A DNA stretch of 64,000 bases, from positions 32,054-96,053 of the forward strand of contig SHYT01000007.1 of NCBI GenBank assembly GCA_009692665.1, read 5' to 3'. The stretch is from Dehalococcoidia bacterium (GTDB taxonomy: Bacteria > Chloroflexota > Dehalococcoidia > Lucifugimonadales > SHYT01). The notes beneath the pieces were generated by a model that did not search any database, was not told where the DNA came from, and was given only the letters and a program-made list of their open reading frames with translations. Within the stretch, counting starts at the first letter, position 1. Every line of letters begins with the position of its first letter. The position numbers and the translations under genes were made by a program. This document shows, one piece after another, positions 1-64,000 of the stretch.

Positions 1-33
1 ACAACCCCAGAACCTTCCAGAAAAAGGACGAAC

Positions 34-1125
34 GTGGAACTAGGTCTAATTGGCTTCCCGCTTTCCGGCAAGACATCGCTCTTCCAGGCCATCACTCAGG
101 CCGCCGACCCAAACGCCGCTTCCGGCTCCAAGTGGGGCAAGGCCCAGGTCGGCGTCGTCAAGGTGCCTGACCCGCGTTTGGACGCGCTGGTTGCTATGTT
201 CAAGCCAAAGAAGACCGTTCCCGCTGAGCTGCGCCTCGTTGACTTCCCCGCATGGGGCGAGCGCGACGGCAAGGACGCAGGCATTGCTGGCGAAATGCTC
301 ACCATGCTCCAGAAGACAGACGCGCTGGTTCACGTCGTTCGCGCCTTCAATAACCCCTCTGTCCCGTCGGACCGCGGCGTTAACCCCGGGCGCGACATCG
401 CTAACATGGACGCTGAGCTCGCCTTCGCTGACCTTACGATACTGGAGCGCCGCGTCCAGCGCCTCAACGACCAGATGAAGGCTGCCAAGGCCAGCGACCG
501 CGCGCAGCTTCAGCAGGAAAAAGACTTATTCGAGCGCATCAAAGGTGAGCTGGAAAAGGACATCCCCATCCGCAAGCAACAGCTCAGCGAGGAAGAGCGC
601 GCCGTCATCCACCATTTCCAGTTCCTGACCACCAAGCCAGTGCTGGTGGTCCTCAACATGGGTGAAGAAAGCATCGGCGAAGGCGGCGTCAAGATGCCCC
701 CAGACATCAAAAAGGCGCCGAGCCAGATAATTGCTGGCATCTGCGCCAAGCTGGAGGCGGAGCTGATCGCCATGTCGCCGGAAGAGCAAAAGGAATTCCG
801 CGGCGCCATGGGTCTGCCGGAAGGCGGCCGCGAAGTGGTCATGCGCTCTACCTATGAGTTGTTGGACATGGTCACCTTCTTCACTGCTGGTGAGGACGAG
901 TGTCGTGCCTGGCCCGTGGAGCGTGGCTCCACAGCCCCCAAGGCCGCGCGCACCATCCACTCAGACTTCGAGAAAGGCTTCATCCGCGCAGAAGTCACCC
1001 CCCTGAAAGCCCTGATAGAAGCGGCCTCCTTCGCTGAAGCAAAGAAGCGCGGCCAAGTGCGGTTAGAAGGCAAGACCTATATCGTCCAAGACGGTGACGT
1101 CATAGAGTTCCTGTTTAACATCTAA
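34..1125 (+). CDS. ychF: Ribosome-binding ATPase YchF (Obg-like ATPase)
   Basis: 363-aa ORF with GTG start. P-loop GFPLSGKTS. C-terminal YchF signature RAWPVERGSTAPKAARTIHSDFEKGFIRAEV. Confidence 0.9.
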   Translation: MELGLIGFPLSGKTSLFQAITQAADPNAASGSKWGKAQVGVVKVPDPRLDALVAMFKPKKTVPAELRLVDFPAWGERDGKDAGIAGEMLTMLQKTDALVHVVRAFNNPSVPSDRGVNPGRDIANMDAELAFADLTILERRVQRLNDQMKAAKASDRAQLQQEKDLFERIKGELEKDIPIRKQQLSEEERAVIHHFQFLTTKPVLVVLNMGEESIGEGGVKMPPDIKKAPSQIIAGICAKLEAELIAMSPEEQKEFRGAMGLPEGGREVVMRSTYELLDMVTFFTAGEDECRAWPVERGSTAPKAARTIHSDFEKGFIRAEVTPLKALIEAASFAEAKKRGQVRLEGKTYIVQDGDVIEFLFNI

Positions 1126-1127
1126 CG

Positions 1128-2393
1128 ATGAAAAGTGAGTTGGCAGCACAGCATCTGCAGCAGGGCATCGCCCTCTACCTCCATGTACCCTTCTGCCAGA
1201 CCAAGTGCTCCTACTGCGACTTCAACACCTACACCGGCCTGAACGGCCTCATTCCCTCTTTCGTGGACGCGCTCGTCAAAGAGATAGAGACCTGGGGCCG
1301 CATCATCGGCCAGGTGCCTGCTCGTACCGTCTTCTTCGGTGGCGGCACGCCATCGTTGCTCAGCAGTGAGCAGATGGCGCGCATCATCAGCACCATCCGC
1401 GCCACGTTCCCGCTCCAGCCCGGCGCTGAAGTGACGGCCGAAGCAAACCCGGAAGACATCACGGCACCCTTGCTAGAAGGCTTCCTTGCCGCAGGCGTAA
1501 ACCGCCTGAGCATGGGCGTACAGACATTAGACCGCGGGCTGCTCAAAATCCTTGGCAGGCGGCATACGGTGGACAAGGCTGTCGAGGCGTTGCACACAGC
1601 GCGGCAGGCAGGCTTCACCAACGTCAACCTGGATCTCATGTACGGCCTGCCTCATCAGACACTCGAGTTGTGGCAGACAACGCTGAACGGCGTGCTGGCC
1701 TTGCGCCCTGAACACGTCTCCGCCTACTGCCTCACTCTGGAAGAGGGCACCTCACTCCAGCGGTGGGTACACGCCGGACGCCTGCCTGACCCGGACGCAG
1801 ACCTCGCCGCCGACATGTACACCTGGGCGGAGGAGCAGTTTGCGCACGCGGGATACCGCCAGTATGAAATCTCCAACTGGTCACTCCCTGGCCGCCAGTC
1901 ACGACATAACTTGGTCTACTGGCGCAACCAGCCGTACCTTGGCGTCGGCCCGGGTGCCCACTCGTACCTTGGCGGCTACCGCTTTTCCACTATCCTGCTG
2001 CCGCATGAATACCTTGCCCGCATGGCCCAGCCATCCCAATCTCTCGTTCACGGTATGCTTGATGAGCAGACTATTCGCGCCGTCCCCACCATCGCCAACG
2101 TCGAGCGCATTGATACCTCCCTGGAGATGGCGGAAACAGCCATGCTCGCGCTGCGTCTGGATGAGGGGTTGAATACTGACACATTTCGGCAGCGGTTCAA
2201 CGCGGACTTGCTGGCGCTCTTTGCGAAACCAGTGCAGGAAATGATCGCCGCGGGGTTGCTGGAAACACGCTACATCAGTAAAAATGAAGAGGTTGTGACG
2301 CTAACGCCCCGGGGCCGCCTGCTGGGCAACGAGGTGTTTCAGCGCATCATTACACAGCGACCAGGGATTTCCGAACGCCATGTTTCAGGGTGA
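1128..2393 (+). CDS. hemW: Radical SAM heme chaperone HemW / HemN-like protein
   Basis: CQTKCSYC radical-SAM cluster motif, GGGTPS, HemN-type C-terminal region. Confidence 0.85.
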   Translation: MKSELAAQHLQQGIALYLHVPFCQTKCSYCDFNTYTGLNGLIPSFVDALVKEIETWGRIIGQVPARTVFFGGGTPSLLSSEQMARIISTIRATFPLQPGAEVTAEANPEDITAPLLEGFLAAGVNRLSMGVQTLDRGLLKILGRRHTVDKAVEALHTARQAGFTNVNLDLMYGLPHQTLELWQTTLNGVLALRPEHVSAYCLTLEEGTSLQRWVHAGRLPDPDADLAADMYTWAEEQFAHAGYRQYEISNWSLPGRQSRHNLVYWRNQPYLGVGPGAHSYLGGYRFSTILLPHEYLARMAQPSQSLVHGMLDEQTIRAVPTIANVERIDTSLEMAETAMLALRLDEGLNTDTFRQRFNADLLALFAKPVQEMIAAGLLETRYISKNEEVVTLTPRGRLLGNEVFQRIITQRPGISERHVSG

Positions 2394-2797
2394 GGGCTGG
2401 TATGGAAAAGCGGAAGAATCGAGACACCCACGACACTATCACTGTTGAGCAAGCGCTTGATGAAATGCTGGAAGCGTTGGTGCGCGCGCACTACGATAGG
2501 CGCCGGCCAGCCATCCTTGAGCGTGGCATTGAGGAACGAGACCTTGCCTTTGAAGCGGGGATGCTTGTCCCGCTTGACATGGAGATGACTATCTACGCTA
2601 CGCAGCGGCGCAACCGTATCCTGCGGCTCTTGCGGGAGATGGAGCAGCGGGGCTGGTGCTCCATGGAGACACGGCCCCCTATGGGTGCGTACTTCATCAA
2701 GGTGCTTCCCGCTGGCGAGGCGCACTTGGCGGAGAAGATCAAGAGCCGTCCCCAGCCCTGGTGGCAACGCCTCTTTGGCAGCAAGAATGGGCGCTAA
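2390..2797 (+). CDS. hypothetical protein
   Basis: 135-aa ORF overlapping the hemW stop (GTGA). Alternative ATG at 2402. No family recognised. Confidence 0.4.
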   Translation: MRAGMEKRKNRDTHDTITVEQALDEMLEALVRAHYDRRRPAILERGIEERDLAFEAGMLVPLDMEMTIYATQRRNRILRLLREMEQRGWCSMETRPPMGAYFIKVLPAGEAHLAEKIKSRPQPWWQRLFGSKNGR

Positions 2798-2809
2798 AGA
2801 CGCTCCCCG

Positions 2810-3307
2810 CTACTTCAGGCCGCGCACGTATGTTATGAAGTCCAAGTCCCCTGGTGAATGCCCGTAGTCGCTCAGCAACACGGCGGCCTCGCTCCGGAAC
2901 TGCGTGCCGTGGTTTACTACGTGCAGCACGATTTGCCATAACGGCGTACTCTGCTCAACCTGTGTAAGTGTCTTGTACTGCACTGGCGTAGCGAGCGTGC
3001 CGCCGGTGGCTGTGGCAAGAATACGGCGCATCGCCGTTTCTTCTGTCTCCCACCGCGAACGCAGTGCCGCCAGCGTCGGAAGCTCGTTCTCCGTCAGCAG
3101 CGCTTTCGGCGAGACGCCATCCTGCACGCGTGAGCGCCACGCCCACTCAGCGCCCAGCACGTGTACCAGGGAGCCGCGCACACTCTGAAAACTGACCGGC
3201 CCGGATGCCGTGAACTGCACAGGAGATAGTTTGGCCGCGGCATCAAGCAGTTTGCGGTTGGCCCAGTAGTTGTAGTCAAAGAACGTCAGAATGGCACGCG
3301 GTTCCAT
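2810..3307 (-). CDS. DinB-family protein
   Basis: 165 aa. N-terminal FFDYNYWANRKLLDAA and later HVLGAEWAW / HVVNHGTQFR fit the DinB/YfiT four-helix pattern. Confidence 0.7.
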   Translation of the reverse strand: MEPRAILTFFDYNYWANRKLLDAAAKLSPVQFTASGPVSFQSVRGSLVHVLGAEWAWRSRVQDGVSPKALLTENELPTLAALRSRWETEETAMRRILATATGGTLATPVQYKTLTQVEQSTPLWQIVLHVVNHGTQFRSEAAVLLSDYGHSPGDLDFITYVRGLK

Positions 3308-3322
3308 AGATACCTCTTTCGC

Positions 3323-4486
3323 TTATGCGAGCACAGACCAATCAAAGTCCTTGAGTGATGCAATGACGTGGTCAGCCCTGGACAGGTCCAGCACATGCGT
3401 ATATGGCGTCAGCACGGCCACCACGGTCATACCGGCCGCTTTGCCAGCCCTGATGCCGGTAGGTGAGTCCTCTATGACCAGGCACTGCTCTGGTCTCACG
3501 CCAAGCTGCTGTGCCGCAGAGATGTAGATTTCTGGGTCGGGCTTGCCGTGCTCCACCTCGTCACCGGCAACAATGACCTCAAACGTCTTAGGAAGATGCA
3601 CCTTTTGCAGCACTGCCTCAATCCAGTTCCGCTGTGAGGACGACGCTAGTCCTAGCCGCAGCTTCCGTTGTTGGAAACCTGCGACCAACTCCGAGAGGCC
3701 AGGTGCGGGTGTCACCTGGGCCTTCAAAATGGGCAGTACTTCGCGGTCATAAGTGGCAAGCCACTGCTCAAGAGGTCCGGTCAGGCGAAAGTGCTCGACA
3801 AGCCACATCCAGGTCTCCTTGACTCCAAGGCCAAGAATGACCTCATTCTCTTTCTCTGTCAGGTGCAAACCATGGCCGGCCAGGACAACGTTAACTGCCT
3901 CGTAATAGTACGACTCACTGTCCGTGAGTACGCCGTCCATGTCAAAGATGACAGCTTGCGTAACTGCCCTTGCGTGGTTATCTTTCCCGGACTGCTTCTT
4001 CACAGCACGCTCCCATCGCCAGACAACGCCGTCCTCAGGATCATTCACATTGCCAACAAACCGCATGCCTGCCTTTTGGAGAATACTCGTTGACGCGTTG
4101 CGCTGTCGCAGCGTGTGCGCGTGCACCGTGCCGGCGTTTTCAACTAGAGCGATCAGCGTCTCAGCCATTGCGATACCATAACCGCGGCCTTCCATCTGCG
4201 GGAAGGTGAAATAGGCAATCTCAACGCTTCCGTCCGCATCTGGCCTAGCCTTAAACCCGCATGTGCCCACTACAAGGGATCACCCCTCGTCAACGGTTAG
4301 GTAGCACCCCCACGGAGCATCGCTTCGTACCGTGCGAAGCATGTCAAGTGTCTGGCGCAGGGTTTCTTGGAACACCTCCGTCTCAGCGGCAACGTCCCAG
4401 CCAAGTCGGAGCTTGAACACCGCCTTGCCTTGGGCCGATGCTTGAGCGGCATCACTCTCTAACGGTATGAGCTTGATGCGTGGCAT
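3323..4486 (-). pseudogene. GNAT N-acetyltransferase fused to HAD-superfamily hydrolase, interrupted by in-frame TGA at 4280-4282
   Basis: Track ORFs 4280..4612 and 3323..4270 share one frame. Read through, they give ...APWGCYLTVDEG*SLVVGTCGFKARPDADGSVEIAYF..., a continuous GNAT core, followed by the HAD motif VIFDMDGVLTDSE. ATG at 4486 is preceded by GGAG. Confidence 0.65.
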
Positions 4487-4559
4487 GAATACTCCAGGGA
4501 ATCGAATCGGCGGCATATGTATGCCGCCGATTCGGTGTATCGCACCGATTGGCCTGGGC

Positions 4560-5753
4560 TTACGTCTGCGCAAGCACCTTGCTGGCCGCCGCCACGCCTG
4601 CGCCCGGCGCAAGCTCGTAGCCGTTCTGAGGCAGCAGCTTCTCCAACGCGCTCAGCAACAGCAGCACATTGGCCGGCGTCGAGTTCTCGCCCATGAGGCC
4701 CAGTCTCCAGATCTGGCTCCTGAACTTGCCCAGGCCGGCGCCCGCTTCGATGTTGTACTCGCGCAGCAGCGCCTGCCGGAACTTCAAGTCATCAATGCCT
4801 TGGGGAATAAGGACGGACGTCAGTTGGTATAGGCAGTACGCCTCCGGCACCAGCAGCTTCAGGCCAAGCGCCTGTAGGCCGGCCCGGAGCGCCTTACCAT
4901 TGCGTGTATGTCGTTGCCATCGCTTCTCCAGGCCCTCTTCCTGCACCATGCGGAGCGCTTCGCGGAGAGCGTACACCATGCTCATAGGCGCTGTGTGATG
5001 GTAGACGCGCTCGCCGCCTTCCCAGTACTTGCGTAGCAGGCCAATGTCCAGGTACCAGCTGTAGGGCTTCGTCTTACGTGTGGAGATCACCTGCAGCGCT
5101 GCTGTGCTCACTGCGCAGGGCGATAGTCCGGGTGGTGCACCAATGCACTTCTGGGTGCCACTGAACGCAAAGTCGATGCCCAGCTCATCAAAGCCGATCT
5201 TATTTGCGCCAAGCGACGTCACTGTATCGGCCATAAAGAGCGCCCCATATTCCTTGGCAAGCCGGCTCAACTCGGTTAGGGATTGCAGCACGCCTGTGGA
5301 GGTCTCCGCGTGGACGCAGGTGAGAAGTTTCACCTTCTTTTGAGCTTGGAACGCTTTACGCACCTCGCCAATTTCCACAACCTTGCCCCACTCCACTGGA
5401 ATGCGTACAACAGTTGCACCCAGGCGTTCTGCCATCTCCACCATGCGGTCGCCAAAGTACCCGGCGTCCACAACAATGACCGTGTCACCAGGCTCCAGTA
5501 GATTGGCAAGCCCTGCCTCCATGCCTGCTGAGCCTGTGCCGGAAACCGGCAGAGTGAAGCTCTTGGTGCCAAATACCTGGCGCAGCCCAACCGCAACGTC
5601 GTCCATGATGCGCACAAAATCAGGGTCTAGGTAGCCGAGCAGAGGAGCGGTCATGGCCCGGAGCACACGCGAGTTGATGTTGGCTGGCCCAGGGCCGAGG
5701 AGTAATCGTGAAGGGGGATTAAGCTCTGGGATACTCGAATCGCCGGTGATCAT
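4560..5753 (-). CDS. Class V PLP-dependent aminotransferase (alanine/serine-glyoxylate aminotransferase family)
   Basis: 397 aa. AGAT-like sequence with PLP-lysine context FSGTQKCIGAPPG. Confidence 0.8.
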   Translation of the reverse strand: MITGDSSIPELNPPSRLLLGPGPANINSRVLRAMTAPLLGYLDPDFVRIMDDVAVGLRQVFGTKSFTLPVSGTGSAGMEAGLANLLEPGDTVIVVDAGYFGDRMVEMAERLGATVVRIPVEWGKVVEIGEVRKAFQAQKKVKLLTCVHAETSTGVLQSLTELSRLAKEYGALFMADTVTSLGANKIGFDELGIDFAFSGTQKCIGAPPGLSPCAVSTAALQVISTRKTKPYSWYLDIGLLRKYWEGGERVYHHTAPMSMVYALREALRMVQEEGLEKRWQRHTRNGKALRAGLQALGLKLLVPEAYCLYQLTSVLIPQGIDDLKFRQALLREYNIEAGAGLGKFRSQIWRLGLMGENSTPANVLLLLSALEKLLPQNGYELAPGAGVAAASKVLAQT

Positions 5754-5944
5754 TAGGCGCTCCTTCCGAGGCGCGTATGTTCTGCGAATTAAGTGCTCAG
5801 CCTAACAGCCCAGGTACATTTCGTCAAGTTACGTCGCGCCCATGAACGCCGTAGCGATGGCGTAGTGGCTACGAAGTCTGTCGTGGGGTACATTGCTGGA
5901 ACGGGCGCGCATGATACAATAACTTTCACGCGTCCCAGTGCAAT

Positions 5945-6018
5945 TGGGGGATCGTCTAACGGTAGGACGGCAGATTCTGGATCTGTTAGTCGTGGTTCGA
6001 ATCCACGTCCCCCAGCCA
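5945..6018 (+). tRNA. tRNA-Gln (anticodon CTG), with encoded CCA
   Basis: Manual cloverleaf: acceptor TGGGGGA/TCCCCCA, D arm GTCT..GGAC, anticodon stem GCAGA/TCTGT, loop TTCTGGA, T arm CGTGG-TTCGAAT-CCACG, discriminator G, CCA at 6016-6018. Confidence 0.9.
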
Positions 6019-6064
6019 ACTTCGTACGAGCAAGCATTCGTGCGTGCTTGCTTGCGGAGGCGAT

Positions 6065-6476
6065 ATGGGAATGGACATGCCCCAATTGTGGCCAACGGTT
6101 CGTACGCCGGAACCAGAGCCACTCGTGCCAAATATAAGACATAGAGTCTCTTTTCAAGGACTATCTCAACGCGATCAAGCTATACCGCCGTATCCGTAAA
6201 GCTATCGAGGATTTTGGTCCTGTTGAGGTGGCGGTCACGAAAAGCCAGGCGTCATTCCGCGCTCCTGGCAGCGCCCGCTTCTGTTGGGCATGGCGCCCGC
6301 CAGAAGGCATCAAAGGAATACCAGACGAAGCCGCCGTTCTCACATTTGGCCTGCCGTGTCGCAGGCTCTCCCAGCGCATCCGCAAGGTTGTTGAGCCCCG
6401 TCATGGCTGGTTCGTCTTCGCTGGTCAGCTAACTAGCGATACGGAAATTGCCATCACCTTTGGGCGTGCCAATTGA
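6065..6476 (+). pseudogene. DUF5655-like gene with a 1-nt frameshift right after the ATG and an in-frame TAA (6135-6137)
   Basis: GGAGG then ATG at 6065. The conserved N-terminus EWTCPNCGQRFVRRNQSHSC is in the next frame (ATGgGAATGG). TAA interrupts ...HSCQI*DIESLFKDYL..., which continues in frame to 6476. The family call is from memory of the zinc-ribbon N-terminus. Confidence 0.55.
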
Positions 6477-6566
6477 TCATTATCCGCAACGTATCCTACC
6501 TGGTCACGTGCTAGTTAGTCTGACAGAGAAATGACCGCTCAAATAAGAGGGTAGCGCTACACGGCG

Positions 6567-6980
6567 TTATGACGTTTGTGACACCCGGCCATACCGATCT
6601 TGCAGCCGCACAATGTCATTCTCATCAATTATGCTGCCGGTCAGGACCTCAATGATTTGGACTTCACCTGCGCCTGGGTCAACCTCAATGCGGTGCCGCA
6701 TCCCGTTAGGGATCATCACCGTCTCATTTTGCCCCATCATGCGTGTCTCCGCGCCACGGGTAATCCGCGCCATGCCCTGCACAACGACCCAGAACTCGCT
6801 GCGGTGCGCGTGTGTCTGCAAAGAGGTGCATTCCCCAGGCATAACCACCAGCAGCTTGACCTGGTAGTCCTTTCCGTGAGTCAGCACCTGGTAAAACCCC
6901 CAGGGACGGTGCTCCACTAAGCCACCTGAGCCAGCATGAGTGGTTGCGCCCTTGGGATGCGGCATTAATTCACCAGCCAT
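6567..6980 (-). CDS. Cupin protein, mannose-6-phosphate isomerase type II C-terminal domain-like
   Basis: HRPWGFYQVL..YQVKLLVVMPGECTSLQTHAHRSEFWVVVQGMA..IPNGMRHRIE..IIEV..G..DENDIVRLQDRYGR matches the ManC-type cupin pattern. Confidence 0.75.
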   Translation of the reverse strand: MAGELMPHPKGATTHAGSGGLVEHRPWGFYQVLTHGKDYQVKLLVVMPGECTSLQTHAHRSEFWVVVQGMARITRGAETRMMGQNETVMIPNGMRHRIEVDPGAGEVQIIEVLTGSIIDENDIVRLQDRYGRVSQTS

Positions 6981-7110
6981 GAACTGAATAGTTCTCCTGT
7001 GCTAACGCTACTAACGGCAACTTACAAGACCAAAACACTGAAGGCATTATACGAAAGAACCTCGGTGTCTGCCTCATGGGAAACAGGGTGAGGCGGGCGC
7101 AACAAGGAAC

Positions 7111-8034
7111 TTAGGAGCCACGCAAGCTACTCAGGGTCTTTCTCAGCCCCTCTTCGAGTGGCACCCGAATGCGCCAGCCCAACCGTTGCCGCAGGCGTGT
7201 CCCATCTAACGAGAACTTGAAGACATCCCCTGGCCGTGCTGGTTCATGGCTGGGTTGCAGTGCGTACCCAGTGAGATGGGCCAGCGAGGAGAACAGCGTG
7301 TTTACAGACGTGCCGACTCCAGAACCCACGTTGTACACCTGGCTTTCTGCCTCCTCGCTTGCGAGCAAGAAAGCACGCGCCACGTCTTCCACATAGACAT
7401 AATCCTTCTCCTGGGCGCCCGTGCCGAAGATTGTGACCGGCTCACCGCGCAGCATACGGGCGCCAAAGATAGCAATGACGCCCGCCTCGCCGTTGGGGTC
7501 TTGACGGGGGCCGTAGACATTCGGCAACCGCAGCGCCGTGCCGCTCAGCCCAAACGAAGCCGAGAACGCTTGCAGCAGCGCCTCACCGGCCACCTTGCTT
7601 GCGCCGTACGGCGACCGTGGCCGGAGCGGCTGGTCTTCTGCGCAGGGCAGAGTGTCTGGCTCGCCGTAAACTGTGCCGCCGCTGGACGCGAATACCACCT
7701 TGCGCACGCCCGCACCCACGCACGCGCGCAGCAGGTTTGCCGTGCCGACTACATTAATCTCCGCGTCCTGCACCGGGTCGCGCAGCGACACCACGACACT
7801 TGATTGCGCGCCCAGGTGGAATACCACATCTGGGTGGAACGACTGCAACGCGTCCGCAACCTCGTCGCCCCGCAAGTCCACTTGAAATAAGGTTGCTTTG
7901 GGGTTCAGGTTCTGATGCCGCCCGGTGGACAGCACGTCCAGCACGGCCACTGAGTCGCCGCGTGCAACCAGCGCGTCCACCACATGCGACCCAATGAATC
8001 CTACGCCGCCAGTTACCAGTGCCCGCTGTATCAC
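7111..8034 (-). CDS. NAD-dependent epimerase/dehydratase (UDP-glucose 4-epimerase-like)
   Basis: GGVGFIGSHVVDAL Rossmann motif and YGASK catalytic motif. Confidence 0.85.
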   Translation of the reverse strand: MIQRALVTGGVGFIGSHVVDALVARGDSVAVLDVLSTGRHQNLNPKATLFQVDLRGDEVADALQSFHPDVVFHLGAQSSVVVSLRDPVQDAEINVVGTANLLRACVGAGVRKVVFASSGGTVYGEPDTLPCAEDQPLRPRSPYGASKVAGEALLQAFSASFGLSGTALRLPNVYGPRQDPNGEAGVIAIFGARMLRGEPVTIFGTGAQEKDYVYVEDVARAFLLASEEAESQVYNVGSGVGTSVNTLFSSLAHLTGYALQPSHEPARPGDVFKFSLDGTRLRQRLGWRIRVPLEEGLRKTLSSLRGS

Positions 8035-9230
8035 GCCTCAACTACCTTGTCCCGGTGCAGTTGCTCAATCTCCTGCTGGGTCAATCCACCCAGCGAGGCC
8101 AGAAGCTCGTCCGTATGCTGGCCCAGGTCCGGCGGAAGGATACGCACCTTGCCTGGGGTCCGTGACAGCTTGATAGGCACTCCCGTGAACTTCCAGGGCC
8201 CCAGCCGGGGATGCTCCATTTCCACAATCATTTCTCGGTGCTGTACCTGCGGATCGCTCATTACCTGTGGAATGTTCTGCAACGGCCCGCATGGGAGCTG
8301 CGCTGCCAGAAACTCGTCCAGCCACTCTTGCGTTGTGCGCGTCTTGAGCGCCTCAGCAATGACGGGCTCCAGATCCTTGTGGTGCACCGTGCGCTCCCAG
8401 GGCGTCAGGAACCGAGGGTCGTCAATGAGCTCCACGTGGCCGATAGACGCGCAGAACAGAGGCCAGTGGCCTGGATTGCTGCCGGCGATTGCCACCACGA
8501 TGCTGCCGTCCCTGGTTGGGAACACCTGAAAGGGCATGAGCACCGCGTGCCGCGTGCCAAGCGGCCCCGGCACCTCGCCGGTGGCCACGTGGCGGGCGAC
8601 AGCGTTCTCGACGAGGGCCACCTGGCAGTCCAGCATACTGACGTCTACCGCCTGGCCCTTGCCGCTCTTGGCGCGCTCCACCAGCGCGGCGCAAATGCCC
8701 AGCGCAGCCGTCATGCCTGCGTTGATGTCGCCGACGGGCGCGCCCACGCGCACGGGCTTGCCGCCGTCTTCCCCTGTGATGCTCATGATACCGCCCATTG
8801 CCTGCACCACAATGTCCAGCGCCGAACGCTCTTTGTATGGCCCCGTCTGGCCAAAGCCGGATACCGTGCAATAGATGAGACGGGGGTTGATCTTCGACAG
8901 ATCGTCATAACCAATCCCAAGCCGCTCCATTGTTCCAGGCGTGAAGTTTGATATCACGACATCAGCTTTCAGCACCAGTTTCAAGAACACCTCGCGGCCC
9001 CTGGGCTTTTGCAGGTCTAGGGCCAGGCTGCGCTTGTTGCGGTTGAGGCTCATGAAGTATGCGCTGTCCTCGCCGATGATGGGCGCCGTGCCGCGTGCCG
9101 CATCGCCATAGCCGGGGCGCTCCACTTTGATGACGTTTGCGCCCAGGTCTGCCAGCATCATGGTGCTGTAGGGACCTGACACAATCCACGTGAGGTCTAG
9201 AACCAGGATGCCGTCCAGGGGGCCGGGCAT
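8031..9230 (-). CDS. Family III CoA transferase (CaiB/BaiF)
   Basis: N-terminal LDGILVLDLTWIVSGPYSTMMLADLGANVIKVERPGYGD. 399 aa. Confidence 0.85.
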   Translation of the reverse strand: MPGPLDGILVLDLTWIVSGPYSTMMLADLGANVIKVERPGYGDAARGTAPIIGEDSAYFMSLNRNKRSLALDLQKPRGREVFLKLVLKADVVISNFTPGTMERLGIGYDDLSKINPRLIYCTVSGFGQTGPYKERSALDIVVQAMGGIMSITGEDGGKPVRVGAPVGDINAGMTAALGICAALVERAKSGKGQAVDVSMLDCQVALVENAVARHVATGEVPGPLGTRHAVLMPFQVFPTRDGSIVVAIAGSNPGHWPLFCASIGHVELIDDPRFLTPWERTVHHKDLEPVIAEALKTRTTQEWLDEFLAAQLPCGPLQNIPQVMSDPQVQHREMIVEMEHPRLGPWKFTGVPIKLSRTPGKVRILPPDLGQHTDELLASLGGLTQQEIEQLHRDKVVEA

Positions 9231-9450
9231 GTGTCACCTCGCGGAACAGGGTACGCGCTGATGGTATCACCTTGGGTGCTGGTTCCGCATGTGCCCTGGC
9301 ATTGCCCACGTCATCAGTGGTTCTGCCGGCCAATTGGCCGCGACGAGTCTCGTGAGAACTTCTCTGTACAGTACGAGAATGCGCGTACTGTGTCGCAACT
9401 GGGTGGCATTGGACCACGTTCTGATGGTGTGACAGGGATGCGGTTCTGGG

Positions 9451-10206
9451 TTGGGATGCTTGGCTGCTGTTCTGCGTCCAGATCAACCGCTCCTCAAGGA
9501 TGCGGCACTGAAGCTGACGGCCATTGTGGAACGCGCCTTCGCACTCATCCGCGACGCCAGCCGCAAGCCCATCGAGTGGGAGGTGGCGCAGTTCATCCGC
9601 GACCAGTACGTCTCGGAAAGCCTGACCGTGCCGGACGGGCCGATCGTGGCAATCAATGAGCATGCCAGTGACCCACACTTTGAGCCCGCGAAGGGCACGG
9701 GGCGCGCGATCAAGCAGGGTGACTGGGTGCTGCTGGACATTTGGGCGCGCGGGCTGGGCGCCGACGACATCTACGCGGACATAACCTGGGTAGGCTACGT
9801 GGGCTCTCGTGTGCCTGCGGTACACCAGAAAATCTTCAGCACCGTCATCAGCGCCCGAGACGCTGCGGTGATGTTCATAGCAGACGCTTATCGGAAGGGG
9901 CAGACCGTGCGTGGACGGCAGGTAGATCAGGTGGCCCGGCAGTACATAACTCGTGCGGGCTACGGCGCGTTTTTCACGCATCGGCTGGGGCACAGCATCG
10001 GCACAGAGGTGCATGGGGACGCGGTGAACATGGACTCGTTTGAGACGAACGACACACGCACGCTTGTGCCGGGCATTGGGTTCAGCATAGAGCCGGGCAT
10101 CTACCTGCCTGAGTTAGGGATGCGGTCAGAGATTGACGTGTACCTGTCGGAGCAGGGGCCAGTGGTGACGACGCCGCAGCAGCGGGAGGTTGTGCTGTTG
10201 GGGTAG
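9451..10206 (+). CDS. M24-family metallopeptidase, catalytic pita-bread domain only
   Basis: Metal-ligand contexts LLDIWAR, YADITW, HRLGHSIGTEVHGD, GFSIEPGIY. TTG start. In-frame TGA at 9430-9432, so there is no N-terminal creatinase-like domain. Confidence 0.7.
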   Translation: MGCLAAVLRPDQPLLKDAALKLTAIVERAFALIRDASRKPIEWEVAQFIRDQYVSESLTVPDGPIVAINEHASDPHFEPAKGTGRAIKQGDWVLLDIWARGLGADDIYADITWVGYVGSRVPAVHQKIFSTVISARDAAVMFIADAYRKGQTVRGRQVDQVARQYITRAGYGAFFTHRLGHSIGTEVHGDAVNMDSFETNDTRTLVPGIGFSIEPGIYLPELGMRSEIDVYLSEQGPVVTTPQQREVVLLG

Positions 10207-10222
10207 CAAGGTACGGTAGGCT

Positions 10223-10696
10223 CTACGCAACAGCCCGGATGCGCTGGGGGTAGCGCTCAAGCGCCTGGTGCAGCGACTCAGAGGCCACCTCAAGTTCCAG
10301 GGCGGACAGTGGGAACTCAACCCAGCTATCTTTGGACGGCGCGCTGTCTGGGTCGGCCCACGGCGGTGCGCACTCAATGGCGAAGCAGACGCGGAGCTTC
10401 GGCTGGCGACTTGGGGGCTGGATGATCCAGAACGACACGTTCGGCTCGGTGAACTCCAGGCTCGGGTCCACCAGCTTGCCGTGGGCCAGTGCGGCGAACC
10501 AGTCCGCCAGCTCTTTCACTTCCCACGTCAGCAGGCAGGGATCTGTCACTTCCCATTCGCCCCTGGGATGTACGACGCGTATTTGGAGCCGCAGCCAGTT
10601 TGAATCAAACTGGTCAAGCATCCCCGAGAGCGGGAACTCGTACCCGACAATGTCGAATTCGAACACCGAACCGTCGCCAGATGTGAGTGCAGCCAA
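10223..10696 (-). CDS. hypothetical protein, WapI-like immunity protein candidate
   Basis: 157 aa. The pattern FEFDIVGYEFP..DSNWLRLQIRV..PCLLTWEVKELADW recalls WapI-family immunity proteins. This is from memory and has not been searched. Confidence 0.45.
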   Translation of the reverse strand: MAALTSGDGSVFEFDIVGYEFPLSGMLDQFDSNWLRLQIRVVHPRGEWEVTDPCLLTWEVKELADWFAALAHGKLVDPSLEFTEPNVSFWIIQPPSRQPKLRVCFAIECAPPWADPDSAPSKDSWVEFPLSALELEVASESLHQALERYPQRIRAVA

Positions 10697-10952
10697 ACGT
10701 CACCACCCTCAGCCCCAGTACCCTCAGTGTATCGGTGCCTGATGGGCCGGGATTTGACGCTTCTTATTAATCTCCTGCCTCGCGCACGTCCTCCGGCGCT
10801 TAGCCCGCGCAACGTGCATAACGCGCGATGTGACTGAGGGATAGGAAGACAGGAAGTGTGGGCGAACAATCCAGAGTGCACCTTATGCACCTTGAGCATA
10901 CCAGGAGAGACTCGCGCAAAGCACTAAAGCAAGTTTAAGAAGCTCTACTTAT

Positions 10953-12251
10953 TTACCGCGCCTGTGCAGCAGCAGCCAAAGCCGTCTGCTTCCTTGGCGG
11001 AGCCGAGAGCGCCAGCGTAATAGCGGCCAGCGCCATCAGTGCAATGCCGGCCCACCAGATGCTGTCGTAGCTGCCCGTGTTGTCACGCACGTATCCGGCT
11101 ATTGGCCCGCCTATCCCGCCAAAGAACAACGTAACCGGCATCACGATGCCACGGATGGCACCCACGTTCTGGCGGCCAAAGTAGTCGGCCCACAGATAAT
11201 TCTGCAGGAGGATGTTCACGCCCACGCCCAACCCCCAGACGCCAAAAGACCAGAACATCATTACAGGGGTGTAGGTAAAGATGTTGCTTGCAATCGCCAC
11301 AATGATGATGAGGAACCCCGCGGCACCCAAGAACCGTGGCTGGACTTTGCGGACCAGGACACCAAACCCAAGGATGCTCACGCCGGCAAAAAAGGTGTCC
11401 ATGATGGACGCGAAAGCCACTAGCCCTGGGTCAAGGCCCCGGTCCATAAAGTGCGGGATGCGGTGGAGGCCTACCGTGCTTTGGCCGAGTGTGACAAGGG
11501 AGAAAGTGAGCAGCAATTGCCAGAACGTCCGGGTGCGGATGGACTCTTTGAGCGTCCACTGCACTTCGGCGTCCGCCGCCGACCGTACGGCGCCGCTTGC
11601 ACCGACGCCCGCGATTATGGATGGCTCGCCATCCGGCCGCAGGCCCATGTCTTCCGGGTGCCGCCGGAGGAAGATGATGGCGAGCGGGATAACAACCAGC
11701 GGCCCGAGAATCCCGAGGATGAGCCAGGCGTGCCGCCAGCCCACGGCGTCGATCAGGACCTGGGTCAATGGCACAAAGATGATGCCGCCAATGGACAGCC
11801 CGAGCGACACATAGGACATTGCCCGCCCGCGCTTGCTCACAAACCACTTGGCAATCGGCACTGACGTGACCAGCGCGTTCCCGCCGCCCAGCCCGGCAAT
11901 GCCCATAAACGCGAAGATGCCGATGAGGTGCCCGGAGTTGGTAACCAGGGACAGGCCCAGAAGTCCGATGGCAGTTACTGAAATGGTTACGGGAAGAACA
12001 AATCGAGTGCCGTACCGGTCAATGAGCTTGCCCAGGGTGGGACTGGTGACGGCGCCGACGACCTGCCTTGCCGTGGACGCCCAACCAAACGCGGCGCGGC
12101 CAATGCCAAGCTCATCGCCCATGGGCTTGATAAACAGCCCAAAATTGAGGCCACCCATTGCCATGCTCATGGCTGACGTGACGAACATGACAGCGACGAT
12201 GACCCAGCCGTAGAACAGCCTGCCTTGCTTCACGCTCTTGGTCAGACTCAC
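10953..12251 (-). CDS. MFS transporter
   Basis: 432 aa with about 12 hydrophobic segments and MFS loop motifs. Confidence 0.85.
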   Translation of the reverse strand: MSLTKSVKQGRLFYGWVIVAVMFVTSAMSMAMGGLNFGLFIKPMGDELGIGRAAFGWASTARQVVGAVTSPTLGKLIDRYGTRFVLPVTISVTAIGLLGLSLVTNSGHLIGIFAFMGIAGLGGGNALVTSVPIAKWFVSKRGRAMSYVSLGLSIGGIIFVPLTQVLIDAVGWRHAWLILGILGPLVVIPLAIIFLRRHPEDMGLRPDGEPSIIAGVGASGAVRSAADAEVQWTLKESIRTRTFWQLLLTFSLVTLGQSTVGLHRIPHFMDRGLDPGLVAFASIMDTFFAGVSILGFGVLVRKVQPRFLGAAGFLIIIVAIASNIFTYTPVMMFWSFGVWGLGVGVNILLQNYLWADYFGRQNVGAIRGIVMPVTLFFGGIGGPIAGYVRDNTGSYDSIWWAGIALMALAAITLALSAPPRKQTALAAAAQAR

Positions 12252-12278
12252 GCCATTGGCCTTCTCTAGTACAACGCG

Positions 12279-12794
12279 TTACTCAGGACGCCGCATGGCA
12301 CGCTGTATCTCCCGGTTCGACTCGCGCTCAGCAGTAGCCTCACGTTTCTCGTACTGGCGTTTGCCCTTGCCCAGTCCAAGCTCAACTTTTGCCACACGGC
12401 CCTTAATGTACAGCCGCAAGGGCACAATCGAATAGCCACGTTGGGCAACCTGGCTTAGGAGCTTCTGGAGTTGCAGCTTGTGGAGCAGCAGCTTGCGGCG
12501 GCGCCGGACCTCATGGTTGTGGATGTTCCCTTTGCTATACGGCGCTATGTAGGTGTTTAGCAGCCAAAGTTCATTGTTCTGGGGGAAAGCATACGACTCG
12601 GACAGGTCCACCTTGCCCTCGCGGACGGATTTAATCTCTGTGCCTTGCAACACAACACCGGCCTCGTACGTCTCAATAATGGCGTAGTTGAACGTGGCGG
12701 AGCGGTTTCGGGAGATTGTCTGGATGGCCGACTTTTTGGGATCTGCTGCAGTGGGTTTGGGAGAACTTGGCCTCGTCGGATGCATGGGGGACAT
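12279..12794 (-). CDS. smpB: SsrA-binding protein SmpB
   Basis: NRSATFNYAIIETYEAGVVLQGTEIKSVREGKVDLSESYA plus basic C-terminal tail. Confidence 0.9.
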   Translation of the reverse strand: MSPMHPTRPSSPKPTAADPKKSAIQTISRNRSATFNYAIIETYEAGVVLQGTEIKSVREGKVDLSESYAFPQNNELWLLNTYIAPYSKGNIHNHEVRRRRKLLLHKLQLQKLLSQVAQRGYSIVPLRLYIKGRVAKVELGLGKGKRQYEKREATAERESNREIQRAMRRPE

Positions 12795-12809
12795 ACGCGC
12801 TCCTCCTGA

Positions 12810-14276
12810 CTACGGAGTAGTCGCGCCGACTTTGGCCTTCATCAGCTCAATGGCCTTGTCCAATTGAGCATCGCCATCGCGGCCACCGGCGCTGCCGATG
12901 ACCTGGTAGTCGGGATCAAGGCCCTTGCCCTCAATCATCCGGTTCGTGATAGGGGTGAACCACCGAGCGTAGGTGTAATACAGCCCGCCACCGTCCGGCA
13001 AATCGTTGAAGAGGTTGACGCTGCCCTTGCCGAAGGTAGTCATGCCCACCACGCCAGCCCGCTTGGCGTCTTGCAGCGCACCGGAAAGGACCTCGCTGCC
13101 GCTGGCGCTGTACTGGTTCACCAGCACCACCAGAGGCATCTTGAGCGCCATGCCGCCGCTCTGCAGCTTCCAGTCGGTGCGCTTGCCGTTGGAGTCCATC
13201 TCGTAAAGCACCAGGCCGTTGTCCATGAACTGGCTCGCCATCTTGACCACCGTGCTCAAAAAGCCGCCGGGATTGTTCCGCAGGTCAATGATGACCCCGC
13301 GAGCGCCCTGGTCTATGGCCTGTTTCAGCATGATGTTGAAAGCGTCCGGTGTGTTGTCATAAAAAGAGGACACACGAATATAGGCGAACTGGTCGTTGGT
13401 CATGTTCCAGAAGACGCTCTGGAGCTTGATCGTCTCGCGGGTGATAGTGAGCACCAGGGGGGCAGTGACGCCCAGGCGTTGCACAGTAATGTGCACCGCC
13501 GTGCCCACGCTGCCGCGGATGCGCGACACAACCTGGACGGTGGTCCAGTTGTTCACTACCTCGTCCTCGATTTTCAGAAGCGCATCGCCAGGCTTTAGGC
13601 CTGCCTTTTCTGATGGGCTGCCGGGCATAGGGTTCAGCAAGAAGCGGCTCGCTTGGGTCTGCACCTCAGCGCCAATGCCGGCGTATTTGCCGTAGAAGTC
13701 CTGGGAGTCGATGGAGTACTGCTCCGGGGCAATGTACTCGGTATGCGGATCGTTGACCGCCTTCACAAACGCGTAGGCGGCTTCCTCTCCAAGCTTTTTG
13801 GGGTCAAGCGGCTTGGCGCCATGATAGTTTTCAAAGATAGAGGCCCAGGCGTCCCAGACCGGTTTCAGCTCTTTAGGCATGCCGCGTGGCGGCTTAGCTT
13901 GTGGCGGCGGCAATGTCTGGACGGTGAGCGTGGGGTCTTTGACATAGTCCACTAGGTCGGCAGCTGCGGCCTGGCTCAGCGCTTGCGGGTCGAGCCGTTG
14001 CTTCTCTACAAAGTTGTTCTTCAGAATATCCCACGCCGCCCATACTGAGGAGAGCGGCTGCTCCGGGACGGTGACAGGTTTGGTTGAAGCCGCAGGCGCC
14101 GCAGGAGCGCTGGGAGAAGCCGTAGTCGATGGGCCAGCGGGTGCGGGAGTCGTAGCCGCACCGTTCGGAGAGGTGGCAGGCGCCTGGACGCCGGTCGTCG
14201 TGGTGCACGATGCCGTGGTGGCGAGGGCAAGCACGACCATAACTAGGCCCAGGAAATAGCGCATTCGGATAGTCAT
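12810..14276 (-). CDS. S41 C-terminal processing peptidase with PDZ domain
   Basis: Signal/anchor, PT-rich linker, PDZ (PGSPSEKAGLKPGDALLKI), catalytic contexts NQYSASGSEV and TFGKGSV. Confidence 0.85.
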   Translation of the reverse strand: MTIRMRYFLGLVMVVLALATTASCTTTTGVQAPATSPNGAATTPAPAGPSTTASPSAPAAPAASTKPVTVPEQPLSSVWAAWDILKNNFVEKQRLDPQALSQAAAADLVDYVKDPTLTVQTLPPPQAKPPRGMPKELKPVWDAWASIFENYHGAKPLDPKKLGEEAAYAFVKAVNDPHTEYIAPEQYSIDSQDFYGKYAGIGAEVQTQASRFLLNPMPGSPSEKAGLKPGDALLKIEDEVVNNWTTVQVVSRIRGSVGTAVHITVQRLGVTAPLVLTITRETIKLQSVFWNMTNDQFAYIRVSSFYDNTPDAFNIMLKQAIDQGARGVIIDLRNNPGGFLSTVVKMASQFMDNGLVLYEMDSNGKRTDWKLQSGGMALKMPLVVLVNQYSASGSEVLSGALQDAKRAGVVGMTTFGKGSVNLFNDLPDGGGLYYTYARWFTPITNRMIEGKGLDPDYQVIGSAGGRDGDAQLDKAIELMKAKVGATTP

Positions 14277-14680
14277 AGTACCTTAGTTAACGCAGATTCT
14301 TACCGGAAGGGTACAGGGCTAAGCCTTTCACAATCGTAACATACCCCTTATAGACTCGCGGAGGCGTGCCGGCTAACGTGACTACAGGCTGCCGCGAGCG
14401 TCTTTGTGGGGTTCGTTCGTAACGAGGTATGGAACCCTGTACGGAGTGCCAGTGGAGGTACACAAACGTCTATGGTAAACTCTCCGCTGGCTTCGTTGAC
14501 ACCTGAATAGCCCTGATGGTAGGATACGGATGCTTTTCTCAGGCTAGGCTGTAGGAGCCGCAGCGCCCTCATTGCAAGTACATTATGGGCATCCTGCGGC
14601 AGGTTGATAACAGGGTACAAATGGTGCCGATCTGCTCAATCGACCGGCAAGGGTCTATAGAGACGGGAGGTCATCTACAA

Positions 14681-15823
14681 ATGACAACAACTGGCGGTGT
14701 TGAGCTAAAGAGAGGGCTCAACGGCGTTTACCTAGATAACACCCTGATTAGTTATATCGATGGGAACATTGGGAAGCTTCTCTACCGTGGCTATGACATT
14801 CATGACTTGGCTGAGAAGTCCACGTTTGAAGAAGTCTTATACCTGCTTATGTACGGCAGTCTCCCCACCAAAGACCAGCTCCAGAAACATGAAGCCTTTA
14901 TGCGAGAGAATCGCGCAGTCCCCCCGCAGATATTCCAGGTTGTTGAGCTGACTAAGGAAGCGCATCCGATGGATGTACTGCGAACGGCCGTCTCCGCTCT
15001 TTCCGCTTTTGATAAGGAAGTGGATGACTTCTCACCGGACGCTACCCGTCGGAAAGGCCTGCGGCTGACTGGCCAGGCGGCCACAATCCTCGCGGGGCTC
15101 TTCCGCATCCGCAAGGGCCTGAAGCCTGTCCCGCCGAGCAAGACGTTGAACCACGCGGGCAACTTCCTCTACATGATGTTTGACAAGAACCCAGACCCGG
15201 ACGAGATGAAACTCATGGACGTCGACTTCATCCTTCACACAGACCACAGCACCAACGCATCCGCATTCGCTGCCCGCGTTACCGCTTCCACGCTGGCTGA
15301 CCTCCACTGCGCAGTCGTCTCCGGCATCGCCACACTTAAGGGCCCGCTGCACGGCGGCGCCGCCGAGGCCGTCATGAAAATGTCTATGGACATTGGCAAG
15401 CCGGAGCGCGCCGAAGAGTACGTCAAGGAACTTATCTCTCGTGGTGGCAGGATCATGGGCTTTGGCCACCGTGTATATAGGGCGGAAGACCCGCGCGCCC
15501 AGCACTTGCGTGAGCGTGCCCGCGTCCTTGGCGAGCGCCGCGGCCAGCCCGAGTGGTTCCAGATCCTCCAGGCAGTGGTCAAGGCCATGGAGCCGTACCA
15601 GAAGCGCGGCATCTTTGTCAATGTGGACTTTTACGCCGGCGCGGTCTATCACCTCCTTAATATTCCTGAGGACTTGTTCATACCAATCTTTGCCCTAGGA
15701 CGTATTCCAGGTTACGCCGTTCAGGTGCTGGAGCAGTTTGAGCACAACCAACTCATTCGCCCACTCCTCAACTATATTGGTCCAATGGACTTGCAGTATG
15801 TCCCAATGGATCAGCGCAGGTAA
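14681..15823 (+). CDS. gltA: Citrate synthase
   Basis: GFGHRVYRAEDPRA and other citrate synthase motifs. ATG at 14681 follows GGGAGG (14665-14670). The track ORF begins at 14585. Confidence 0.9.
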   Translation: MTTTGGVELKRGLNGVYLDNTLISYIDGNIGKLLYRGYDIHDLAEKSTFEEVLYLLMYGSLPTKDQLQKHEAFMRENRAVPPQIFQVVELTKEAHPMDVLRTAVSALSAFDKEVDDFSPDATRRKGLRLTGQAATILAGLFRIRKGLKPVPPSKTLNHAGNFLYMMFDKNPDPDEMKLMDVDFILHTDHSTNASAFAARVTASTLADLHCAVVSGIATLKGPLHGGAAEAVMKMSMDIGKPERAEEYVKELISRGGRIMGFGHRVYRAEDPRAQHLRERARVLGERRGQPEWFQILQAVVKAMEPYQKRGIFVNVDFYAGAVYHLLNIPEDLFIPIFALGRIPGYAVQVLEQFEHNQLIRPLLNYIGPMDLQYVPMDQRR

Positions 15824-15845
15824 AAGGGCTTTGTAGGGATTTGTA

Positions 15846-15884
15846 AAAGAAGCGGGCGTCATGTTGATGCCTGCTTCTTTTATC
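15846..15884 (+). terminator. Rho-independent terminator after citrate synthase
   Basis: Stem AAAGAAGC(G)GGC / GCCTGCTTCTTT followed by T-rich tail. Confidence 0.7.
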
Positions 15885-16423
15885 GACGCTGTTCGACATA
15901 ATGTCGATTTAGTCTAGGACCAACTGGAGTGGGCCGGATTAGCTTGTTGACTTTCAACCTGCTTGCCTTGCCATTTTTCCATTCCGAAAATTTAGAGCAC
16001 TACGAATTCCTGACTGTACTCTAGGGCTCCGCTTGAATTGTTGGAAATTTTCAAGCCGGGTCTGCGAGAGGTAATGGTTACAGAGTGGCCATCGGAGTCG
16101 AATAAGAGTGAGGATCTACGGGGGGTACGCAAGGTCTGGCGCGGCAAGCGTTTGTGCAGTGTAGTTTGATCGGCTTTACATATGGGCCTCGAAATAGGGG
16201 GCCTATTTCCTAAACCTTGAGTAAGAAGTAGTCCCCAAGATTCAGCTACCACGCGTGAAGTAGTACCAGCATCTTTCCAAGTAGTCGCGCTGTCTATAGT
16301 TATGTAGCCAAGCGTAGATACCCTTCTCACCCAACTCACATGCTTTGTATCGTACATAACAGCTATAGTGCGAACCTGCTACGCCTGCTCGGACTGGAAG
16401 GAACGGCACCGTTATCGGCTCTA

Positions 16424-16542
16424 TCATGGTGATTTCCTCGTCGACAAACCCGAACAACCGGATTACTGACGGTGTTTGGCGCGTTGGGGTGGATGTTACG
16501 CCTGGGCTTTATCAGACCACCACCTCTGGATGCTATTGGGCG
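16424..16542 (+). repeat. Partial duplicate (about 119 nt) of 16984-17105
   Basis: Shared TCATGGTGATTTCCTC... start. Identical 29-nt core GACGGTGTTTGGCGCGTTGGGGTGGATGT at 16468-16496 and 17031-17059. Both copies end in ..ATTGGGCG. Confidence 0.85.
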
Positions 16543-16596
16543 CGTGCTCTTGCTGCCATTATGCCGCCGCTGCGGACTGCGTTTGCTGGACTCTGA
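16426..16596 (+). pseudogene. Truncated paralog fragment of the C-terminal domain of the 16737..17246 protein
   Basis: 56-codon ORF MVISSSTNPNNRITDGVWRVGVDVTPGLYQTTTSGCYWAR... loses similarity after CYWAR. Confidence 0.35.
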
Positions 16597-16736
16597 TAGG
16601 TCGCCAGTTCGCGGCGGCGGTGCATATCATCGGGGGTGCCTGCACCACAAGTGCACCCGCTATTCGAGGAACCTCGGAAGCCATTTCCGCTGAATGGTGG
16701 TAGAGTACGCGCGACAGTTGACTGAGGAGAAAAGCA

Positions 16737-17246
16737 ATGGCGGGACTAAAGGCCTTTGAGAAAGAGCATCCTATCGTTTTCTGGATTTTGGCGGCAGTCT
16801 TCTCTCTGATGCTGCTTGCGATGTTGCTATCGGCCTTCAATCCCACCGCTCGCGATATCAACGCGGCTGTGCAACAAGAGGTTACCAGGCAGGTCAATGC
16901 ATTGCCGCGCCAGACGCAAGGGCCACAGGGTGCATCAGGTTTACAAGGGCCCAAAGGCGACAAGGGGGAAAGGGGCGATCCATTCATGGTGATTTCCTCA
17001 CCGACACCGACCGCGAATAACCGTATTGCGGACGGTGTTTGGCGCGTTGGGGTGGATGTACAGCCCGGCCTATATCAGACTGCTACCTCAGGATGTTATT
17101 GGGCGAGGCTGCGGAACTTCAGCGACAATTCCGGAGAAATTCTTGGGAACGGAAACACACCGGGTCCGACCGTTGTGCGGATTTTAACCACAGACGCAGG
17201 ATTCCAGTCATCACGCTGCATTGCCTGGGTGCGCGTCGGGGACTAG
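16737..17246 (+). CDS. Membrane-anchored protein with collagen-like GXY repeats and a Cys-containing C-terminal domain
   Basis: GAGGAG RBS. TM helix IVFWILAAVFSLMLLAMLL. Seven GXY triplets GPQGASGLQGPKGDKGERGDP (16920-16982). C-terminal DGVWRVGVDVQPGLYQT..GCYWARL..SSRCIAW. Confidence 0.7.
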   Translation: MAGLKAFEKEHPIVFWILAAVFSLMLLAMLLSAFNPTARDINAAVQQEVTRQVNALPRQTQGPQGASGLQGPKGDKGERGDPFMVISSPTPTANNRIADGVWRVGVDVQPGLYQTATSGCYWARLRNFSDNSGEILGNGNTPGPTVVRILTTDAGFQSSRCIAWVRVGD

Positions 17247-17546
17247 CCCTTTACCGCCACGTACTACCCGCCCTGGCTCTCACGTGGCATCACAGCAGCA
17301 CCACAAACACGCGGCCTTTGAGATCATCTGATAATTTCGGACTTCAGGTGTCGTAGAACGGCGAGTGGCCTGACGGGAACGGCTGATACTTCAGGTGGTC
17401 TTTCGACCAGGTCGTGAAGATTAGTTATGACAAGGACGGGTGGTTCGCCATTACCAAAGGCGTCAATAACCAGAAAAGTGATATGGTCCCCGTCCGAGAG
17501 AACATGGTCAAGGGCCGAGCCGCCGCTTTGTTCTGGTGAAACTTGG

Positions 17547-18590
17547 CTATCTGGCCGCCCGAGCGGCGGCTTCTTGTTCCGCCCGGTCAACTCGCTGTTG
17601 CGCAGCCTCGTCCAGCGTCTCCCCGATCGTGGTAAGCAAGCGGTCTAGTCCCCACCCCTGATGGGCCGAGACGGCCACGCTCCGAATGTCCTTCGTTTGG
17701 AAGCCTTCCAACTCCAAGGTATCTATAGTAGCGGCGTTTTCCTTTCCCATGAGCAGGTCTATCTTGTTGAGCACCAGCAGCCTGGGCTTGCGGGCTATGC
17801 GGAGGCTCTTGAGCGTGTTGTCGACCACCTGAGCCTGTTCAGCGGCATTACGATGGTTTATGTCAACCACATGCAGGAGAAGGTCAGCTTGCTCCAACTC
17901 CTCTAATGTTGCGCGGAAGGCAGCTACCACGATTTTTGGCAGTTTGTTGATAAAGCCTACCGTGTCGGACAGGAGGATAGAACGCTCATCCGGCAAGCGG
18001 AGACGGCGGGTTGTTGGATCCAGGGTAGAAAATAGCTTGTTTTCCACTTCCACTGATGAGCGCGTAAGTGCGTTAAAGAGGGTACTCTTGCCAGCGTTGG
18101 TGTAGCCAACCAGAGCTACGACGGGTACGCCTGCTTCTTTGCGGCGTTCCCGTTGCTGATTCCGCCGATCCCGGACCTGCTCAAGCTTTTCTTTCAAAAG
18201 GCTAATGCGCTTGCTGACGAGACGGCGGTCGGTTTCAAGCTGTGTTTCACCAGGGCCGCGTGTGCCAATGCCGCCGCCCAGTCGCTCCAAGTGCGTCCAC
18301 TGTCCAACGAGGCGTGGAAGTAGGTACTCGTGTTGGGCGAGTTCGACTTGGAGGCGGCCTTCCACGGTGTGGGCGTGCCTGGCGAAGATATCAAGGATGA
18401 GGGCGCTGCGGTCTACGACCTTCACGCCGAGGGCTTCTTCCAGGTTGCGCTGCTGGGTGGGAGTCAGCTCGTCGTCAAAAAGGGCGAGCGTATAGGCAAG
18501 GTCTTTGTGCTTTTCCTTTATCTCTTCTAGCTTGCCTTTACCGATGTAATGGTGCGTGAGGCGTTCCAACTGCTGCGGGAATTTGCCCAC
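17547..18590 (-). CDS. hflX: GTPase HflX. The track ORF starts at GTG 18590, but the conserved N-terminal domain continues upstream to about 18705.
   Basis: G-domain GYTNAGKSTLFNAL, DTVGFI, NKID. Upstream in-frame PERAILVGAGIKGQHPLWELEDSLQELAQLAGTAGADVV matches the HflX N-domain. Confidence 0.85.
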   Translation of the reverse strand: MGKFPQQLERLTHHYIGKGKLEEIKEKHKDLAYTLALFDDELTPTQQRNLEEALGVKVVDRSALILDIFARHAHTVEGRLQVELAQHEYLLPRLVGQWTHLERLGGGIGTRGPGETQLETDRRLVSKRISLLKEKLEQVRDRRNQQRERRKEAGVPVVALVGYTNAGKSTLFNALTRSSVEVENKLFSTLDPTTRRLRLPDERSILLSDTVGFINKLPKIVVAAFRATLEELEQADLLLHVVDINHRNAAEQAQVVDNTLKSLRIARKPRLLVLNKIDLLMGKENAATIDTLELEGFQTKDIRSVAVSAHQGWGLDRLLTTIGETLDEAAQQRVDRAEQEAAARAAR

Positions 18591-18942
18591 GACGTCCGCG
18601 CCAGCCGTGCCGGCCAGCTGGGCAAGCTCTTGCAGCGAGTCTTCTAACTCCCACAGGGGGTGTTGGCCTTTGATGCCGGCGCCAACCAGGATGGCGCGCT
18701 CTGGGACTTGTTTGTTGGAGAGTACGCTCGGTTTGGCTACAGCGGTCCTCCGAATCGAGTGTGTTACGTCTATTGTGCCAGATGTTGGCGGATTTGCGGC
18801 ACTGGTTTTGGGGGAAGACTGGGGAAGGCTTTAGAGTGCGGTGGAAGTATTACATCGAGGCAACATCGTTAGGGCCATAGCTGGCTCCAAAAGCACGCTG
18901 CGACCTTTTGGGCTGTTGGGAGCGTCTTCAAGCAACATGGGT

Positions 18943-18988
18943 CGGGCTTCTAAGGGTAATGCCCGGCGGCATTACCCTTAGAAGCCCG
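18943..18988. repeat. Perfect palindrome with 21-nt arms
   Basis: CGGGCTTCTAAGGGTAATGCC-CGGC-GGCATTACCCTTAGAAGCCCG, lying between the SBP gene end and the hflX 5' region. Confidence 0.8.
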
Positions 18989-19058
18989 TTTCTTAGCTCG
19001 TTTCCGCTTTTCTATAGGAGAGGGAACATTCGTTTCAGGGAAGCAGTGATCGCGCCTG

Positions 19059-20954
19059 CTACCTCTTCAAGTCGGGATCAACAAACATAACCCAACTAGA
19101 GAAGTTCGTGATGCCTGCATAGGCCCAAATATGGCTGGCGGCATTCCTGAGCTTCACATCCATGAACTCAAACCCGCTGGGGTTGCCGAAGTGCATGCCG
19201 TACGCTTGATCAAACATCCGATTGGTGAAGTCCCAGTACAACTGCCTGCGCTTTGCTGGGTCTAACTCAGTGCGGGACTTGAGGTAGATCTCATCAATGA
19301 TTGGGTCATTGATCCCCTGCTGGTTCCGCGTACTCTTGGAATAAGCCGTCAGGAGGTAGCTGTCTGGATCGGTGGCGTTACAATCGTAGCACTGGCTGAA
19401 GACGAGGCCTTCCCAGTTCTTATCCTGGACCTTTAGCTTCGCGTCAGTGCTCGTCACTATTTGAACTTGGAGGGCCACCCCTACTTTTTTCCAGTCTTCC
19501 TGGATGGACGTCATGATGTCCGCGCTGCCATAGGTGGTGCCGTACGAGTTAAAGGCAATAAAAGAGAGCCCATTGGCGTAGCCAGCCTCGGTGAGCAGCC
19601 GCTTTGCTTCCACAGGGTTGTACTGATTGTACGGCCCCGCGGTCTTCAAGCTCACAAACAGGTTAAGCCCCAAGAAGTCAAACGCCATAGGCGCGCCCAT
19701 GGCATTGTACCCATCATTACCCACGAGCCAGGCCTTGGGCCGGTCAATGGCCATTGAGAGGGCGCGACGGACCCGGATGTCATCCATAGGCTTCTTGTCC
19801 AACCGATAGGAGAACCAGGCGGAGCCGCAGGAGCAGTAGGACGTCTGGACTTGCGACGAAGGCACTTGCTTGAGCATCGATTCCCGTTCTCTCGGTGAAT
19901 ACGTGTTGTAATAATCAAACTGTCCGGTGACGAATGCGGCTTTGGTTGCGGCCACGTCGGTCACTCGAATGCCTCGGATCTGGTCCAGATAGGGCATACC
20001 CTTCAACCAGAACTCCGGGTTCTTCTTGAAGATATCCTTGCTTCCTACCTCCGAGTTCGCTTCATCATAAATGAACGGGCCTGGGGAAACGAGACGCTTA
20101 TTCAGGCAGCCAGCTTTATCTTCATAGCATTCGCGAGGAATAATGCCCAAGCCATAGTTTGCTAACATCTCAAAGAACGCCGAGTGGGGCTGTGAGAACT
20201 TTAGGCGCAAGGTCTTCTGGTCAACGACCTCAAAGGTATTCACCAGGTCAAACGTATCCCGGTAGACGCCCTCTTTCTTCTGCGTCTCAAAGTACCACTT
20301 CACATCTTCAATAGTCACATTGCGATTGGCGCGGAGATTCATGGGAGGCAGATTAGGCCAGAGCACGTTCTGCCGCAGCGTGAGAACCACGGTCAAGGGG
20401 TCCGGCCGCGCCCACTTTTCGATGACGCCAGGCACGAGTGTCCCGACGAGGTTATCGTTGCGGACGCCGTTGCACTCAGAGAAATCAGTGCGGCCGATGG
20501 AGCTGCACGTCCCAGCATCGATCATGATGAACATGCCCATAAAAGTGTTGCGCTTCAAAAAGCTAGAGAATGGGTCCATGGACCGAACGCTGTAGGTTCC
20601 TCCCGACCCAAGTCGTTCCCCACCGTACTTCGCCTTCGTCCAGAGCGGCAATTTCGTGTGGTTATATTTCAGGACCTCTTGGGGCATGGTCGAAGCAGGC
20701 TCCTCTGAGCGCGGGTCAATCTTGAAGGTGTCTGTGGTTAGTGACCCTGCGGACGGCGCTGTGGGTGACGGCGCTGTGGGTGACGGCGCAGGCGCAGACT
20801 TGGTTGCTGGTGCGGGCGCCGCGACGGGTGAAGTTGCGGGAGCCGCAGATGGCGTTGTCGCAGGGGGAGCCGCTTTAGAACAGGCTAGCACAAGAACCAA
20901 AACGAACAGCACACCGAAAGGCAGGAGGGTTCCCAGACGACGGGTACTATTCAA
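19059..20954 (-). CDS. ABC transporter substrate-binding lipoprotein, family 5 (peptide/nickel type)
   Basis: Lipobox LVLACS, PAT-rich linker, 631 aa with SBP_bac_5-like body. No permease or ATPase genes adjacent. Confidence 0.85.
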   Translation of the reverse strand: MNSTRRLGTLLPFGVLFVLVLVLACSKAAPPATTPSAAPATSPVAAPAPATKSAPAPSPTAPSPTAPSAGSLTTDTFKIDPRSEEPASTMPQEVLKYNHTKLPLWTKAKYGGERLGSGGTYSVRSMDPFSSFLKRNTFMGMFIMIDAGTCSSIGRTDFSECNGVRNDNLVGTLVPGVIEKWARPDPLTVVLTLRQNVLWPNLPPMNLRANRNVTIEDVKWYFETQKKEGVYRDTFDLVNTFEVVDQKTLRLKFSQPHSAFFEMLANYGLGIIPRECYEDKAGCLNKRLVSPGPFIYDEANSEVGSKDIFKKNPEFWLKGMPYLDQIRGIRVTDVAATKAAFVTGQFDYYNTYSPRERESMLKQVPSSQVQTSYCSCGSAWFSYRLDKKPMDDIRVRRALSMAIDRPKAWLVGNDGYNAMGAPMAFDFLGLNLFVSLKTAGPYNQYNPVEAKRLLTEAGYANGLSFIAFNSYGTTYGSADIMTSIQEDWKKVGVALQVQIVTSTDAKLKVQDKNWEGLVFSQCYDCNATDPDSYLLTAYSKSTRNQQGINDPIIDEIYLKSRTELDPAKRRQLYWDFTNRMFDQAYGMHFGNPSGFEFMDVKLRNAASHIWAYAGITNFSSWVMFVDPDLKR

Positions 20955-21091
20955 CGGCAGATACTCCTCACTTGAATGACATCGGTATACGACAAACGCC
21001 TTGTTGTGTCAAAAATGTGTAATATTTCACAATTGAGGCTAATGCTTCGGAATCCTTAATGAAGATCGTGATATACATAGCAATACGCGAC

Positions 21092-21180
21092 GAAGCCTCT
21101 ATATATGCGTCAAACATAGAGGCTTCAACTATTTGTTCGATTGGATTTCTAGGCTAAGCTCGCATCGACAAGCTTAGCCT
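21092..21180 (-). terminator. Two hairpins downstream of the aldo/keto reductase stop
   Basis: GAAGCCTCTAT..ATAGAGGCTTC (21092-21126) and AGGCTAAGCT..AGCTTAGCCT (21151-21180). There is no clear U-tract. Confidence 0.35.
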
Positions 21181-21239
21181 TACTATTCGCCGTTGCCCTG
21201 CAGCACTATGGCTTGCTCAGGGACAGAACGTGAGCGAAG

Positions 21240-22151
21240 TTACGCGGGCACTGCACCGGCTGCGGCGAGGTGCTTTTTGGCTTCGGCGTACAGATTTGGC
21301 GGGAGAGGGCCTTTGCGCAGGGCGGCGACGTTGGAGAGGATGTGGTCCGGGTTGATGGTGCCGACGATGGTGGTGTGGACGTCCGGGTGGCTGATGGTGA
21401 AGCGGAGGAGGAACTCAAACTGGGACATACCATCCAGGATCTCATTCATGCGGGCTTTGTCCCAAGCCATCCAGCGGTTTGGGTCTGCATTGCCGCGGCC
21501 ACGCTCGCCGCGGGCGACGCCGCCGCGGATGACAGTGCCTGCGCCCGCCTTAGCGGCCTGGGCGATGACTGTTTCGTGCTCGCGCTCAAGGGCGGAGTAG
21601 GGGATCTGGAAGGCATCGAAGGAACCGGACTTAATGAGGTCAGGCAGCTCCGGCAAGGTTGAAGAGGAGCCAATGAACCGCACTTTGCCTTCTCGGTGAA
21701 GGTCGTGCAACGTCTGGACGGCGTCCGGCATATCTTGTGGCGAGGGAGTGCGATGAAACTGGACCAGATCCAGGTAGTCGGTCTTCATGCGCTTGAGGCT
21801 CTGGTTGACCCCCGCAACGATGTTCTCCCGCTTGTTGATGTGCTGGCCAGAAACAAGAAGAGCTTCCGGCGTGGCAGCGCATCCGCATTTGGAGGCCAGA
21901 AAGTATTCGCTGCGGCGATGGGCGATGTGCTTGCCGATCATTTCTTCGCTCATGCCGTAGTCAATAGACGTGTCAATGAAGTTGATGCCGACGTCCAGCA
22001 CGGTGTTGAGGACCTTCTTGGCCTCCTCGTCCGTGAAGGACTTGCCGTTACGGATGCTTGCGTTGGAGCCGCGAAGCTCCATAGCGCCATAGCCAAGGGC
22101 CGTTACGTTAAGCTTGGTACGGCCGAGTGTGCGCTTGATCAAGTCTGGCAC
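21240..22151 (-). CDS. Aldo/keto reductase
   Basis: GTG start after GGGAGGAA. AKR tetrad contexts FIDTSIDYG, LASKCG, VQFH. Confidence 0.85.
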   Translation of the reverse strand: MPDLIKRTLGRTKLNVTALGYGAMELRGSNASIRNGKSFTDEEAKKVLNTVLDVGINFIDTSIDYGMSEEMIGKHIAHRRSEYFLASKCGCAATPEALLVSGQHINKRENIVAGVNQSLKRMKTDYLDLVQFHRTPSPQDMPDAVQTLHDLHREGKVRFIGSSSTLPELPDLIKSGSFDAFQIPYSALEREHETVIAQAAKAGAGTVIRGGVARGERGRGNADPNRWMAWDKARMNEILDGMSQFEFLLRFTISHPDVHTTIVGTINPDHILSNVAALRKGPLPPNLYAEAKKHLAAAGAVPA

Positions 22152-22531
22152 AATTCCTCCCTGTGGGTCTTCTTACAATAAGAGAATTATATCTCTGAAC
22201 TCCTGGTTTAACGTATTTGGCAAGGCTGCTGGTAGTGGGTCATTTTGACTGTGCCAGTTTTCTTTGACATTCCTCTGAAATACGCATTCGTTGAGAAGCC
22301 TTTTCCACGCCCTTTCCCTCCGCCCTTGCCACCTTCCGCTTTTTTGAGGAAGGCCAGGCTTGTGGAGGTATGAGCATCCGGGCGCTTGTCATCTAACCTC
22401 AAGGAGCAGGTAAATGCTGTCCGTACTAGGCACCCCCGTAGCAGCAATGCAAGCGGCAAATGGCGCGAAGGAAGGAGATGGCCTGGGAGAGCGGCCTGAG
22501 CCAATGAGGTCAACCCGGTGTTCCAGGCGAT

Positions 22532-22571
22532 AAGGAAAGGGCGTTCCAATACATTGGAACGCCCTTTCCTT
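22532..22571. repeat. Near-perfect palindrome with 19-nt arms
   Basis: AAGGAAAGGGCGTTCCAAT-AC-ATTGGAACGCCCTTTCCTT. Confidence 0.8.
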
Positions 22572-22610
22572 CATGGGTTGCGAGCTATGCTAGCTGAGAT
22601 TTTATTCCTG

Positions 22611-22634
22611 AGGGGCGCAGCATGCTGCGCCCCT
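22611..22634 (-). terminator. GC-rich palindrome just after the kinase-like gene stop
   Basis: AGGGGCGCAGCA/TGCTGCGCCCCT. No U-tract on the minus strand, so its function is uncertain. Confidence 0.4.
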
Positions 22635-22651
22635 ACGTATTCGGGCAAGGC

Positions 22652-24973
22652 CTATTTGATTGCGTACAGCGTGCCGTTGCTGGCCGGCACGTAGAGCGTG
22701 TCACCCGCGACGACGAGGTCCGCAACAGCGCCTTCGCCAAGGGGCATGTTCCAAATTGTGTTGCCGCTGGCCGCGTCAAGCGCAAAGAGCTGGCCTGTCT
22801 GCATAATCGCGTAGAGACGGCCTCCAGCCAGCACCGGGGAAGAGACTATGGTCCCGTCGAACGGCTTATCCCAACGTGTCTCGCCGGTGGTGCGGTTGAG
22901 CGCCAGGAGTTTTCCATCCCTGCTGCCAATGTACATGGTGTCTTCAATGACCACCGGCGTGGTGGAGAATGCCCGTCGCACGAACCCGCGCGACCATTCG
23001 AAGCCGATTTGCTTAGGAGCAGGAGCAGGCCACATTTTCCAGACCACCAGGTATTGGCGGATAGTGACCCAAAGACGCTGAAGAGGGTACTGCAGGCGGG
23101 TCCAATTAAAGGAGTAGACCAGTCCGTTGCTCCCCGCGGCGTAGATGTGATCGCCGTACATGGTTGCGCTGGCAGCGAGGCGGGAATGCAAGTCAAAGGT
23201 CAGACGGTGCCTGCCCATTATGGCGTCTAGGACGTGGAACTTGCCACGGCTGTCCAGGGCGATGACCGCATCTTTGTAGACCAGGGGAGCACTCAGCAGG
23301 AAGCCACCGTAGTAGAAGTCCCAGCGTTTCACGCCTGTCTGCGCGTCGACGGCATAGAGCTTGCCATCCCCAGATGTTATGTACACCGTTCCGTTGGCGA
23401 CTGCTGACGAGGCGATGACTGGGTTGCCGGTCTGGAACCGCCACTTGCGCTCGCCGGTCTCTCTATCCAGACAGATGACCGAGCCGTCGCGCAGGCCCAC
23501 AAACAGGAAACCGCCTGCGATTGCGGGAGAAGAATCGATAGGGCCATTGGTTGGCGATTCCCAGATGACCTTGCCGGTCTCTCTGTCCAGCGCGGCGATA
23601 CGGTAGTCGCCGGTGGCGATATACACGCGGTTGCCGACAATCGCCGGCGATGACAGCAGCGGCTGTGAGGTCTGGTACGTCCACTTAGTTACTCCTTGGA
23701 TAAGTGGGGCGTCAGGCATGACCGCGCTGTGGAGCGCATCGCGCCGGGCGGCGGCCCACTCGCCGGGGCCGGAGACGGCGGCAAGCTGCGTGGCAGGCGG
23801 TGGCAGGAACGGGTTTGGCCCAATGATCTTGTAGGTGATGCCAGCCACTGCGAGCAGGACCACCGGGATGCTCAACAATGCTAGGAGGAGCCTGCGGCGG
23901 CGGAGCTCACGCACGACACGGCGGCGGATTGCGCGTGCTTCTTGCAGGGTAGCGCCACGGCGGTCTTCCAGCCGCGTCCAGCAGTTCTGGCAGAACAACG
24001 TACCCTCCACGTTTTCAGCGCCGCACGCGAGACAGATCTTGACAGTGAGTGGCGCTGCCGGCTCCGCCGAGGCTTGCTGGTGCGGCATGGTGCGGTGAAC
24101 GGTTGGCGCTGTGATTTGCATGTCGACACGCTCCGGCAGGACGAGCGCGCGGTCCGTGTTGGCGAGCGCGGTCTCCAGCGCGGTGACGAATTCGGAGGCG
24201 GAGGCGTGGCGTTGCTCAGGCCGGCGGGCAAGTGCGCGGGAGAAAACGTCATCAACGGCCTTGGGGAGCGCAGGATTTTTCAGTGACGCCAGTTGCGGGT
24301 CGCCGGTCATTTGCTTGGCGAGCACGATGGAGGCATCCAGCGCATAGAAAGGCACCTCTCCGGTAAGCAATTCATAGGCGACGCAGGCCAGCGAGTAGAG
24401 ATCCGCGGCATGGCCGCTGCGAAAGCCCAGCGCGTGTTCCGGCGCGGTGTAGCATGGGTGCGGCGTGGTGAGGGTGCTGCGGATGAGCAGGTGTGTGCTC
24501 TGGGCAAGAACGTCCAGTCCAAAGTCGGCGATGCGGGGGTGGCTCTGCGCGTCCACGAAGATGTTGGTGGGTTTCAGGTTGCCGTGCTCCACGCCACGTA
24601 CCCAGGCGTAGTCCAGGCCTTGCGCAACGCCATGCAGGATAGAAAGGGCCATGGCAAGCGTAATGCCGTTTTGCTGCATCAGGTTTGGTTCGGTAGTGAA
24701 CTCAGAGGCGACCCACCAGTGCTGACCATCGCGTCCGGTTTCCAAAAGGGGGAGGATATTGGGGTGGTCCAGACCCTTGACGCGGTCCAGTGCCTCAAAG
24801 AAACGCTGCACCGCTTCCTGCTCACTGCGGAAGTAATCGCTAAGTATCTTGAGGGCAACAAGTTTATGTTCAGTGGTGTCCATGGCCCGGTACGTGGTGG
24901 AAAGGCCGGTGTTGCCAAGAACTTCTTGAAGCTGGAACCGTCCGATCATGGTGCTGACGACAGAAGTTGTCAC
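22652..24973 (-). CDS. Ser/Thr kinase-like receptor: kinase domain with HRD replaced by HGN, zinc ribbon, TM helix, PQQ-like beta-propeller
   Basis: VALKIL, EHGNLKPTNIFV, ADFG, YTAPE. CLACGAENVEGTLFCQNCW. TM helix LLLALLSIPVVLLAVAGI. Repeated PQQ-like blades. Confidence 0.85.
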   Translation of the reverse strand: MTTSVVSTMIGRFQLQEVLGNTGLSTTYRAMDTTEHKLVALKILSDYFRSEQEAVQRFFEALDRVKGLDHPNILPLLETGRDGQHWWVASEFTTEPNLMQQNGITLAMALSILHGVAQGLDYAWVRGVEHGNLKPTNIFVDAQSHPRIADFGLDVLAQSTHLLIRSTLTTPHPCYTAPEHALGFRSGHAADLYSLACVAYELLTGEVPFYALDASIVLAKQMTGDPQLASLKNPALPKAVDDVFSRALARRPEQRHASASEFVTALETALANTDRALVLPERVDMQITAPTVHRTMPHQQASAEPAAPLTVKICLACGAENVEGTLFCQNCWTRLEDRRGATLQEARAIRRRVVRELRRRRLLLALLSIPVVLLAVAGITYKIIGPNPFLPPPATQLAAVSGPGEWAAARRDALHSAVMPDAPLIQGVTKWTYQTSQPLLSSPAIVGNRVYIATGDYRIAALDRETGKVIWESPTNGPIDSSPAIAGGFLFVGLRDGSVICLDRETGERKWRFQTGNPVIASSAVANGTVYITSGDGKLYAVDAQTGVKRWDFYYGGFLLSAPLVYKDAVIALDSRGKFHVLDAIMGRHRLTFDLHSRLAASATMYGDHIYAAGSNGLVYSFNWTRLQYPLQRLWVTIRQYLVVWKMWPAPAPKQIGFEWSRGFVRRAFSTTPVVIEDTMYIGSRDGKLLALNRTTGETRWDKPFDGTIVSSPVLAGGRLYAIMQTGQLFALDAASGNTIWNMPLGEGAVADLVVAGDTLYVPASNGTLYAIK

Positions 24974-25016
24974 GCGTTCCTTTCCCGTTCACGACCCACT
25001 GTTTTGCGAGGCTCGT

Positions 25017-25382
25017 CTACGAGGCGCCAATGGCCTTCCACACCTGCTGGGTCTGACGCGCAGTTGGCTTCCTGTTTGCGCGTTTCTTCCCTACAGCCAG
25101 GAGCATGGATACCGCACAAGACAAAACTAGAACGTCATCTGTCCCGCCCAGCACTGGTATCATGTCCGGCAGAAAGTCTAGGGGCCAAATGCCGTACACA
25201 CCCGCTAGCACCAAAGCAACCTTCAACCAGCGTGGCGTTTGAGGCCGCCGCCAAATAAGCCAGGCTGAAATGAGCGCACGAAGGATGCCGATCAACCACC
25301 CCACACCAAAATGCTTCGGATATTGTAGCAGTATATAGGGATGCGTAGGCAATGATTTACCTTTTTGTCGGCAAGGACACAT
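25017..25382 (-). CDS. DUF1232 (YkvA-like) membrane protein
   Basis: LVLAGVYGIWPLDFLPDMIPVLGGTDDVLVL motif. Start is uncertain: ATG 25382 or GTG 25304. The track start 25466 would overlap holA. Confidence 0.6.
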   Translation of the reverse strand: MCPCRQKGKSLPTHPYILLQYPKHFGVGWLIGILRALISAWLIWRRPQTPRWLKVALVLAGVYGIWPLDFLPDMIPVLGGTDDVLVLSCAVSMLLAVGKKRANRKPTARQTQQVWKAIGAS

Positions 25383-26401
25383 TTTCTCGAAAGACGGCAC
25401 TTGAGGCGCTGAAGGCGTCCGTGGGCGATCCCGAGAGCCGGGATGCGAATACGACAGTGCTGGCAAGCGCGGGGCTGACGCCGGGGCGCTTGCTCACTGC
25501 ATGCCAGGCTATGCCATTTCTGGCTGAGCGGCGACTGGTGATTGTGGACGGGCTGCTGGAGGAGTTCAACGAACGGGAACGTGGACGTGGCGCACAGGGT
25601 GCTCAGATGGGACAGGGACGCGGGCGCCGGACGCCCCGAGACCCGGCGGAGTGGGAAAGGCTGACGGAGGTGCTGAAGGCCCTGCCGCCTAGCACTGACC
25701 TTGTGTTTGTTGAGGATAGCGTGACGGCGCGCAACCCACTCCTGAATGCGGTGAAGGCAGTAGCTACCACGCGCCAGTTTGAACCACCTCCGCCGGAGCA
25801 ACTGCGCAAGTGGCTGGCTGAAGAGGCGCAAAAGCGTGGCACTCCTATGACCCCCAATGCGCAGCTATTACTAGTGGACATGATTGGGCCGGACATGTGG
25901 CGGTTGGACAACGAGCTTGAGAAGCTGTCGCTGCACGCGACGGGGCGGTCTATCACAGACCAGGATGTGACGGCGATGGTGAGCTCCACACGCGAGGTGA
26001 GCGTCTTTGCGGCGGTGGACGCGATTGTGGAGCGGAACGCGCCGCTGGCGCTGCGGCACGTGCAGTCGCTTTTGCAGGCGAATGAGGAAGCGAACCACAT
26101 TCTCTTCATGCTGGCGCGGCAGGTGCGGTTGCTGCTCCTGGCGCAGGAGATGACGTGCTCTCATATTCCCATGCAGGAGATGGGCCAGCGGCTTGGGCTG
26201 GTGCAGGAGTTTCCGCTGCGCAAGACACTAGAGCAGGCGCGGCGCTATCCATGGTCCCAGCTAGTGCGGTTTCACGACTTGCTCCTGGAGACAGATATTG
26301 CCATCAAGACGGGTACTCTGGAGGAGGAGGTTGCGTTGGAGGTCTTGATTGCGGAGGTGTGCTCGACAGATGTCGTGGCGGGCGCAAGGATTGAGCCATG
26401 A
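25352..26401 (+). CDS. holA: DNA polymerase III delta subunit
   Basis: MIYLFVGKDTF.. N-terminus and holA-like length and helical C-terminal domain. Confidence 0.8.
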   Translation: MIYLFVGKDTFSRKTALEALKASVGDPESRDANTTVLASAGLTPGRLLTACQAMPFLAERRLVIVDGLLEEFNERERGRGAQGAQMGQGRGRRTPRDPAEWERLTEVLKALPPSTDLVFVEDSVTARNPLLNAVKAVATTRQFEPPPPEQLRKWLAEEAQKRGTPMTPNAQLLLVDMIGPDMWRLDNELEKLSLHATGRSITDQDVTAMVSSTREVSVFAAVDAIVERNAPLALRHVQSLLQANEEANHILFMLARQVRLLLLAQEMTCSHIPMQEMGQRLGLVQEFPLRKTLEQARRYPWSQLVRFHDLLLETDIAIKTGTLEEEVALEVLIAEVCSTDVVAGARIEP

Positions 26402-26530
26402 TGTGGCGGGATAGCGGCGGATACGACGTATCGCTGTCCAGGGTAGCGTACTAGGCGACACATTAGGGAGCCCACGCAAAGAGAAGCGGGCAGCTTTGTG
26501 AAGGCGGGCAGGAAACTAGGTGCAGCGCGT

Positions 26531-26900
26531 CTAGTCCGCTGGAACCGTGATGGTGTTGTAACACATGACGCGATGGTCAGGCTCGTGCTCTGTAAACGCT
26601 GGCTTGGGATTGGTTCGGCAGACCGTTGTGGCTTTGAAGCAGCGTGGCAGGAACGGACACTGGTTGTCCAGCGAGCGCAGGTCGGGCGCCATCCCGGGAA
26701 TGGGAATGAGGCGTTCGTCGTGGTCCAGGCGTGGGCGCGCCTGGAACATGCCCCACGAGTATGGATGCAATGGCCGATGGAAGGTGATCGTCACCGTCCC
26801 CACTACCGCGTCCACCGACTTGATAGTGCCTTCAGCAGACGCCGTATCGGACGTGGTTACCGAGCCCTGCGCCCATCAACTGAGTTACAAATCTGCCAAA
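26531..26900 (-). pseudogene. Remnant of an oligopeptide/dipeptide ABC transporter ATP-binding protein (C-terminal domain only)
   Basis: HRPLHPYSWGMFQARPRLD..LIPIPGMAPDL..QCPFLPRCFKATTVCRTNPKP..RVMC is the OppD/DppD C-terminal domain pattern. The upstream ATPase domain is absent, with only degenerate frame-shifted traces. Confidence 0.6.
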
Positions 26901-27077
26901 AATCACATTGGACGGTTACTTATAGTAGACAAGTGGCGCAGAGGAGGAATGTCGCTACGGCTGTCCGGTAAAAGTGCCCCCGCTCATCTTCGTAAGCCTT
27001 GTCCTGGGCCCGCTTCGGTTGCGAGGCTTCCGCGCGTTTGTTATCATGTATAAAGCCTTTTTCACGCGGAGATTTCC

Positions 27078-27590
27078 GTGGCTATCTTGCCCATTCGAAT
27101 GCTCCCTGATCCAGTGCTCAACACGAAAGCCAAGCGCGTGAAGACATTTGATGCCACGCTGCGGCGGCTGGTGGACGACATGGTGGACACCATGCGCGCC
27201 GCCAAGGGCGTGGGTCTCGCGGGCAACCAGATTGGCGTGCTGCTCCGCATCGCAGTGATCGAAATACCGGAAGAGAACGGCCGTATCCGCGTGTTTATTA
27301 ACCCCGAGTTCGTGTCCCGCTCCGGCCAGCGTGAGATGGAAGAGGGTTGCTTGAGCTACCCCGGTTATCGCGGTAACACCACACGCTCAGAGCGCGTACA
27401 CGTGCGCGCGCAAGACTTGAGCGGCAAGCTCTTCAGCGTAAAGGCGGAGGGCACCTTGCTGGCCCATGCGCTGGAACACGAAATTGACCACCTGAGCGGC
27501 ACGCTCTTCCTGGAACGGCTCATCAGCAAGGACGCTATCTGGAAGATTCCGGAACACGAGATGGCTGGCTACGACCCTGAGCACAAGTAG
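27078..27590 (+). CDS. def: Peptide deformylase
   Basis: GVGLAGNQIG, EGCLSYPG, HEIDHL. Confidence 0.9.
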   Translation: MAILPIRMLPDPVLNTKAKRVKTFDATLRRLVDDMVDTMRAAKGVGLAGNQIGVLLRIAVIEIPEENGRIRVFINPEFVSRSGQREMEEGCLSYPGYRGNTTRSERVHVRAQDLSGKLFSVKAEGTLLAHALEHEIDHLSGTLFLERLISKDAIWKIPEHEMAGYDPEHK

Positions 27591-27631
27591 AGGGTCTGAG
27601 CCGTACAGGTATCTCTCCGCAGGACTGGCTT

Positions 27632-29116
27632 ATGTCTACTATTCTTAGCGAGCTACAGCGGTTCGTTGTCTCCAAAGGCGTTCGCGCGTACCTGGTGGGC
27701 GGCTTCGTGCGCGATGCGCTCCTGGGGCGCGCTTCGCAGGATGTGGACGTGTGTGTGGACCGCAACGCCACGGACCTGGCACGCGAGTTTGCTGATGTTT
27801 TAGGTGGCGCGTTTGTGGTGCTGGATGCCGAGCGGGACGTGGCACGGGCAGTATTAGAGCGGCCTGGGGGCCACGTACATGTAGACTTTGCGCGTGTGCG
27901 CGGGGGCGGTATTGAGGCAGACCTGGCGCTCCGGGACTTCACTATCAACGCAATCGCTGTGCCATTCCCTCTGGCTGGCCAGGAGCCCGCTTCCTGGGAA
28001 TTGGTTGACCCGCTGCACGGGCGTGCAGACCTGGCTGCCAGCGTCATCCGCGTGGCAAGCTCTTCATCGTTCCGCGATGACCCGGTGCGACCGCTCAGAG
28101 CGATACGCTTTGTGGCGCAGCTTGGGTTCCACCTGGAGGACGCCACGCGGGCATTGCTGGAGCGGGATGGCTCGACGGTGGCAAACGCGTCGCCGGAGCG
28201 GGTGCGCGATGAATTCCTGAAGGCGCTGGCGCAGCCACGGGCAAGTCAAACGCTGCGGTTGACGGACTCGGTAGGCATCCTAGGTGTGCTCATTCCGGAG
28301 TTGACGGCGGGTAAGGGCGTGGACCAGCCGCCGGAACACTATTGGGACGTCTTTCTGCACAACATCGAATGCACGGCACGACTTGAGGAGATCCTTTCGG
28401 AGCGGCACCGTTCCGGCGAGGACAGCCTTCCGTTTCTGCGGGCCATTCCCTGGGAGCCTGCGCTGGACGCGCACTTTGCCGAAGAGTTTGCGGACGGCCA
28501 TACGCGGGCCACGTACCTGAAACTTATTGCGTTGTTGCATGATGTTGCCAAGCCGCAGACCAAAGCGTTCACGCCGGACAAGCGGATGAGGTTCTTTGGG
28601 CACCCTGAGCAGGGCGGCGCGCAGGCGGTGGACATCCTGCGCCGGCTACGCTGTAGTGAGCGCGCAGTAGACCACGCCCGCGTTATGATTGAGAACCACC
28701 TGCGGCCCAACCAGATGGCGGCCAAGCACCAGCTGCCCACGGACAAGGCGCTCTACCGCTACTATCGTGACGTTGGCGATGCGGCGGTGGACACGGTGTA
28801 CTTGTGCCTGGCAGACTATCTGGCTGCTCGAGGGCCGTGGCTGACCGAGCCGGAATGGCTGGAGCAGTGTGCCCTCATGCAGCACATCCTGGCCAAAGGC
28901 GCCGGGCAGACTGCGCTCACGGCGTTGCCCAAGCTGGTGGACGGCAATGATCTCCAGCAGGTGTTTGGGCTACAACCCGGCCCTGCGTTCCGTTCTTTGC
29001 TGGAATCGGTACGTGAGGCACAGGCGGCGGGTGAGGTGGCGACGCGCGAGCAAGCGCTGGCGCTGGTGGAGAGTCTCATCGCGCAAAACCAGCGCAAGGA
29101 TGCTAAAGTTTCTTAG
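27632..29116 (+). CDS. cca: CCA-adding tRNA nucleotidyltransferase / poly(A) polymerase family with HD domain
   Basis: YLVGGFVRDALLGR..QDVDV nucleotidyltransferase motif and HD region LLHDVAKP. Confidence 0.8.
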   Translation: MSTILSELQRFVVSKGVRAYLVGGFVRDALLGRASQDVDVCVDRNATDLAREFADVLGGAFVVLDAERDVARAVLERPGGHVHVDFARVRGGGIEADLALRDFTINAIAVPFPLAGQEPASWELVDPLHGRADLAASVIRVASSSSFRDDPVRPLRAIRFVAQLGFHLEDATRALLERDGSTVANASPERVRDEFLKALAQPRASQTLRLTDSVGILGVLIPELTAGKGVDQPPEHYWDVFLHNIECTARLEEILSERHRSGEDSLPFLRAIPWEPALDAHFAEEFADGHTRATYLKLIALLHDVAKPQTKAFTPDKRMRFFGHPEQGGAQAVDILRRLRCSERAVDHARVMIENHLRPNQMAAKHQLPTDKALYRYYRDVGDAAVDTVYLCLADYLAARGPWLTEPEWLEQCALMQHILAKGAGQTALTALPKLVDGNDLQQVFGLQPGPAFRSLLESVREAQAAGEVATREQALALVESLIAQNQRKDAKVS

Positions 29117-29164
29117 TGACTTTAACGCAATCGATTATTCAGGGTAGAACAGAGGACACAATAT

Positions 29165-30511
29165 ATGCTACGAGGGTTTGGACTACGGTTCCTCATCATC
29201 CTGCTTCTATTCGCGGCCGCTGGGGCGGCGCTGGCTATTCCCAAGTGGAGTGTGCTGGGCTTCACGCGTGGCACTAACGACATTCTGGGGTTGCGCCTGG
29301 GGTTGGACTTGCGCGGCGGTGCGCACCTGGTCTACCAGGCAAAGTCAGACACTACGACGGCGGACCAGATGCTGGGCGTAAGCAAAATCATTGAGCAGCG
29401 CGTGAACTCCTTTGGCGTGTCTGAGCCGACTATCCAGGTGCTGGGCAACAACCGCATCCTGGTGCAACTGCCGGGTGTATCCAATATTGAAGAGGCCAAG
29501 AACCTGATTGGCGACACAGCACAGCTTACCTTCAAAGAGCGCACCTGTTTAGACGCCGCCTGTAGCAAGTTTGAAGATAAAGATGTTGGACTCACCGGCG
29601 ATAACCTGAAGCAGGCGTACCCAGGGCAGCAGCCCACCACGGGTAAACCCATTGTCAACATTGAGTTTGATAGCGCGGGCGCTGAAATTTTCGGCCAACT
29701 GACGAGGCGGCTTGTGGACACTCCCAACCGCATCGCAGTGTTCCTGGACAATAGGGAGCTCCTTGCTCCCGTGGCGCAATCGGTCATCACGGATGGCCGC
29801 GCCTTCATTGAAGGCCCGGACTTCACCTCTGAGAAAGTCCGCACGCTGAGCATTCAGCTTGAGTCAGGCCGTCTGCCGGTGCCCATAGAGGTCATCCAGG
29901 AGCAAGACGTGGATGCCACGCTGGGGCAAGACGCGTTGGACCGCAGCCTGGTGGCCGGCCTGGTAGGCCTTGGCCTGGTGGTCCTTTTCATGATCCTGTA
30001 CTACAAGCTGCCGGGCCTGCTTTCAGGCTTTGCACTCATGGTCTACGTGGCGCTTGTGCTGGTGGTCTTCAAGGTGGTGCCCGTCACGCTGACGCTGGCG
30101 GGCATTGCGGGTTTTATTCTGTCCATCGGTATGGCAGTAGACGCCAATGTGCTCATCTTTGAGCGCATGAAAGAGGAGTTGCGAAGCGGCAAGAGCTTGG
30201 TGTCAGCCGTGGACGCGGGCTTTGCACGCGCGTGGCCGTCCATCCGCGACAGCAACATCTCTACAATGATTTCCACGGCAATCCTGCTCTGGTTTGGCAC
30301 GCGGCTTGGCGCGAGCGTGGTGACCGGCTTTGCGTTCACACTGCTCATTGGCGTGCTCATCAGCATGTTCAGTGCCATCTTCGTGAGCCGCACTTTCTTG
30401 CGGTTAATTGTGAGCACACCGCTGGGGCGGCACCGGGCGCTCTTTGAGCATGGGAGCGATTCCCGGCGCGCCACGCCTGCCGGCTCACCTGTTATGAGGA
30501 GCAATTCATGA
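29165..30511 (+). CDS. secD: Protein translocase subunit SecD
   Basis: LGLDLRGG, periplasmic domain, six C-terminal TM segments. Confidence 0.9.
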   Translation: MLRGFGLRFLIILLLFAAAGAALAIPKWSVLGFTRGTNDILGLRLGLDLRGGAHLVYQAKSDTTTADQMLGVSKIIEQRVNSFGVSEPTIQVLGNNRILVQLPGVSNIEEAKNLIGDTAQLTFKERTCLDAACSKFEDKDVGLTGDNLKQAYPGQQPTTGKPIVNIEFDSAGAEIFGQLTRRLVDTPNRIAVFLDNRELLAPVAQSVITDGRAFIEGPDFTSEKVRTLSIQLESGRLPVPIEVIQEQDVDATLGQDALDRSLVAGLVGLGLVVLFMILYYKLPGLLSGFALMVYVALVLVVFKVVPVTLTLAGIAGFILSIGMAVDANVLIFERMKEELRSGKSLVSAVDAGFARAWPSIRDSNISTMISTAILLWFGTRLGASVVTGFAFTLLIGVLISMFSAIFVSRTFLRLIVSTPLGRHRALFEHGSDSRRATPAGSPVMRSNS

Positions 30512-31740
30512 TCGACTTTGTACGCTATCGCTGGTGGTTCATTCTCTTCTCGCTGGTTGTCATCGTCCCTGGTGTTATCTCGATGCTCATTCCACCGGCA
30601 TTCCGGATAGGCATTGAATTTGCAGGCGGCTCAGCACTGTCCGTTGACTTCAACAGGCCAGTAGAGGAATCGACTGTGCGTGACGCGCTGAACCAAGCGG
30701 GCCACGGTGAAGCGATTATTCAGCGCGTTGGAGATACCGGCTATCTCATCCGCACTAGGACGCTGGCTGAGGCGCAACGTGACACACAGAGCGGCACGGC
30801 GCAGCCCAGCGATCGCACCAAGATTGAAAACGCCCTTTTGAGCCGTATTGACCCGAATCCTGCTTCAAAGCTCACGATGACGTTTGACAAGCCAGTGGAC
30901 GAAGCCGCCCTTAAGACCGAGTTGTCCGCGCTTGGCCATCAGAGCACCGCTGTAACAAAAGTCAACAACACAACGTACACTGTGCAGGACCAATTCAAGC
31001 CGGGTGTCTTTGGCACTGATGGCGCGGTGGTCACGCCGCCTGAGCGGGAAACGCTGGTTACGGCATTGAGTAGCAAGCTTGGCGCCGTGGGAACGCTGGC
31101 GAAGACCGAAACGGTGAACCCGTGGAGAACCTTTGATGTGAGCTCCGTATCTGCGGTGATAGCGCAGGAGACCGTCCGCAATGCCATTCTCGCAGTAGTG
31201 GCGGCGTGTTTTGTCATCTTGCTGTTCATCTGGCTTGCGTTCCGCAAAGTCCAGGGCGCCTTTGTCATGGGCGCCACAGCAGTGATAGCAGTGGTCCACG
31301 ACGTACTCGTCACCCTGGGCATGTTCTCCATTCTCAGCAAGTTCATGCCCATTGAAGTGAACGCCATGTTCATCACAGGCATGTTGACCGTGGTGGGCTA
31401 CAGCGTGCACGACACCATCGTGGTGTTTGATCGTATCCGCGAGAATTCACTGCGGTATCCGTCCCGTGACCTAGCGACGAACGTGAACTTTAGCTTGTCG
31501 CAGACCTTGGGCCGGTCCATTAACACCTCTGTTACCACGCTCATTGTCATTGTTACGTTGCTGGCGCTAGGCGGCCAGACCATCGAGAGTTTCCTACTAA
31601 TACTGCTTATCGGCATCATAACCGGAACATACAGCTCTATCTTTGTAGCCAGCCAGATGCTCATTATCTGGTGGAAGCACGAGCTTCTTGGGCCGTTCTC
31701 ACGCAAGCGCAGCGCGGAGGCTACGGCCACCGTACGGTAA
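30508..31740 (+). CDS. secF: Protein translocase subunit SecF (extended periplasmic domain)
   Basis: ATGA overlap with secD. GIEFAGG and a SecF TM core. 410 aa. Confidence 0.85.
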   Translation: MIDFVRYRWWFILFSLVVIVPGVISMLIPPAFRIGIEFAGGSALSVDFNRPVEESTVRDALNQAGHGEAIIQRVGDTGYLIRTRTLAEAQRDTQSGTAQPSDRTKIENALLSRIDPNPASKLTMTFDKPVDEAALKTELSALGHQSTAVTKVNNTTYTVQDQFKPGVFGTDGAVVTPPERETLVTALSSKLGAVGTLAKTETVNPWRTFDVSSVSAVIAQETVRNAILAVVAACFVILLFIWLAFRKVQGAFVMGATAVIAVVHDVLVTLGMFSILSKFMPIEVNAMFITGMLTVVGYSVHDTIVVFDRIRENSLRYPSRDLATNVNFSLSQTLGRSINTSVTTLIVIVTLLALGGQTIESFLLILLIGIITGTYSSIFVASQMLIIWWKHELLGPFSRKRSAEATATVR

Positions 31741-31777
31741 CTGGGCGCGGGAGCTCTGCACTTGAGCTGTCGTAGCA

Positions 31778-31820
31778 AAGTAGGGGCATTCTTCTTTGGG
31801 AGGACGCCCCTACTTTTTTT
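31778..31820 (+). terminator. Rho-independent terminator after secF
   Basis: AAAGTAGGGGC..GCCCCTACTTT followed by TTTTTT. Confidence 0.8.
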
Positions 31821-31969
31821 GGAACCTGGGAGTATCCGGCTGTGGTTCGCAGGACTGTAGAAGCGCAGCCACTGTCCTGAGCGCAGTCGAAGGAATGCTG
31901 CACCTCTACCCAATATTGAGGCGCTGCCGTATATAGTTAAGGCTCAGGATTGTAACTGAGGAGATTCGC

Positions 31970-32827
31970 ATGAAAATCGGCGCGCATGTCTCTGCTGCGG
32001 GCGGCGTGGACAAGGCGATTGACCGCGCTCAGGAAATGGGCTGCGAGACTATTCAGCTCTCCGCGTCGTCACCCCGAAGCTGGGCGTTCAAGCCGCTCGC
32101 CGACACCGCAGTCCAAGCGTTCCGAGAGAAGTCTACCAAGACCGGCATCAAGCCCGCGTTCCTCCACGCCATCTACATGATCAACCTCGGCACCGGCGAC
32201 CCGGTGAACCTGGAGAAGTCAGTAGATTCGCTCACCAAAGCCATGCAGGCGGCGGGACAGATTGGCGCGCAGGGCGTCATCTTCCACGTCGGCAGCCACA
32301 AAGGCGCGGGGTATGACGGCGTGTTCAAGCAAGTCGTCGGCGCCATGGAAAAGGTGCTGAAGCAATCGCCCAAAGAGCCGTACCTGATGATTGAGAACAG
32401 TGCGGGCATGGGCCAGCACCTGGGCTCCAGCTTCGAGGAAGTCGGGCAGTTCATTAAAGCGCTGCAAACAAAGCAGGTGCGCGTCTGCTTGGATACACAG
32501 CACGCTTTCGCGGCTGGCTACGACCTGAGGAAGAAGGGTCCGTTAGCCGAGGCCATGGAAAAGTTCGACCAGCACATCGGCCTTGAGCGGTTGATCGCCG
32601 TTCACGCCAACGATTCCAAGCAGGAGCTCGGCTCCGGCGTGGACCGCCACGAGAACATCGGGGAGGGCAAGATTGGCACAGCAGGCTTTGAGACCATCAT
32701 GGCCAATCCCGCGTTTAAAGACGTCAACTTTCTTTTGGAAGTACCGGGATTTGAGAACATGGGGCCGGACAAAGAAAATGTGGACCGCCTGAAGGCCGCC
32801 CGCGCCAAGATCGGCGGCAAGCGGTAA
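31970..32827 (+). CDS. nfo: Endonuclease IV
   Basis: MKIGAHVS..GG N-terminus and a TIM-barrel Nfo-like sequence with HANDSK. Confidence 0.9.
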   Translation: MKIGAHVSAAGGVDKAIDRAQEMGCETIQLSASSPRSWAFKPLADTAVQAFREKSTKTGIKPAFLHAIYMINLGTGDPVNLEKSVDSLTKAMQAAGQIGAQGVIFHVGSHKGAGYDGVFKQVVGAMEKVLKQSPKEPYLMIENSAGMGQHLGSSFEEVGQFIKALQTKQVRVCLDTQHAFAAGYDLRKKGPLAEAMEKFDQHIGLERLIAVHANDSKQELGSGVDRHENIGEGKIGTAGFETIMANPAFKDVNFLLEVPGFENMGPDKENVDRLKAARAKIGGKR

Positions 32828-32831
32828 CGCC

Positions 32832-33206
32832 GTGCGCATGACCCGCCGCGCCTTCCGCCGCATGGTCCAGCAAGCTATGAATGGCCTGCCAGAAACTATC
32901 ACGTCAGTGCTGGACAACGTGGCAATCGTGGTCGAGCCGGAGCCGACCGAAGAACAGCTTGACCGCATGCGGATGGATAGGCACGACACGCTCTTTGGCC
33001 TCTTCGAAGGCGTGCCGCTCCCCCAACGCACCAGTGACTACGGCATGGTGCTGCCCGATAAAATCACACTCTTTCAGCACCCGTTGGAGGACGCAACTGG
33101 TTCTTCAGCCGAGTTGCAGCAAGAAATCACAAAGACCATTGTCCACGAAATCGCACACCACGTCGGCTGGTCTGACGCGGACGTCGAGCGCATGGGGTAC
33201 GGGTAG
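32832..33206 (+). CDS. Zincin-like metallopeptidase family protein (DUF1025-type)
   Basis: 124 aa with VHEIAHHVGWSDADVERMGY. Confidence 0.65.
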   Translation: MRMTRRAFRRMVQQAMNGLPETITSVLDNVAIVVEPEPTEEQLDRMRMDRHDTLFGLFEGVPLPQRTSDYGMVLPDKITLFQHPLEDATGSSAELQQEITKTIVHEIAHHVGWSDADVERMGYG

Positions 33207-33211
33207 CACCG

Positions 33212-34297
33212 TTACGCCGGCTTGTACCGCGCCGCCCGCATAGGCTTCGACGCACGCACCTGCCGGATGCGCTCCTCCGCCACAAAGTCCGCGGCCCTGG
33301 CGGTAGGAATGCCCTGCTGTTTGGAGACGCTGATAACCTTAGCGACCGCGTCGTACAGCGTCATCACGTGCTCGCGTGCTGCCTCTTCTGAGTACCGTTG
33401 CCCTATCTCGTGGGAGATGTTAATGACGCCGCCTGCGTTAATGACGTAGTCCGGCGCATAGAGAATCCCGTGTTTGTGAAGGTCGTCGCCGTCGGCAGCG
33501 GTGGCAAGCTGGTTGTTCGCACTGCCCGCTATCACCTTGCATTTCAGCCGTGGAATTGTGTTGCTGTTCATTGTGGCCCCTAACGCGCACGGCGAAAACA
33601 CCTGGCACGGCGCGTCGTAGATGGCCTCCGGGTCTTCGACAATCTCGCAGCCCATCGCCGCAGCACGTTTTAGCGCGTCCTTGTTAATGTCCGTGACGAT
33701 CATGTGCGCGCCCGCCGTCTTCAAGTGCTCCGCCATGTAGCCGGCCACCTTGCCGAAGCCCTGAATCGCCACCGTCATGCCGCGCATGGAGTCCGTGAAG
33801 TACGCTTCCTTCACGCATGCCAGCATGCCCCGGTAAATCCCAAGTCCCGTAGCATCCGAAGGATCGCCGCTGCCGCCCATGGAGCGCGGGAGCCCGGTGA
33901 CATGCGATGTGACCTGGCTGATGATGACCATATCATTAGTGGTGGAGCCCACATCTTCGGTGGTAATGTACCGCCCACCGAGCGTGTCCACATACCGCGC
34001 AAAGATGCGCAGCATCGCTTCGTTCTTCTGCGTGCGGGGATCTGCCCAAATGAGCGCTTTGCCGCCGCCCAGGTGGAGGCCCGCAGCCGAGTTCTTGTAC
34101 GTCATGCCGCGCGCCAGCCGCAGCACGTCCGTGATAGCGTCCTCTTCCGTCTTGTGCGGCCAAATGCGGCACCCGCCCAGGGATGGCCCCAGTGTGGTGT
34201 CATGCACCGCGATGAACGCCTTGAGCCCGGTGCCCTTGTCCACGCAGACCAGGAGCTGCTCATAATCGTACTGGGCCATCGTCTCTGTAATAGCCAT
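33212..34297 (-). CDS. Leucine dehydrogenase (Glu/Leu/Phe/Val dehydrogenase family)
   Basis: GLHLGGGKA catalytic lysine context and Rossmann GFGKVAG. Confidence 0.85.
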   Translation of the reverse strand: MAITETMAQYDYEQLLVCVDKGTGLKAFIAVHDTTLGPSLGGCRIWPHKTEEDAITDVLRLARGMTYKNSAAGLHLGGGKALIWADPRTQKNEAMLRIFARYVDTLGGRYITTEDVGSTTNDMVIISQVTSHVTGLPRSMGGSGDPSDATGLGIYRGMLACVKEAYFTDSMRGMTVAIQGFGKVAGYMAEHLKTAGAHMIVTDINKDALKRAAAMGCEIVEDPEAIYDAPCQVFSPCALGATMNSNTIPRLKCKVIAGSANNQLATAADGDDLHKHGILYAPDYVINAGGVINISHEIGQRYSEEAAREHVMTLYDAVAKVISVSKQQGIPTARAADFVAEERIRQVRASKPMRAARYKPA

Positions 34298-34392
34298 CGC
34301 GCACTCCTTATATCAGCACGCTTTCAGCCCGCAGGACGCTCTTAAGAAAATAGTAACACGCAGGACGCTGGCCTATTGGACTAGTGCGCGCT

Positions 34393-34428
34393 TAAAAAGA
34401 GAGAACCCCTAAAGTCAGGGGTTCTCTG
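34393..34428 (-). terminator. Rho-independent terminator after the VOC gene
   Basis: On the minus strand: AGAGAACCCCT-loop-AGGGGTTCTCT followed by CTTTTTAAG. Confidence 0.75.
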
Positions 34429-34446
34429 GACTAGCCGTTTCGGACG

Positions 34447-34830
34447 CTAACTAGGCTTTGGCGGTGCGGGCGCTCGCTGGAAGACGATGTGCTCGTTGCC
34501 CTCGGGGTCCGCAAACGCGATGTAGTCGTAGCCAGGGCCCTTCTTAATGTCCGTCAGAACTTTCACGCCTTTCATCTTCAGGTCTTGCATTGCCGCCTGA
34601 ATGTTCTCAGTTGTGAAGTTCACCATGAGCGGCGGGTGCCCCTTGGCCTTTGCGAACGCCGGAAAATTCGGCCCCTCCAGCGCAAACCGCACCGCGCCGG
34701 TGTCGAACATCGCGTATTCGTGCGCCTCGTCCACCATGCGCGGCTTCAGGCCCACCTTGTCGCGGTAGAACTCCAACTGCTGCTTCCAGTTGTCCACCCG
34801 CAGTGTGACAATGCCCACTTGGCTGACCAT
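34447..34830 (-). CDS. VOC (glyoxalase/bleomycin resistance) family protein
   Basis: 127 aa with the beta-alpha-beta-beta-beta pattern typical of VOC proteins. Confidence 0.7.
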   Translation of the reverse strand: MVSQVGIVTLRVDNWKQQLEFYRDKVGLKPRMVDEAHEYAMFDTGAVRFALEGPNFPAFAKAKGHPPLMVNFTTENIQAAMQDLKMKGVKVLTDIKKGPGYDYIAFADPEGNEHIVFQRAPAPPKPS

Positions 34831-35020
34831 CTCTCACCTCACCCATTTGGTTGCGCGGCACGATGCCGTGCGGGGGACAGTATACTGGAAGAGAGCGATC
34901 CGTGGAACCGATGATTCGGACAGAGTGCTATGCTACCAATAAGCCAATTTAGTGTCCCTGACCTCTACAATCCAAGTGCAATCGCATCAGCGCTTTTTGT
35001 TTGGGGAGGCATAAAACAGA

Positions 35021-35221
35021 ATGGTTCGAATCGTATCCAATGAAACTCTCCGTAATCGAACCGGATACTTGGCCGATATCGACCTCGACTCGATTCAAGC
35101 CCAAAGTCGCTACTTCCCCCTGCTGGAGGCTCATTTCAAAGCCAGAGCCAGCGTTTCTAACGACCTGCCTGCTCAGCACTCAATACGGCCCAGGCGTGTC
35201 ATAGCCGCCCTCTACCGTTGA
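35021..35221 (+). CDS. small hypothetical ORF, possibly the frameshifted 5' part of the next gene
   Basis: ATG 11 nt after GGGGAGG (35003-35009). 66 aa. The next ORF's frame is already open from 35205. Confidence 0.3.
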   Translation: MVRIVSNETLRNRTGYLADIDLDSIQAQSRYFPLLEAHFKARASVSNDLPAQHSIRPRRVIAALYR

Positions 35222-35258
35222 TGTTCATTTCCCGCTGAGTCCATTAGCCATTGAGCGG

Positions 35259-35822
35259 TTGGATCAATTACTTCGAGGTTCGCATTTGAATATGACGATC
35301 ATTGCCGCTGGGATCGGCGAGTACCACGTTAACGGTCAGATGCTTCCTTTCCAATTCGAACCAGTCAGCGTATCAAAACGCATTTCAGTGACAGACTGGA
35401 TCACGAATGTGCTTGAGCCAATTGGGTGGAATAAATTTGTGAACCTGTCATTTTCGATTCCTACCGTAGAGTCCGCTGGGTTCTCTGACGCTCTGCGTCA
35501 ACTAGAGAATGTGAATAGTCGTTATCTCCAAGGGGACGACAGAGGAGTCCTTGCAGCGGCGTATGACGCAATAGATCCAGTAATGTTTTCTCAGAGACAA
35601 ACCCTCCTGCAGTGTGTGTCAAATCCAAGTAAACGCGCGGCAATAGACTCCCTAATTGAAACTGCCCATCGGTTCTTCAATGGAGGGAGACATGTGCCTG
35701 AAGAGCGCAGAACTCGAGGAGGGTTTGAAGTAGACCATATCGATGGCGAGTACGCACGTCTGCTTTCCGGTATTACTGGCGCATATTTAGCTAAACGCTT
35801 AGAGAGTGTGAGACCTGGATGA
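35259..35822 (+). CDS. hypothetical protein, translationally coupled to NurA
   Basis: 187 aa (TTG 35259, or ATG 35292). Low-GC coding DNA. Its stop overlaps the NurA ATG (ATGA at 35819-35822). No family recognised. Confidence 0.6.
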   Translation: MDQLLRGSHLNMTIIAAGIGEYHVNGQMLPFQFEPVSVSKRISVTDWITNVLEPIGWNKFVNLSFSIPTVESAGFSDALRQLENVNSRYLQGDDRGVLAAAYDAIDPVMFSQRQTLLQCVSNPSKRAAIDSLIETAHRFFNGGRHVPEERRTRGGFEVDHIDGEYARLLSGITGAYLAKRLESVRPG

Positions 35823-37039
35823 GTCTTGACCTATCCCGCACCATCGCGCAGGTCCGCGACCTCGCCACGCGCATGCGCGGCACCCGTGACGATCGCGCTT
35901 CCCGTCTGCGCCGCGCCGTTCAAGTCCTCTCCGGCTCCGAGCGCGAGGCGCTGAAAGACCGCGCCAAGCGAGCCGAGAACAAGACCTTCTTCCTCGCCGC
36001 GGAACCCCTTGGCGAGCCGGGTGAACGCCATGCCGCGCCCCACTTGCCGCCGGATTACACCGCGCTGTCCGTCGACGGTTCTCACATAGATGTGGAGCGC
36101 CACCTCGCCGCGCGCTGTTACGTTATCAACATCGGCGCGTGCATGCTCACCTATGGCCTGCACCCGGACGCCACGCTCGTAAACGAGCCCACACTTTATG
36201 CCACAGACGAGCAGCTTGCCATCCGAAACAACCAGGACGCTACGCAAGAGGAGCATATCCAGGGCGCTCTGCTCGGCATCAAGCGCACTGTGGAGGAGTT
36301 CAAAGCCCTTGCCGATTTCGCCAAGCTCGCGCCCGCTACACCCACCGTCGCCTTCGTGGACGGCTCGCTCATCCTGTGGGAGCTCGGTGGCTCGCCGAAC
36401 GGCCGCTTTCCTGATTATGTCCGCAGCGCGATGCTCCAGTACGGCATGCTCCCCGCGTTTGACGCACTCCGCAAGCTCTCCTCCTCGGCGCGCCCGCTGG
36501 CCCTCTGCGCCTACGTCAGCCTCCCCAACGGCAGCGAGGTCGCCAACACCACGCGACTCGCCCTCTGCACGTTCCCCGTTGCCGACTGCCGTCTGCACTG
36601 CAAAGCAATCAAGCCTGGCCAGCGCCAATGCGACGCCGTCCACAACCTCGTAGATCGTGACCTCATGGTCGAGATGCTCGTCCCCGGCGAGCGCTCTGCC
36701 ATATTCCGCACGCGCCTCGCCATGGTTCGCGAGTATGGCGACGACCACCAGGTCTGCTTCTTCTACCTCAACGTCGGCAACGAAATTGCCCGCATCGAAA
36801 TCCCCCAGTGGGTCGCCGACGACCGCGCCCTGCTCGACCTCGTGCACGCCGCCGCGCTCGACCAGGCCCGCCGTGGCGATGGCTACCCACCTGTCATCCA
36901 GGAAGCGCATGAGCAAGCCGTCATCAGCACAGAAGACCGCGCCCAGTTTCGCATGATGGTGGACGAAGCACTGGAGGGTGAACGCCTCCCAGCGTACACC
37001 TCTGAGAAACAACGCTCCAAACGCTTTCGCTGGGTTTAG
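35819..37039 (+). CDS. nurA: NurA-domain 5'-3' nuclease
   Basis: SVDGSHIDV and AFVDGSLILWEL aspartate motifs, and C-terminal GDGYPPVIQEAHEQAVIS. Confidence 0.8.
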   Translation: MSLDLSRTIAQVRDLATRMRGTRDDRASRLRRAVQVLSGSEREALKDRAKRAENKTFFLAAEPLGEPGERHAAPHLPPDYTALSVDGSHIDVERHLAARCYVINIGACMLTYGLHPDATLVNEPTLYATDEQLAIRNNQDATQEEHIQGALLGIKRTVEEFKALADFAKLAPATPTVAFVDGSLILWELGGSPNGRFPDYVRSAMLQYGMLPAFDALRKLSSSARPLALCAYVSLPNGSEVANTTRLALCTFPVADCRLHCKAIKPGQRQCDAVHNLVDRDLMVEMLVPGERSAIFRTRLAMVREYGDDHQVCFFYLNVGNEIARIEIPQWVADDRALLDLVHAAALDQARRGDGYPPVIQEAHEQAVISTEDRAQFRMMVDEALEGERLPAYTSEKQRSKRFRWV

Positions 37040-37348
37040 CTCGTACCCGCGGCAACTGGTGAACGCCGAGGCCATCACGTCTTGCGATGTGCCGGACGAG
37101 CAGGCGCCGCAGTAAAGTAGTTGGTGCAGGCCACGCCGTCCGCCGTTTTCGTTTGTTGTGACAACTTCCCGTTGGCGGTTGCCAGCAAGTACGATACACT
37201 TCCCCAGGGCGTCGCGATAGCTCTTCAATGTACTCGCGGTTTGGTAGGCCCCTGCGCCATCCCAGGAAATGTAAGAACAGCAGAACATTTTGCGGGAGGC
37301 GCAGGAGTCACCAAGATATACGCCTCATAGGCCGAGGGGGATTTGCGC

Positions 37349-38023
37349 ATGACCGGCAAAGTCGCTGAGGTAGTGGAATCGTCCTCCACCTTCTTCGTCG
37401 CCCAGTGCTACCGCCTCTATGACGCCCCCCCGCTCGGTGCCCTCGTGCGCGCCGGCGATCCCTCGGCTACGCTCGGGACAGGCTCTGATCTCATCTACGG
37501 CATCGTCTGCAACGTCGCCACCGGCCCGCTCGATACCGGCCGCCGCGTCCTCCCACGCGGCGAGGCTGAGGAAAGCGAAGAGGACCTCTACCGCGAAAAC
37601 CCCCAGCTTTCGCACGTCCTTGCCACTCGCTTCGAAGCCGCCATCGTCGCGCACTCCACTAAAGATGGCCGGGGCAAAGACGGCCTGCGCCAGGGCCTGC
37701 CGCCGCTCCCGCCGCACGTCCACGCCTTCGTCTTCCCGTGCGAGCCGTCAGAGCTCGCCCAGTTCGCCAAAGACTTCCGCTTTCTCCACCTCCTCCTCAC
37801 CGCCCCCAACCTTAGCGGCCCCGCCGCTGACGAAGTCATCTCCGCCTGCCTTCGCGCTTTGGTCGCCTCGAACAAAGCACAGAATCCTGTCCCGATCACT
37901 TCGGGAGGCAAGGCTCCCACAGACGAGCGAGCGCTCCTCCTCCAAGCCGGCCGCGCCCTCGCCCGTGAGCTCACCGACGACGCCCACCGTCTGAACACCC
38001 TCCTGCGCGGCCTGACGCAATGA
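37349..38023 (+). CDS. hypothetical protein with a HAS-barrel-like N-terminus, translationally coupled to HerA
   Basis: ATG 8 nt after GAGGGGG. N-terminal GKVAEVVESSSTFFVAQCY..PLGALVRAG..IYGIVCNV resembles a HerA-type barrel. ATGA overlap with the next gene (38020-38023). Confidence 0.6.
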   Translation: MTGKVAEVVESSSTFFVAQCYRLYDAPPLGALVRAGDPSATLGTGSDLIYGIVCNVATGPLDTGRRVLPRGEAEESEEDLYRENPQLSHVLATRFEAAIVAHSTKDGRGKDGLRQGLPPLPPHVHAFVFPCEPSELAQFAKDFRFLHLLLTAPNLSGPAADEVISACLRALVASNKAQNPVPITSGGKAPTDERALLLQAGRALARELTDDAHRLNTLLRGLTQ

Positions 38024-39663
38024 CCACCAACCACACCCCCAACAACGGCACCTACATGGGCATGGTCATCGGCGGCTCCCTTGAGGCTGGCGTCGAAGTC
38101 AAGCTCGCCCCCACTGCCTCCGTCGAAGACGTGAAGGTCGGCACCTTCATGACCCTCGCCGGCGAGCGCTCCCGCTTCATGGGCCTCGTCACCGACGTCC
38201 AGCTCCGCGCCACCGATCCCGCCTTCGCCGCCGTCACCCCTGACCCGGACGACACCCTCTCCGCGCAGGTCATGGCCGGCACCACCGCCTACGCCGTCGT
38301 CAAAGTGCGCCCCCAAATCGTCCTGCCCGAAATCGCGGGCGACGTGAAACCAGGAGAGGACGTTGAGCTCTCCCCCGCCAAGACCATCCCCGCGCACTTC
38401 TCCCGCGCCTTCACCGCCTCCGAGACCGACATCGGCATCGTGTTCGGCAAAGAGGACGCGCGCCACTTTTACGTCGGCAACCCGCTCGACCTGGAGGCCA
38501 AGGTCTGCCTGGACATGCAGCGGTTCGTGGAGCGCAGCAGCGGCGTCTTCGGCAAAAGCGGCACCGGCAAAAGCTTCCTCACCCGCCTTGTGCTCATCGG
38601 CATGGCGCAAAAGACCAGCGCCGTCAGCCTCGTCTTCGACATGCACAGCGAGTACGGCTGGTCCGGCCAGGACACCGACCGCTCCCGCCAGGTCAAGGGC
38701 CTCAAGCAGCTCTTCCCCTCACGCGTCGCTGTCTTCACACTGGACGAAGAGAGCACCCGCCGCAAAGGCATCACCCCGGACGGCGTCGTCCGCATCGGCT
38801 ACGACCAGGTGGAGCCGGAAGACATCCAGCTTCTCGCGGAGACCTTGAACCTCACGCCCAACGCTGTCCAGGCCGCCTACCGCCTACCGCGCTACAACGG
38901 CTGGGGCAAGCAGTGGCTGGAAAAGTTCCTTGAGGTCGAGCCGCCGCAGCTCCAGGACATTGCCATCCAGCTCAGCGAAAGCCCCATGACCATCGAAGCC
39001 CTCCACCGCCGCCTGGAACGTCTCAAACGCCTCCCGTTCATCGGCACCTTCCCGGACGAGCAGGCCATCCACGGCATCCTAGACTCCCTCAAGCGCGGCC
39101 GCCACGTCGTCCTCGAGTTCGGCCGCTACCGCAACTCGCTCGACGCCTACATCCTCGTCGCCAGCGTCCTCACCCGCCGCATCCACGACCACTGGACCCA
39201 GCAGGTCGAGCACGCCCAGGGCGACAGCGCCAAAGAGCCGCCCCCGCTCGTCATCGTCATTGAAGAGGCGCACAAGTTCCTCAGCCCGGACGTCGCCTCC
39301 CAGACCACCTTCGGCACCATCGCCCGCGAGCTGCGCAAGTACAAGGTCACCCTGCTTGTCATCGACCAGCGCCCCGGCTCCATCGACTCTGAGGTCATGA
39401 GCCAGATCGGCACCAAAATCGTCTGCCTGCTCGACAACGAAAAGGACATCGACGCCGCCCTCTCCGGCGTCGCCGGCGCCAGAGCGTTACGCGAAGTGCT
39501 GGCGCGCATGGAGTCTAAGCAGCAAGCCCTCTTCCTGGGCCACGCGTTGCCGATGCCCGTCGTCGTCCGCATCCGTGAATACGGAAGTGAAGACTCCTAC
39601 CGCCAACTCCTCCAGCCGACTACGGCGCGGCGTAAAGACGGCGGCGACGAGCTATTTGGGTGA
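38020..39663 (+). CDS. herA: HerA-like (DUF87) hexameric ATPase/helicase
   Basis: N-terminal barrel, Walker A GKSGTGKSFL, Walker B LVIVIEEAHKF, C-terminal LLVIDQRPGSID. Confidence 0.85.
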   Translation: MTTNHTPNNGTYMGMVIGGSLEAGVEVKLAPTASVEDVKVGTFMTLAGERSRFMGLVTDVQLRATDPAFAAVTPDPDDTLSAQVMAGTTAYAVVKVRPQIVLPEIAGDVKPGEDVELSPAKTIPAHFSRAFTASETDIGIVFGKEDARHFYVGNPLDLEAKVCLDMQRFVERSSGVFGKSGTGKSFLTRLVLIGMAQKTSAVSLVFDMHSEYGWSGQDTDRSRQVKGLKQLFPSRVAVFTLDEESTRRKGITPDGVVRIGYDQVEPEDIQLLAETLNLTPNAVQAAYRLPRYNGWGKQWLEKFLEVEPPQLQDIAIQLSESPMTIEALHRRLERLKRLPFIGTFPDEQAIHGILDSLKRGRHVVLEFGRYRNSLDAYILVASVLTRRIHDHWTQQVEHAQGDSAKEPPPLVIVIEEAHKFLSPDVASQTTFGTIARELRKYKVTLLVIDQRPGSIDSEVMSQIGTKIVCLLDNEKDIDAALSGVAGARALREVLARMESKQQALFLGHALPMPVVVRIREYGSEDSYRQLLQPTTARRKDGGDELFG

Positions 39664-39964
39664 CCGGCCTCGTTCAACAGGCCACGCATTTTGTCATTCT
39701 GAGCAAAGCCGCAGCGTTGTCGAAGAATCCGTGCCCAGACCCACGAGGTGACCACAGTTGTTACCCGTTCGTGGTGAGCTTGTCTAATCCATGATCGGAA
39801 ACTATGCCGTCTCTACCAGCCGTAGACTTTTAGGACAAGGCACGGGCCGGAACTGCGCGGGAGCATGTACTCGATGGAATCCCGCATGCTCTTACAGAGC
39901 GCCGATCCGGATGGAAACGTGCTGCTTCCTACGGCGAGAGGTGGCAGGATAACCCTCATCCTCG

Positions 39965-39984
39965 CCTTCTCCCGCAGGAGAAGG
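39965..39984. repeat. Short hairpin repeat CCTTCTCC-CGCA-GGAGAAGG(GATT)
   Basis: Related to the 46215-46243 hairpin. Both have TCTCC/GGAGA arms and end in GGGATT. Confidence 0.6.
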
Positions 39985-40028
39985 GATTGGTGGTGAGCTC
40001 GAGGAATGCGTATTCTCAGAGCAATGAC

Positions 40029-42719
40029 CTAGCCGGCTGGGTCTACGTCTACGCTCCAGGCAGCAGAGATGCCAACACGAGTGAGGAACGGGGTGATCTC
40101 GCTGCCAAGCGGAAGGGGAAACCGCAGCAGCAGTTGCCAGCGGTAGTATCCGCGGATGCGCGATGGGTACGCGGGCCCAGGGCCGACGACCTCCACCTCA
40201 CCGAAGCCTTCCCGGAGCAGCGTGTCCGTGATGCGCCTGCCCATGTTTTCGACTTCTTCCTGGCACTTTGCCTCGTTCACGTGCTGGTACAGCAGCCTTA
40301 CCAGGCGGCTGTACGGCGGATTGGCGTGCTCACGGCGATAGCCGATTTCCTGCTGGTAGAAGCCGGCGTAGTCCTGGCGGGCGGCTGCCTGGATGGCGTA
40401 ATGCTCCGGGGAGTAGGTCTGGATGACCACGCGTCCCGGCAACTCTGCGCGGCCTGCGCGCCCGGCGACCTGGCAGAGCACCTGGAACAGCCGCTCACCT
40501 GAGCGCAAGTCGGGCGAATGCAGCCCGACGTCCGCGAGCACCACGCCGACCACCGTCACGCGCGGCAGGTGCAGGCCCTTGGCGACCATCTGCGTTCCCA
40601 CCAGCACCTGTGCCTCGCCATTGCTGAACCGCTGCATGATGTCCTGGTGCGCCCTGCGGTCCCGCGCGGTGTCCTGGTCCCAGCGCAGCACAGGCGCACC
40701 AAAGGCAGCCTTCACCTCATCTGCGACGCGTTGCGTGCCAATGCCCAGGTAGCGAATGTGGACGCCCTTGCACTCAGGACACTGCGACGGCGGTTTCGTC
40801 TTTGCCCCACAGAGATGGCAGAGGAGCCTGTCCGATGCGCTGTGGTAGGTCATGGCGAGGTCGCACCGCCTGCACCGTACGATGTACCCGCAATCGCGGC
40901 ACTGCACCACGCCGGCGGAACCGCGGCGATTGAGGAAAAGGATGACTTGCTCACCGCGCTGGAGCGCGCTGCCGAGCGCCGTATGGAGGCTGCGGCTGAA
41001 GATGCTGCGGTTGCCGTCTTTCAACTCCTGCCGCATGTCCACCACCTGCACTTGCGACAGCGGCAGCGACGCGGGCCTCCCTTCCGGCCCGGTGGTGAGG
41101 CGCTCAGAGAGTTGCAGGAGCGTGTGCTCGCCGGCAAGCGCGTCGTGGTACGTGCCGACGTCCGGCGTGGCGCTGCCCATGAACACCACGGCGCCCGTCA
41201 ACTCCGATAGCTTGCGAGCGACGTCTCGTGCGTGGTACCTGGGTGAGGGGTCTTCCTGTTTGTAAGTCCACTCATGTTCCTCGTCAATGACGATGAGGGC
41301 CACATCGGGCTGTGGCGTGAACAGTGCGCTACGGGAGCCGAGCACCACGTCGAACTCACCGTTGCGAATGCGCCACCAGGTATCGAACTGCTCGCCAGCG
41401 GAGAGACCGCTGTGGAACAGGGCAATACGGCCTGGGAATCGGCTGCTGAGGCGCTGGACGGCCTGCGGCGTGAGCGCGATTTCCGGCACCAGGTACATGC
41501 CGCGTTTGCCGGCCGCCACGCACTGGGCGAGCGCTTGCAGGTAGACTTCCGTCTTGCCGCTGCCGGTGACGCCTTCCAGTACAAAGCTGCGCTGCGTTCC
41601 CTGTCCCGCCAGAGCCGCAAGCACCTGCTCCAGCGCGCCCGACTGCGCCGCCGTCAGGAGCAACGGAGACTCGATTTGGAAGCCGCTCCCAGCAAGCGGG
41701 TCGCGAATGAGCCGCTCACGTTCGATGTGGGCGATGGCGCGCTTGAGCAGTACGTTAACGGCTGCGGCCCCGTATTCCTTGCGGGCCTGGCTGGCGGGTA
41801 TATCCCCTTCCACTAAGAGTCGCTTTAGAAGCGCAACCAGCGTCGGTCTATCGCCCACGCCAAATTGCTGCACTAAAGGGATAACCTGAGCGGGTTTGAT
41901 CTTGAGCACAACTTGGTTGCCTTCAACCCCGATAGCTCCCAGTTTTCTAAGAGCCGTGACAGCACTCGCTCCATAGGTTTTGCGGGCCTGACTTGCAATC
42001 AGTGACCCATTGGTAACTAACGTTTGCAGTAACGCCACATGCCTTGGTTTCCTCTCGGTTCCCATCTCATAACCAAACTCAGCAACGCCTGTTGCCTTGG
42101 TAGAAAGGACTAGCACCTCTTCAAAACGTTGGCTCACCCTTGGCTTAGGCCAGGAATCCTCTCGCTCCACAAGGCCTTCTCGGAGCAGGTGCTGTAGCGC
42201 AGGGCGGGCACCGCGTTCTATTCTCAGCCTGATCGCGTCGTCGTCCAGCGGGCCAGACTGCAACAGCGCTACGACCTGCTGTTCCACGGTGGTTAGTTGC
42301 TCTGCCGACGTTGCGCGTTTTTTGGCCGTTAGTTTGAAGAGCGCTTGCGTGTGGAGCGGGAATCCAGGTGGCATGAGCAACGCTGCCGCTTGGAGGAGCG
42401 AACAGAAGTAATGCTCGCTCATCCATTGCGCCAGGTGGCGCTGCGCTTCAGTCAGCAGAGGGACGGCATCGACGACGGCCTCCACGTCGCGGGGGGTGAC
42501 GTCAGGTGCGCGGTGGTGGAGCTTGAAGATGACGCCTTGCACACGGCGCCGCCCCAGAGGGACGATAACGGTCTGGCCGTCGTAGAGCGTGAGCGAGGAG
42601 GGTACGGAGTAGGTCAGTGTGCGGCCGGGAGCAAGCGGGGCATCGACCGCCACCTCAGCAAAAAGAACGCCCGGAAGGGCGTTCTTTGGTGGTTGCTGGT
42701 GCGTGAGGGGCAAAGCCAC
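40029..42719 (-). CDS. priA: Primosomal protein N' (PriA) with extra winged-helix-like modules
   Basis: GVTGSGKTEVY, VIDEEHEW, Cys-rich zinc region CRDCGYIVRCRRCD..CHLCG..CPEC. 896 aa. Confidence 0.9.
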   Translation of the reverse strand: MALPLTHQQPPKNALPGVLFAEVAVDAPLAPGRTLTYSVPSSLTLYDGQTVIVPLGRRRVQGVIFKLHHRAPDVTPRDVEAVVDAVPLLTEAQRHLAQWMSEHYFCSLLQAAALLMPPGFPLHTQALFKLTAKKRATSAEQLTTVEQQVVALLQSGPLDDDAIRLRIERGARPALQHLLREGLVEREDSWPKPRVSQRFEEVLVLSTKATGVAEFGYEMGTERKPRHVALLQTLVTNGSLIASQARKTYGASAVTALRKLGAIGVEGNQVVLKIKPAQVIPLVQQFGVGDRPTLVALLKRLLVEGDIPASQARKEYGAAAVNVLLKRAIAHIERERLIRDPLAGSGFQIESPLLLTAAQSGALEQVLAALAGQGTQRSFVLEGVTGSGKTEVYLQALAQCVAAGKRGMYLVPEIALTPQAVQRLSSRFPGRIALFHSGLSAGEQFDTWWRIRNGEFDVVLGSRSALFTPQPDVALIVIDEEHEWTYKQEDPSPRYHARDVARKLSELTGAVVFMGSATPDVGTYHDALAGEHTLLQLSERLTTGPEGRPASLPLSQVQVVDMRQELKDGNRSIFSRSLHTALGSALQRGEQVILFLNRRGSAGVVQCRDCGYIVRCRRCDLAMTYHSASDRLLCHLCGAKTKPPSQCPECKGVHIRYLGIGTQRVADEVKAAFGAPVLRWDQDTARDRRAHQDIMQRFSNGEAQVLVGTQMVAKGLHLPRVTVVGVVLADVGLHSPDLRSGERLFQVLCQVAGRAGRAELPGRVVIQTYSPEHYAIQAAARQDYAGFYQQEIGYRREHANPPYSRLVRLLYQHVNEAKCQEEVENMGRRITDTLLREGFGEVEVVGPGPAYPSRIRGYYRWQLLLRFPLPLGSEITPFLTRVGISAAWSVDVDPAG

Positions 42720-42763
42720 GAGCCCCTCCTAGGAAAGGACTTGGCGAGAGGATTTGCCGTGTG

Positions 42764-43174
42764 CTAGGTGGACGCCGGGGTCGAAGTTGCTGCGGCGACT
42801 TGAGCTGGAGCGGCAGCGGTCGCGCCCGCCACCATCTTGCGCTCCTTGACGCGCGCCGCCTTGCCGGACAACTCGCGCAGGTATTGCAGGTTTGTGCGAC
42901 GGACATCGCCGTGGCGAATGATACCGACGGACTCAACGAGTGGCGACTTGTAAAGGAACGTGCGTTCGATGCCGACCTCGAAGGCCACCCGGCGGACGGT
43001 GAACGAGGCGGCCGGGCCGTTCCCACCCTCGCGGACGACGACGCCCTGGAAGGGCTGAATGCGGAACTTTTCGCCTTCCTTAATCTTGAAGTTGACCTTC
43101 ACGGTATCGCCCGACCGAAAGTTGGCGATATTCTGGTTCGGGTCTTGTTTGACGAGTTTGTGGGCATTGGCCAT
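42764..43174 (-). CDS. rplS: 50S ribosomal protein L19
   Basis: FRSGDTVKVNFKIKEG..RIQPFQGVVV. ATG at 43174 follows AGAGGA. Ala/Thr-rich C-terminal tail. Confidence 0.9.
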   Translation of the reverse strand: MANAHKLVKQDPNQNIANFRSGDTVKVNFKIKEGEKFRIQPFQGVVVREGGNGPAASFTVRRVAFEVGIERTFLYKSPLVESVGIIRHGDVRRTNLQYLRELSGKAARVKERKMVAGATAAAPAQVAAATSTPAST

Positions 43175-43348
43175 GATGCTTGTCCTCTTCTTATAGCGCG
43201 GCCTATGATGCACATGGCTTGGCGCTGAGAATCATCTGGAAAACTGATACGTATTGTAGCGCACGGAGGCATGTCTCCTCAAGTGCTGCGTGTCGTGGCT
43301 TTCGCCTTGACGTGCCGGCGCCCTCAACGAGATACTGGTGGTCTTCAC

Positions 43349-43421
43349 GCGCCCGTAGCTCAGCGGATAGAGCACGTGGCTTCGGACCACGGGGTCGGGG
43401 GTTCAAATCCCTCCGGGCGCA
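43349..43421 (+). tRNA. tRNA-Arg (anticodon TCG)
   Basis: Manual cloverleaf: GCGCCCG/CGGGCGC acceptor, GCTC..GAGC D arm, CGTGG-CTTCGGA-CCACG anticodon arm, GGGGG-TTCAAAT-CCCTC T arm. Confidence 0.9.
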
Positions 43422-43443
43422 CTAGCGGTACTGCTTTTCCGGA

Positions 43444-43839
43444 CTATGCCTCACGCGATCGCCATTCCACAATTTCAATGCGGACGTCTTGTGGCCCTCG
43501 AATCATGGCGATTTTGACTCCGTTGGGGAGCTTGCGCGGCTCTGTGGAGAATTCCGCACCTTTGGCTTTCAGCTCTTCTACTGCCTGGTCCAGATCATCA
43601 ACTTTGAGGCCGAAGTGGTCGAGCCCGTTGTGGGCGTCGATTGTGCCGACTGGGGTTTGCGGATCAGACCGGGCGATGAACACTGCCATCCCGTTGATGC
43701 TCAGGTCAATGCGGGGCAGGCCGGATGGTTGAGGCGTTTCGATGATTTTTGCGCCAAACATATCGCGGTAGAACTCGGCGGTCTTCCGGGGGTCTGGGCT
43801 CCGCAGGTGGACGTGGTGGTAGCGGAACGTGGTTGGCAT
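43444..43839 (-). CDS. VOC family protein (glyoxalase / methylmalonyl-CoA epimerase-like)
   Basis: 131 aa. HHVHLRSPD and GLDHFGLKVDDL metal-site contexts. Confidence 0.75.
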   Translation of the reverse strand: MPTTFRYHHVHLRSPDPRKTAEFYRDMFGAKIIETPQPSGLPRIDLSINGMAVFIARSDPQTPVGTIDAHNGLDHFGLKVDDLDQAVEELKAKGAEFSTEPRKLPNGVKIAMIRGPQDVRIEIVEWRSREA

Positions 43840-44217
43840 GATTATTCTCCTCTAACGCGGGGCGATGACCTTATTTTGGCCCGCCGTGGGTTTGGCTGTC
43901 CCACTATACGCCGGACACAGCGGCAGGGCTAGCAGCTGGCATCGCTCACTCCGCGCTAGCGTGGGCTCTTTGCAGACACACTTTTTCATGGCTTGTAGGC
44001 TACGCTGCGGACTCATTATGTCGCGCAATGGAAAACATAAGTAGAAGCCCCTTGCGCCCCTTGACGACCAGGCGTACGATGATTCTCCCTAACCCTAGAT
44101 GCGGCTTGTGCTGAGGCGGCACTGAGCGCAGGAGCGTGCATCATCAACGGAGGTGGGGAGTGTGCTGAGCAGGTGTCCTGCTTCGTTGGTATTGCGCAGG
44201 GGAGGTAACTAAAAGCC

Positions 44218-44517
44218 ATGATCAGCCTCAGCGATTCCGACCAGGTGCGGCTTAGCCAACTCAAGACCATTTTTGATGACATGTTGGAAAAGTGCGACGA
44301 CATTGCATTTAAGACGCACGCGGAGCCAATGAAGCTCCGCTACGACATCCACCGCCTGCACGATGCCGTCAGCGAGCCTAACCCCAAGACCATGGCCGTC
44401 GCCGCCATCCTCGCCCGCAGCCTGTTGGAGCGCGAGCTAGTCCCTGAGGAGCATCGCGCAACCGTCAAGGTGTTCCTTGTTCGCCAGCCATTTGACTTCG
44501 AGAATAGCCGTCAGTAG
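44218..44517 (+). CDS. hypothetical protein
   Basis: 99 aa. GGGGAGG lies upstream and a strong terminator hairpin follows. Confidence 0.55.
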   Translation: MISLSDSDQVRLSQLKTIFDDMLEKCDDIAFKTHAEPMKLRYDIHRLHDAVSEPNPKTMAVAAILARSLLERELVPEEHRATVKVFLVRQPFDFENSRQ

Positions 44518-44538
44518 CCCCCTCGCAACTTGCTTCGC

Positions 44539-44578
44539 ACAGAACGGCTCTGAGCATGCTCAGAGCCGTTCTGTTTGA
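44539..44578 (+). terminator. Perfect 18-nt-arm palindrome terminator
   Basis: ACAGAACGGCTCTGAGCA/TGCTCAGAGCCGTTCTGT followed by TTGA. Confidence 0.6.
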
Positions 44579-44790
44579 GACAGTCACAAAAGCTGGGTAT
44601 TTTAGGCTTGTGTCCCTATGCATCTTACGAATAGCGTATGGATACGCAGATTAATGAGCAAAGGGGAGCCAGTAGTCCACCCCGCCCCGTACAATGAAAT
44701 TAGTAAGGCAAGCAACCAAATCTTCCTAGGTGCACTTTGGCGTGCATCGGTGTGGGCTTGGGATGCGTACTGCTCGTACGGGAGAACATC

Positions 44791-45303
44791 ATGACGAACC
44801 CACTCCCAGCCCGAAAACCCATAGGCCCGCCGAACAGCCACGATGGTGCCGAAGATGAAGGGCCTAAGAAACAAACAGGCCGCGTCATCCCAGCGGCGCA
44901 TCGCTTCCGGCGCGCTGAGCCTGCGCCCGGCCCATTGAAGCGCATCCTTGTTGTGGAAGACGACCCCGGCCTGCTCGACATGGTGCGAGAGATCTTGGAC
45001 ATGTAGGGCTATACAGTGGACACCGCCGTTAACGGCCAGGCCGCCCTGGAGTACCTCGCCCAGCAGCGTCCAGGGCTCATCCTGACGGATATGCGCATGC
45101 CGGTCATGGACGGGTGGGAGCTGATGGAACAAATCCGGGCGCGCAAGCTGGACATTCCTGTCGTCGTCATGTCCGCAGCCGTCGATGCCAAGGCGACCGC
45201 CGAAGAAATCCACGCATCAGGCCACCTCACCAAGCCCTTTAGCATTCGCGAGCTTGTGGACACCGTGATCAGGTTCAACGGCCCGCCGTCCCCCAAGAAC
45301 TAG
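44791..45303 (+). pseudogene. Single-domain response regulator (CheY-like receiver) interrupted by in-frame TAG at 45004-45006
   Basis: ATG at 44791 follows GGGAG. KRILVVEDDPGLLDMVREILDM*GYTVDTAVNG..LILTDMRMPVMDG..VVVMSA..LTKPF. All receiver signature residues are intact. Confidence 0.7.
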
Positions 45304-45305
45304 CC

Positions 45306-45938
45306 CTACTCGTCTAGCTCTACCGGCTTCGCTTCGCCGCGCCACTGCTTCATCAGCGCGTTCTCCAGGCCCAGGCGGTCTAGAATGCGGCCCACTACCA
45401 TGTTCACCAGGTCGTCTACTGACTGGGGGCGATGGTAAAAGCCGGGCATTGCCGGTAGCACCTCACCGCCCGCTTCAGTGACCGCGAGCATGTTGCGCAA
45501 GTGGATGCGGCTGAGCGGCATTTCCCGTGGGACAAGGATGAGATGCCGCCGCTCTTTCAGCATGACGTCGGCGGCGCGCTCAATGAGGCTGGACGAGACG
45601 CCATTGGCGATGCGGCCCAAGGTACCCATGGAGCACGGGACAATGACCATGCCCTGCGTGCGGTATGAGCCGCTGGCGATGGAGGCGGCGTAGTTGTCGT
45701 TTGCAAGCAGTTCAAGCTCGCCCGTGCCGGAGGGAATGTCGAGAAAGGCTTTCCACTGGCGCTCCTTCTCATGGAGCGATCCGCGCAACTCAAGGCCGGA
45801 CTCAATCGCCATCACGCGCTCGCCGGCGGCGGAGATGACGAGCTTGACACTATGGCCGGCACGCAGCAGCGCCGCGAGCAAACGCTCCGCGTACGGCGCT
45901 CCGCTGGCTCCTGTGACGCCGATGACGTAGATGCTCAT
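45306..45938 (-). CDS. ubiX: UbiX-family flavin prenyltransferase
   Basis: IGVTGASGAPYA. ATG at 45938 directly follows GGAGGGGGAG. Confidence 0.9.
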   Translation of the reverse strand: MSIYVIGVTGASGAPYAERLLAALLRAGHSVKLVISAAGERVMAIESGLELRGSLHEKERQWKAFLDIPSGTGELELLANDNYAASIASGSYRTQGMVIVPCSMGTLGRIANGVSSSLIERAADVMLKERRHLILVPREMPLSRIHLRNMLAVTEAGGEVLPAMPGFYHRPQSVDDLVNMVVGRILDRLGLENALMKQWRGEAKPVELDE

Positions 45939-45985
45939 GGTCTCCCCCTCCACATGCCTCGACTTGGCCACTCGGCACGGCTCGT

Positions 45986-46214
45986 GGTCTGCGACTTGGG
46001 GTTCCGCGCGGTTCCACTTCGCCCTGCTCGGAGTCCTGCTGTAGGCAGTCCGCTACCACTGATTCTTAGCTGCAACTTTCAGAATACTTCCCCTCGGTTC
46101 GGGGTCTGCGACTTAGGGTCTGTGGCCCTCGGCTTGGCTGCTTCCTATGGCGCGAGGCGGCCCCTCCGCCCCGCCAACCTCACCCCGTTCGACTTTGCTC
46201 AGGGTCTGCGACCT
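45986..46214. repeat. Three direct copies of GGTCTGCGAC(T/C)T in the ubiA-ubiX spacer
   Basis: Copies at 45986-45997, 46103-46114 and 46203-46214. Confidence 0.8.
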
Positions 46215-46243
46215 AAATCCCTCTCCCATGAGGAGAGGGATTT
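46215..46243. repeat. Perfect 12-bp hairpin AAATCCCTCTCC-CATGA-GGAGAGGGATTT
   Basis: Seen directly. Same arm type as 39965-39984. Confidence 0.8.
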
Positions 46244-46302
46244 TCCTGCCCTTCCCATTCGACTCCGCTGGGCTTCGCTATTTCCCGGGCAATGACCGAT
46301 GG

Positions 46303-47148
46303 TTATGCTCGCGCAGCAGTATCAATGACTACAAATGCAAAGAGCACAATGCTAATCATGCTGGTGGCCTGAAAGAACGCCTTGTTCAGTTTTGAAAGGT
46401 CATTGGGCTTCACCAGGGAGTGCTGGTAGATGAATAGCCCGGCGGCAATCGTCAGGCCCACGTAGTACCAGACGCCGACGTCCAGGATAAGCCCGACGAT
46501 GAACAGGCAGAGCGTGGTGCCCACGTGCATGAGCTGTGCAAGCCGGAGCGCCGTGGCGACACCGTAGTCGGCGGCGAGCGAATGAAGGCCGATGGTCGGG
46601 TCCACCTTAGCGTCCTGGCAGCGGTAGATGGTGTCGAAGCCGGTGTTCCAGAGCGCGGCGGCGATGCCCAGCAGCACGGGCGGCCAGCCGAATTGCTGGG
46701 TGATGGCCACCCATACGCTGCTGGGAATGAGCAGGTAGACCATGCCGATGGAGAAGTTACTATAGGCGGTGAAGCGCTTGGCGTACGGGGACAGGATGAG
46801 CGCCAGGACACAGACGGGCCACAGGCGGCTGGGCCATGGCCCAAGCTGGTACGCAGAGAATATGAAGACGCCGAAGCAGACGCCAATGAAAAGCAGCACC
46901 TCGATCTTCTTCATGCGGCCAGACGGCAGCGCACGCCGGGCGTTGCGGGGGATGCGCTTATCAAGGTCGGCGTCCGCGAGCTTGTTTATGCTCATGCCCG
47001 CGAAGCGCGCGCCGATGAATGCGAGCGTGATCCAGAAGAAGTTGTGGAATGTGGGGAATCCGCGCGATGCGAGGAACATGGCCATGTACGCCAGCGGCAT
47101 TGCGAAGATGGTCTGCTCCAGGCGAATGGTCTCCTGATAGTCGCGCAT
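46303..47148 (-). CDS. ubiA: UbiA-family aromatic prenyltransferase
   Basis: SINKLADADLDKRIPRNARRALP motif and multiple TM segments. ATG at 47148 (MRDYQETIRLEQTIF). Confidence 0.85.
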   Translation of the reverse strand: MRDYQETIRLEQTIFAMPLAYMAMFLASRGFPTFHNFFWITLAFIGARFAGMSINKLADADLDKRIPRNARRALPSGRMKKIEVLLFIGVCFGVFIFSAYQLGPWPSRLWPVCVLALILSPYAKRFTAYSNFSIGMVYLLIPSSVWVAITQQFGWPPVLLGIAAALWNTGFDTIYRCQDAKVDPTIGLHSLAADYGVATALRLAQLMHVGTTLCLFIVGLILDVGVWYYVGLTIAAGLFIYQHSLVKPNDLSKLNKAFFQATSMISIVLFAFVVIDTAARA

Positions 47149-47313
47149 CTTGGAGCGGTACCAGGGGAGTGACGACGCGGCGCCAGCTTGCTGACTCACA
47201 CGCTGCTCTCCTGCATTGCTGAGTGTTTTGCCTGATGATGGCCGCGTGAACGGCCGAAGCGAGTATAGCGATGGGACGGTGCGCAGGTCAAACCGGACGG
47301 GCGCCACGGCCGT

Positions 47314-47601
47314 TTAGAAGCCGGTGAACTGCGCGCGGACGCTCTCGATGGCCACGTCGTTGGGGCCGATGATAAGCAATGTCTATATGCCGTTCACCTT
47401 GAGCAGGTTTTTTACGGGCAGGCGGGTAACCGCGGGCAAAGCCGCCGCCATGAACTCCGCCGCGTCGTTGGAAGTGTCCCAGTCGGCCAGCCACGCGAGC
47501 ACCATCTCACCGGCGAGACTCTTTAACACCACGTAACGGTCGCCACCCCAGCCTGCTGCGCCTTGCGTTGCGGACTGACCAGTAGCAACTTGTCTCTCAT
47601 G
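47314..47601 (-). pseudogene. 5'-truncated gene remnant (GWGGDRY-motif protein C-terminus) with in-frame TAG at 47383-47385
   Basis: Frame reads ..GAAGWGGDRYVVLKSLAGEMVLAWLADWDTSNDAAEFMAAALP..KVNGI*TLLIIGPNDVAIESVRAQFTGF*. No start codon or N-terminal part. The family is not identified. Confidence 0.35.
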
Positions 47602-47690
47602 TTGGGGTGCAGGTGATGAACGTTGGCTTTACCGCCATGAGGCTGGGTGCTACGATCTGGCGCAATACAGTTCCTTTTTGGAGGAGTTTA

Positions 47691-48809
47691 ATGTACGCAG
47701 TCGTCCTCGCTGGCGGCGAAGGCACCCGGCTCCGTCCGCTCACACTGACCATCCCCAAGGCGATGGTGCCGGTGCTCAACCGCCCCTTTCTTGAGCACCA
47801 AATCGAGCATTTGGGCCGACACGGCATCACGCACGCTGCGTTCACGCTTGGCTACAAGGCCGAGCAGATAGAGAAGCACTTCGCGGGCAGCCGACACAAC
47901 GGCACAGCGTTGCACTTCGTTCGCGAGGAGGCGCCGCTCGGCACCGCGGGAGGCGTGAAGGCGCTGGCCCCGCTGCTGAAAGAGACGTTTGTTGTCTGCA
48001 ACGGCGACATTTACACAGACTTGGACCTGAGCGAGGCGATTGCGTTCCACCGCAAGAATAAAGCCGTCGCTACCATTGTGCTCACGCCGGTGGACGACCC
48101 GACGCCATACGGATCGGTGGAAACGGAGTCGTCCGGCCGGGTGCAGCGGTTTGCGGAAAAGCCAAAGGCGGACGAGGTCACAACGGTCTGGGTCAACGCG
48201 GGCACGTATGTGCTTGAGCCATCCGTGCTGGACCTAGTACCGGACGGGCAACACTCTATGTTTGAACGGCAGGTTTTCCCCGAGTTGCTCAAAAAGGGGG
48301 CGCCGGTGTTCGGCTTTAAGAGCACCGGTTTTTGGGCTGACCTTGGCACTCCCAAGCGCTACCTGGACGTGCACCGCTACCTGCTTCTTGGCCGTGTGCC
48401 ATCGGTGCTGCCATCCAACCAAGTGCAGTCTGGCGTATGGCGGACCAACGGAGCCACCATTCATCCCAGCGCCAAGCTGAACGGCCCGATTTTCCTGGGC
48501 AAAGGCTGCACCATAGGTGCGGATGCAACCCTCCAGGGTCCCGTAACGGTCGGCGATGGCGTGGTTATCGGCGAGGGCGCGCGCGTTGTGCACAGCGTTC
48601 TCTGGCAAGGCGCGCACATTGGCAAAGGCGCTACTGTTGAAGAGAGCATTGTGGGCAAAGGTGCGGCGCTGGCGGACGGCGCATTCGTAGGGAAGGGCTG
48701 CTTGCTGGCGGACAACAGTTACGTTGGCGCCGGCAATCGGCTGGAGCGTGGCATTGCGCTGGGGCCGGGTAAGCGGCTGGAGGACAACACGGTCTCGTTT
48801 CTGAGTTAG
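47691..48809 (+). CDS. NDP-sugar pyrophosphorylase with C-terminal left-handed beta-helix
   Basis: ATG follows GGAGGAG. VVLAGGEGTRLRPLT. Hexapeptide repeats at the C-terminus. Confidence 0.85.
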   Translation: MYAVVLAGGEGTRLRPLTLTIPKAMVPVLNRPFLEHQIEHLGRHGITHAAFTLGYKAEQIEKHFAGSRHNGTALHFVREEAPLGTAGGVKALAPLLKETFVVCNGDIYTDLDLSEAIAFHRKNKAVATIVLTPVDDPTPYGSVETESSGRVQRFAEKPKADEVTTVWVNAGTYVLEPSVLDLVPDGQHSMFERQVFPELLKKGAPVFGFKSTGFWADLGTPKRYLDVHRYLLLGRVPSVLPSNQVQSGVWRTNGATIHPSAKLNGPIFLGKGCTIGADATLQGPVTVGDGVVIGEGARVVHSVLWQGAHIGKGATVEESIVGKGAALADGAFVGKGCLLADNSYVGAGNRLERGIALGPGKRLEDNTVSFLS

Positions 48810-48830
48810 ATGCTCCCCGTCGCATGTTGC

Positions 48831-49056
48831 TCAGGGCGATCTTTGTTCAGGTAGTACGTCAACGCGCCAGATGGACACTTTTACACCTGCGCCATGATTG
48901 CCTCGGAGCTGGCGCCCCGCATGTTCACTCATGGCCTCTTGTGTGGATCGAACACCTGCAGGAGCTGCCTCCAACAGTTGCGCGAGTGGATGGAACGGCT
49001 GACTTCCAGACGACGGTGACCTCGTCGTTGGTGTATTCTCGGACCTCATTGCTCAT
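48831..49056 (-). pseudogene. Decayed YjdI-like small (4Fe-4S)-binding protein gene
   Basis: MSNEVREYTNDEVTVVWKS, then a frameshift, then ..SIHSRNCWRQLLQVFDPHKRP*VNMRGASSEAIMAQV*KCPSGALTY. One frameshift, in-frame TGA and TAA, and the first Cys ligand is lost. Confidence 0.6.
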
Positions 49057-49082
49057 TGTGGACAGTTCCTTCTGGTTTGCGC

Positions 49083-49391
49083 TTAGGTGTTTGAGGGGAG
49101 GCTTTTGGCGATGCGGCTACCCGCGAGGGTGCCGACGATCAGGCCAACGATGAGCGGCGCGACTTGCCATAGGGAGAGCCGGCCATCCTCCGTCTTATCG
49201 GCGTAGAGCGGCAGGAAGACCATGATGAACGCTAAGGTGACAGCTATGCTAAAGAACCGGCCGAAGACAAGGGCTTTTGTCTCATTGCCATGAAACAGTC
49301 GTGGCAGGAACCAGACCATCGTCAGGCGGTGGGCAATGCCTAAGGCGACTCCGGCAAATCCGAAGCTGATGATTGTCCACATGGCGGTCAC
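49083..49391 (-). CDS. hypothetical membrane protein
   Basis: 102 aa with three hydrophobic segments. Confidence 0.5.
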   Translation of the reverse strand: MTAMWTIISFGFAGVALGIAHRLTMVWFLPRLFHGNETKALVFGRFFSIAVTLAFIMVFLPLYADKTEDGRLSLWQVAPLIVGLIVGTLAGSRIAKSLPSNT

Positions 49392-49431
49392 CTGCTTTCT
49401 TTGGCGGCTTCCTAAAGCTTAGCAAACTCGT

Positions 49432-49632
49432 CTAAGCTGAGCCCAGCTTGTCGAGAACGCTGTGCAGCGTCTCAACCGTGACTTCGCGGTGCCTTGGCAC
49501 AATTGTGGTCTGCGTTCCGTCTGGCACTTTGCGAAGGAATTTAGTGTGGCTTCCTTTTTGGCTAACCTCTACAAAGCCCGCTGCCTCTAGCTTCCGTTTG
49601 ACCTCCCGAAACGGGAGAGTTCTAAGCGGCAC
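49432..49632 (-). CDS. hicA: HicA-family mRNA interferase toxin
   Basis: 66 aa. VKRKLEAAGFVEVSQKGSHTKF pattern. Confidence 0.8.
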   Translation of the reverse strand: MPLRTLPFREVKRKLEAAGFVEVSQKGSHTKFLRKVPDGTQTTIVPRHREVTVETLHSVLDKLGSA

Positions 49633-49828
49633 TGATGTTAACCTCTATCCTTTCTATGTTTGGAAGTATGGTCCCTGTAGGCTCTTCAAAATGCAACGTT
49701 AGGGCTTCGCGGAGATTCTTTAGGGCCGCGTTACGCGTCCGGCCTTGGCTGGCAACGTCTACTTCCAAACACTGAGCGACAAACCATTTGCCTTCACGCC
49801 AGACCGCACATGATAGTGAGCGCTTCAC
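49622..49828 (-). CDS. hicB: HicB-family antitoxin
   Basis: GTG at 49828 lies 6 nt after GGAGG. WREGKWFVAQCLEVDVASQGRTRNAALKNLREAL. Overlaps hicA by 11 nt. Confidence 0.75.
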   Translation of the reverse strand: MKRSLSCAVWREGKWFVAQCLEVDVASQGRTRNAALKNLREALTLHFEEPTGTILPNIERIEVNISAA

Positions 49829-49842
49829 GAAGAACCTCCTCT

Positions 49843-50703
49843 TTAGACTGCCCACTCCACGTCAAACACCGTTGCCACTGGCCCTTCCATGATCACCTCG
49901 CCCTTGCCGTCCCAGGTGATGTGCAGGGTGCCGCCTGGCAGCTTTATGTCCACCTCGTCGCCGATGAGGCCGTGCAGGCGGGCGGCCACCGCCACCGCGC
50001 AGGCGCCGGTGCCGCAGGCCAGCGTCTCGCCGGAGCCGCGCTCCCAGGTGCGCTGGAGCAGGTGTTTCTGGTCTACCACGTTCACAATCTCAAAGTTCAC
50101 GCGCCGTGGGAAGAGTGTGTTGTGCTCCACCTTGGGGCCGATTTGGTGCAGAGGGAACTCGTCTACGGGCTGCTTGATGAAGGCGACCGCGTGCGGGTTG
50201 CCCATGGACACGGCGGAGACGTGCAGCGCCATGCCTTCCACAATGAGCAGGTGGTCTAACAGCGGCGTAGTCTGCTTGGGGTTCTTCAACAGCGAGACGT
50301 CCACCGGAACGTCGGCGGGACGCAGGATGGGCTTGCCCATGCCAACTCTGGCGGCGGTCATGACGCCCTTGGTCAGGACCGGCTGGACGGTCTTAATGCC
50401 TGCGGCCGTCTCCACGCGAAGCGGTCCCTTCGCTGGCTTCTTGGCCAGGCCGTTCTCCAGCGCGTAGCGCACCAGGCAGCGGATGCCGTTGCCGCACATC
50501 TCACCTTCTGAGCCGTCTGCGTTGAACATCTGCATGCGGAGGTCAGCGGTCTTGGAGGGCAGCGCAAGGATAACGCCGTCGGAGCCCACGCCAAAGTGGC
50601 GGTCGCTGATGGCGCGCGCGACGGTGGGCCAATCGACGCCCTTCTGGCGGCCATCGGCGAAGAAGTAGTCGTTGCCGGCGCCGTGCATTTTAGTGAACCG
50701 CAT
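49843..50703 (-). CDS. dapF: Diaminopimelate epimerase
   Basis: MHGAGNDY, and catalytic Cys contexts MCGNGIRC and LACGTGA. Confidence 0.9.
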   Translation of the reverse strand: MRFTKMHGAGNDYFFADGRQKGVDWPTVARAISDRHFGVGSDGVILALPSKTADLRMQMFNADGSEGEMCGNGIRCLVRYALENGLAKKPAKGPLRVETAAGIKTVQPVLTKGVMTAARVGMGKPILRPADVPVDVSLLKNPKQTTPLLDHLLIVEGMALHVSAVSMGNPHAVAFIKQPVDEFPLHQIGPKVEHNTLFPRRVNFEIVNVVDQKHLLQRTWERGSGETLACGTGACAVAVAARLHGLIGDEVDIKLPGGTLHITWDGKGEVIMEGPVATVFDVEWAV

Positions 50704-50835
50704 ATTCCCTCACCTAGCCTCTTGATGTAAGCGGGAGTAGATACAGGAAAGTGTAGCAAATATTCCGTGGGCGCCGGCTTTGCTTCTACGAGCCCTGGGA
50801 GAGGGATGGCAGAGGTATGAGCAGGTTCGTGAGTT

Positions 50836-51246
50836 CTAGGTGAGCACCGGATGCACGCGAAAGCGCTTGGTTAGCGTGGTAACGCCGTTGGCGGTCACAA
50901 TGACCGCCGGGCCAAGCGGCCTGGTGGCCGCTGCAAAGGGGATTTCAAAGCGCGGCGAGATGCTGGTTGGGCTGCTGAGCGTGAGGGGTTGGAAGTCCAG
51001 CGGCGTAATCCGATCTTGGCCTAGATCAACGATGAGGGACTCGATGATGATCGGCTGGGCGCTTTCAAGATGTACCGTGAATTGCAGGATGAACGGGTTC
51101 TTGATGCCGGCCTTGAGCACCTCTGGGTTGCTCCACTCATAGCTGTCTACGCGCACGCTGAGAGGACTTTTGTCGCTGGGATGTACTTCGACGAGAGGTG
51201 AGCCTTCGCGGTGCAACAGGCTGCTGAGGCGTTCTAGCGCGTTCAC
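50836..51246 (-). CDS. hypothetical protein, coupled to miaA
   Basis: 136 aa, beta-rich. Its GTG start overlaps the miaA TGA (GTGA at 51243-51246). Confidence 0.55.
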   Translation of the reverse strand: MNALERLSSLLHREGSPLVEVHPSDKSPLSVRVDSYEWSNPEVLKAGIKNPFILQFTVHLESAQPIIIESLIVDLGQDRITPLDFQPLTLSSPTSISPRFEIPFAAATRPLGPAVIVTANGVTTLTKRFRVHPVLT

Positions 51247-52199
51247 GCGAACGCCCGCGTTTGTAGCAGAAAATCCCCCACCATACGCTCAGCCTGAGCG
51301 GTGACGCCAACATCGGTGGTGAGCCAATGTATGCGCGGATCGCGAAGACGGAACCAGGCGTACTGGTGCCGCGCCAGGCGGTGGTGTGCCGCCTTAATAT
51401 TCTCGGCCGCCTCGTCCATGTCCACGTCGCCGGTGAGCACGCGCAGCAGTTCCGGATAACCCATGCTCCCTTGAAAGACGGGCGTGGAGGTGTAGTTGTG
51501 ATGCAGCAGCCACTTCACCTCGTCCAGCCATCCGGCCTCCAGCATCACGTCAACGCGCCTGTCGATGCATGCGTACAGCCCTTGCCGCGTGGGCGTGGTA
51601 ACGCCGAGCACCAGCGATCGAAACGGCACAGAGTGCTTTGACTTTGCTTCAGAGAAGCGTTGCCCGGTGGTCCCCTGCACCTCCAACGCGCGGATGACGC
51701 GGCGGACGTTGCGCGGGTCAATCATCGCGGCGGCGTTCGGGTCCAGCGCCCGCAACCTGTCGTACAGGTGCATCGGCCCGTGCTCGTCCGCCTCACATTC
51801 CAGGCGCGCCCGAAGATCAGCGTCCGGCGGCACAGCGGGCGCGTCCCATCCTTCCAGCAGCGCCCACACGTACTGCCCGGAGCCGCCAACGACAATGGGA
51901 AGCCCGCCCCGATGCTGAATGTCTGCGATGACCGGACGCACCATCTCAAGGTACCGTGCAAGGCCGATGGGTTCCTGGGGTGGTGCAACGTCGTACAGGT
52001 GGTGCGCCACGTGCGTGCGGTCGTCCGCGGACGGCTTGGCGGTGCCAATGTCCATGTGCTGGTAGAGTTGGCGGCTGTCCGCGTTCACGATTTCGCCGCG
52101 GAAGCGCTGGGCCAGCGTAAGTGCAAGGCTGCTTTTGCCCACGGCGGTAGGGCCGACGATGGCGACGAGGGGTGGGAGTGTCGGCGGAGGTATGGTCAT
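51243..52199 (-). CDS. miaA: tRNA dimethylallyltransferase
   Basis: IVGPTAVGKSSLAL P-loop. ATG at 52199 chosen. The track ORF extends to 52391. Confidence 0.9.
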   Translation of the reverse strand: MTIPPPTLPPLVAIVGPTAVGKSSLALTLAQRFRGEIVNADSRQLYQHMDIGTAKPSADDRTHVAHHLYDVAPPQEPIGLARYLEMVRPVIADIQHRGGLPIVVGGSGQYVWALLEGWDAPAVPPDADLRARLECEADEHGPMHLYDRLRALDPNAAAMIDPRNVRRVIRALEVQGTTGQRFSEAKSKHSVPFRSLVLGVTTPTRQGLYACIDRRVDVMLEAGWLDEVKWLLHHNYTSTPVFQGSMGYPELLRVLTGDVDMDEAAENIKAAHHRLARHQYAWFRLRDPRIHWLTTDVGVTAQAERMVGDFLLQTRAFA

Positions 52200-52441
52200 A
52201 GAAGTATTGTACGGCCACATGACAGCGAACACTTGCAGCACACGCGGCGCGGCGGGAATGTTGTATCGGGAGCGGTATCTGGAATGTCTGGGTGCCGTCC
52301 CCCAAGAGATTTTGATTCCTTTTTGAATGTTGAAAAAAACGAATATCAATTCTTCTACGGCTTCATAAGGACGCAGAATTGATTTGAACAAAGAATTGAT
52401 CTAAGGAACAAATGGTTCAAAAGCGGAGCTCGGTAGGTTCA

Positions 52442-52819
52442 CTAGAATGCGCGTGCGATCACGTACCCGCCCGCTACCGCCAGGAGTCCCACGACAACTT
52501 GGACGCCAACGTTCAGCAACGCGGAGAGCATTTGGCCGTTGCGCAGGAGCACAAGCGTCTCGTTGCCAAAGGATGAGAAGGTGGTGAACCCGCCCAGGAA
52601 GCCCACTATCAGCAGCGCGCGCATTTGTGGTGTCAGGAACTTGTTTGCCTCGCCCAGGCCGCTGAGCAACCCGATAAGGAAACAGCCGATGAGGTTGACG
52701 GCGAGCGTGCCGATGGGGAATGTTGGGTTCCCGGTGAGGTTATACGCCCAGCCGCCAACCAGATAGCGGGATACTGAGCCAAGGGCCCCGCCAATGGCAA
52801 TGAAGATGATGACCAGCAT
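52442..52819 (-). CDS. crcB: Fluoride ion channel CrcB/FluC
   Basis: 125 aa, four TM segments, GALGSVSRY and GFLGGFTTFSSF motifs. Confidence 0.9.
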   Translation of the reverse strand: MLVIIFIAIGGALGSVSRYLVGGWAYNLTGNPTFPIGTLAVNLIGCFLIGLLSGLGEANKFLTPQMRALLIVGFLGGFTTFSSFGNETLVLLRNGQMLSALLNVGVQVVVGLLAVAGGYVIARAF

Positions 52820-52820
52820 G

Positions 52821-53021
52821 CTAGTGTTTTCTTCCGCGCCAGGTGCTTACCGCGAGCAGCGCCATAATCGCCGCCGTCACGATGACGGATGCGCCAATGG
52901 GCGACCCCCGCGTGACAAACGCAATGCCCAGTATCAGCGCCACACCCAGCGCAAGCTCAGGCGCATCGCCCACCAGGAAGTCCCACCAGAAAAGGCCGAA
53001 CGCTTTGACTCGGCTCATCAT
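52821..53021 (-). CDS. small membrane protein
   Basis: 66 aa, two TM segments, tightly packed between crcB and the upstream membrane protein gene. Confidence 0.45.
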   Translation of the reverse strand: MMSRVKAFGLFWWDFLVGDAPELALGVALILGIAFVTRGSPIGASVIVTAAIMALLAVSTWRGRKH

Positions 53022-53773
53022 GACGCACCCACCTGACTAAGTGTGGCCTGCCTGGCGCGCTTCAGGAGCTGCACTAGGACAAAGCTGACGACGGTGAAGA
53101 CGCCCAGGAGTGCCAGAATGAACAGGTCCGCACCAGGCCAGTCAACCCCGATGCCCTCGCCCATCCAGAACCCGCCGAAGGTGCTGAGCATGAGGCCAAC
53201 ACCCATCTTCATCGCGTTCTCCGGCACACCCGCCAGCGGCTTCGCCAGCACCGCGCCCGCAACGCCAATCACGACCGCCGCCAGCGCAGCAGCGGAAGCG
53301 GCCAGGCCTAGATGCCCTGCAGGCACGCCGAAACTGATGGACGACCTCCAGGCCCTCCAAGAAGACGCCCTTATAAAGCTAACCGCAAACGCCACCGGGT
53401 CTCGAGTAGTTGTTTTAGCGGCTGGGGCGTTCTTAAGCGCTACTGTTTCGGCTCTGAAGATGGTGTTTTCATCGTGCTGTGACTTGTGGCCGGACGCTCG
53501 CAAAATGGCCTTGCGAAGCCACTGCAAGCCAAAGATGAGCAGCAAGGTGCCGACCACGAGGCGCAGGGTGCCGACAGGGACGTACGTCACCAACGCGGGG
53601 CCAAGCACGACGGTGATCGCGGTCAGCGCCAATAGCGCCACAGCCGTGCCCTCCAGCGTGGAGCGCCACCCTCGCGTGATGCCTGACGCGAGGATGATGG
53701 TCATCGCCTCCACCATCTCCACGGCCGAGGCCAGGATGACGGTGATGAACAGGAATCCGGTACTGGCGGTCAT
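53018..53773 (-). CDS. COG4280-like membrane protein with a locally out-of-frame second repeat motif
   Basis: First repeat SAVEMVEAMTIILASG. The equivalent second motif YKGVFLEGLEVV is encoded in the -1 frame at 53340-53375. Confidence 0.6.
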   Translation of the reverse strand: MTASTGFLFITVILASAVEMVEAMTIILASGITRGWRSTLEGTAVALLALTAITVVLGPALVTYVPVGTLRLVVGTLLLIFGLQWLRKAILRASGHKSQHDENTIFRAETVALKNAPAAKTTTRDPVAFAVSFIRASSWRAWRSSISFGVPAGHLGLAASAAALAAVVIGVAGAVLAKPLAGVPENAMKMGVGLMLSTFGGFWMGEGIGVDWPGADLFILALLGVFTVVSFVLVQLLKRARQATLSQVGAS

Positions 53774-54033
53774 GTCCCTTACCCTCCGATTTTTCTAGCC
53801 AGCAGTATACAGTGCGTCTGCTTGCCTTACGCGCCCGGCAACCGGAACCCAATGAGCGCGGGCCTTCCATCGTGGATGGCCGGCGCATAGACAATCTTGT
53901 GCGTTTGATCAAAGGCTACCCAACTACTACCGCGCATGGTGGGCACGTTAGTGAGGAACGTGACCGGATTGCCTTTGAAGACGCCCATGACTGGGCCGTC
54001 TTTCCAAGCAGCCAAAATCAGCGGGGAAATAGA

Positions 54034-55368
54034 TCAGCTTTTAGGCTTTTGCCCTTGTCCAGATGACATGCCGCTGCCCACGGGCTGTGGCTCGTCAAAC
54101 TTCTCAAACGGGTTCTTGGGGTCGTAGCGGTATTTGCGAATGCTTGGCACGAACTGCCAGACCGCGACCACCACGAACAGACCGATGACGCCGCCTACCA
54201 CCAATGTGGCTCCCGCTCCGATGGCGCCAGCCATCAACCCGACCTCGACCTTGCCTAGAGCGTTGGCGCCCATTGCGGCAAATGAATGCGCGCTATTGCC
54301 ACGGCCAATGAGCTTGTCCGGCGTGGTGAGCTGCACGATGGACTGGCGCATAGTGGCGCTTACGCTGTCCAGGCCACCAAGGAGGGCGGCAAGCACAAGG
54401 CCAACAATGAAGATGGGGTTCAAGCCGAACCAGACTAAGAGCACCACGTAGAGGAACGTAGCGATGATAACTTGGAGTCCCTTGCGCGGCCCACGGCCCA
54501 TGGAGAGCACCGCGAGAGTGCCCCCGATGCTGCCGATAGCGTCCGCGGAGGTAAGCAGGCTTGTGCCAGCAGCGCCCATGCCGTACAGCTTGTCGGAGAA
54601 GACTGGGAACAGCTCTCGGTAAAAGGTAAAGATAACCACGCCGATGTCGAGCGCATACAGGCCTGGCAGCAGCCGATGGCCCTTGATGAACTGGAAGCCT
54701 TCTTTTAGCGAGGTGAAGGTATCTCGAAGGCTTCTGGGTGCTTCCGGCTTGCCAGACGCACGCATCAGAAATGGAATAATCATGCTGACCAATGCCAGAG
54801 CAGTCGCAATACCAAACGAAGCTGCCACGCCCAGCGTGGCATATGTCCCCCAGAACAACAACGGCGCGCCTACGCTAAACACCTGGCGTGTCACGATTTG
54901 CGCTGTGATGCCTTGGGACAGGAGTTCCCGCGGCAGTACGCGCGGAAGCATCGCCGGCCGAGCTGAGTTGCCCAGCAGATTCACGATGCCCACCGTGCCG
55001 GTAGCAAGAAAGATATGCCAAGGGCTAAGGGTCTTTGTGGCCGCTAGAAAGGTCATGCAAAGCAGCATGATAAACGACGCGGCTTGCGTCACCACCATGA
55101 GCCTCTTGCGGTCAAAGATGTCGGCTAGGATGCCTCCATACAGGACCAGCGGCATCTGTACAAGTTGCACCACGCCAAGGAGGCCAAGCTGCGCTGCGGA
55201 GCCGGTCGTGTCATACAGCCACTGGGCGCTCACCAGCGTCCACAGAGAGCCGCTGACGGCCATGAGCGCTCCGCCGGTCCAGAGCAGGGTAAAGTCTCTA
55301 TGTGTGAACAGCGACCAGACGGTGTACTTTTGAGGCGCCCGGGACTCGGAAGGGTCTTTTGTTTCCAT
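54034..55368 (-). CDS. MFS transporter
   Basis: 444 aa with about 12 TM segments. Confidence 0.85.
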   Translation of the reverse strand: METKDPSESRAPQKYTVWSLFTHRDFTLLWTGGALMAVSGSLWTLVSAQWLYDTTGSAAQLGLLGVVQLVQMPLVLYGGILADIFDRKRLMVVTQAASFIMLLCMTFLAATKTLSPWHIFLATGTVGIVNLLGNSARPAMLPRVLPRELLSQGITAQIVTRQVFSVGAPLLFWGTYATLGVAASFGIATALALVSMIIPFLMRASGKPEAPRSLRDTFTSLKEGFQFIKGHRLLPGLYALDIGVVIFTFYRELFPVFSDKLYGMGAAGTSLLTSADAIGSIGGTLAVLSMGRGPRKGLQVIIATFLYVVLLVWFGLNPIFIVGLVLAALLGGLDSVSATMRQSIVQLTTPDKLIGRGNSAHSFAAMGANALGKVEVGLMAGAIGAGATLVVGGVIGLFVVVAVWQFVPSIRKYRYDPKNPFEKFDEPQPVGSGMSSGQGQKPKS

Positions 55369-55419
55369 GCGCGTTATTGTATCCAGCTTGCAATCTTATG
55401 ACAAAGAGCACACGTAACG

Positions 55420-56190
55420 CTAAGGTTGTTTTGCTTGCACGAACGCCTGCACAATGCGCCCGAAATCCGGCGCCTTCAAGCTTGCGCCGCCGACGAGCGC
55501 CCCATGGACGGACGCCACTCGCGCAAAGCTGGCGGCGTTGTCCGCGGTGACGCTGCCGCCGTACAGCAGGGAGGTATCGTTGGACTGCGCTCCGTGCAGC
55601 TTGGCCAGCGTTTCCAGGATGACACCGCCCATCATCTCGGCAGCAATGGGGGGCGTGGCCGCTACGCCCGTACCAATGGCCCAAATAGGCTCGTACGCAA
55701 TGGTTATGTTCTGCAACGATGGCAGGCCTTCCAGGGCATGCTGGACCTGTGCGCGGATAACATCGGCAGCCTTGCCCGCGTTCCGCTGCTCCAGCGTCTC
55801 ACCACAACAGACGATGGGGCGCAGTCCGTGCCGGAGGGCCGCCAGAACTTTTTTGTTTACCGCGCTGTCGATCTCGCCAAAGACCTGGCGCCGCTCTGAA
55901 TGGCCAATGATGACCCATTGGCAGAAGTCCTTCAGCATCGTGGGTGATACGGCGCCGGTGAACGCGCCCTTCTCTTCATAAAAGACGTCTTGCGCGCCTA
56001 CCTGGATCAATGAACCGTCCAGGGCATGATTGACTGGGGCAAGGTACGGGAACGGCGGGCAGAGTATGACAGTAGTACCTGGCCCAGGTTTGGCGGATTC
56101 CAAGAGGGAACGTACCTCACTGGCTAGAGCTTGCCCTTCGCGTAAGGTAGTGTTCATCTTCCAGTTACCGGCAACGATAGTAGCTGGCAT
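55420..56190 (-). CDS. tpiA: Triosephosphate isomerase
   Basis: AGNWKMN, IIGHSERR, AYEPIWAIGTG. Confidence 0.95.
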   Translation of the reverse strand: MPATIVAGNWKMNTTLREGQALASEVRSLLESAKPGPGTTVILCPPFPYLAPVNHALDGSLIQVGAQDVFYEEKGAFTGAVSPTMLKDFCQWVIIGHSERRQVFGEIDSAVNKKVLAALRHGLRPIVCCGETLEQRNAGKAADVIRAQVQHALEGLPSLQNITIAYEPIWAIGTGVAATPPIAAEMMGGVILETLAKLHGAQSNDTSLLYGGSVTADNAASFARVASVHGALVGGASLKAPDFGRIVQAFVQAKQP

Positions 56191-56200
56191 GGTTAGGCCC

Positions 56201-58267
56201 TCACTCTCGCCTTCTCCCTTTGGGAGAAGAGATTGGTTTTAGCAGTGGCTTCCCAACAAGACCCTTCTTGACGATCCAGTCCGGCACCTTAGGCATTGCC
56301 CGCTGCACCAGGTCATCAATACCCATAATCTGGCTGATGCCCCAGCATATGTCAAAGAGGTGCGCGTTCCATTGGATGTCCTCTCTACACTCCAAATCTG
56401 CCTCTGGAGACAGAAAAGTAGTCAGGATGGGATTGGCCGTATGCGTGGCGCCATCATCCTCAATGTTGCCGTGGTCTGATGTTATGACTACAAAGTACCC
56501 CTGCGCCAGTGCCAGCGGTACGAGCGTCCCCAGACTTTTGTCCAGGGCGCTGTACGCGGCTACGGCTGCGTCAAACTTATCCGGCAGCAGATGGCCCACC
56601 ATATCGCAATTGGAGAAGTTGGCGGCCATCAGGTCGAACGAAGCGCGGTAGGCTTCGTTCGACAGGATGCCCACCAATTCAAAGTTTTTCATATGCGGCG
56701 TCTTATAGAAATCGTTGTCGCTCATGACGCCGGCTTCCGGGCCATAGGAAGGGATAATGCGGCGCGTCTCTTGCGCCAGATCCGTTGGTTCTTCCCGGCG
56801 TCCGCGGATGAAGTACCCCATATGAAGCGCTTTATTGCTCTCTGCGGTCAGCAGGTAATGAAAGTTGATCTCCTTTTTCTTTCCTAGCTCGCCGAGGATG
56901 GTCAAGAAGTTGTGCGGGTGAGGCAGTTCAGGGAACGCCACCGTTGCGCCGTACTTTTCAGCAAAAGCCGGGTGGTACTCAGCCAAGCAGCAAACGGGGA
57001 AGCGGGTGTTGGACAGCCAGTCGAATGTCCATGTCCGCTTTTTGCTCTGTGATTCCTTTTTCAGGAAGTCGCGTGCACCCAGGAGAGCGGCCACCTTGCC
57101 CCGCTGGCGGTCAGCGCGGAAGTTCAGGTCTATGAAGACGTCGCCTGCAGAGAGCGTGCGCGCATTGCCGCCATGCGCAACACAAATAGGCGGGATGTTG
57201 GAATCTACCAGGCCTTGCGCATGAAGCTGGCGGATGTGTTGCAGCACGCCATCGATGCCCTCAACCTTGGCGCCTTCAGCGCGGGTCATCAACAGATAGT
57301 CAGTGGCCGTGTTCTCTTCAACATAGTCGCGGTCCATTCCAATGCTGCGGCCAATGACCCACGCCAGCGATTGCTCTGCGTGGTATTTCTTCAGCAGGGC
57401 TTGCAGTTGCTGCAGGAACTGCCCCCTGCCGCTGGCTAGCTCAATAGATGACCTGGGCGCCGAGTCGCGGCCGTCAAGGATGGCTTCCATGACGACGCGG
57501 TCCGGAGAGAATTGCATACGGCCAAACACCAGTTCCAGAAACGCTTCCAAGTGGTTCCAGGCGCTGTGGACACGGCCATCGTCACCATGCCGGCCAGACA
57601 GCAGGAAACAGAAGCCGACTTTAGCGATTGGGCTGCGCTGCGCTATCGCGAGGGTGTCCAGCAGTGATTTGTTCTTGAAGAAGGAGCCGTCGTCAATGGC
57701 GCCGGTGATTTGCAACGCCACCTGCGGGGCGAGAGCCAGGTTACCGATTTGCTGGTGGCCTGTCTCCGAGTTCCCTTGCGCGGGCGGGTCCATATCTTCA
57801 AAGCCAACAGCCATCCCGCTGGCTTCTGTGGGAATGCTGAGGCCACGGTCACGCATCTCACCAAGGAAGTTGGTTTCAATCATCCAGGGTATGTAGCGTT
57901 GCTCCTTGGCTAGCTTTCGGGTGGCCTGCTTGATCACGGTAAGAGCGCCCTGATGTTTCATCTTTACGGGTCTCAAAGAGTCGCGCAGCGCTTGGAGCGC
58001 GCGCTTGGTCTGCTGCGCCTCACCAGCGGTTAGCGCCGGGCTGACGACGCTGGAGAGGATGGGGGATAGACTGGCGCGGGCGAGCGCTTCAGGAGACGTT
58101 TGCAAGTTGTGCACTTTCGCCAATGCGCTGGCGCGCGCGCGGAGGTGCTCTTGGACCTCGACGGGAAGCGCGGCCCAGACAGCAGATAGGATGTTTTGTT
58201 CAGACGCAGGATTGTAGCCAACCCCATCCAGGACACAGAGAAGGACTTTGTTCTTCGGAGCGATCAC
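56201..58267 (-). CDS. gpmI: 2,3-bisphosphoglycerate-independent phosphoglycerate mutase-like protein, unusually long
   Basis: CVLDGVG, GNSETGH (catalytic Ser context), LDGRDS, NCDMVGH, SDHGN. 688 aa, where canonical enzymes as I recall them are about 510. Confidence 0.65.
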   Translation of the reverse strand: MIAPKNKVLLCVLDGVGYNPASEQNILSAVWAALPVEVQEHLRARASALAKVHNLQTSPEALARASLSPILSSVVSPALTAGEAQQTKRALQALRDSLRPVKMKHQGALTVIKQATRKLAKEQRYIPWMIETNFLGEMRDRGLSIPTEASGMAVGFEDMDPPAQGNSETGHQQIGNLALAPQVALQITGAIDDGSFFKNKSLLDTLAIAQRSPIAKVGFCFLLSGRHGDDGRVHSAWNHLEAFLELVFGRMQFSPDRVVMEAILDGRDSAPRSSIELASGRGQFLQQLQALLKKYHAEQSLAWVIGRSIGMDRDYVEENTATDYLLMTRAEGAKVEGIDGVLQHIRQLHAQGLVDSNIPPICVAHGGNARTLSAGDVFIDLNFRADRQRGKVAALLGARDFLKKESQSKKRTWTFDWLSNTRFPVCCLAEYHPAFAEKYGATVAFPELPHPHNFLTILGELGKKKEINFHYLLTAESNKALHMGYFIRGRREEPTDLAQETRRIIPSYGPEAGVMSDNDFYKTPHMKNFELVGILSNEAYRASFDLMAANFSNCDMVGHLLPDKFDAAVAAYSALDKSLGTLVPLALAQGYFVVITSDHGNIEDDGATHTANPILTTFLSPEADLECREDIQWNAHLFDICWGISQIMGIDDLVQRAMPKVPDWIVKKGLVGKPLLKPISSPKGRRRE

Positions 58268-58356
58268 TGACCCAACCTTGTCAATCCATCCAGCATGGCT
58301 TTTATTCTCTCATGTTCCGCACGCTGGGCGTTACGACGCATAACTGGATGAATGCC

Positions 58357-59553
58357 TTATGCACGCTGCGGTTTCTTCAGCGCGGCCACGCCGGGAAGCG
58401 TCTCGCCGGCAAGGCATTCCAGGGTTGCGCCGCCGCCGGTGGAGACGTGGGTCATCTTGTCTTCCATGCCAAGAGACTCCACCACTTCCGCTGTGGATCC
58501 CCCGCCGACGATGGTGGTCACACCCTTCAACGAGGCCAGCGCGTCAACCAGCTCCCGCGTGCCTTTGGAAAACGCGGGCATCTCGAACACGCCCATGGGC
58601 CCGTTCCAAAACACCGTCTTTGCCTTCGCAATTTCCCGCTTGAAGGTCTTCAGCGTTTCAGGGCCGATGTCCAAAATCATCCACCCAACCGGGATCTGGT
58701 TGTCTGGAACCACCTTGTGCACAGCGGCTGCTTCAAATTTATCGGCGACCACAACGTCTGAGGGCAGGACGACGCGGACGCCACGCCTCTCTGCATCCTG
58801 CATCGCTTTGGCCGCAAATGCGATAGAGTCCTGTTCAATGAGCGACGCCCCGGTCTCCATGCCCCTAGCGCGGAGGAACGTGGCGGCCATGCCGCCACCG
58901 ATGAGCAGCACGTCTACCATGCCTAGCATGTTCTCCACCACGCCGACCTTGTCGCTGATCTTGGCTCCCCCCATGATGGCGACGAGGGGGTGGTGCGGGG
59001 CGGTGAGCACATGGTTCATCATCTCCAATTCTTTCTCTAAGAGGAGGCCGGCAACGGATGGAAGGAACTCGGTAACGCCGACCGTGGATGCGTGCGCGCG
59101 GTGAACTACGCCGAACGCGTCTTCAACAAATATATCTGCAAGAGCCGCAAGCTGGCGGGAGAACTCCGGGTCGTTCTTCTCGTCGCCGGGGTGGAAGCGC
59201 ACGTTCTCCAGCAGTAGCACCTGGCCTGGCTCCAGTTGCTGGACGGCGGCCTGCGCAGTAGGGCTAACACAATCGTCAGCGTAGGCTACTGGCTGGCCAA
59301 GCAGCTTCTCAAGCTCCACGCGGACGGGCCGCAAGCGCATTGACTCCACGACCTTCCCGCCAGGCCTGCCCAAGTGGGACAGCAGCATGACTTTGGCGCC
59401 ATGCTGCGTCAGATAGCGAATGGTAGGCAGGGATGCCTTGAGCCTGGCGAGGCTAGTAATGCGGCCGTCTTTCTCCATGGGAACGTTGAAGTCCACACGG
59501 AGCAGCACCCGCTTTCCATTGACGTTTATGTCACGGACCGTTTTTGTAGCCAC
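58357..59553 (-). CDS. pgk: Phosphoglycerate kinase
   Basis: RVDFNVP, and GGGMAATF / GGGATLE motifs. Confidence 0.95.
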   Translation of the reverse strand: MATKTVRDINVNGKRVLLRVDFNVPMEKDGRITSLARLKASLPTIRYLTQHGAKVMLLSHLGRPGGKVVESMRLRPVRVELEKLLGQPVAYADDCVSPTAQAAVQQLEPGQVLLLENVRFHPGDEKNDPEFSRQLAALADIFVEDAFGVVHRAHASTVGVTEFLPSVAGLLLEKELEMMNHVLTAPHHPLVAIMGGAKISDKVGVVENMLGMVDVLLIGGGMAATFLRARGMETGASLIEQDSIAFAAKAMQDAERRGVRVVLPSDVVVADKFEAAAVHKVVPDNQIPVGWMILDIGPETLKTFKREIAKAKTVFWNGPMGVFEMPAFSKGTRELVDALASLKGVTTIVGGGSTAEVVESLGMEDKMTHVSTGGGATLECLAGETLPGVAALKKPQRA

Positions 59554-59620
59554 GCATGTTCTCCTTGATCAGAGCTGGGATCATGAGCTGAAACCATGAG
59601 CCGCCAAAATTCCAGTGAGC

Positions 59621-60391
59621 TTAAGGTACAGGAATGGCTTCTTGAGCAAGCAGGAACTGGAATACCTCTTTCAGGTTTGCCATTGGGGTCGTGGGTAAGC
59701 CGGTATTTGCCAGGCTGGCCAGTGCTTCCTGGCCGTGCGAGTGGGCTTTTCGGGGGGTGCTGCCAGCCAATGCTTCGCCGAGCGTCCGTCCGGCCTCACG
59801 GAGGTTTGCAGCCTGCCGGTCCGGGACGCCCGCAATCACGGCGCCAAGCTCGAGCGCACAGCCAAAGAGTGCTCCTCCCATTGGAGAACCCCGTTTGTCT
59901 TGCCGTGTGGAGGCATCAAATTGTTCTTCAGCTGCGTCAACCAGTGCATGGTCCAGCCTGGTGAAGCATGTGAGTACCGCGTCTGCAGGAACGCCACGCT
60001 CCTCTAGCGAGGCGATTGATAACCGTGCAAGGGCATGGAGGCTGTCGCCGGCGTTGATAGCCTGCGCTTGGCCGCAAGTCAGGATTGCAGATGACGCGGA
60101 CGTCGTACCCTTGGCGTAGATGCCGCTGTGCAACTGGATATGCTGGGCGGCGAATTCAACAGCAGCGGCCGCAGGCAGCGCTCTCTCCTGCTTACCGCCG
60201 AGAGCATCGCATGTCATCAAACAGGCGACGCCGTGGCGCAGGCTCACCAAAGACGGAGCGCTCTTGGAGGGATACCAGCCAAAGTGGACGTCCAACATGC
60301 GGTACAGCGGCTGTGTGCGATGGCTAAGGACGTCCTGAAGGTGTTGCTTGAGCGCCGCCTCATACAGGTGAATAACGTGAGGCGGCCGCAT
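59621..60391 (-). CDS. Polyprenyl synthetase-like protein lacking both DDxxD motifs
   Basis: AAAAVEFAAQHIQLHSGIYAKG..AINAGDSLHALA aligns by eye to the first aspartate-rich region, but DD is replaced by SG. ATG at 60391 lies 1 nt after the rpiB stop. Confidence 0.4.
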   Translation of the reverse strand: MRPPHVIHLYEAALKQHLQDVLSHRTQPLYRMLDVHFGWYPSKSAPSLVSLRHGVACLMTCDALGGKQERALPAAAAVEFAAQHIQLHSGIYAKGTTSASSAILTCGQAQAINAGDSLHALARLSIASLEERGVPADAVLTCFTRLDHALVDAAEEQFDASTRQDKRGSPMGGALFGCALELGAVIAGVPDRQAANLREAGRTLGEALAGSTPRKAHSHGQEALASLANTGLPTTPMANLKEVFQFLLAQEAIPVP

Positions 60392-60392
60392 G

Positions 60393-60866
60393 TTATCGGA
60401 CCCTCTTAGCTTGTCGTTCCAGCCTCGCAATCTTTGCGACGCGGATGGCGTGTCGCTCGCCTCCCTTGGTGGCTCCGTCCCAGGAGGTTTCCAAAAAGGC
60501 CTTTACGAGCTCTTTGGCGGTGGCTTGTGATGTAGTCTCGCCGCCCATGCAGAGAATATTGGCGTTGTTGTGCTGCCGTGCTTGCTTGGCGTTTTGGACG
60601 TCGTAGCAGAGTGCCGCGCGCACGCCCTCCACCTTGTTGGCGGCAATGCTCATACCAATACCGTTGCTGCAAATCAGGATGCCGCGTTCAGTCTCCCCGT
60701 CGCTTACAGCTTCGGCAACATCCTTGGCGGTGTCAGGGTAGTCCACTGACTTGGTGCTTGTTGGGCCAAAGTCGCGGACCTCATAGCCGCTTTTGCGCAG
60801 AGCCTCGACCAGTGCGTTTTTCATGGCATAGCCGCGGTGATCTGCCCCAATGGCGATCTTTACCAT
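60393..60866 (-). CDS. rpiB: Ribose 5-phosphate isomerase B
   Basis: IAIGADHRGY and ILICSNGIGMSIAANK. Confidence 0.9.
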   Translation of the reverse strand: MVKIAIGADHRGYAMKNALVEALRKSGYEVRDFGPTSTKSVDYPDTAKDVAEAVSDGETERGILICSNGIGMSIAANKVEGVRAALCYDVQNAKQARQHNNANILCMGGETTSQATAKELVKAFLETSWDGATKGGERHAIRVAKIARLERQAKRVR

Positions 60867-60875
60867 TTCCCCTCG

Positions 60876-61526
60876 TTACCCTTGCACCGGACGGCCACAG
60901 GCATTCTGGATGGCGTCCTTTGAGGTGGCCCCGGCCCTCACTATTCTAGGTATCGGCCCGGTCAAGTCAAGGACTGTTGAACTACGTCCTTTTGGAGGAG
61001 GGCCGCCTTCAAGGATTAAGTCTACTGCGTCACCAAGCTGCGCACGTACCTCCGCCGCAGTCCTGGTCTCCGGGCCGCCTGACTTATTGGCGCTGGTCCC
61101 GGTGATAGGTGCACCCAGCCTGCGTGCAAGCTCGCGGGGGATGGGGTGGTCCGGCACACGTACGCCGACTTTCCAGCCGCGTCCAACGACAAGATCTGGC
61201 ACACGTGGTGCGCGGGCAACGAGGAGGGTCAGCCCGCCAGGCCAGAACCGCTCAGCGAGGACGTGGGCCAGCGGCGGCACATCTGCAGCTACGAGCGCCA
61301 GATCTGCCGCATCGGCAATGAGCAGCGGCAGCGCCATGCCGGAGGGGCGGCCTTTGACGTCGTAGATGCGCTGGATGGCATCTTCGTTAAAAGCGTGTGC
61401 ACCCAGGCCGTACAGGGTGTCCGTGGGATAGGCGACGATGCCGCCGTCACGCAAGATTGCGACTGCCTCTTCGATCTGCCGTTCAACGTCTGGAGAGAAG
61501 CCAGTTGGCCGTGCGGTGCTCATCAT
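60876..61526 (-). CDS. tsaC: L-threonylcarbamoyladenylate synthase (YrdC/TsaC family)
   Basis: GGIVAYPTDTLYGLG, KGRP..PL, SANKSG. Confidence 0.85.
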   Translation of the reverse strand: MMSTARPTGFSPDVERQIEEAVAILRDGGIVAYPTDTLYGLGAHAFNEDAIQRIYDVKGRPSGMALPLLIADAADLALVAADVPPLAHVLAERFWPGGLTLLVARAPRVPDLVVGRGWKVGVRVPDHPIPRELARRLGAPITGTSANKSGGPETRTAAEVRAQLGDAVDLILEGGPPPKGRSSTVLDLTGPIPRIVRAGATSKDAIQNACGRPVQG

Positions 61527-61750
61527 CTCCTTGTCTTATGAGGGGTTCTTGCCTAAAACTGGACTCTAGTATCTGCTCCGTAGCGTTCAGGCGCATGCGC
61601 AGCCCGGGATACTCGCCCTTTGCTGACCTGCCCCCCCGGCTCATGCATTTGCCTAAAATGCGCGTCATTGCCTTGTAAATGCCCTTGACCAACTATACCA
61701 TGAGTGGTAGCGTGATACTCAATGGACTACAAGCGGCGAGACGGGAGAAG

Positions 61751-63421
61751 ATGGCAGAAACGACGGCTCCTGGCAAAGGCAGGCGCGTTTCCACCAGCGG
61801 CGACGTAGAGGTCTCCAAATACCTGGAGACGGCTGAGAAAAAGGGCGAAGCGGTCCCGGATCCCACAGCGTTGCCTAAAAGCTCTGACGAAGCAATTGTC
61901 ATCGTAGATTTTGGCTCTCAGTATAGCCACCTGATTGCGCGCCGTGTCCGCGAGTGCCACGTCTACTGCGAGATTATTCCACACACCGCGCCACTGAGCG
62001 CATTCAGCCACCTCAATATTAAAGGCGTCATCCTTTCCGGCGGGCCATCCAGCGTCTATGACAAAGGCGCTCCAACCATCCACTCATCGATTCTTGAGGG
62101 GCGCGTGCCAACGTTGGGCATTTGCTATGGAATGCAGGCACTTGCGCACCAGCTTGGCGGCAAGGTGGCGCTGGGGCAGCATCGTGAGTACGGGCATGCG
62201 GTGCTGCATCAAAGCACAGCCAAGCACCCACTGTTCGACGGGCTGCCGTCGTCATTGCCCGTGTGGATGAGTCACGGCGACCTGGTCACGGAAGCGCCGT
62301 CCGGGTTCCGCAGTCTTGGGTACACGGAAAACTCGCCCATTGCAGTCATGGGCAACAGCAAGAACATTTTTGCGCTCCAGTTCCACCCGGAGGTAGCGCA
62401 CACACCGCTAGGCAAGCAGATTCTGGAAAACTTCCTATACAAGATTTGTGGCTGCCACGGCGCCTGGACAGCAGGCAACTTTGTTGAGGAAAGCATGCAG
62501 CGCATCCGTGAGCAGGTCGGCGATGGGCGCGTACTGTGCGCGCTGTCCGGCGGCGTGGATTCCACCGTGGTGGCGACGCTGATCCACAAGGCGATCGGAG
62601 ATCAGCTCACCTGCATCTTTGTGAATAATGGCCTCCTCCGCCGGGAGGAGCCGGAGCGCGTGCAGGACACGCTCAAGCGCCGGGCCGGACTGAACCTGTT
62701 GTACGTGGACGCGACTGAGGAATTTTTGAGCGGGCTCAAGGGCGTTACCGACCCAGAGCAGAAGCGCAAGATCATTGGCCGCATGTTTATTGATGTCTTT
62801 GAACGGCAGGCAACGCGCATTGGCAAGGTGGACTTCCTGGCGCAGGGCACACTCTACCCGGATGTTATTGAGAGCAAGACGAAGGAAAACACGACCTCCG
62901 TCACCATCAAGACACACCACAACGTAGGCGGACTGCCCGAGCACATGAACCTTAAGCTGATTGAGCCGTTGCGCTACCTGTTCAAGGACGAGGTTCGTGA
63001 GGTCGGTCTGGCGCTGGGCTTGCCGGAAGACGTGGTGTTCCGCCAGCCGTTCCCTGGGCCTGGCCTCGCCATCCGCATCATCGGCGAGGTAACAGCCGAC
63101 AGGCTGGACGCGCTGCGCGGGTGCGACTGGGTAGTTATGGATGAGATCAAAGCAGCGAACCTCTACCGCGAGCTCTGGCAAAGCTTTGCGGTGCTGACCA
63201 GCAGTCACAGCGTGGGAGTAATGGGCGATAACCGTACCTACGGCTACGTGGCTGCTGTGCGCGCCGTCACATCTGATGACGCGATGACGGCCGACTGGGC
63301 GCGCTTGCCTTACGACGTGCTCGCCAAAATATCCAGTCGCATCGTGAACGAAGTGCCACAGGTGAACCGCGTGGTGTACGACATCACGTCCAAGCCACCC
63401 GGCACGATTGAGTGGGAGTAG
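61751..63421 (+). CDS. guaA: GMP synthase (glutamine-hydrolysing)
   Basis: GATase GICYGMQ, PP-loop SGGVDS, C-terminal dimerisation domain ending ..PGTIEWE. ATG at 61751 follows GGGAG. Confidence 0.9.
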
Positions 63422-63540
63422 GCAGGCGACTTCGCCCGCCCTAACAGACTTCACTCCAGTCAGGCAGTGCCGCACCCTTTCCACGGGAATCAAGCGCGTG
63501 TCAAAGACTTCTCTCACCTGCCGTCCGTACCAATCCGTGC

Positions 63541-64000
63541 TCACGCTATCTTCACTTCGCTTTTCCCAAAATCGCGTACCGGCAGAGCTATCAACAGGAG
63601 AACCCCCGTAAGAGCAAGCCTGATGAGCGAGAATGTCACCAGCGAGAATGTCGGCCCTTGAGCATCGGTAAGTATGCCGACAGCGAACTGTCCGAAGGCA
63701 TTGAACTGCCCGACCATGAAGAAAAAGCTCAGCACGCGGCTTCGCATGCGGTCCGGCGCGCTGACTTGGAGCATCGTCTGTGCCGCCGCCTGGTAGCAAG
63801 GACCGGCGCCTCCGATTATTGACAACGCGATAAGACTCACCATGAAATTATGCGAGTATGCAAAGATGATCGACCCGAGGTCGAATTGAATGAGCACGAT
63901 TAGCATTACGATGCCCAGGCGCTTCACACGCTCAAAGAGCATTGGAATAATTAACGATGAGGTGAGTGCTCCAAATCCCCAGAACAGCCCCATAAGCCCA
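63541..64000 (-). CDS. MFS transporter, C-terminal part (gene continues beyond the window)
   Basis: Hydrophobic MFS-like segments. The ORF is open at the window edge. Confidence 0.6.
   Translation of the reverse strand, partial: GLMGLFWGFGALTSSLIIPMLFERVKRLGIVMLIVLIQFDLGSIIFAYSHNFMVSLIALSIIGGAGPCYQAAAQTMLQVSAPDRMRSRVLSFFFMVGQFNAFGQFAVGILTDAQGPTFSLVTFSLIRLALTGVLLLIALPVRDFGKSEVKIA

Follow-up and report, generated by a model that had tools for sequence, protein, structure and literature searches.

A predicted stand-alone HAS-barrel protein encoded with HerA at a NurA-HerA locus of Dehalococcoidia

The locus lies in a 64,000-nucleotide stretch of Dehalococcoidia DNA (the window), where five open reading frames (ORFs) on the + strand were found at the coordinates given for them in a first-pass annotation (Table 1). 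The motifs quoted there for a NurA-family nuclease and a HerA-family ATPase are present and are also conserved across the clade, and both of the reported ATGA start/stop overlaps are genuine (35819-35822 and 38020-38023). The annotation had proposed a five-gene NurA-HerA locus in which each enzyme has its own uncharacterised partner. The partner of HerA, a 224-aa protein referred to here as X, is upheld by our analysis, but the partner of NurA is not, as the 66-aa and 187-aa ORFs are pieces of one broken gene (family Y). The locus is a four-gene stretch rather than a five-gene one, consisting of a decayed foreign gene followed by a NurA-X-HerA module. For comparison, we collected 74 loci by scanning genomes with peptide patterns taken from close relatives; all are from GTDB species representatives and all belong to the Dehalococcoidia or Chloroflexota.

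Table 1. Features of the NurA-X-HerA locus and the gene remnants upstream of it, with positions in the window.
Feature	Position	Strand	Basis
Family Y N-terminal fragment (66-aa ORF), outside the NurA-HerA module	35021..35221	+	tblastn, GC3
Family Y C-terminal fragment (187-aa ORF, 35259-35822)	35214..35822	+	tblastn, GC3
NurA-family nuclease, 406 aa	35819..37039	+	Pfam NurA, conserved motifs
NurA-X spacer, 309 bp	37040..37348		no recognisable feature
X, predicted 224-aa stand-alone HAS-barrel protein	37349..38023	+	AF2 model, Foldseek, linkage to HerA
HerA-family hexameric ATPase/translocase, 547 aa	38020..39663	+	Pfam DUF87 and HAS-barrel

The two ORFs upstream of NurA align to different parts of the same protein. 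Using tblastn, residues 21-67 of the 304-aa protein P0122 were placed on 35075-35215 (47% identity, E 5e-10) and residues 97-300 on 35214-35807 in the next reading frame (E 6e-51), while residues 8-67 of P0125 aligned to 35039-35215. Residues 68-96 of P0122 have no counterpart at the locus, which corresponds to a deletion of approximately 29 codons plus a frameshift. Since the two segments abut in different frames with these codons missing, the ORFs represent a single gene of approximately 300 aa. The Logan assembly contig L084 is 100% identical across the junction of the two fragments, and as this assembly is independent, the break is not an artefact of one assembler. The downstream ORF is 187 aa long when counted from a TTG codon and 176 aa when counted from an ATG codon (as in P0121). 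GC content at third codon positions (GC3) is 0.57 in the 66-aa ORF and 0.44 in the 187-aa ORF, compared with 0.68-0.89 in every neighbouring gene. Family Y is small, with 5-7 clusters in a search of 5.8 billion proteins and about seven known members. None of the 74 related NurA-X-HerA loci has a family Y gene beside NurA, and members of the family found elsewhere adjoin peptidases, HicAB/IS elements or RuvB, which are unrelated contexts. We therefore rejected the 187-aa ORF as a partner of NurA, given that it belongs to a broken gene of foreign GC3 that is missing from the related loci and that its relatives have other neighbours. Its overlap with NurA looks incidental on sequence grounds, as homology to family Y stops at 35807 and the frame then continues for four codons into the NurA start. 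An unrelated family Y gene was probably acquired horizontally, inserted upstream of NurA and decayed since. The gene directly before NurA in most relatives is selB, with selB-NurA gaps of 1-8 nt.

Both enzymes of the module are intact. The 406-aa ORF matches the full Pfam NurA model (positions 3-254 of 254; 8.2e-23), and D86-G-S-H89, D181-G182 and E362/H364/E365 are 100% conserved among 55 clade sequences, consistent with a nuclease whose catalytic motifs are preserved. The 547-aa ORF matches Pfam DUF87/HerA (9.6e-27) and has a weak match to the Pfam HAS-barrel at residues 13-95 (6.5e-3). Its Walker A motif (G178-K-S-G-T-G-K184), Walker B glutamates (E415/E416) and D449-Q-R-P are at least 99% conserved among 67 clade sequences, and HerA is thus predicted to combine a HAS-barrel with a RecA-like ATPase that retains Walker A, Walker B and the arginine finger. 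This HerA is distant from every solved HerA structure, the nearest being 8wiv (2e-18). Sequence searches of solved structures did not find the Deinococcus radiodurans HerA (drHerA) with the clade HerA at E 1e-3, or any NurA chain with the clade NurA at E 0.01.

The spacer between NurA and X yielded no Rfam match, neither blastn nor tblastx detected similarity between it and related loci, and promoter and terminator scans of it were at chance level. A Shine-Dalgarno-like run, GAGGGGGA, precedes the ATG of X at 37349. This start agrees with the deposited protein P0001, and a TTG at 37343 is an alternative. In relatives, NurA-X spacing ranges from a 10-nt overlap up to several hundred nucleotides.

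Unlike the supposed partner of NurA, X is a nearly constant neighbour of its enzyme. HerA is immediately downstream of X in 71 of the 72 evaluable loci, and the two genes overlap at stop and start in 66 of the 72 (by 4 nt in 59 loci, 1 nt in six and 8 nt in one). The overlap is retained across 38-62% identity, the arrangement itself holds at 35-37% identity, and X-HerA adjacency survives where NurA and selB have left the neighbourhood. Of 73 evaluable loci, 61 have a co-oriented NurA homologue upstream of X. In twelve evaluable loci, X and HerA have no NurA within 6 kb, and X may therefore serve a function that does not involve NurA. These gene arrangements confirm X as a conserved, uncharacterised third partner, apparently coupled to HerA in translation. 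As X and HerA would be translated from one message through a conserved 4-nt overlap, X is a likely accessory subunit that binds HerA and is produced at a comparable level. One of the two ATGA overlaps at the locus involves a decayed foreign gene, which indicates that an ATGA overlap alone is no proof of partnership.

To the first reading, the 224-aa protein could not be assigned to any family. At the level of family models this still stands, as X has no NCBIfam, PADLOC or PHROG match and its Pfam matches are sub-threshold only, but a fold could be assigned. An AF2 model of X (pLDDT 92.1, pTM 0.88) has a predicted barrel at residues ~5-130, followed by a helical domain at residues ~133-223. A Foldseek search with this model, a check suggested in the first-pass annotation, returned HerA chains as all of the best 34 PDB matches (E 4e-6 to 4e-3, ~140 aligned columns), with F1-ATPase subunits next. 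The barrel thus resembles the HAS-barrel at the HerA N-terminus, while the helical domain gave no informative structural match with Foldseek. At the sequence level, the Pfam HAS-barrel model scores X at 14.8 bits, below its gathering score of 25.2, and gives sub-threshold matches in 12 of 61 family members (best E 1e-4). A comparison of X with the clade HerA using hhalign placed X 29-171 on HerA 40-167, in register (E 0.02, probability 2%). We interpret X as a probable free-standing paralogue of the HerA HAS-barrel, a homology that rests on predicted structure and for which sequence similarity is marginal. The clade HerA has kept a HAS-barrel of its own, which means that X does not simply replace a missing domain.

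X is 185-224 aa long and has no P-loop and no ATPase domain. Its family comprises 1068 clusters at 50% identity, and almost all of the best 150 of the 1068 representatives are 120-275 aa long. Invariant residues are present across 61 sequences, which together with the number of clusters indicates that X is under constraint. Conservation in X peaks in an acidic loop (R70-G71-E-x-E-E-S-E-E), whose sequence is suggestive of the acidic patch with which D. radiodurans HerA binds NurA.

The module sits among housekeeping genes, and selB and SecDF/nfo remain syntenic with it in relatives. Pairwise identity values for NurA, X and HerA track those for SelB (Mantel r = 0.96; 0 of 999 permutations as high). 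Searches of plasmid and phage collections and of viral structures gave no match to X, and the distribution of NurA-X-HerA is not patchy, island-like or mobile. Neither mre11 nor rad50 was seen around the module (29-45 kb of the window).

HerA-NurA has so far been treated as a two-protein resection machine in which NurA docks on the HerA barrel crown. In vitro, the two-protein complexes of D. radiodurans and archaea are active, and the core chemistry therefore does not require X. Of the features of this described module, the HerA domains, the NurA catalytic residues and the co-oriented neighbouring genes are present here, and the two-gene composition is not. D. radiodurans DR_0836/DR_0837 (PDB 7wrw, 7wrx, 7f6d; PMC9960219) are likewise adjacent, co-oriented, chromosomal nurA and herA genes in a non-mobile context, encoding a HerA with HAS-barrel and RecA-like ATPase and a NurA with catalytic acidic/His motifs. 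That complex has two components (HerA6:NurA2), whereas here a third gene, X, stands between nurA and herA and is coupled to herA, and both enzymes of the clade have diverged strongly from the proteins of solved structure. NurA docks on the HAS-barrel layer of HerA, and in D. radiodurans the acidic HerA residues D78/E80/D81 engage basic NurA motifs (PMC9960219, PMC11472057). Archaeal HerA-NurA (Sulfolobus 4d2i; Thermococcus 9x1l/9x1m) is the same enzyme pair, and its HerA chains are the best structural matches of X. The archaeal genes lie in an mre11-rad50-herA-nurA operon, whereas the host here is bacterial and the locus has an extra HAS-barrel gene. Anti-phage systems such as Sir2-HerA and DUF4297-HerA (PDB 8sub, 8wld, 8ziq, 9c1m) also pair a HerA hexamer with a partner encoded next to it, and X matches the HerA chains of these four structures as well (Foldseek). 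Their partner is an effector enzyme, whereas X would copy a domain of HerA itself, in a housekeeping context and with vertical inheritance. The predicted fold of residues ~5-130 is common to the HAS-barrel (PF09378) and the F1/V1-ATPase alpha/beta crown. The known HAS-barrels compared are fused to an ATPase, in contrast to X, which is free-standing, scores below the Pfam gathering score and has a private helical domain.

Taken together, our best explanation, which we hold to be probable, is that the locus encodes a vertically inherited NurA-X-HerA end-resection module with X as a HerA-bound accessory subunit, and that the upstream ORFs are a decayed foreign gene. By homology, NurA and HerA would act as in the described complexes, with a NurA dimer docking on the HAS-barrel crown of the HerA ring. 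We infer that the barrel of X may join, stack on or cap this crown, the docking geometry being conjecture; at the NurA docking site, X probably binds the HerA crown or extends it. As this face of the crown is the site of NurA docking and DNA passage, X would set NurA recruitment or DNA entry. A more specific arrangement, which we put forward tentatively, is that the HAS-barrels of X build a separate ring, or six peripheral caps, on the crown and that X acts as a platform for docking and gating NurA, possibly via its invariant acidic loop.

The alternative with which the first-pass annotation began, a machine of four or five genes that may act against phages and that gives NurA and HerA one dedicated, stoichiometric partner each, now seems very unlikely. 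Both ATGA overlaps do exist, the partner of HerA is real and defence systems that pair HerA with an effector are well documented (PMC11472057, PMC11291478), but the supposed NurA partner is a disrupted gene whose composition is foreign and which none of the related loci has. HerA gives partial matches to the anti-phage HerA models of PADLOC and NCBIfam, but its scores are far below the cut-offs (78 bits against 800 for NF042943 and 61 bits against 850 for NF042944) and no better than those of repair-type HerA models, which score it similarly (68 bits). PADLOC returned generic HerA matches only, NurA and X have no match in the defence library, and neither a Sir2 nor a DUF4297 effector was detected in any ORF of the locus using Pfam and PADLOC. 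A defence machine is further disfavoured by the housekeeping flanks, the co-divergence with selB and the lack of matches to X in plasmids and phages, and the best reading is that NurA-X-HerA is chromosomal, vertically inherited and concerned with repair rather than defence. Least probable of all is that X is only a syntenic neighbour with an unrelated function, its overlap with HerA being a product of a compact operon. selB is packed closely against NurA yet is functionally unrelated to it, so tight spacing alone is weak evidence in these genomes. Against this, X is predicted to be a structural paralogue of a HerA domain, which would be unexpected in a random neighbour; its adjacency to HerA outlasts the loss of NurA and selB nearby, and the overlap persists across divergent relatives.

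Two further readings give X another role. X could be a decoy or inhibitor, a free HAS-barrel that mimics or blocks the NurA-docking face of HerA and keeps the complex off until DNA is damaged. X has the predicted fold of the docking domain, its highly conserved acidic loop is reminiscent of the drHerA patch, and it is placed between NurA and HerA, overlapping NurA in some lineages. However, X is coupled more tightly and more consistently to HerA than to NurA, and X-HerA pairs exist without an adjacent NurA, so we regard inhibition as rather unlikely. The same exclusive coupling to HerA, persisting in loci that lack NurA, would suit a factor that assembles or loads the HerA ring by capping barrel-barrel interfaces as the hexamer forms or opens on DNA, and that is not directly involved in NurA docking. 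In F1-ATPases and HerA, the hexamer is held together by a crown of HAS/F1-type N-terminal barrels. The threading of a closed, stable drHerA hexamer onto DNA ends has been discussed (PMC9960219). Near-1:1 coupled synthesis is nevertheless more in keeping with a stable subunit than with a catalytic chaperone, and Foldseek gave no informative match for the helical domain specific to X. We regard an assembly or loading factor as unlikely.

As a class, Dehalococcoidia thus appear to carry a conserved and apparently co-translated, free-standing copy of the domain on which NurA docks in HerA, which is new. The Sir2 and DUF4297 defence effectors dock on the same HerA crown surface. A free HAS-barrel protein such as X points to a level of control or architecture in HerA machines that has gone unrecognised. 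If X is indeed a docking platform, it would represent a new class of HerA-translocase subunit, in which a domain of the ATPase has been duplicated and freed as a regulatory subunit. For annotation, about a thousand clusters of "hypothetical protein" can be labelled as HerA-associated HAS-barrel proteins.

The window derives from a metagenome-assembled genome of Dehalococcoidia. Five ORFs on the + strand make up the locus, as the first-pass annotation had placed them, and both of the ATGA start/stop overlaps that it reported are present in the sequence. The 406-aa ORF is a full-length match to Pfam NurA (8e-23), and Pfam identifies the product of the 547-aa ORF as a DUF87/HerA ATPase (1e-26) with a weak N-terminal HAS-barrel match. 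NurA and HerA keep their catalytic motifs unchanged throughout the clade, and both enzymes are presumably active. The first-pass annotation had given each enzyme its own coupled partner. This holds for HerA, whose partner (X, a 224-aa protein) is real and conserved, but the candidate NurA partner is the wreck of one foreign gene (a member of a family named Y here).

Coordinates of features in the window and in loci from other genomes or assemblies (L numbers)
Feature	Sequence	Position	Strand	Remark
selB-like match	window	17592-18122	-	weak GTPase match, the only one in the window
AP-endonuclease-2 family gene	window	31970-32827	+	3 kb upstream
66-aa ORF	window	35021-35221	+
187-aa ORF	window	35259-35822	+
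ATGA overlap, 187-aa ORF and NurA	window	35819-35822
NurA	window	35819-37039	+
485-aa antisense ORF	window	35831-37288	-	covers entire NurA gene
NurA-X spacer	window	37040-37348		309 bp
X	window	37349-38023	+
ATGA overlap, X and HerA	window	38020-38023
HerA	window	38020-39663	+
priA (replication restart helicase)	window	40029-42719	-	converges on herA
tRNA gene	window	43349-43421	+
Y	L001	8001-8915		after RuvB, at contig end
Y	L003/L004	7634-8564		beside HicAB and IS elements; frameshifted
Y	L005	2212-3132		flanked by two peptidase genes
selB	L021	2882-4747
selB	L086	2732-4594

A scan of GTDB species representatives with a 12-sequence X alignment, which is biased towards close relatives, yielded 74 loci, every one in a MAG of Dehalococcoidia or Chloroflexota. 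In 71 of the 72 evaluable loci HerA immediately follows X (two loci ending at a contig edge were excluded), the exception being L080, where the closest HerA-like match is 3.4 kb downstream. The end of X and the start of HerA share 4 nt (ATGA or GTGA) in 59 of 72 loci, 1 nt in six and 8 nt in one, and synthesis of X is predicted to be translationally coupled to that of HerA. NurA precedes X on the same strand in 61 of 73 evaluable loci; at one extreme the two genes overlap by 10 nt, at the other they are hundreds of nucleotides apart. In 12 loci, no NurA gene occurs in the 6 kb upstream of X-HerA (L013, L014, L016, L018, L027, L029, L030, L035, L052, L055, L069 and L082). As X-HerA is near-constant and NurA is absent from some loci, X-HerA is the invariant unit and NurA its usual third member. 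A substitute nuclease in the NurA-less loci was considered and rejected, as the upstream genes, judged by eye, are unrelated, encoding a conserved ~346-aa non-nuclease, radical-SAM-like and methyltransferase-like proteins. The ~346-aa protein (MAITIDEMLDLLSF...HGPMA...) is conserved upstream in several of these loci. The NurA-X spacer in the window is unusually long and of lower GC, many relatives having the two genes closer together or overlapping; it has no Rfam match and no similarity to related loci.

X is 100% identical to a deposited protein (P0001, "MAG: Dehalococcoidia bacterium EXR67_04810") and has more than 120 close homologues, the named ones all from Chloroflexota. An exhaustive profile search returned 1068 cluster representatives (50% identity) with E <=1e-3, 752 of them with E <=1e-10. 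The best 150 of the 1068 are almost all free-standing proteins of about 190-220 aa, and in an alignment of 61 sequences ten columns do not vary at all and many others hardly vary. No X-HerA or NurA-X fusions were found among these best 150 representatives except P0209 (372 aa), which has a C-terminal part of NurA ahead of X and is probably a read-through or frameshift product. Two divergent members, P0255 and P0237 (315 aa), are lengthened by acidic sequence at the N-terminus and by low-complexity inserts.

The AlphaFold2 model of X (pLDDT 92.1, pTM 0.88) consists of a beta-barrel (residues ~5-130) and a helical domain (~133-223). The top 34 Foldseek matches in the PDB were all HerA chains (E 4e-6 to 4e-3, ~140 aligned columns), including those from Sulfolobus (4d2i), Thermococcus (9x1l/9x1m) and Deinococcus (7wrw/7wrx/7f6d), with DUF4297-HerA and Sir2-HerA complexes also among the matching HerA structures; the next matches were F1-ATPase alpha and beta subunits. 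This is the pattern expected of a HAS (HerA-ATP synthase) barrel; the HerA partner, earlier not assigned to any family, can be placed in a known fold. The Pfam HAS-barrel model gave sub-threshold matches in 12 of the 61 members, and hhalign placed X residues 29-171 against residues 40-167 of the clade HerA in register but weakly (E 0.02). Searching PDB sequences with the X profile gave nothing meaningful, the sole match being a nematode lipid-binding protein (E = 1), and there was no match to X in the BFVD viral structure predictions. On the strength of the structural model, X appears to be a free copy of the HerA HAS-barrel domain.

We consider it very probable that X works as a functional partner of HerA and has a HAS-barrel fold. 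NurA docks as a dimer on the HAS-barrel layer at the N-terminal end of the HerA hexamer, and in D. radiodurans the contact is ionic, pairing the acidic residues D78/E80/D81 of HerA with basic motifs of NurA (PMC9960219; PMC11472057). X would be a HerA-bound accessory subunit, made in near-stoichiometric amounts, that may join, stack on or cap the HerA crown and from there could control NurA docking or DNA entry. Crown binding or gating specifically is a tentative proposal, which we regard as possible but somewhat doubtful. The most conserved loop of X is acidic (R70-G71-E-x-E-E-S-E-E). X has no P-loop, and HerA retains its own barrel. Less probable readings make X a decoy or an inhibitor that acts on NurA docking, a factor for assembly or loading of the ring, or a mere neighbour of HerA. 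The X-HerA arrangement is kept in the most distant members examined (L085 and L086, 35-37% identity), where NurA also overlaps X by 10 nt.

A search of 5.8 billion proteins with the 187-aa ORF upstream of NurA yielded only seven homologues, the intact ones being 290-306 aa, and a profile search brought in no others. Residues 21-67 of one homologue (P0122, 304 aa) align to positions 35075-35215 in one frame and residues 97-300 to 35214-35807 in the next. A single gene, split in two by a frameshift and the loss of ~29 codons, therefore accounts for the 66-aa and 187-aa ORFs. The break is also present in a second, independent assembly (Logan L084, run SRR8561391), which is 100% identical over 1729 bp across the junction. 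GC3 is 0.57 and 0.44 in the two fragments and 0.68-0.89 in all neighbouring genes, including NurA (0.79), X (0.79) and HerA (0.89). The overlap with NurA had been taken as a sign of partnership; Y homology ends at 35807, before the overlap, and the frame merely continues four codons into the NurA start, so we read the overlap as incidental. Y was found beside NurA-X-HerA in none of the 74 loci, its context differs in every genome, and it is disrupted by a frameshift in two of four contexts. Y is not part of the NurA-X-HerA module and looks like a mobile accessory gene. It is a tiny orphan family (~7 clusters, all Chloroflexota where named) with a conserved motif, NGGRHxPE...GGFEVDHIDxEY, and no matches in Pfam, PHROG or PADLOC. 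A full-length relative was modelled as an N-terminal beta-sandwich and a helical bundle (pLDDT 78); structural matches were limited to generic Ig/LEA-like beta-sandwiches (TMEM106B, Af_0446 and Kir cytoplasmic domains), with none for the helical domain.

The relatives share the flanking synteny of the window or carry selB (selenocysteine elongation factor) upstream. selB precedes nurA in 41-44 of 53 related loci, often 1-8 nt away, giving the string selB-nurA-X-herA in most relatives (among L010-L083); the window has no selB at this place, which the Y remnant occupies. Across pairs of the 39 loci compared, sequence identity in NurA, X and HerA tracks that in SelB (r = 0.96; none of 999 Mantel permutations reached this r), and HerA diverges as slowly as SelB (mean identities 63% and 61%). 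Searches of 72,556 plasmids and 50,697 phage records gave no match to X. PADLOC recognised HerA only generically and neither NurA nor X, and the window HerA falls equally far under the cut-offs of the NCBIfam "anti-phage" and "repair" HerA models. Together with the invariant motifs, these results point to a housekeeping module for DNA processing, passed on vertically, and not to a mobile defence island, and the suggestion of a defence machine is not favoured.

The enzymes are of the same kind as in HerA-NurA, but the gene content of the module departs from the two-gene definition, and the defining effectors of Sir2-HerA and DUF4297-HerA are absent from it. We found no description of a third NurA-HerA subunit, a stand-alone HAS-barrel partner or the Chloroflexota locus in the literature covered, which did not extend to the founding comparative genomics of the HerA superfamily. 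NurA-X-HerA, from uncultured organisms, modifies a machine that is already known, and half of the original claim is refuted.

The window locus is flanked by secDF, the AP-endonuclease-2 family gene, a Leu/Phe-type dehydrogenase gene, priA and rplS; the closeness of the other DNA-metabolism genes (priA, AP-endonuclease-2) may be coincidental. Promoter and terminator scans of the locus gave signals no better than chance, and Rfam detected nothing but one distant tRNA. Positions 36001-40000, covering NurA-X-HerA, have a GC content of 0.64 and a strongly negative GC skew (-0.16), compared with 0.56-0.60 and ~0 in the flanks, and the coding strand of the three genes is markedly C-rich. We attribute the long antisense ORF over NurA to the high GC content (64%).

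What the first reader, a model, noticed from the sequence alone, without database searches (positions are those of the whole stretch)
34870..35822. Sharp compositional break exactly at the ATGA junction between the 187-aa ORF and NurA
I counted G+C by hand on 60-nt lines. Lines 35281-35520 give 31, 27, 24 and 31 G+C (40-52%). Line 35881-35940 inside NurA gives 42/60 (70%). The low-GC block starts in the VOC/NurA intergenic region and ends at the stop of the 187-aa ORF, and that stop overlaps the NurA start codon. A compositionally foreign gene that is nonetheless translationally coupled to a native-looking high-GC gene suggests a recent insertion or replacement of the NurA partner module.
Basis: seen in the sequence. 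Interest (0 to 1): 0.6.

Follow-up and report, generated by a model that had tools for sequence, protein, structure and literature searches.

The report
Broken foreign gene upstream of nurA
The low-GC block just before the NurA gene is real, but it is the broken remnant of a horizontally acquired gene of unknown function that landed in a variable spot, not a new partner of the NurA-HerA DNA-repair machine.

Summary
The compositional break is confirmed. Bases 34921-35818 are 49% G+C in a 59% window, and NurA is 64.5%. The largest 600-nt GC step in the 64 kb lies at the NurA start. The difference sits at third codon positions: GC3 is 0.44, against a mean of 0.71 for 49 long ORFs. It therefore reflects codon usage, not amino-acid content.

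The "187-aa ORF" is not a whole gene. It is the C-terminal two-thirds of a ~290-aa, two-domain family with no Pfam, NCBIfam, PADLOC or PHROGs match (293 representatives found). The N-terminus survives as a 66-aa ORF (35021-35221) in another frame, and 29 profile positions are missing at 35215/35217.

No family member occurs in 83 orthologous NurA loci. There the upstream neighbour varies (SelB, GIY-YIG, DUF429, hydrolase, HEPN and others). The conserved partners lie downstream: a ~200-aa protein and HerA. Five of the eight other family contexts examined carry mobile-element or defence genes, and copies from the closest subfamily are AT-richer than their hosts.

The ATGA overlap comes from NurA's own conserved Met-Ser start. 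Foreign origin and local replacement are supported; a "NurA partner module" is not. This is an ordinary horizontally acquired gene remnant.

The parts
34921..35020 (+). Low-GC upstream region that came with the foreign gene. It includes a GGGGAGG Shine-Dalgarno-like run at 35003-35009, 11 nt before the ATG at 35021.
   Evidence: 30-nt GC windows fall from 0.57-0.60 to 0.33-0.53 from about 34921 onward; sequence read. No sigma-70-like promoter or terminator was found by the consensus scan.
35021..35221 (+). 66-aa ORF: the N-terminal fragment of the ancestral ~290-aa family gene (start of the beta-sandwich domain). It ends at a TGA created by the frame change.
   Evidence: tblastn places P0002 aa 21-67 at 35075-35215, E 2.5e-10. 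It matches positions 13-54 of a family HMM built without the window sequence, E 3.4e-9. The N-terminal alignment MVRIVSNETL.. versus MWITTDENL.. is.
35215..35217 (+). Deletion and frameshift junction. About 29-30 codons of the family (P0002 residues 68-97; strands E77-83, E90-92 and the start of E96-103 of the beta-sandwich) are missing, and the reading frame changes.
   Evidence: tblastn frame 3 ends at 35215 and frame 1 starts at 35217. HMM positions 55-83 are absent. Secondary structure comes from the AF2 model of P0002. The junction is identical in the independent assembly L011.
35205..35822 (+). C-terminal part of the family gene: the end of the beta-sandwich plus the whole helical domain. 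The frame is open from 35205. The callable ORFs are TTG 35259 (187 aa) or ATG 35292 (176 aa, which is P0001). The stop TGA at 35820-35822 overlaps the NurA ATG.
   Evidence: HMM positions 84-285, 230 bits, E 3.6e-72. All 24 columns invariant among the close homologues are retained. GC3 is 0.44-0.45. No Pfam, NCBIfam or PADLOC hit.
35808..35818 (+). Right-hand junction between foreign and native DNA. Family homology runs to 35807 and native NurA starts at 35819, so at most 11 nt of native NurA leader can remain.
   Evidence: End of the tblastn and HMM alignments. The conserved NurA N-terminus MSLDLS is shown.
35819..37039 (+). nurA (406 aa), native high-GC gene and first conserved gene of the NurA / ~200-aa / HerA module.
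   Evidence: PF09376 at 8e-23. 100% identical to an NCBI Dehalococcoidia MAG NurA, with full-length orthologues of 400-410 aa. GC3 0.79.
37343..38023 (+). 226-aa protein conserved between NurA and HerA (weak HAS-barrel similarity). Its stop overlaps the herA start.
   Evidence: Weak PF09378 hit, E 0.031. Orthologues in L008-L010 at 48-57% identity. Present just upstream of HerA in 34 of 49 orthologous loci with room downstream.
38020..39663 (+). herA (547 aa), native high-GC gene.
   Evidence: PF01935 DUF87 at 1e-26 and PADLOC/NCBIfam HerA models below their curated cut-offs. GC3 0.89.
34447..34830 (-). Glyoxalase/VOC gene, the native left flank. It is syntenic with the closest relative.
   Evidence: PF00903. 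64% identical to the L008 glyoxalase in the same relative position. GC3 0.81.

Best explanation
A ~0.9-kb piece of foreign DNA (about 34921-35818) sits directly against the start codon of nurA in this Dehalococcoidia genome. It carries one gene with its own ribosome-binding site. That gene belongs to an uncharacterised ~290-aa family with an N-terminal beta-sandwich and a C-terminal helical domain bearing a conserved G-R-H ... D-A motif. The family often travels with mobile elements and defence genes.

The DNA arrived by horizontal transfer from a lower-GC donor. It landed in an interval between the glyoxalase gene and nurA whose content differs between relatives; the closest relative holds four other genes there, including SelB and GIY-YIG.

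After arrival the gene lost about 29 codons out of frame. What remains is a 66-aa N-terminal ORF and a 176/187-aa C-terminal ORF.

The C-terminal ORF runs on until the first in-frame stop. That stop is the TGA formed by nurA's own conserved ATG-AGT (Met-Ser), which produces the ATGA 'coupling'. The break is sharp because at most 11 nt separate the end of family homology from the native nurA start.

Shown: the composition and codon contrast, the split and deletion, the absence of the family from orthologous loci, the variability of the upstream neighbour, and the origin of the TGA.

Inferred: the direction and recency of transfer. Also inferred: that nurA now depends on transcription, and perhaps translational re-initiation, coming through the remnant.
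For: Composition:
- GC is 49% against 59% for the window and 64.5% for NurA. This is the lowest 950-nt window and the largest step in 64 kb.
- GC3 is 0.436, the lowest of 49 ORFs (mean 0.715, sd 0.074), with normal GC1 and GC2.

Broken gene:
- P0002 aa 21-67 map to 35075-35215 in one frame and aa 98-300 to 35217-35807 in another.
- An HMM built without the window row matches positions 13-54 and 84-285; positions 55-83 are missing.
- Full-length family members are 280-300 aa; 293 representatives have E<=1e-3.
- An independent assembly is identical.

Not a NurA partner:
- The family HMM hits 0 of 83 orthologous NurA loci.
- No NurA or HerA was found in the flanks of the family loci scanned by tblastn, and none is among the genes called at the other family loci.

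Variable upstream neighbour of NurA:
- GIY-YIG, DUF429, hydrolase, SelB, SufBD, CutA1, TenA-like, HEPN, cation efflux and HIT.
- Synteny with L008 holds on both sides (AP endonuclease, Zincin, glyoxalase | NurA, ~200-aa protein, HerA, PriA) but not in the interval between.

TGA origin:
- The NurA N-terminus MSLDLS is conserved.
- L009 starts ATGAGC. L010 starts GTGAGC, and an unrelated hydrolase gene ends on that TGA.

Mobile character of the family:
- Neighbours include HicAB with IS elements, a type III R-M pair with ParB, an integrase, ArdC with a Dam methylase, and two transposases.
- Close homologues are 6-11 GC points below their flanks.

The low GC is inherited, not decay: all family-invariant residues are intact over about 200 codons.
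Against: No integrase, transposase, tRNA or convincing flanking repeat marks the block. The 10-nt repeat at 34852 and 35874 has its second copy inside conserved NurA coding sequence, and matches of that length were common in the scan (12 direct-repeat families in 1.8 kb). The insertion mechanism is therefore unknown.

The donor is unidentified; the best homologue is only 46% identical.

The window has other moderately low-GC stretches that carry housekeeping genes (14.2-21.2 kb; citrate synthase, a GTPase with HflX-type domains, a solute-binding protein). Composition alone would not prove foreignness.

The intact 200-codon C-terminal frame could also mean that the C-terminal domain is still under selection. 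Distant family members in Acidimicrobiaceae have host-like GC.
Confidence: 0.8

Rival explanations
1. One reading: the 187-aa protein is a newly recruited or swapped functional partner of NurA, co-translated with it through the ATGA overlap.
For: The stop overlaps the NurA start. The C-terminal helical domain is intact, with every family-invariant residue retained. A GAGG lies 14 nt upstream of ATG 35292. In L101 the same family is split into two ORFs exactly at the domain boundary, so separate domains might be viable.
Against: The ORF is a fragment of a larger gene, with 29 beta-sandwich positions deleted and the frame broken. The family occurs in 0 of 83 orthologous NurA loci, and no NurA or HerA was found near other family members. 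The TGA belongs to NurA's conserved Met-Ser, and an unrelated gene ends on it in L010. The sequence is listed only from a Logan assembly, whereas the neighbouring NurA is listed with NCBI among its sources.
Confidence: 0.08
2. The low GC is intrinsic. It would be set by amino-acid content, or it would be an ancient native gene that keeps this composition in all relatives.
For: Close homologues are also AT-richer than their hosts, which could in principle reflect a family-specific constraint.
Against: GC1 and GC2 are ordinary and the deficit is at GC3 (0.44 against 0.71-0.89). Relatives lack the gene at this locus. Distant family members in Acidimicrobiaceae have host-like GC, 0.636 against 0.607 and 0.674 against 0.672.
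Confidence: 0.03
3. A native gene died and has since drifted towards A+T under mutation bias, so that pseudogene decay created the low GC.
For: The gene is disrupted.
Against: A fall in GC3 from about 0.75 to 0.44 would need near-saturating change. Yet 200 codons remain open and score 230 bits to the family HMM with all invariant residues kept. The upstream non-coding 100 nt is also low-GC. Intact homologues elsewhere have similarly low GC3, 0.41-0.56.
Confidence: 0.05
4. Assembly chimera: the MAG contig joins DNA from two organisms at about 35819.
For: The source is a metagenome-assembled genome, and the break is very sharp.
Against: Both flanks are syntenic with one relative: glyoxalase on the left, and NurA, the ~200-aa protein, HerA and PriA on the right. 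An independent Logan assembly spans glyoxalase, the remnant and the NurA start with 100% identity over 1729 nt.
Confidence: 0.03

Closest known systems
Horizontally acquired genomic islet or orphan cargo gene, later pseudogenised
   Same: Atypical GC and GC3, absence from the syntenic site in relatives, patchy distribution of homologues, mobile-element and defence neighbours elsewhere, and disruption after arrival.
   Different: Only ~0.9 kb with a single gene. No integrase, tRNA, IS element or direct repeats are left, so the means of entry cannot be read from the sequence.
Bacterial NurA-HerA end-resection module (Deinococcus radiodurans NurA-HerA, PMC9960219)
   Same: The adjacent native genes are NurA (PF09376) and HerA (PF01935). 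[quoted passage not shown]
   Different: The low-GC ORF is not part of that module. The Chloroflexota version also carries a conserved ~200-aa protein with weak HAS-barrel similarity between nurA and herA. This protein did not appear in my limited term search of the D. radiodurans paper.
LEA_2 / TMEM106B-luminal / ApaG-type beta-sandwich domains
   Same: The N-terminal domain of the family's AF2 model (pLDDT 91.8) matches these folds: 8b7d at E 7.8e-5 with target TM 0.45, 5hdw at E 9.6e-4, 1xo8 and 1xq4. One of 68 members gives a weak Pfam LEA_2 hit.
   Different: Sequence identity is 4-12%. Only the N-terminal half matches. No hit with E<=0.001 covers the C-terminal helical domain, which is the part that survives in the window. 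This is fold resemblance only.
Overlapping stop/start (ATGA) translational coupling in bacterial operons
   Same: The same 4-nt overlap geometry occurs between the remnant and nurA. It also occurs between the 226-aa gene and herA at 38020-38023.
   Different: At nurA the overlap is a by-product. The TGA is fixed by NurA's conserved Met-Ser(AGY), and the upstream reading frame is a broken foreign gene. Whether any coupling takes place is untested.

Membership tests
NurA-HerA operon partner | Conserved co-occurrence with NurA or HerA across genomes | tested here: not met
   The family HMM (A3) hits 0 of 83 orthologous NurA loci with up to 4-7 kb flanks. tblastn found no NurA or HerA in the family loci scanned, and none is among the genes called at the other family loci.
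NurA-HerA operon partner | Same upstream gene at the same boundary in relatives | tested here: not met
   The upstream neighbours are GIY-YIG, DUF429, hydrolase, SelB, SufBD, CutA1, TenA-like, HEPN, cation efflux, HIT or none.
Horizontally acquired DNA | Codon-level compositional deviation from the host | tested here: met
   GC3 is 0.436 against a mean of 0.715 (sd 0.074) for 49 ORFs, with normal GC1 and GC2.
Horizontally acquired DNA | Absent from the syntenic position in relatives | tested here: met
   Synteny with L008 is conserved on both sides, but the interval holds four different genes. The family was found in no orthologous locus.
Horizontally acquired DNA | Homologues patchy and linked to mobile or defence genes | tested here: met
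   Neighbours include HicAB with IS elements, type III R-M with ParB, an integrase, ArdC with Dam, and two transposases. That is 5 of 8 distinct contexts with enough flank to judge.
Horizontally acquired DNA | Insertion hallmarks: integrase, tRNA, or flanking direct or inverted repeats | tested here: not met
   No meaningful flanking repeats. The only tRNAs are at 5945 and 43349. There is no recombinase gene within the block.
Pseudogene / gene remnant | Internal loss and frame disruption relative to full-length family members | tested here: met
   HMM positions 55-83 are missing, and the two parts lie in different frames with the junction at 35215/35217. Full-length members are 280-300 aa.
Pseudogene / gene remnant | Disruption is not an assembly artefact | tested here: met
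   The independent Logan assembly L011 is 100% identical over 1729 nt. Read-level confirmation was not possible.
Pseudogene / gene remnant | No functional product | not testable with these tools
   This needs transcript, proteome or genetic data. The C-terminal ORF remains intact with conserved residues.
Translationally coupled gene pair | Stop of the upstream ORF overlaps the start of the downstream gene | tested here: met
   ATGA at 35819-35822. However, the TGA derives from NurA's conserved Met-Ser(AGY).
Translationally coupled gene pair | Downstream translation depends on upstream translation | not testable with these tools
   This requires reporter or ribosome-profiling experiments.
LEA_2 / ApaG-like beta-sandwich proteins | Significant sequence-profile match to the family model | tested here: not met
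   Only 1 of 68 members hits Pfam LEA_2, at E 0.0064. There is no sequence match to solved structures beyond chance.
LEA_2 / ApaG-like beta-sandwich proteins | Fold similarity | tested here: inconclusive
   Foldseek E values range from 7.8e-5 to 5e-3 and target TM-scores from 0.44 to 0.50, for the N-terminal domain only.

The most novel reading that the evidence does not exclude
The surviving 176-aa helical-domain ORF is not dead. After losing its beta-sandwich domain it would be kept as a stand-alone protein. Its translation would end on the nurA start codon and drive, or tune, expression of the NurA / ~200-aa / HerA end-resection module. That would be a recent exaptation of mobile-element cargo as a leader or partner of a repair complex. 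More modestly, the ~290-aa family (293 representatives, no database family, a confident two-domain model with a conserved GRH...DA motif, often in mobile or defence contexts, and repeatedly found disrupted) could be an undescribed defence or toxin-like gene.
Probability: 0.1. Interest if true: 0.45.

Novelty: new member of a known kind. Interest (0 to 1): 0.22.

Why it matters
Mostly as a clarification. A striking GC step with an ATGA overlap can look like a new operon partner. Here it is a decayed piece of foreign cargo lodged against a conserved gene.

Two side results have modest value:
- The intervals on both sides of nurA vary between Chloroflexota relatives and sometimes hold low-GC accessory genes (GIY-YIG, HEPN, this family). 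The true conserved partners are a ~200-aa protein with weak HAS-barrel similarity and HerA.
- A compact uncharacterised two-domain family is defined. It is linked to mobile and defence contexts and is often found disrupted, so it could be tested as a candidate accessory or defence gene.

The insertion leaves nurA with at most 11 nt of native leader. Its expression in this organism must therefore come through the foreign segment, which is a small natural experiment in promoter and RBS replacement.

Tried and rejected
- Pfam, NCBIfam, PADLOC and PHROGs scans of the ORF and of 68 family members gave no family.
- A profile search against PDB sequences gave only chance hits to designed helical proteins.
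- The first AF2 model, from 7 sequences, was poor (pLDDT 62) and was not used. The second, from 68 sequences, was good.
- Foldseek against PDB and viral structures matched only the N-terminal beta-sandwich, not the helical domain that survives here.
- A genome-contig scan with the single NurA protein found nothing. Alignment A3 was too diverse for pattern search. Alignment A2 gave only 4 loci.
- The promoter/terminator consensus scan of 34700-36000 found none.
- Rfam found no RNA in 34000-38500. The whole window has only two tRNAs, so the other low-GC zone is not an rRNA operon.
- The flanking-repeat search gave only short matches. I rejected the 10-nt repeat at 34852/35874 because its second copy lies inside conserved NurA codons.
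- A HEPN reading of 'R-x6-H' in HRFANGGRH was rejected, because R255 is not among the conserved columns of the wider alignment A3.
- An HD-domain reading was considered from memory and not tested.
- The NurA-to-226-aa gap (37040-37342) was compared with the 660-nt gap in L008 and shows no conservation.
- dN/dS was not attempted: the closest homologue is 46% identical, so synonymous sites are saturated.

Full report
**Observation**

The four 60-nt lines from 35281 to 35520 hold 31, 27, 24 and 31 G+C, and line 35881-35940 holds 42.
- G+C is 49.5% for 34870-35822 and 48.0% for the 187-aa ORF. It is 64.5% for NurA and 59.4% for the whole window.
- The lowest 950-nt window of the whole 64 kb starts at 34881. 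Only 0.06% of 953-nt windows are as low.
- The largest 600-nt GC up-step in the window lies at 35835, essentially at the NurA start.
- On 30-nt windows the left edge of the low-GC stretch is near 34921 rather than 34870.

The window does contain another, milder low-GC zone at 14.2-21.2 kb. It carries housekeeping genes: citrate synthase, a GTPase with HflX-type domains and a solute-binding protein.

**Where the difference lies**

The ORF's GC1 (0.58) and GC2 (0.43) look like those of its neighbours. Its GC3 is 0.436 for the 187-aa ORF (0.446 for the 176-aa version), against 0.79 for NurA, 0.79 for the 226-aa gene, 0.89 for HerA and 0.81 for the glyoxalase gene. It is the lowest of 49 long ORFs in the window, whose mean is 0.715 with sd 0.074. 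The step is therefore one of codon usage, not amino-acid content.

**What the ORF is**

It has no Pfam, NCBIfam or PADLOC match. The word-based search found only seven relatives, several of them 290-306 aa long. Three comparisons show that the ORF is a fragment.
- The 66-aa ORF at 35021-35221 matches the N-terminus of the long relatives. The frame of the 187-aa ORF, which is open from 35205, matches the rest.
- tblastn places P0002 residues 21-67 at 35075-35215 in one frame and residues 98-300 at 35217-35807 in another.
- An HMM built without the window sequence matches profile positions 13-54 and 84-285. Positions 55-83 are missing.

The low-GC block is thus one ancestral gene of about 290 aa, with its own GGGGAGG ribosome-binding site 11 nt before the ATG at 35021. 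It has lost about 29 codons out of frame. The lost stretch covers strands E77-83, E90-92 and the start of E96-103 of the N-terminal beta-sandwich in the structural model. An independent Logan assembly of run SRR8561391 spans the glyoxalase gene, the remnant and the NurA start with 100% identity, so the junctions are reproducible.

**The family**

A full HMMER scan of 1.84 billion representatives found 293 proteins at E<=1e-3, typically 280-300 aa. None of the 68 aligned members has a convincing Pfam, NCBIfam, PADLOC or PHROGs match, and the profile has no PDB sequence match.

With the 68-sequence alignment, AlphaFold2 gives a confident model (pLDDT 91.8, pTM 0.82). It has an N-terminal beta-sandwich (about residues 7-155) and a C-terminal helical domain (about 187-303). 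Foldseek matches only the beta-sandwich, to TMEM106B-luminal/LEA_2 and ApaG-type folds at low identity.

G260 and H262 are invariant across the 68 sequences. R261, D279, A280, K242 and W161 are nearly so. The biochemical function remains unknown.

The genomic contexts of family members share no common neighbour, but they often look like the mobilome:

| Locus | Neighbours |
|---|---|
| L003/L004 | HicAB plus IS elements |
| L016 | type III Mod-Res pair plus ParB |
| L020 | tyrosine recombinase |
| L013 | ArdC-like gene plus Dam methylase |
| L014 | two transposases |
| L001 | RuvB, at a contig end |
| L005 | peptidases |
| L018 | MiaA |

Close homologues are 6-11 GC points below their flanks, whereas distant Acidimicrobiaceae members are host-like.

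Several copies from the closest subfamily are also disrupted:
- a frameshift in L003/L004;
- an in-frame TGA exactly at the domain boundary in L101;
- a 53-aa remnant after gatA in L015.

**Is it a NurA partner?**

The window comes from a Dehalococcoidia MAG; its NurA is 100% identical to an NCBI entry. NurA has many full-length orthologues of 400-410 aa with a conserved N-terminus MSLDLS.
- In the three closest long contigs the conserved unit is NurA, a ~200-aa protein and HerA. The gene upstream differs each time: GIY-YIG, DUF429 or a hydrolase.
- In 80 further metagenomic orthologous loci the family HMM finds nothing. The only hits are the two fragments in the window.
- Upstream neighbours there include SelB, SufBD, CutA1, a TenA-like protein, a HEPN protein, a cation-efflux protein and a HIT protein, or there is no co-directional gene at all.
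- The ~200-aa protein and HerA follow downstream in 34 and 31 of 49 loci with room.
- tblastn found no NurA or HerA in the family loci scanned. None is among the genes called at the other family loci.

The association is therefore unique to this genome.

**Synteny and the event**

Against the closest relative (L008, 59-60% NurA identity), gene order is conserved on both sides. On the left are an AP endonuclease, a Zincin-like gene and the glyoxalase gene. On the right are NurA, the ~200-aa protein, HerA and PriA.

The glyoxalase-to-NurA interval holds four genes in L008: two unnamed genes, SelB and GIY-YIG, in about 3.7 kb. In the window it holds only the 0.99-kb remnant, and no SelB occurs anywhere in the 64 kb.

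The GC difference between the 900 nt upstream and NurA averages -0.052 (sd 0.034) over 54 orthologous loci. In the window it is -0.154. Only L065 exceeds this, where a low-GC HEPN gene sits upstream. L008's GIY-YIG gene is also low-GC. The content upstream of nurA thus differs between relatives and is sometimes strikingly AT-rich.

**The ATGA**

NurA's start is ATG AGT, encoding the conserved Met-Ser. The TGA belongs to NurA's own codons. L009 starts ATGAGC. L010 starts GTGAGC, and there an unrelated hydrolase gene ends on that same TGA.

Family homology runs to 35807 and NurA starts at 35819, so the foreign-native junction lies within 11 nt. The remnant's frame simply runs into the first available stop. 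By inference, nurA has lost its native leader and must now be transcribed, and perhaps translated by re-initiation, through the foreign segment. The consensus scan found no promoter, and this point cannot be tested here.

**Rivals**

- Decay-driven AT enrichment is unlikely. About 200 codons remain open, they score 230 bits to the family HMM, and every invariant residue is kept.
- A chimeric assembly is unlikely. Both flanks are syntenic with one relative, and an independent assembly agrees.
- A functional partner role cannot be excluded for the intact helical-domain ORF. Nothing supports it beyond the overlap.

**Verdict**

In kind this is an ordinary horizontally acquired gene remnant. The modest side interest lies in the uncharacterised family and in the variable intervals around nurA in Chloroflexota.

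Noticed in passing
window 37343-38023 (+), and L008-L010, L023-L100: A ~200-aa protein with only a weak HAS-barrel hit (E 0.031) lies immediately upstream of herA, and its stop overlaps the herA start (ATGA at 38020-38023). It is present in 34 of 49 orthologous Chloroflexota loci with room downstream. It looks like a conserved third component of this bacterial NurA-HerA module. It did not appear in my limited term search of the D. radiodurans NurA-HerA paper.
   Followed up: partly
window 37040-37342: A 303-nt gap between nurA and the 226-aa gene shows a GC dip to 0.57. It has no Rfam hit and no conservation with the 660-nt gap in L008. In other orthologous loci the distance from nurA to the ~200-aa gene ranges from about 25 nt to about 2.8 kb, so this is a second variable interval inside the module.
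   Followed up: partly
L065 141-668 and L008 6651-6938: Other relatives also carry low-GC accessory genes directly upstream of nurA. L065 has a 175-aa HEPN (RiboL-PSP-like) gene, with the upstream 900 nt at GC 0.40 against 0.575 for NurA. L008 has a small GIY-YIG gene in a stretch at GC 0.57-0.58, against about 0.72 for the neighbouring windows.
   Followed up: partly
L003/L004 7634-8564; L101 557-1468; L015 6001-6159: Other copies of the same ~290-aa family are also disrupted. There is a frameshift next to HicAB and IS elements, an in-frame TGA exactly at the domain boundary with a GTG restart 3 nt later, and a 53-aa remnant downstream of gatA in another Dehalococcoidia genome. Recurrent inactivation suggests a costly or dispensable cargo gene.
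   Followed up: partly
window 15600-16600: This is the second-lowest GC patch of the window (0.49-0.52), just after the citrate synthase gene. Its ORFs at 15992-16357 (-) and 16559-16987 (-), and the partly overlapping 16737-17246 (+), have no Pfam match. It may be another small foreign insert.
   Followed up: no
window 34831-35818 versus L008 3306-7000: The selenocysteine elongation factor SelB lies one gene upstream of nurA in L008, L009 and L010, and L008 also has a GRDB-like gene nearby. These are absent from the syntenic interval and from the whole 64-kb window. The selenoprotein block may have been lost or moved in this genome.
   Followed up: partly
window 35831-37288 (-): A 485-aa antisense ORF covers the whole of nurA. 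I take it to be the usual long shadow ORF of a high-GC gene rather than a gene.
   Followed up: no
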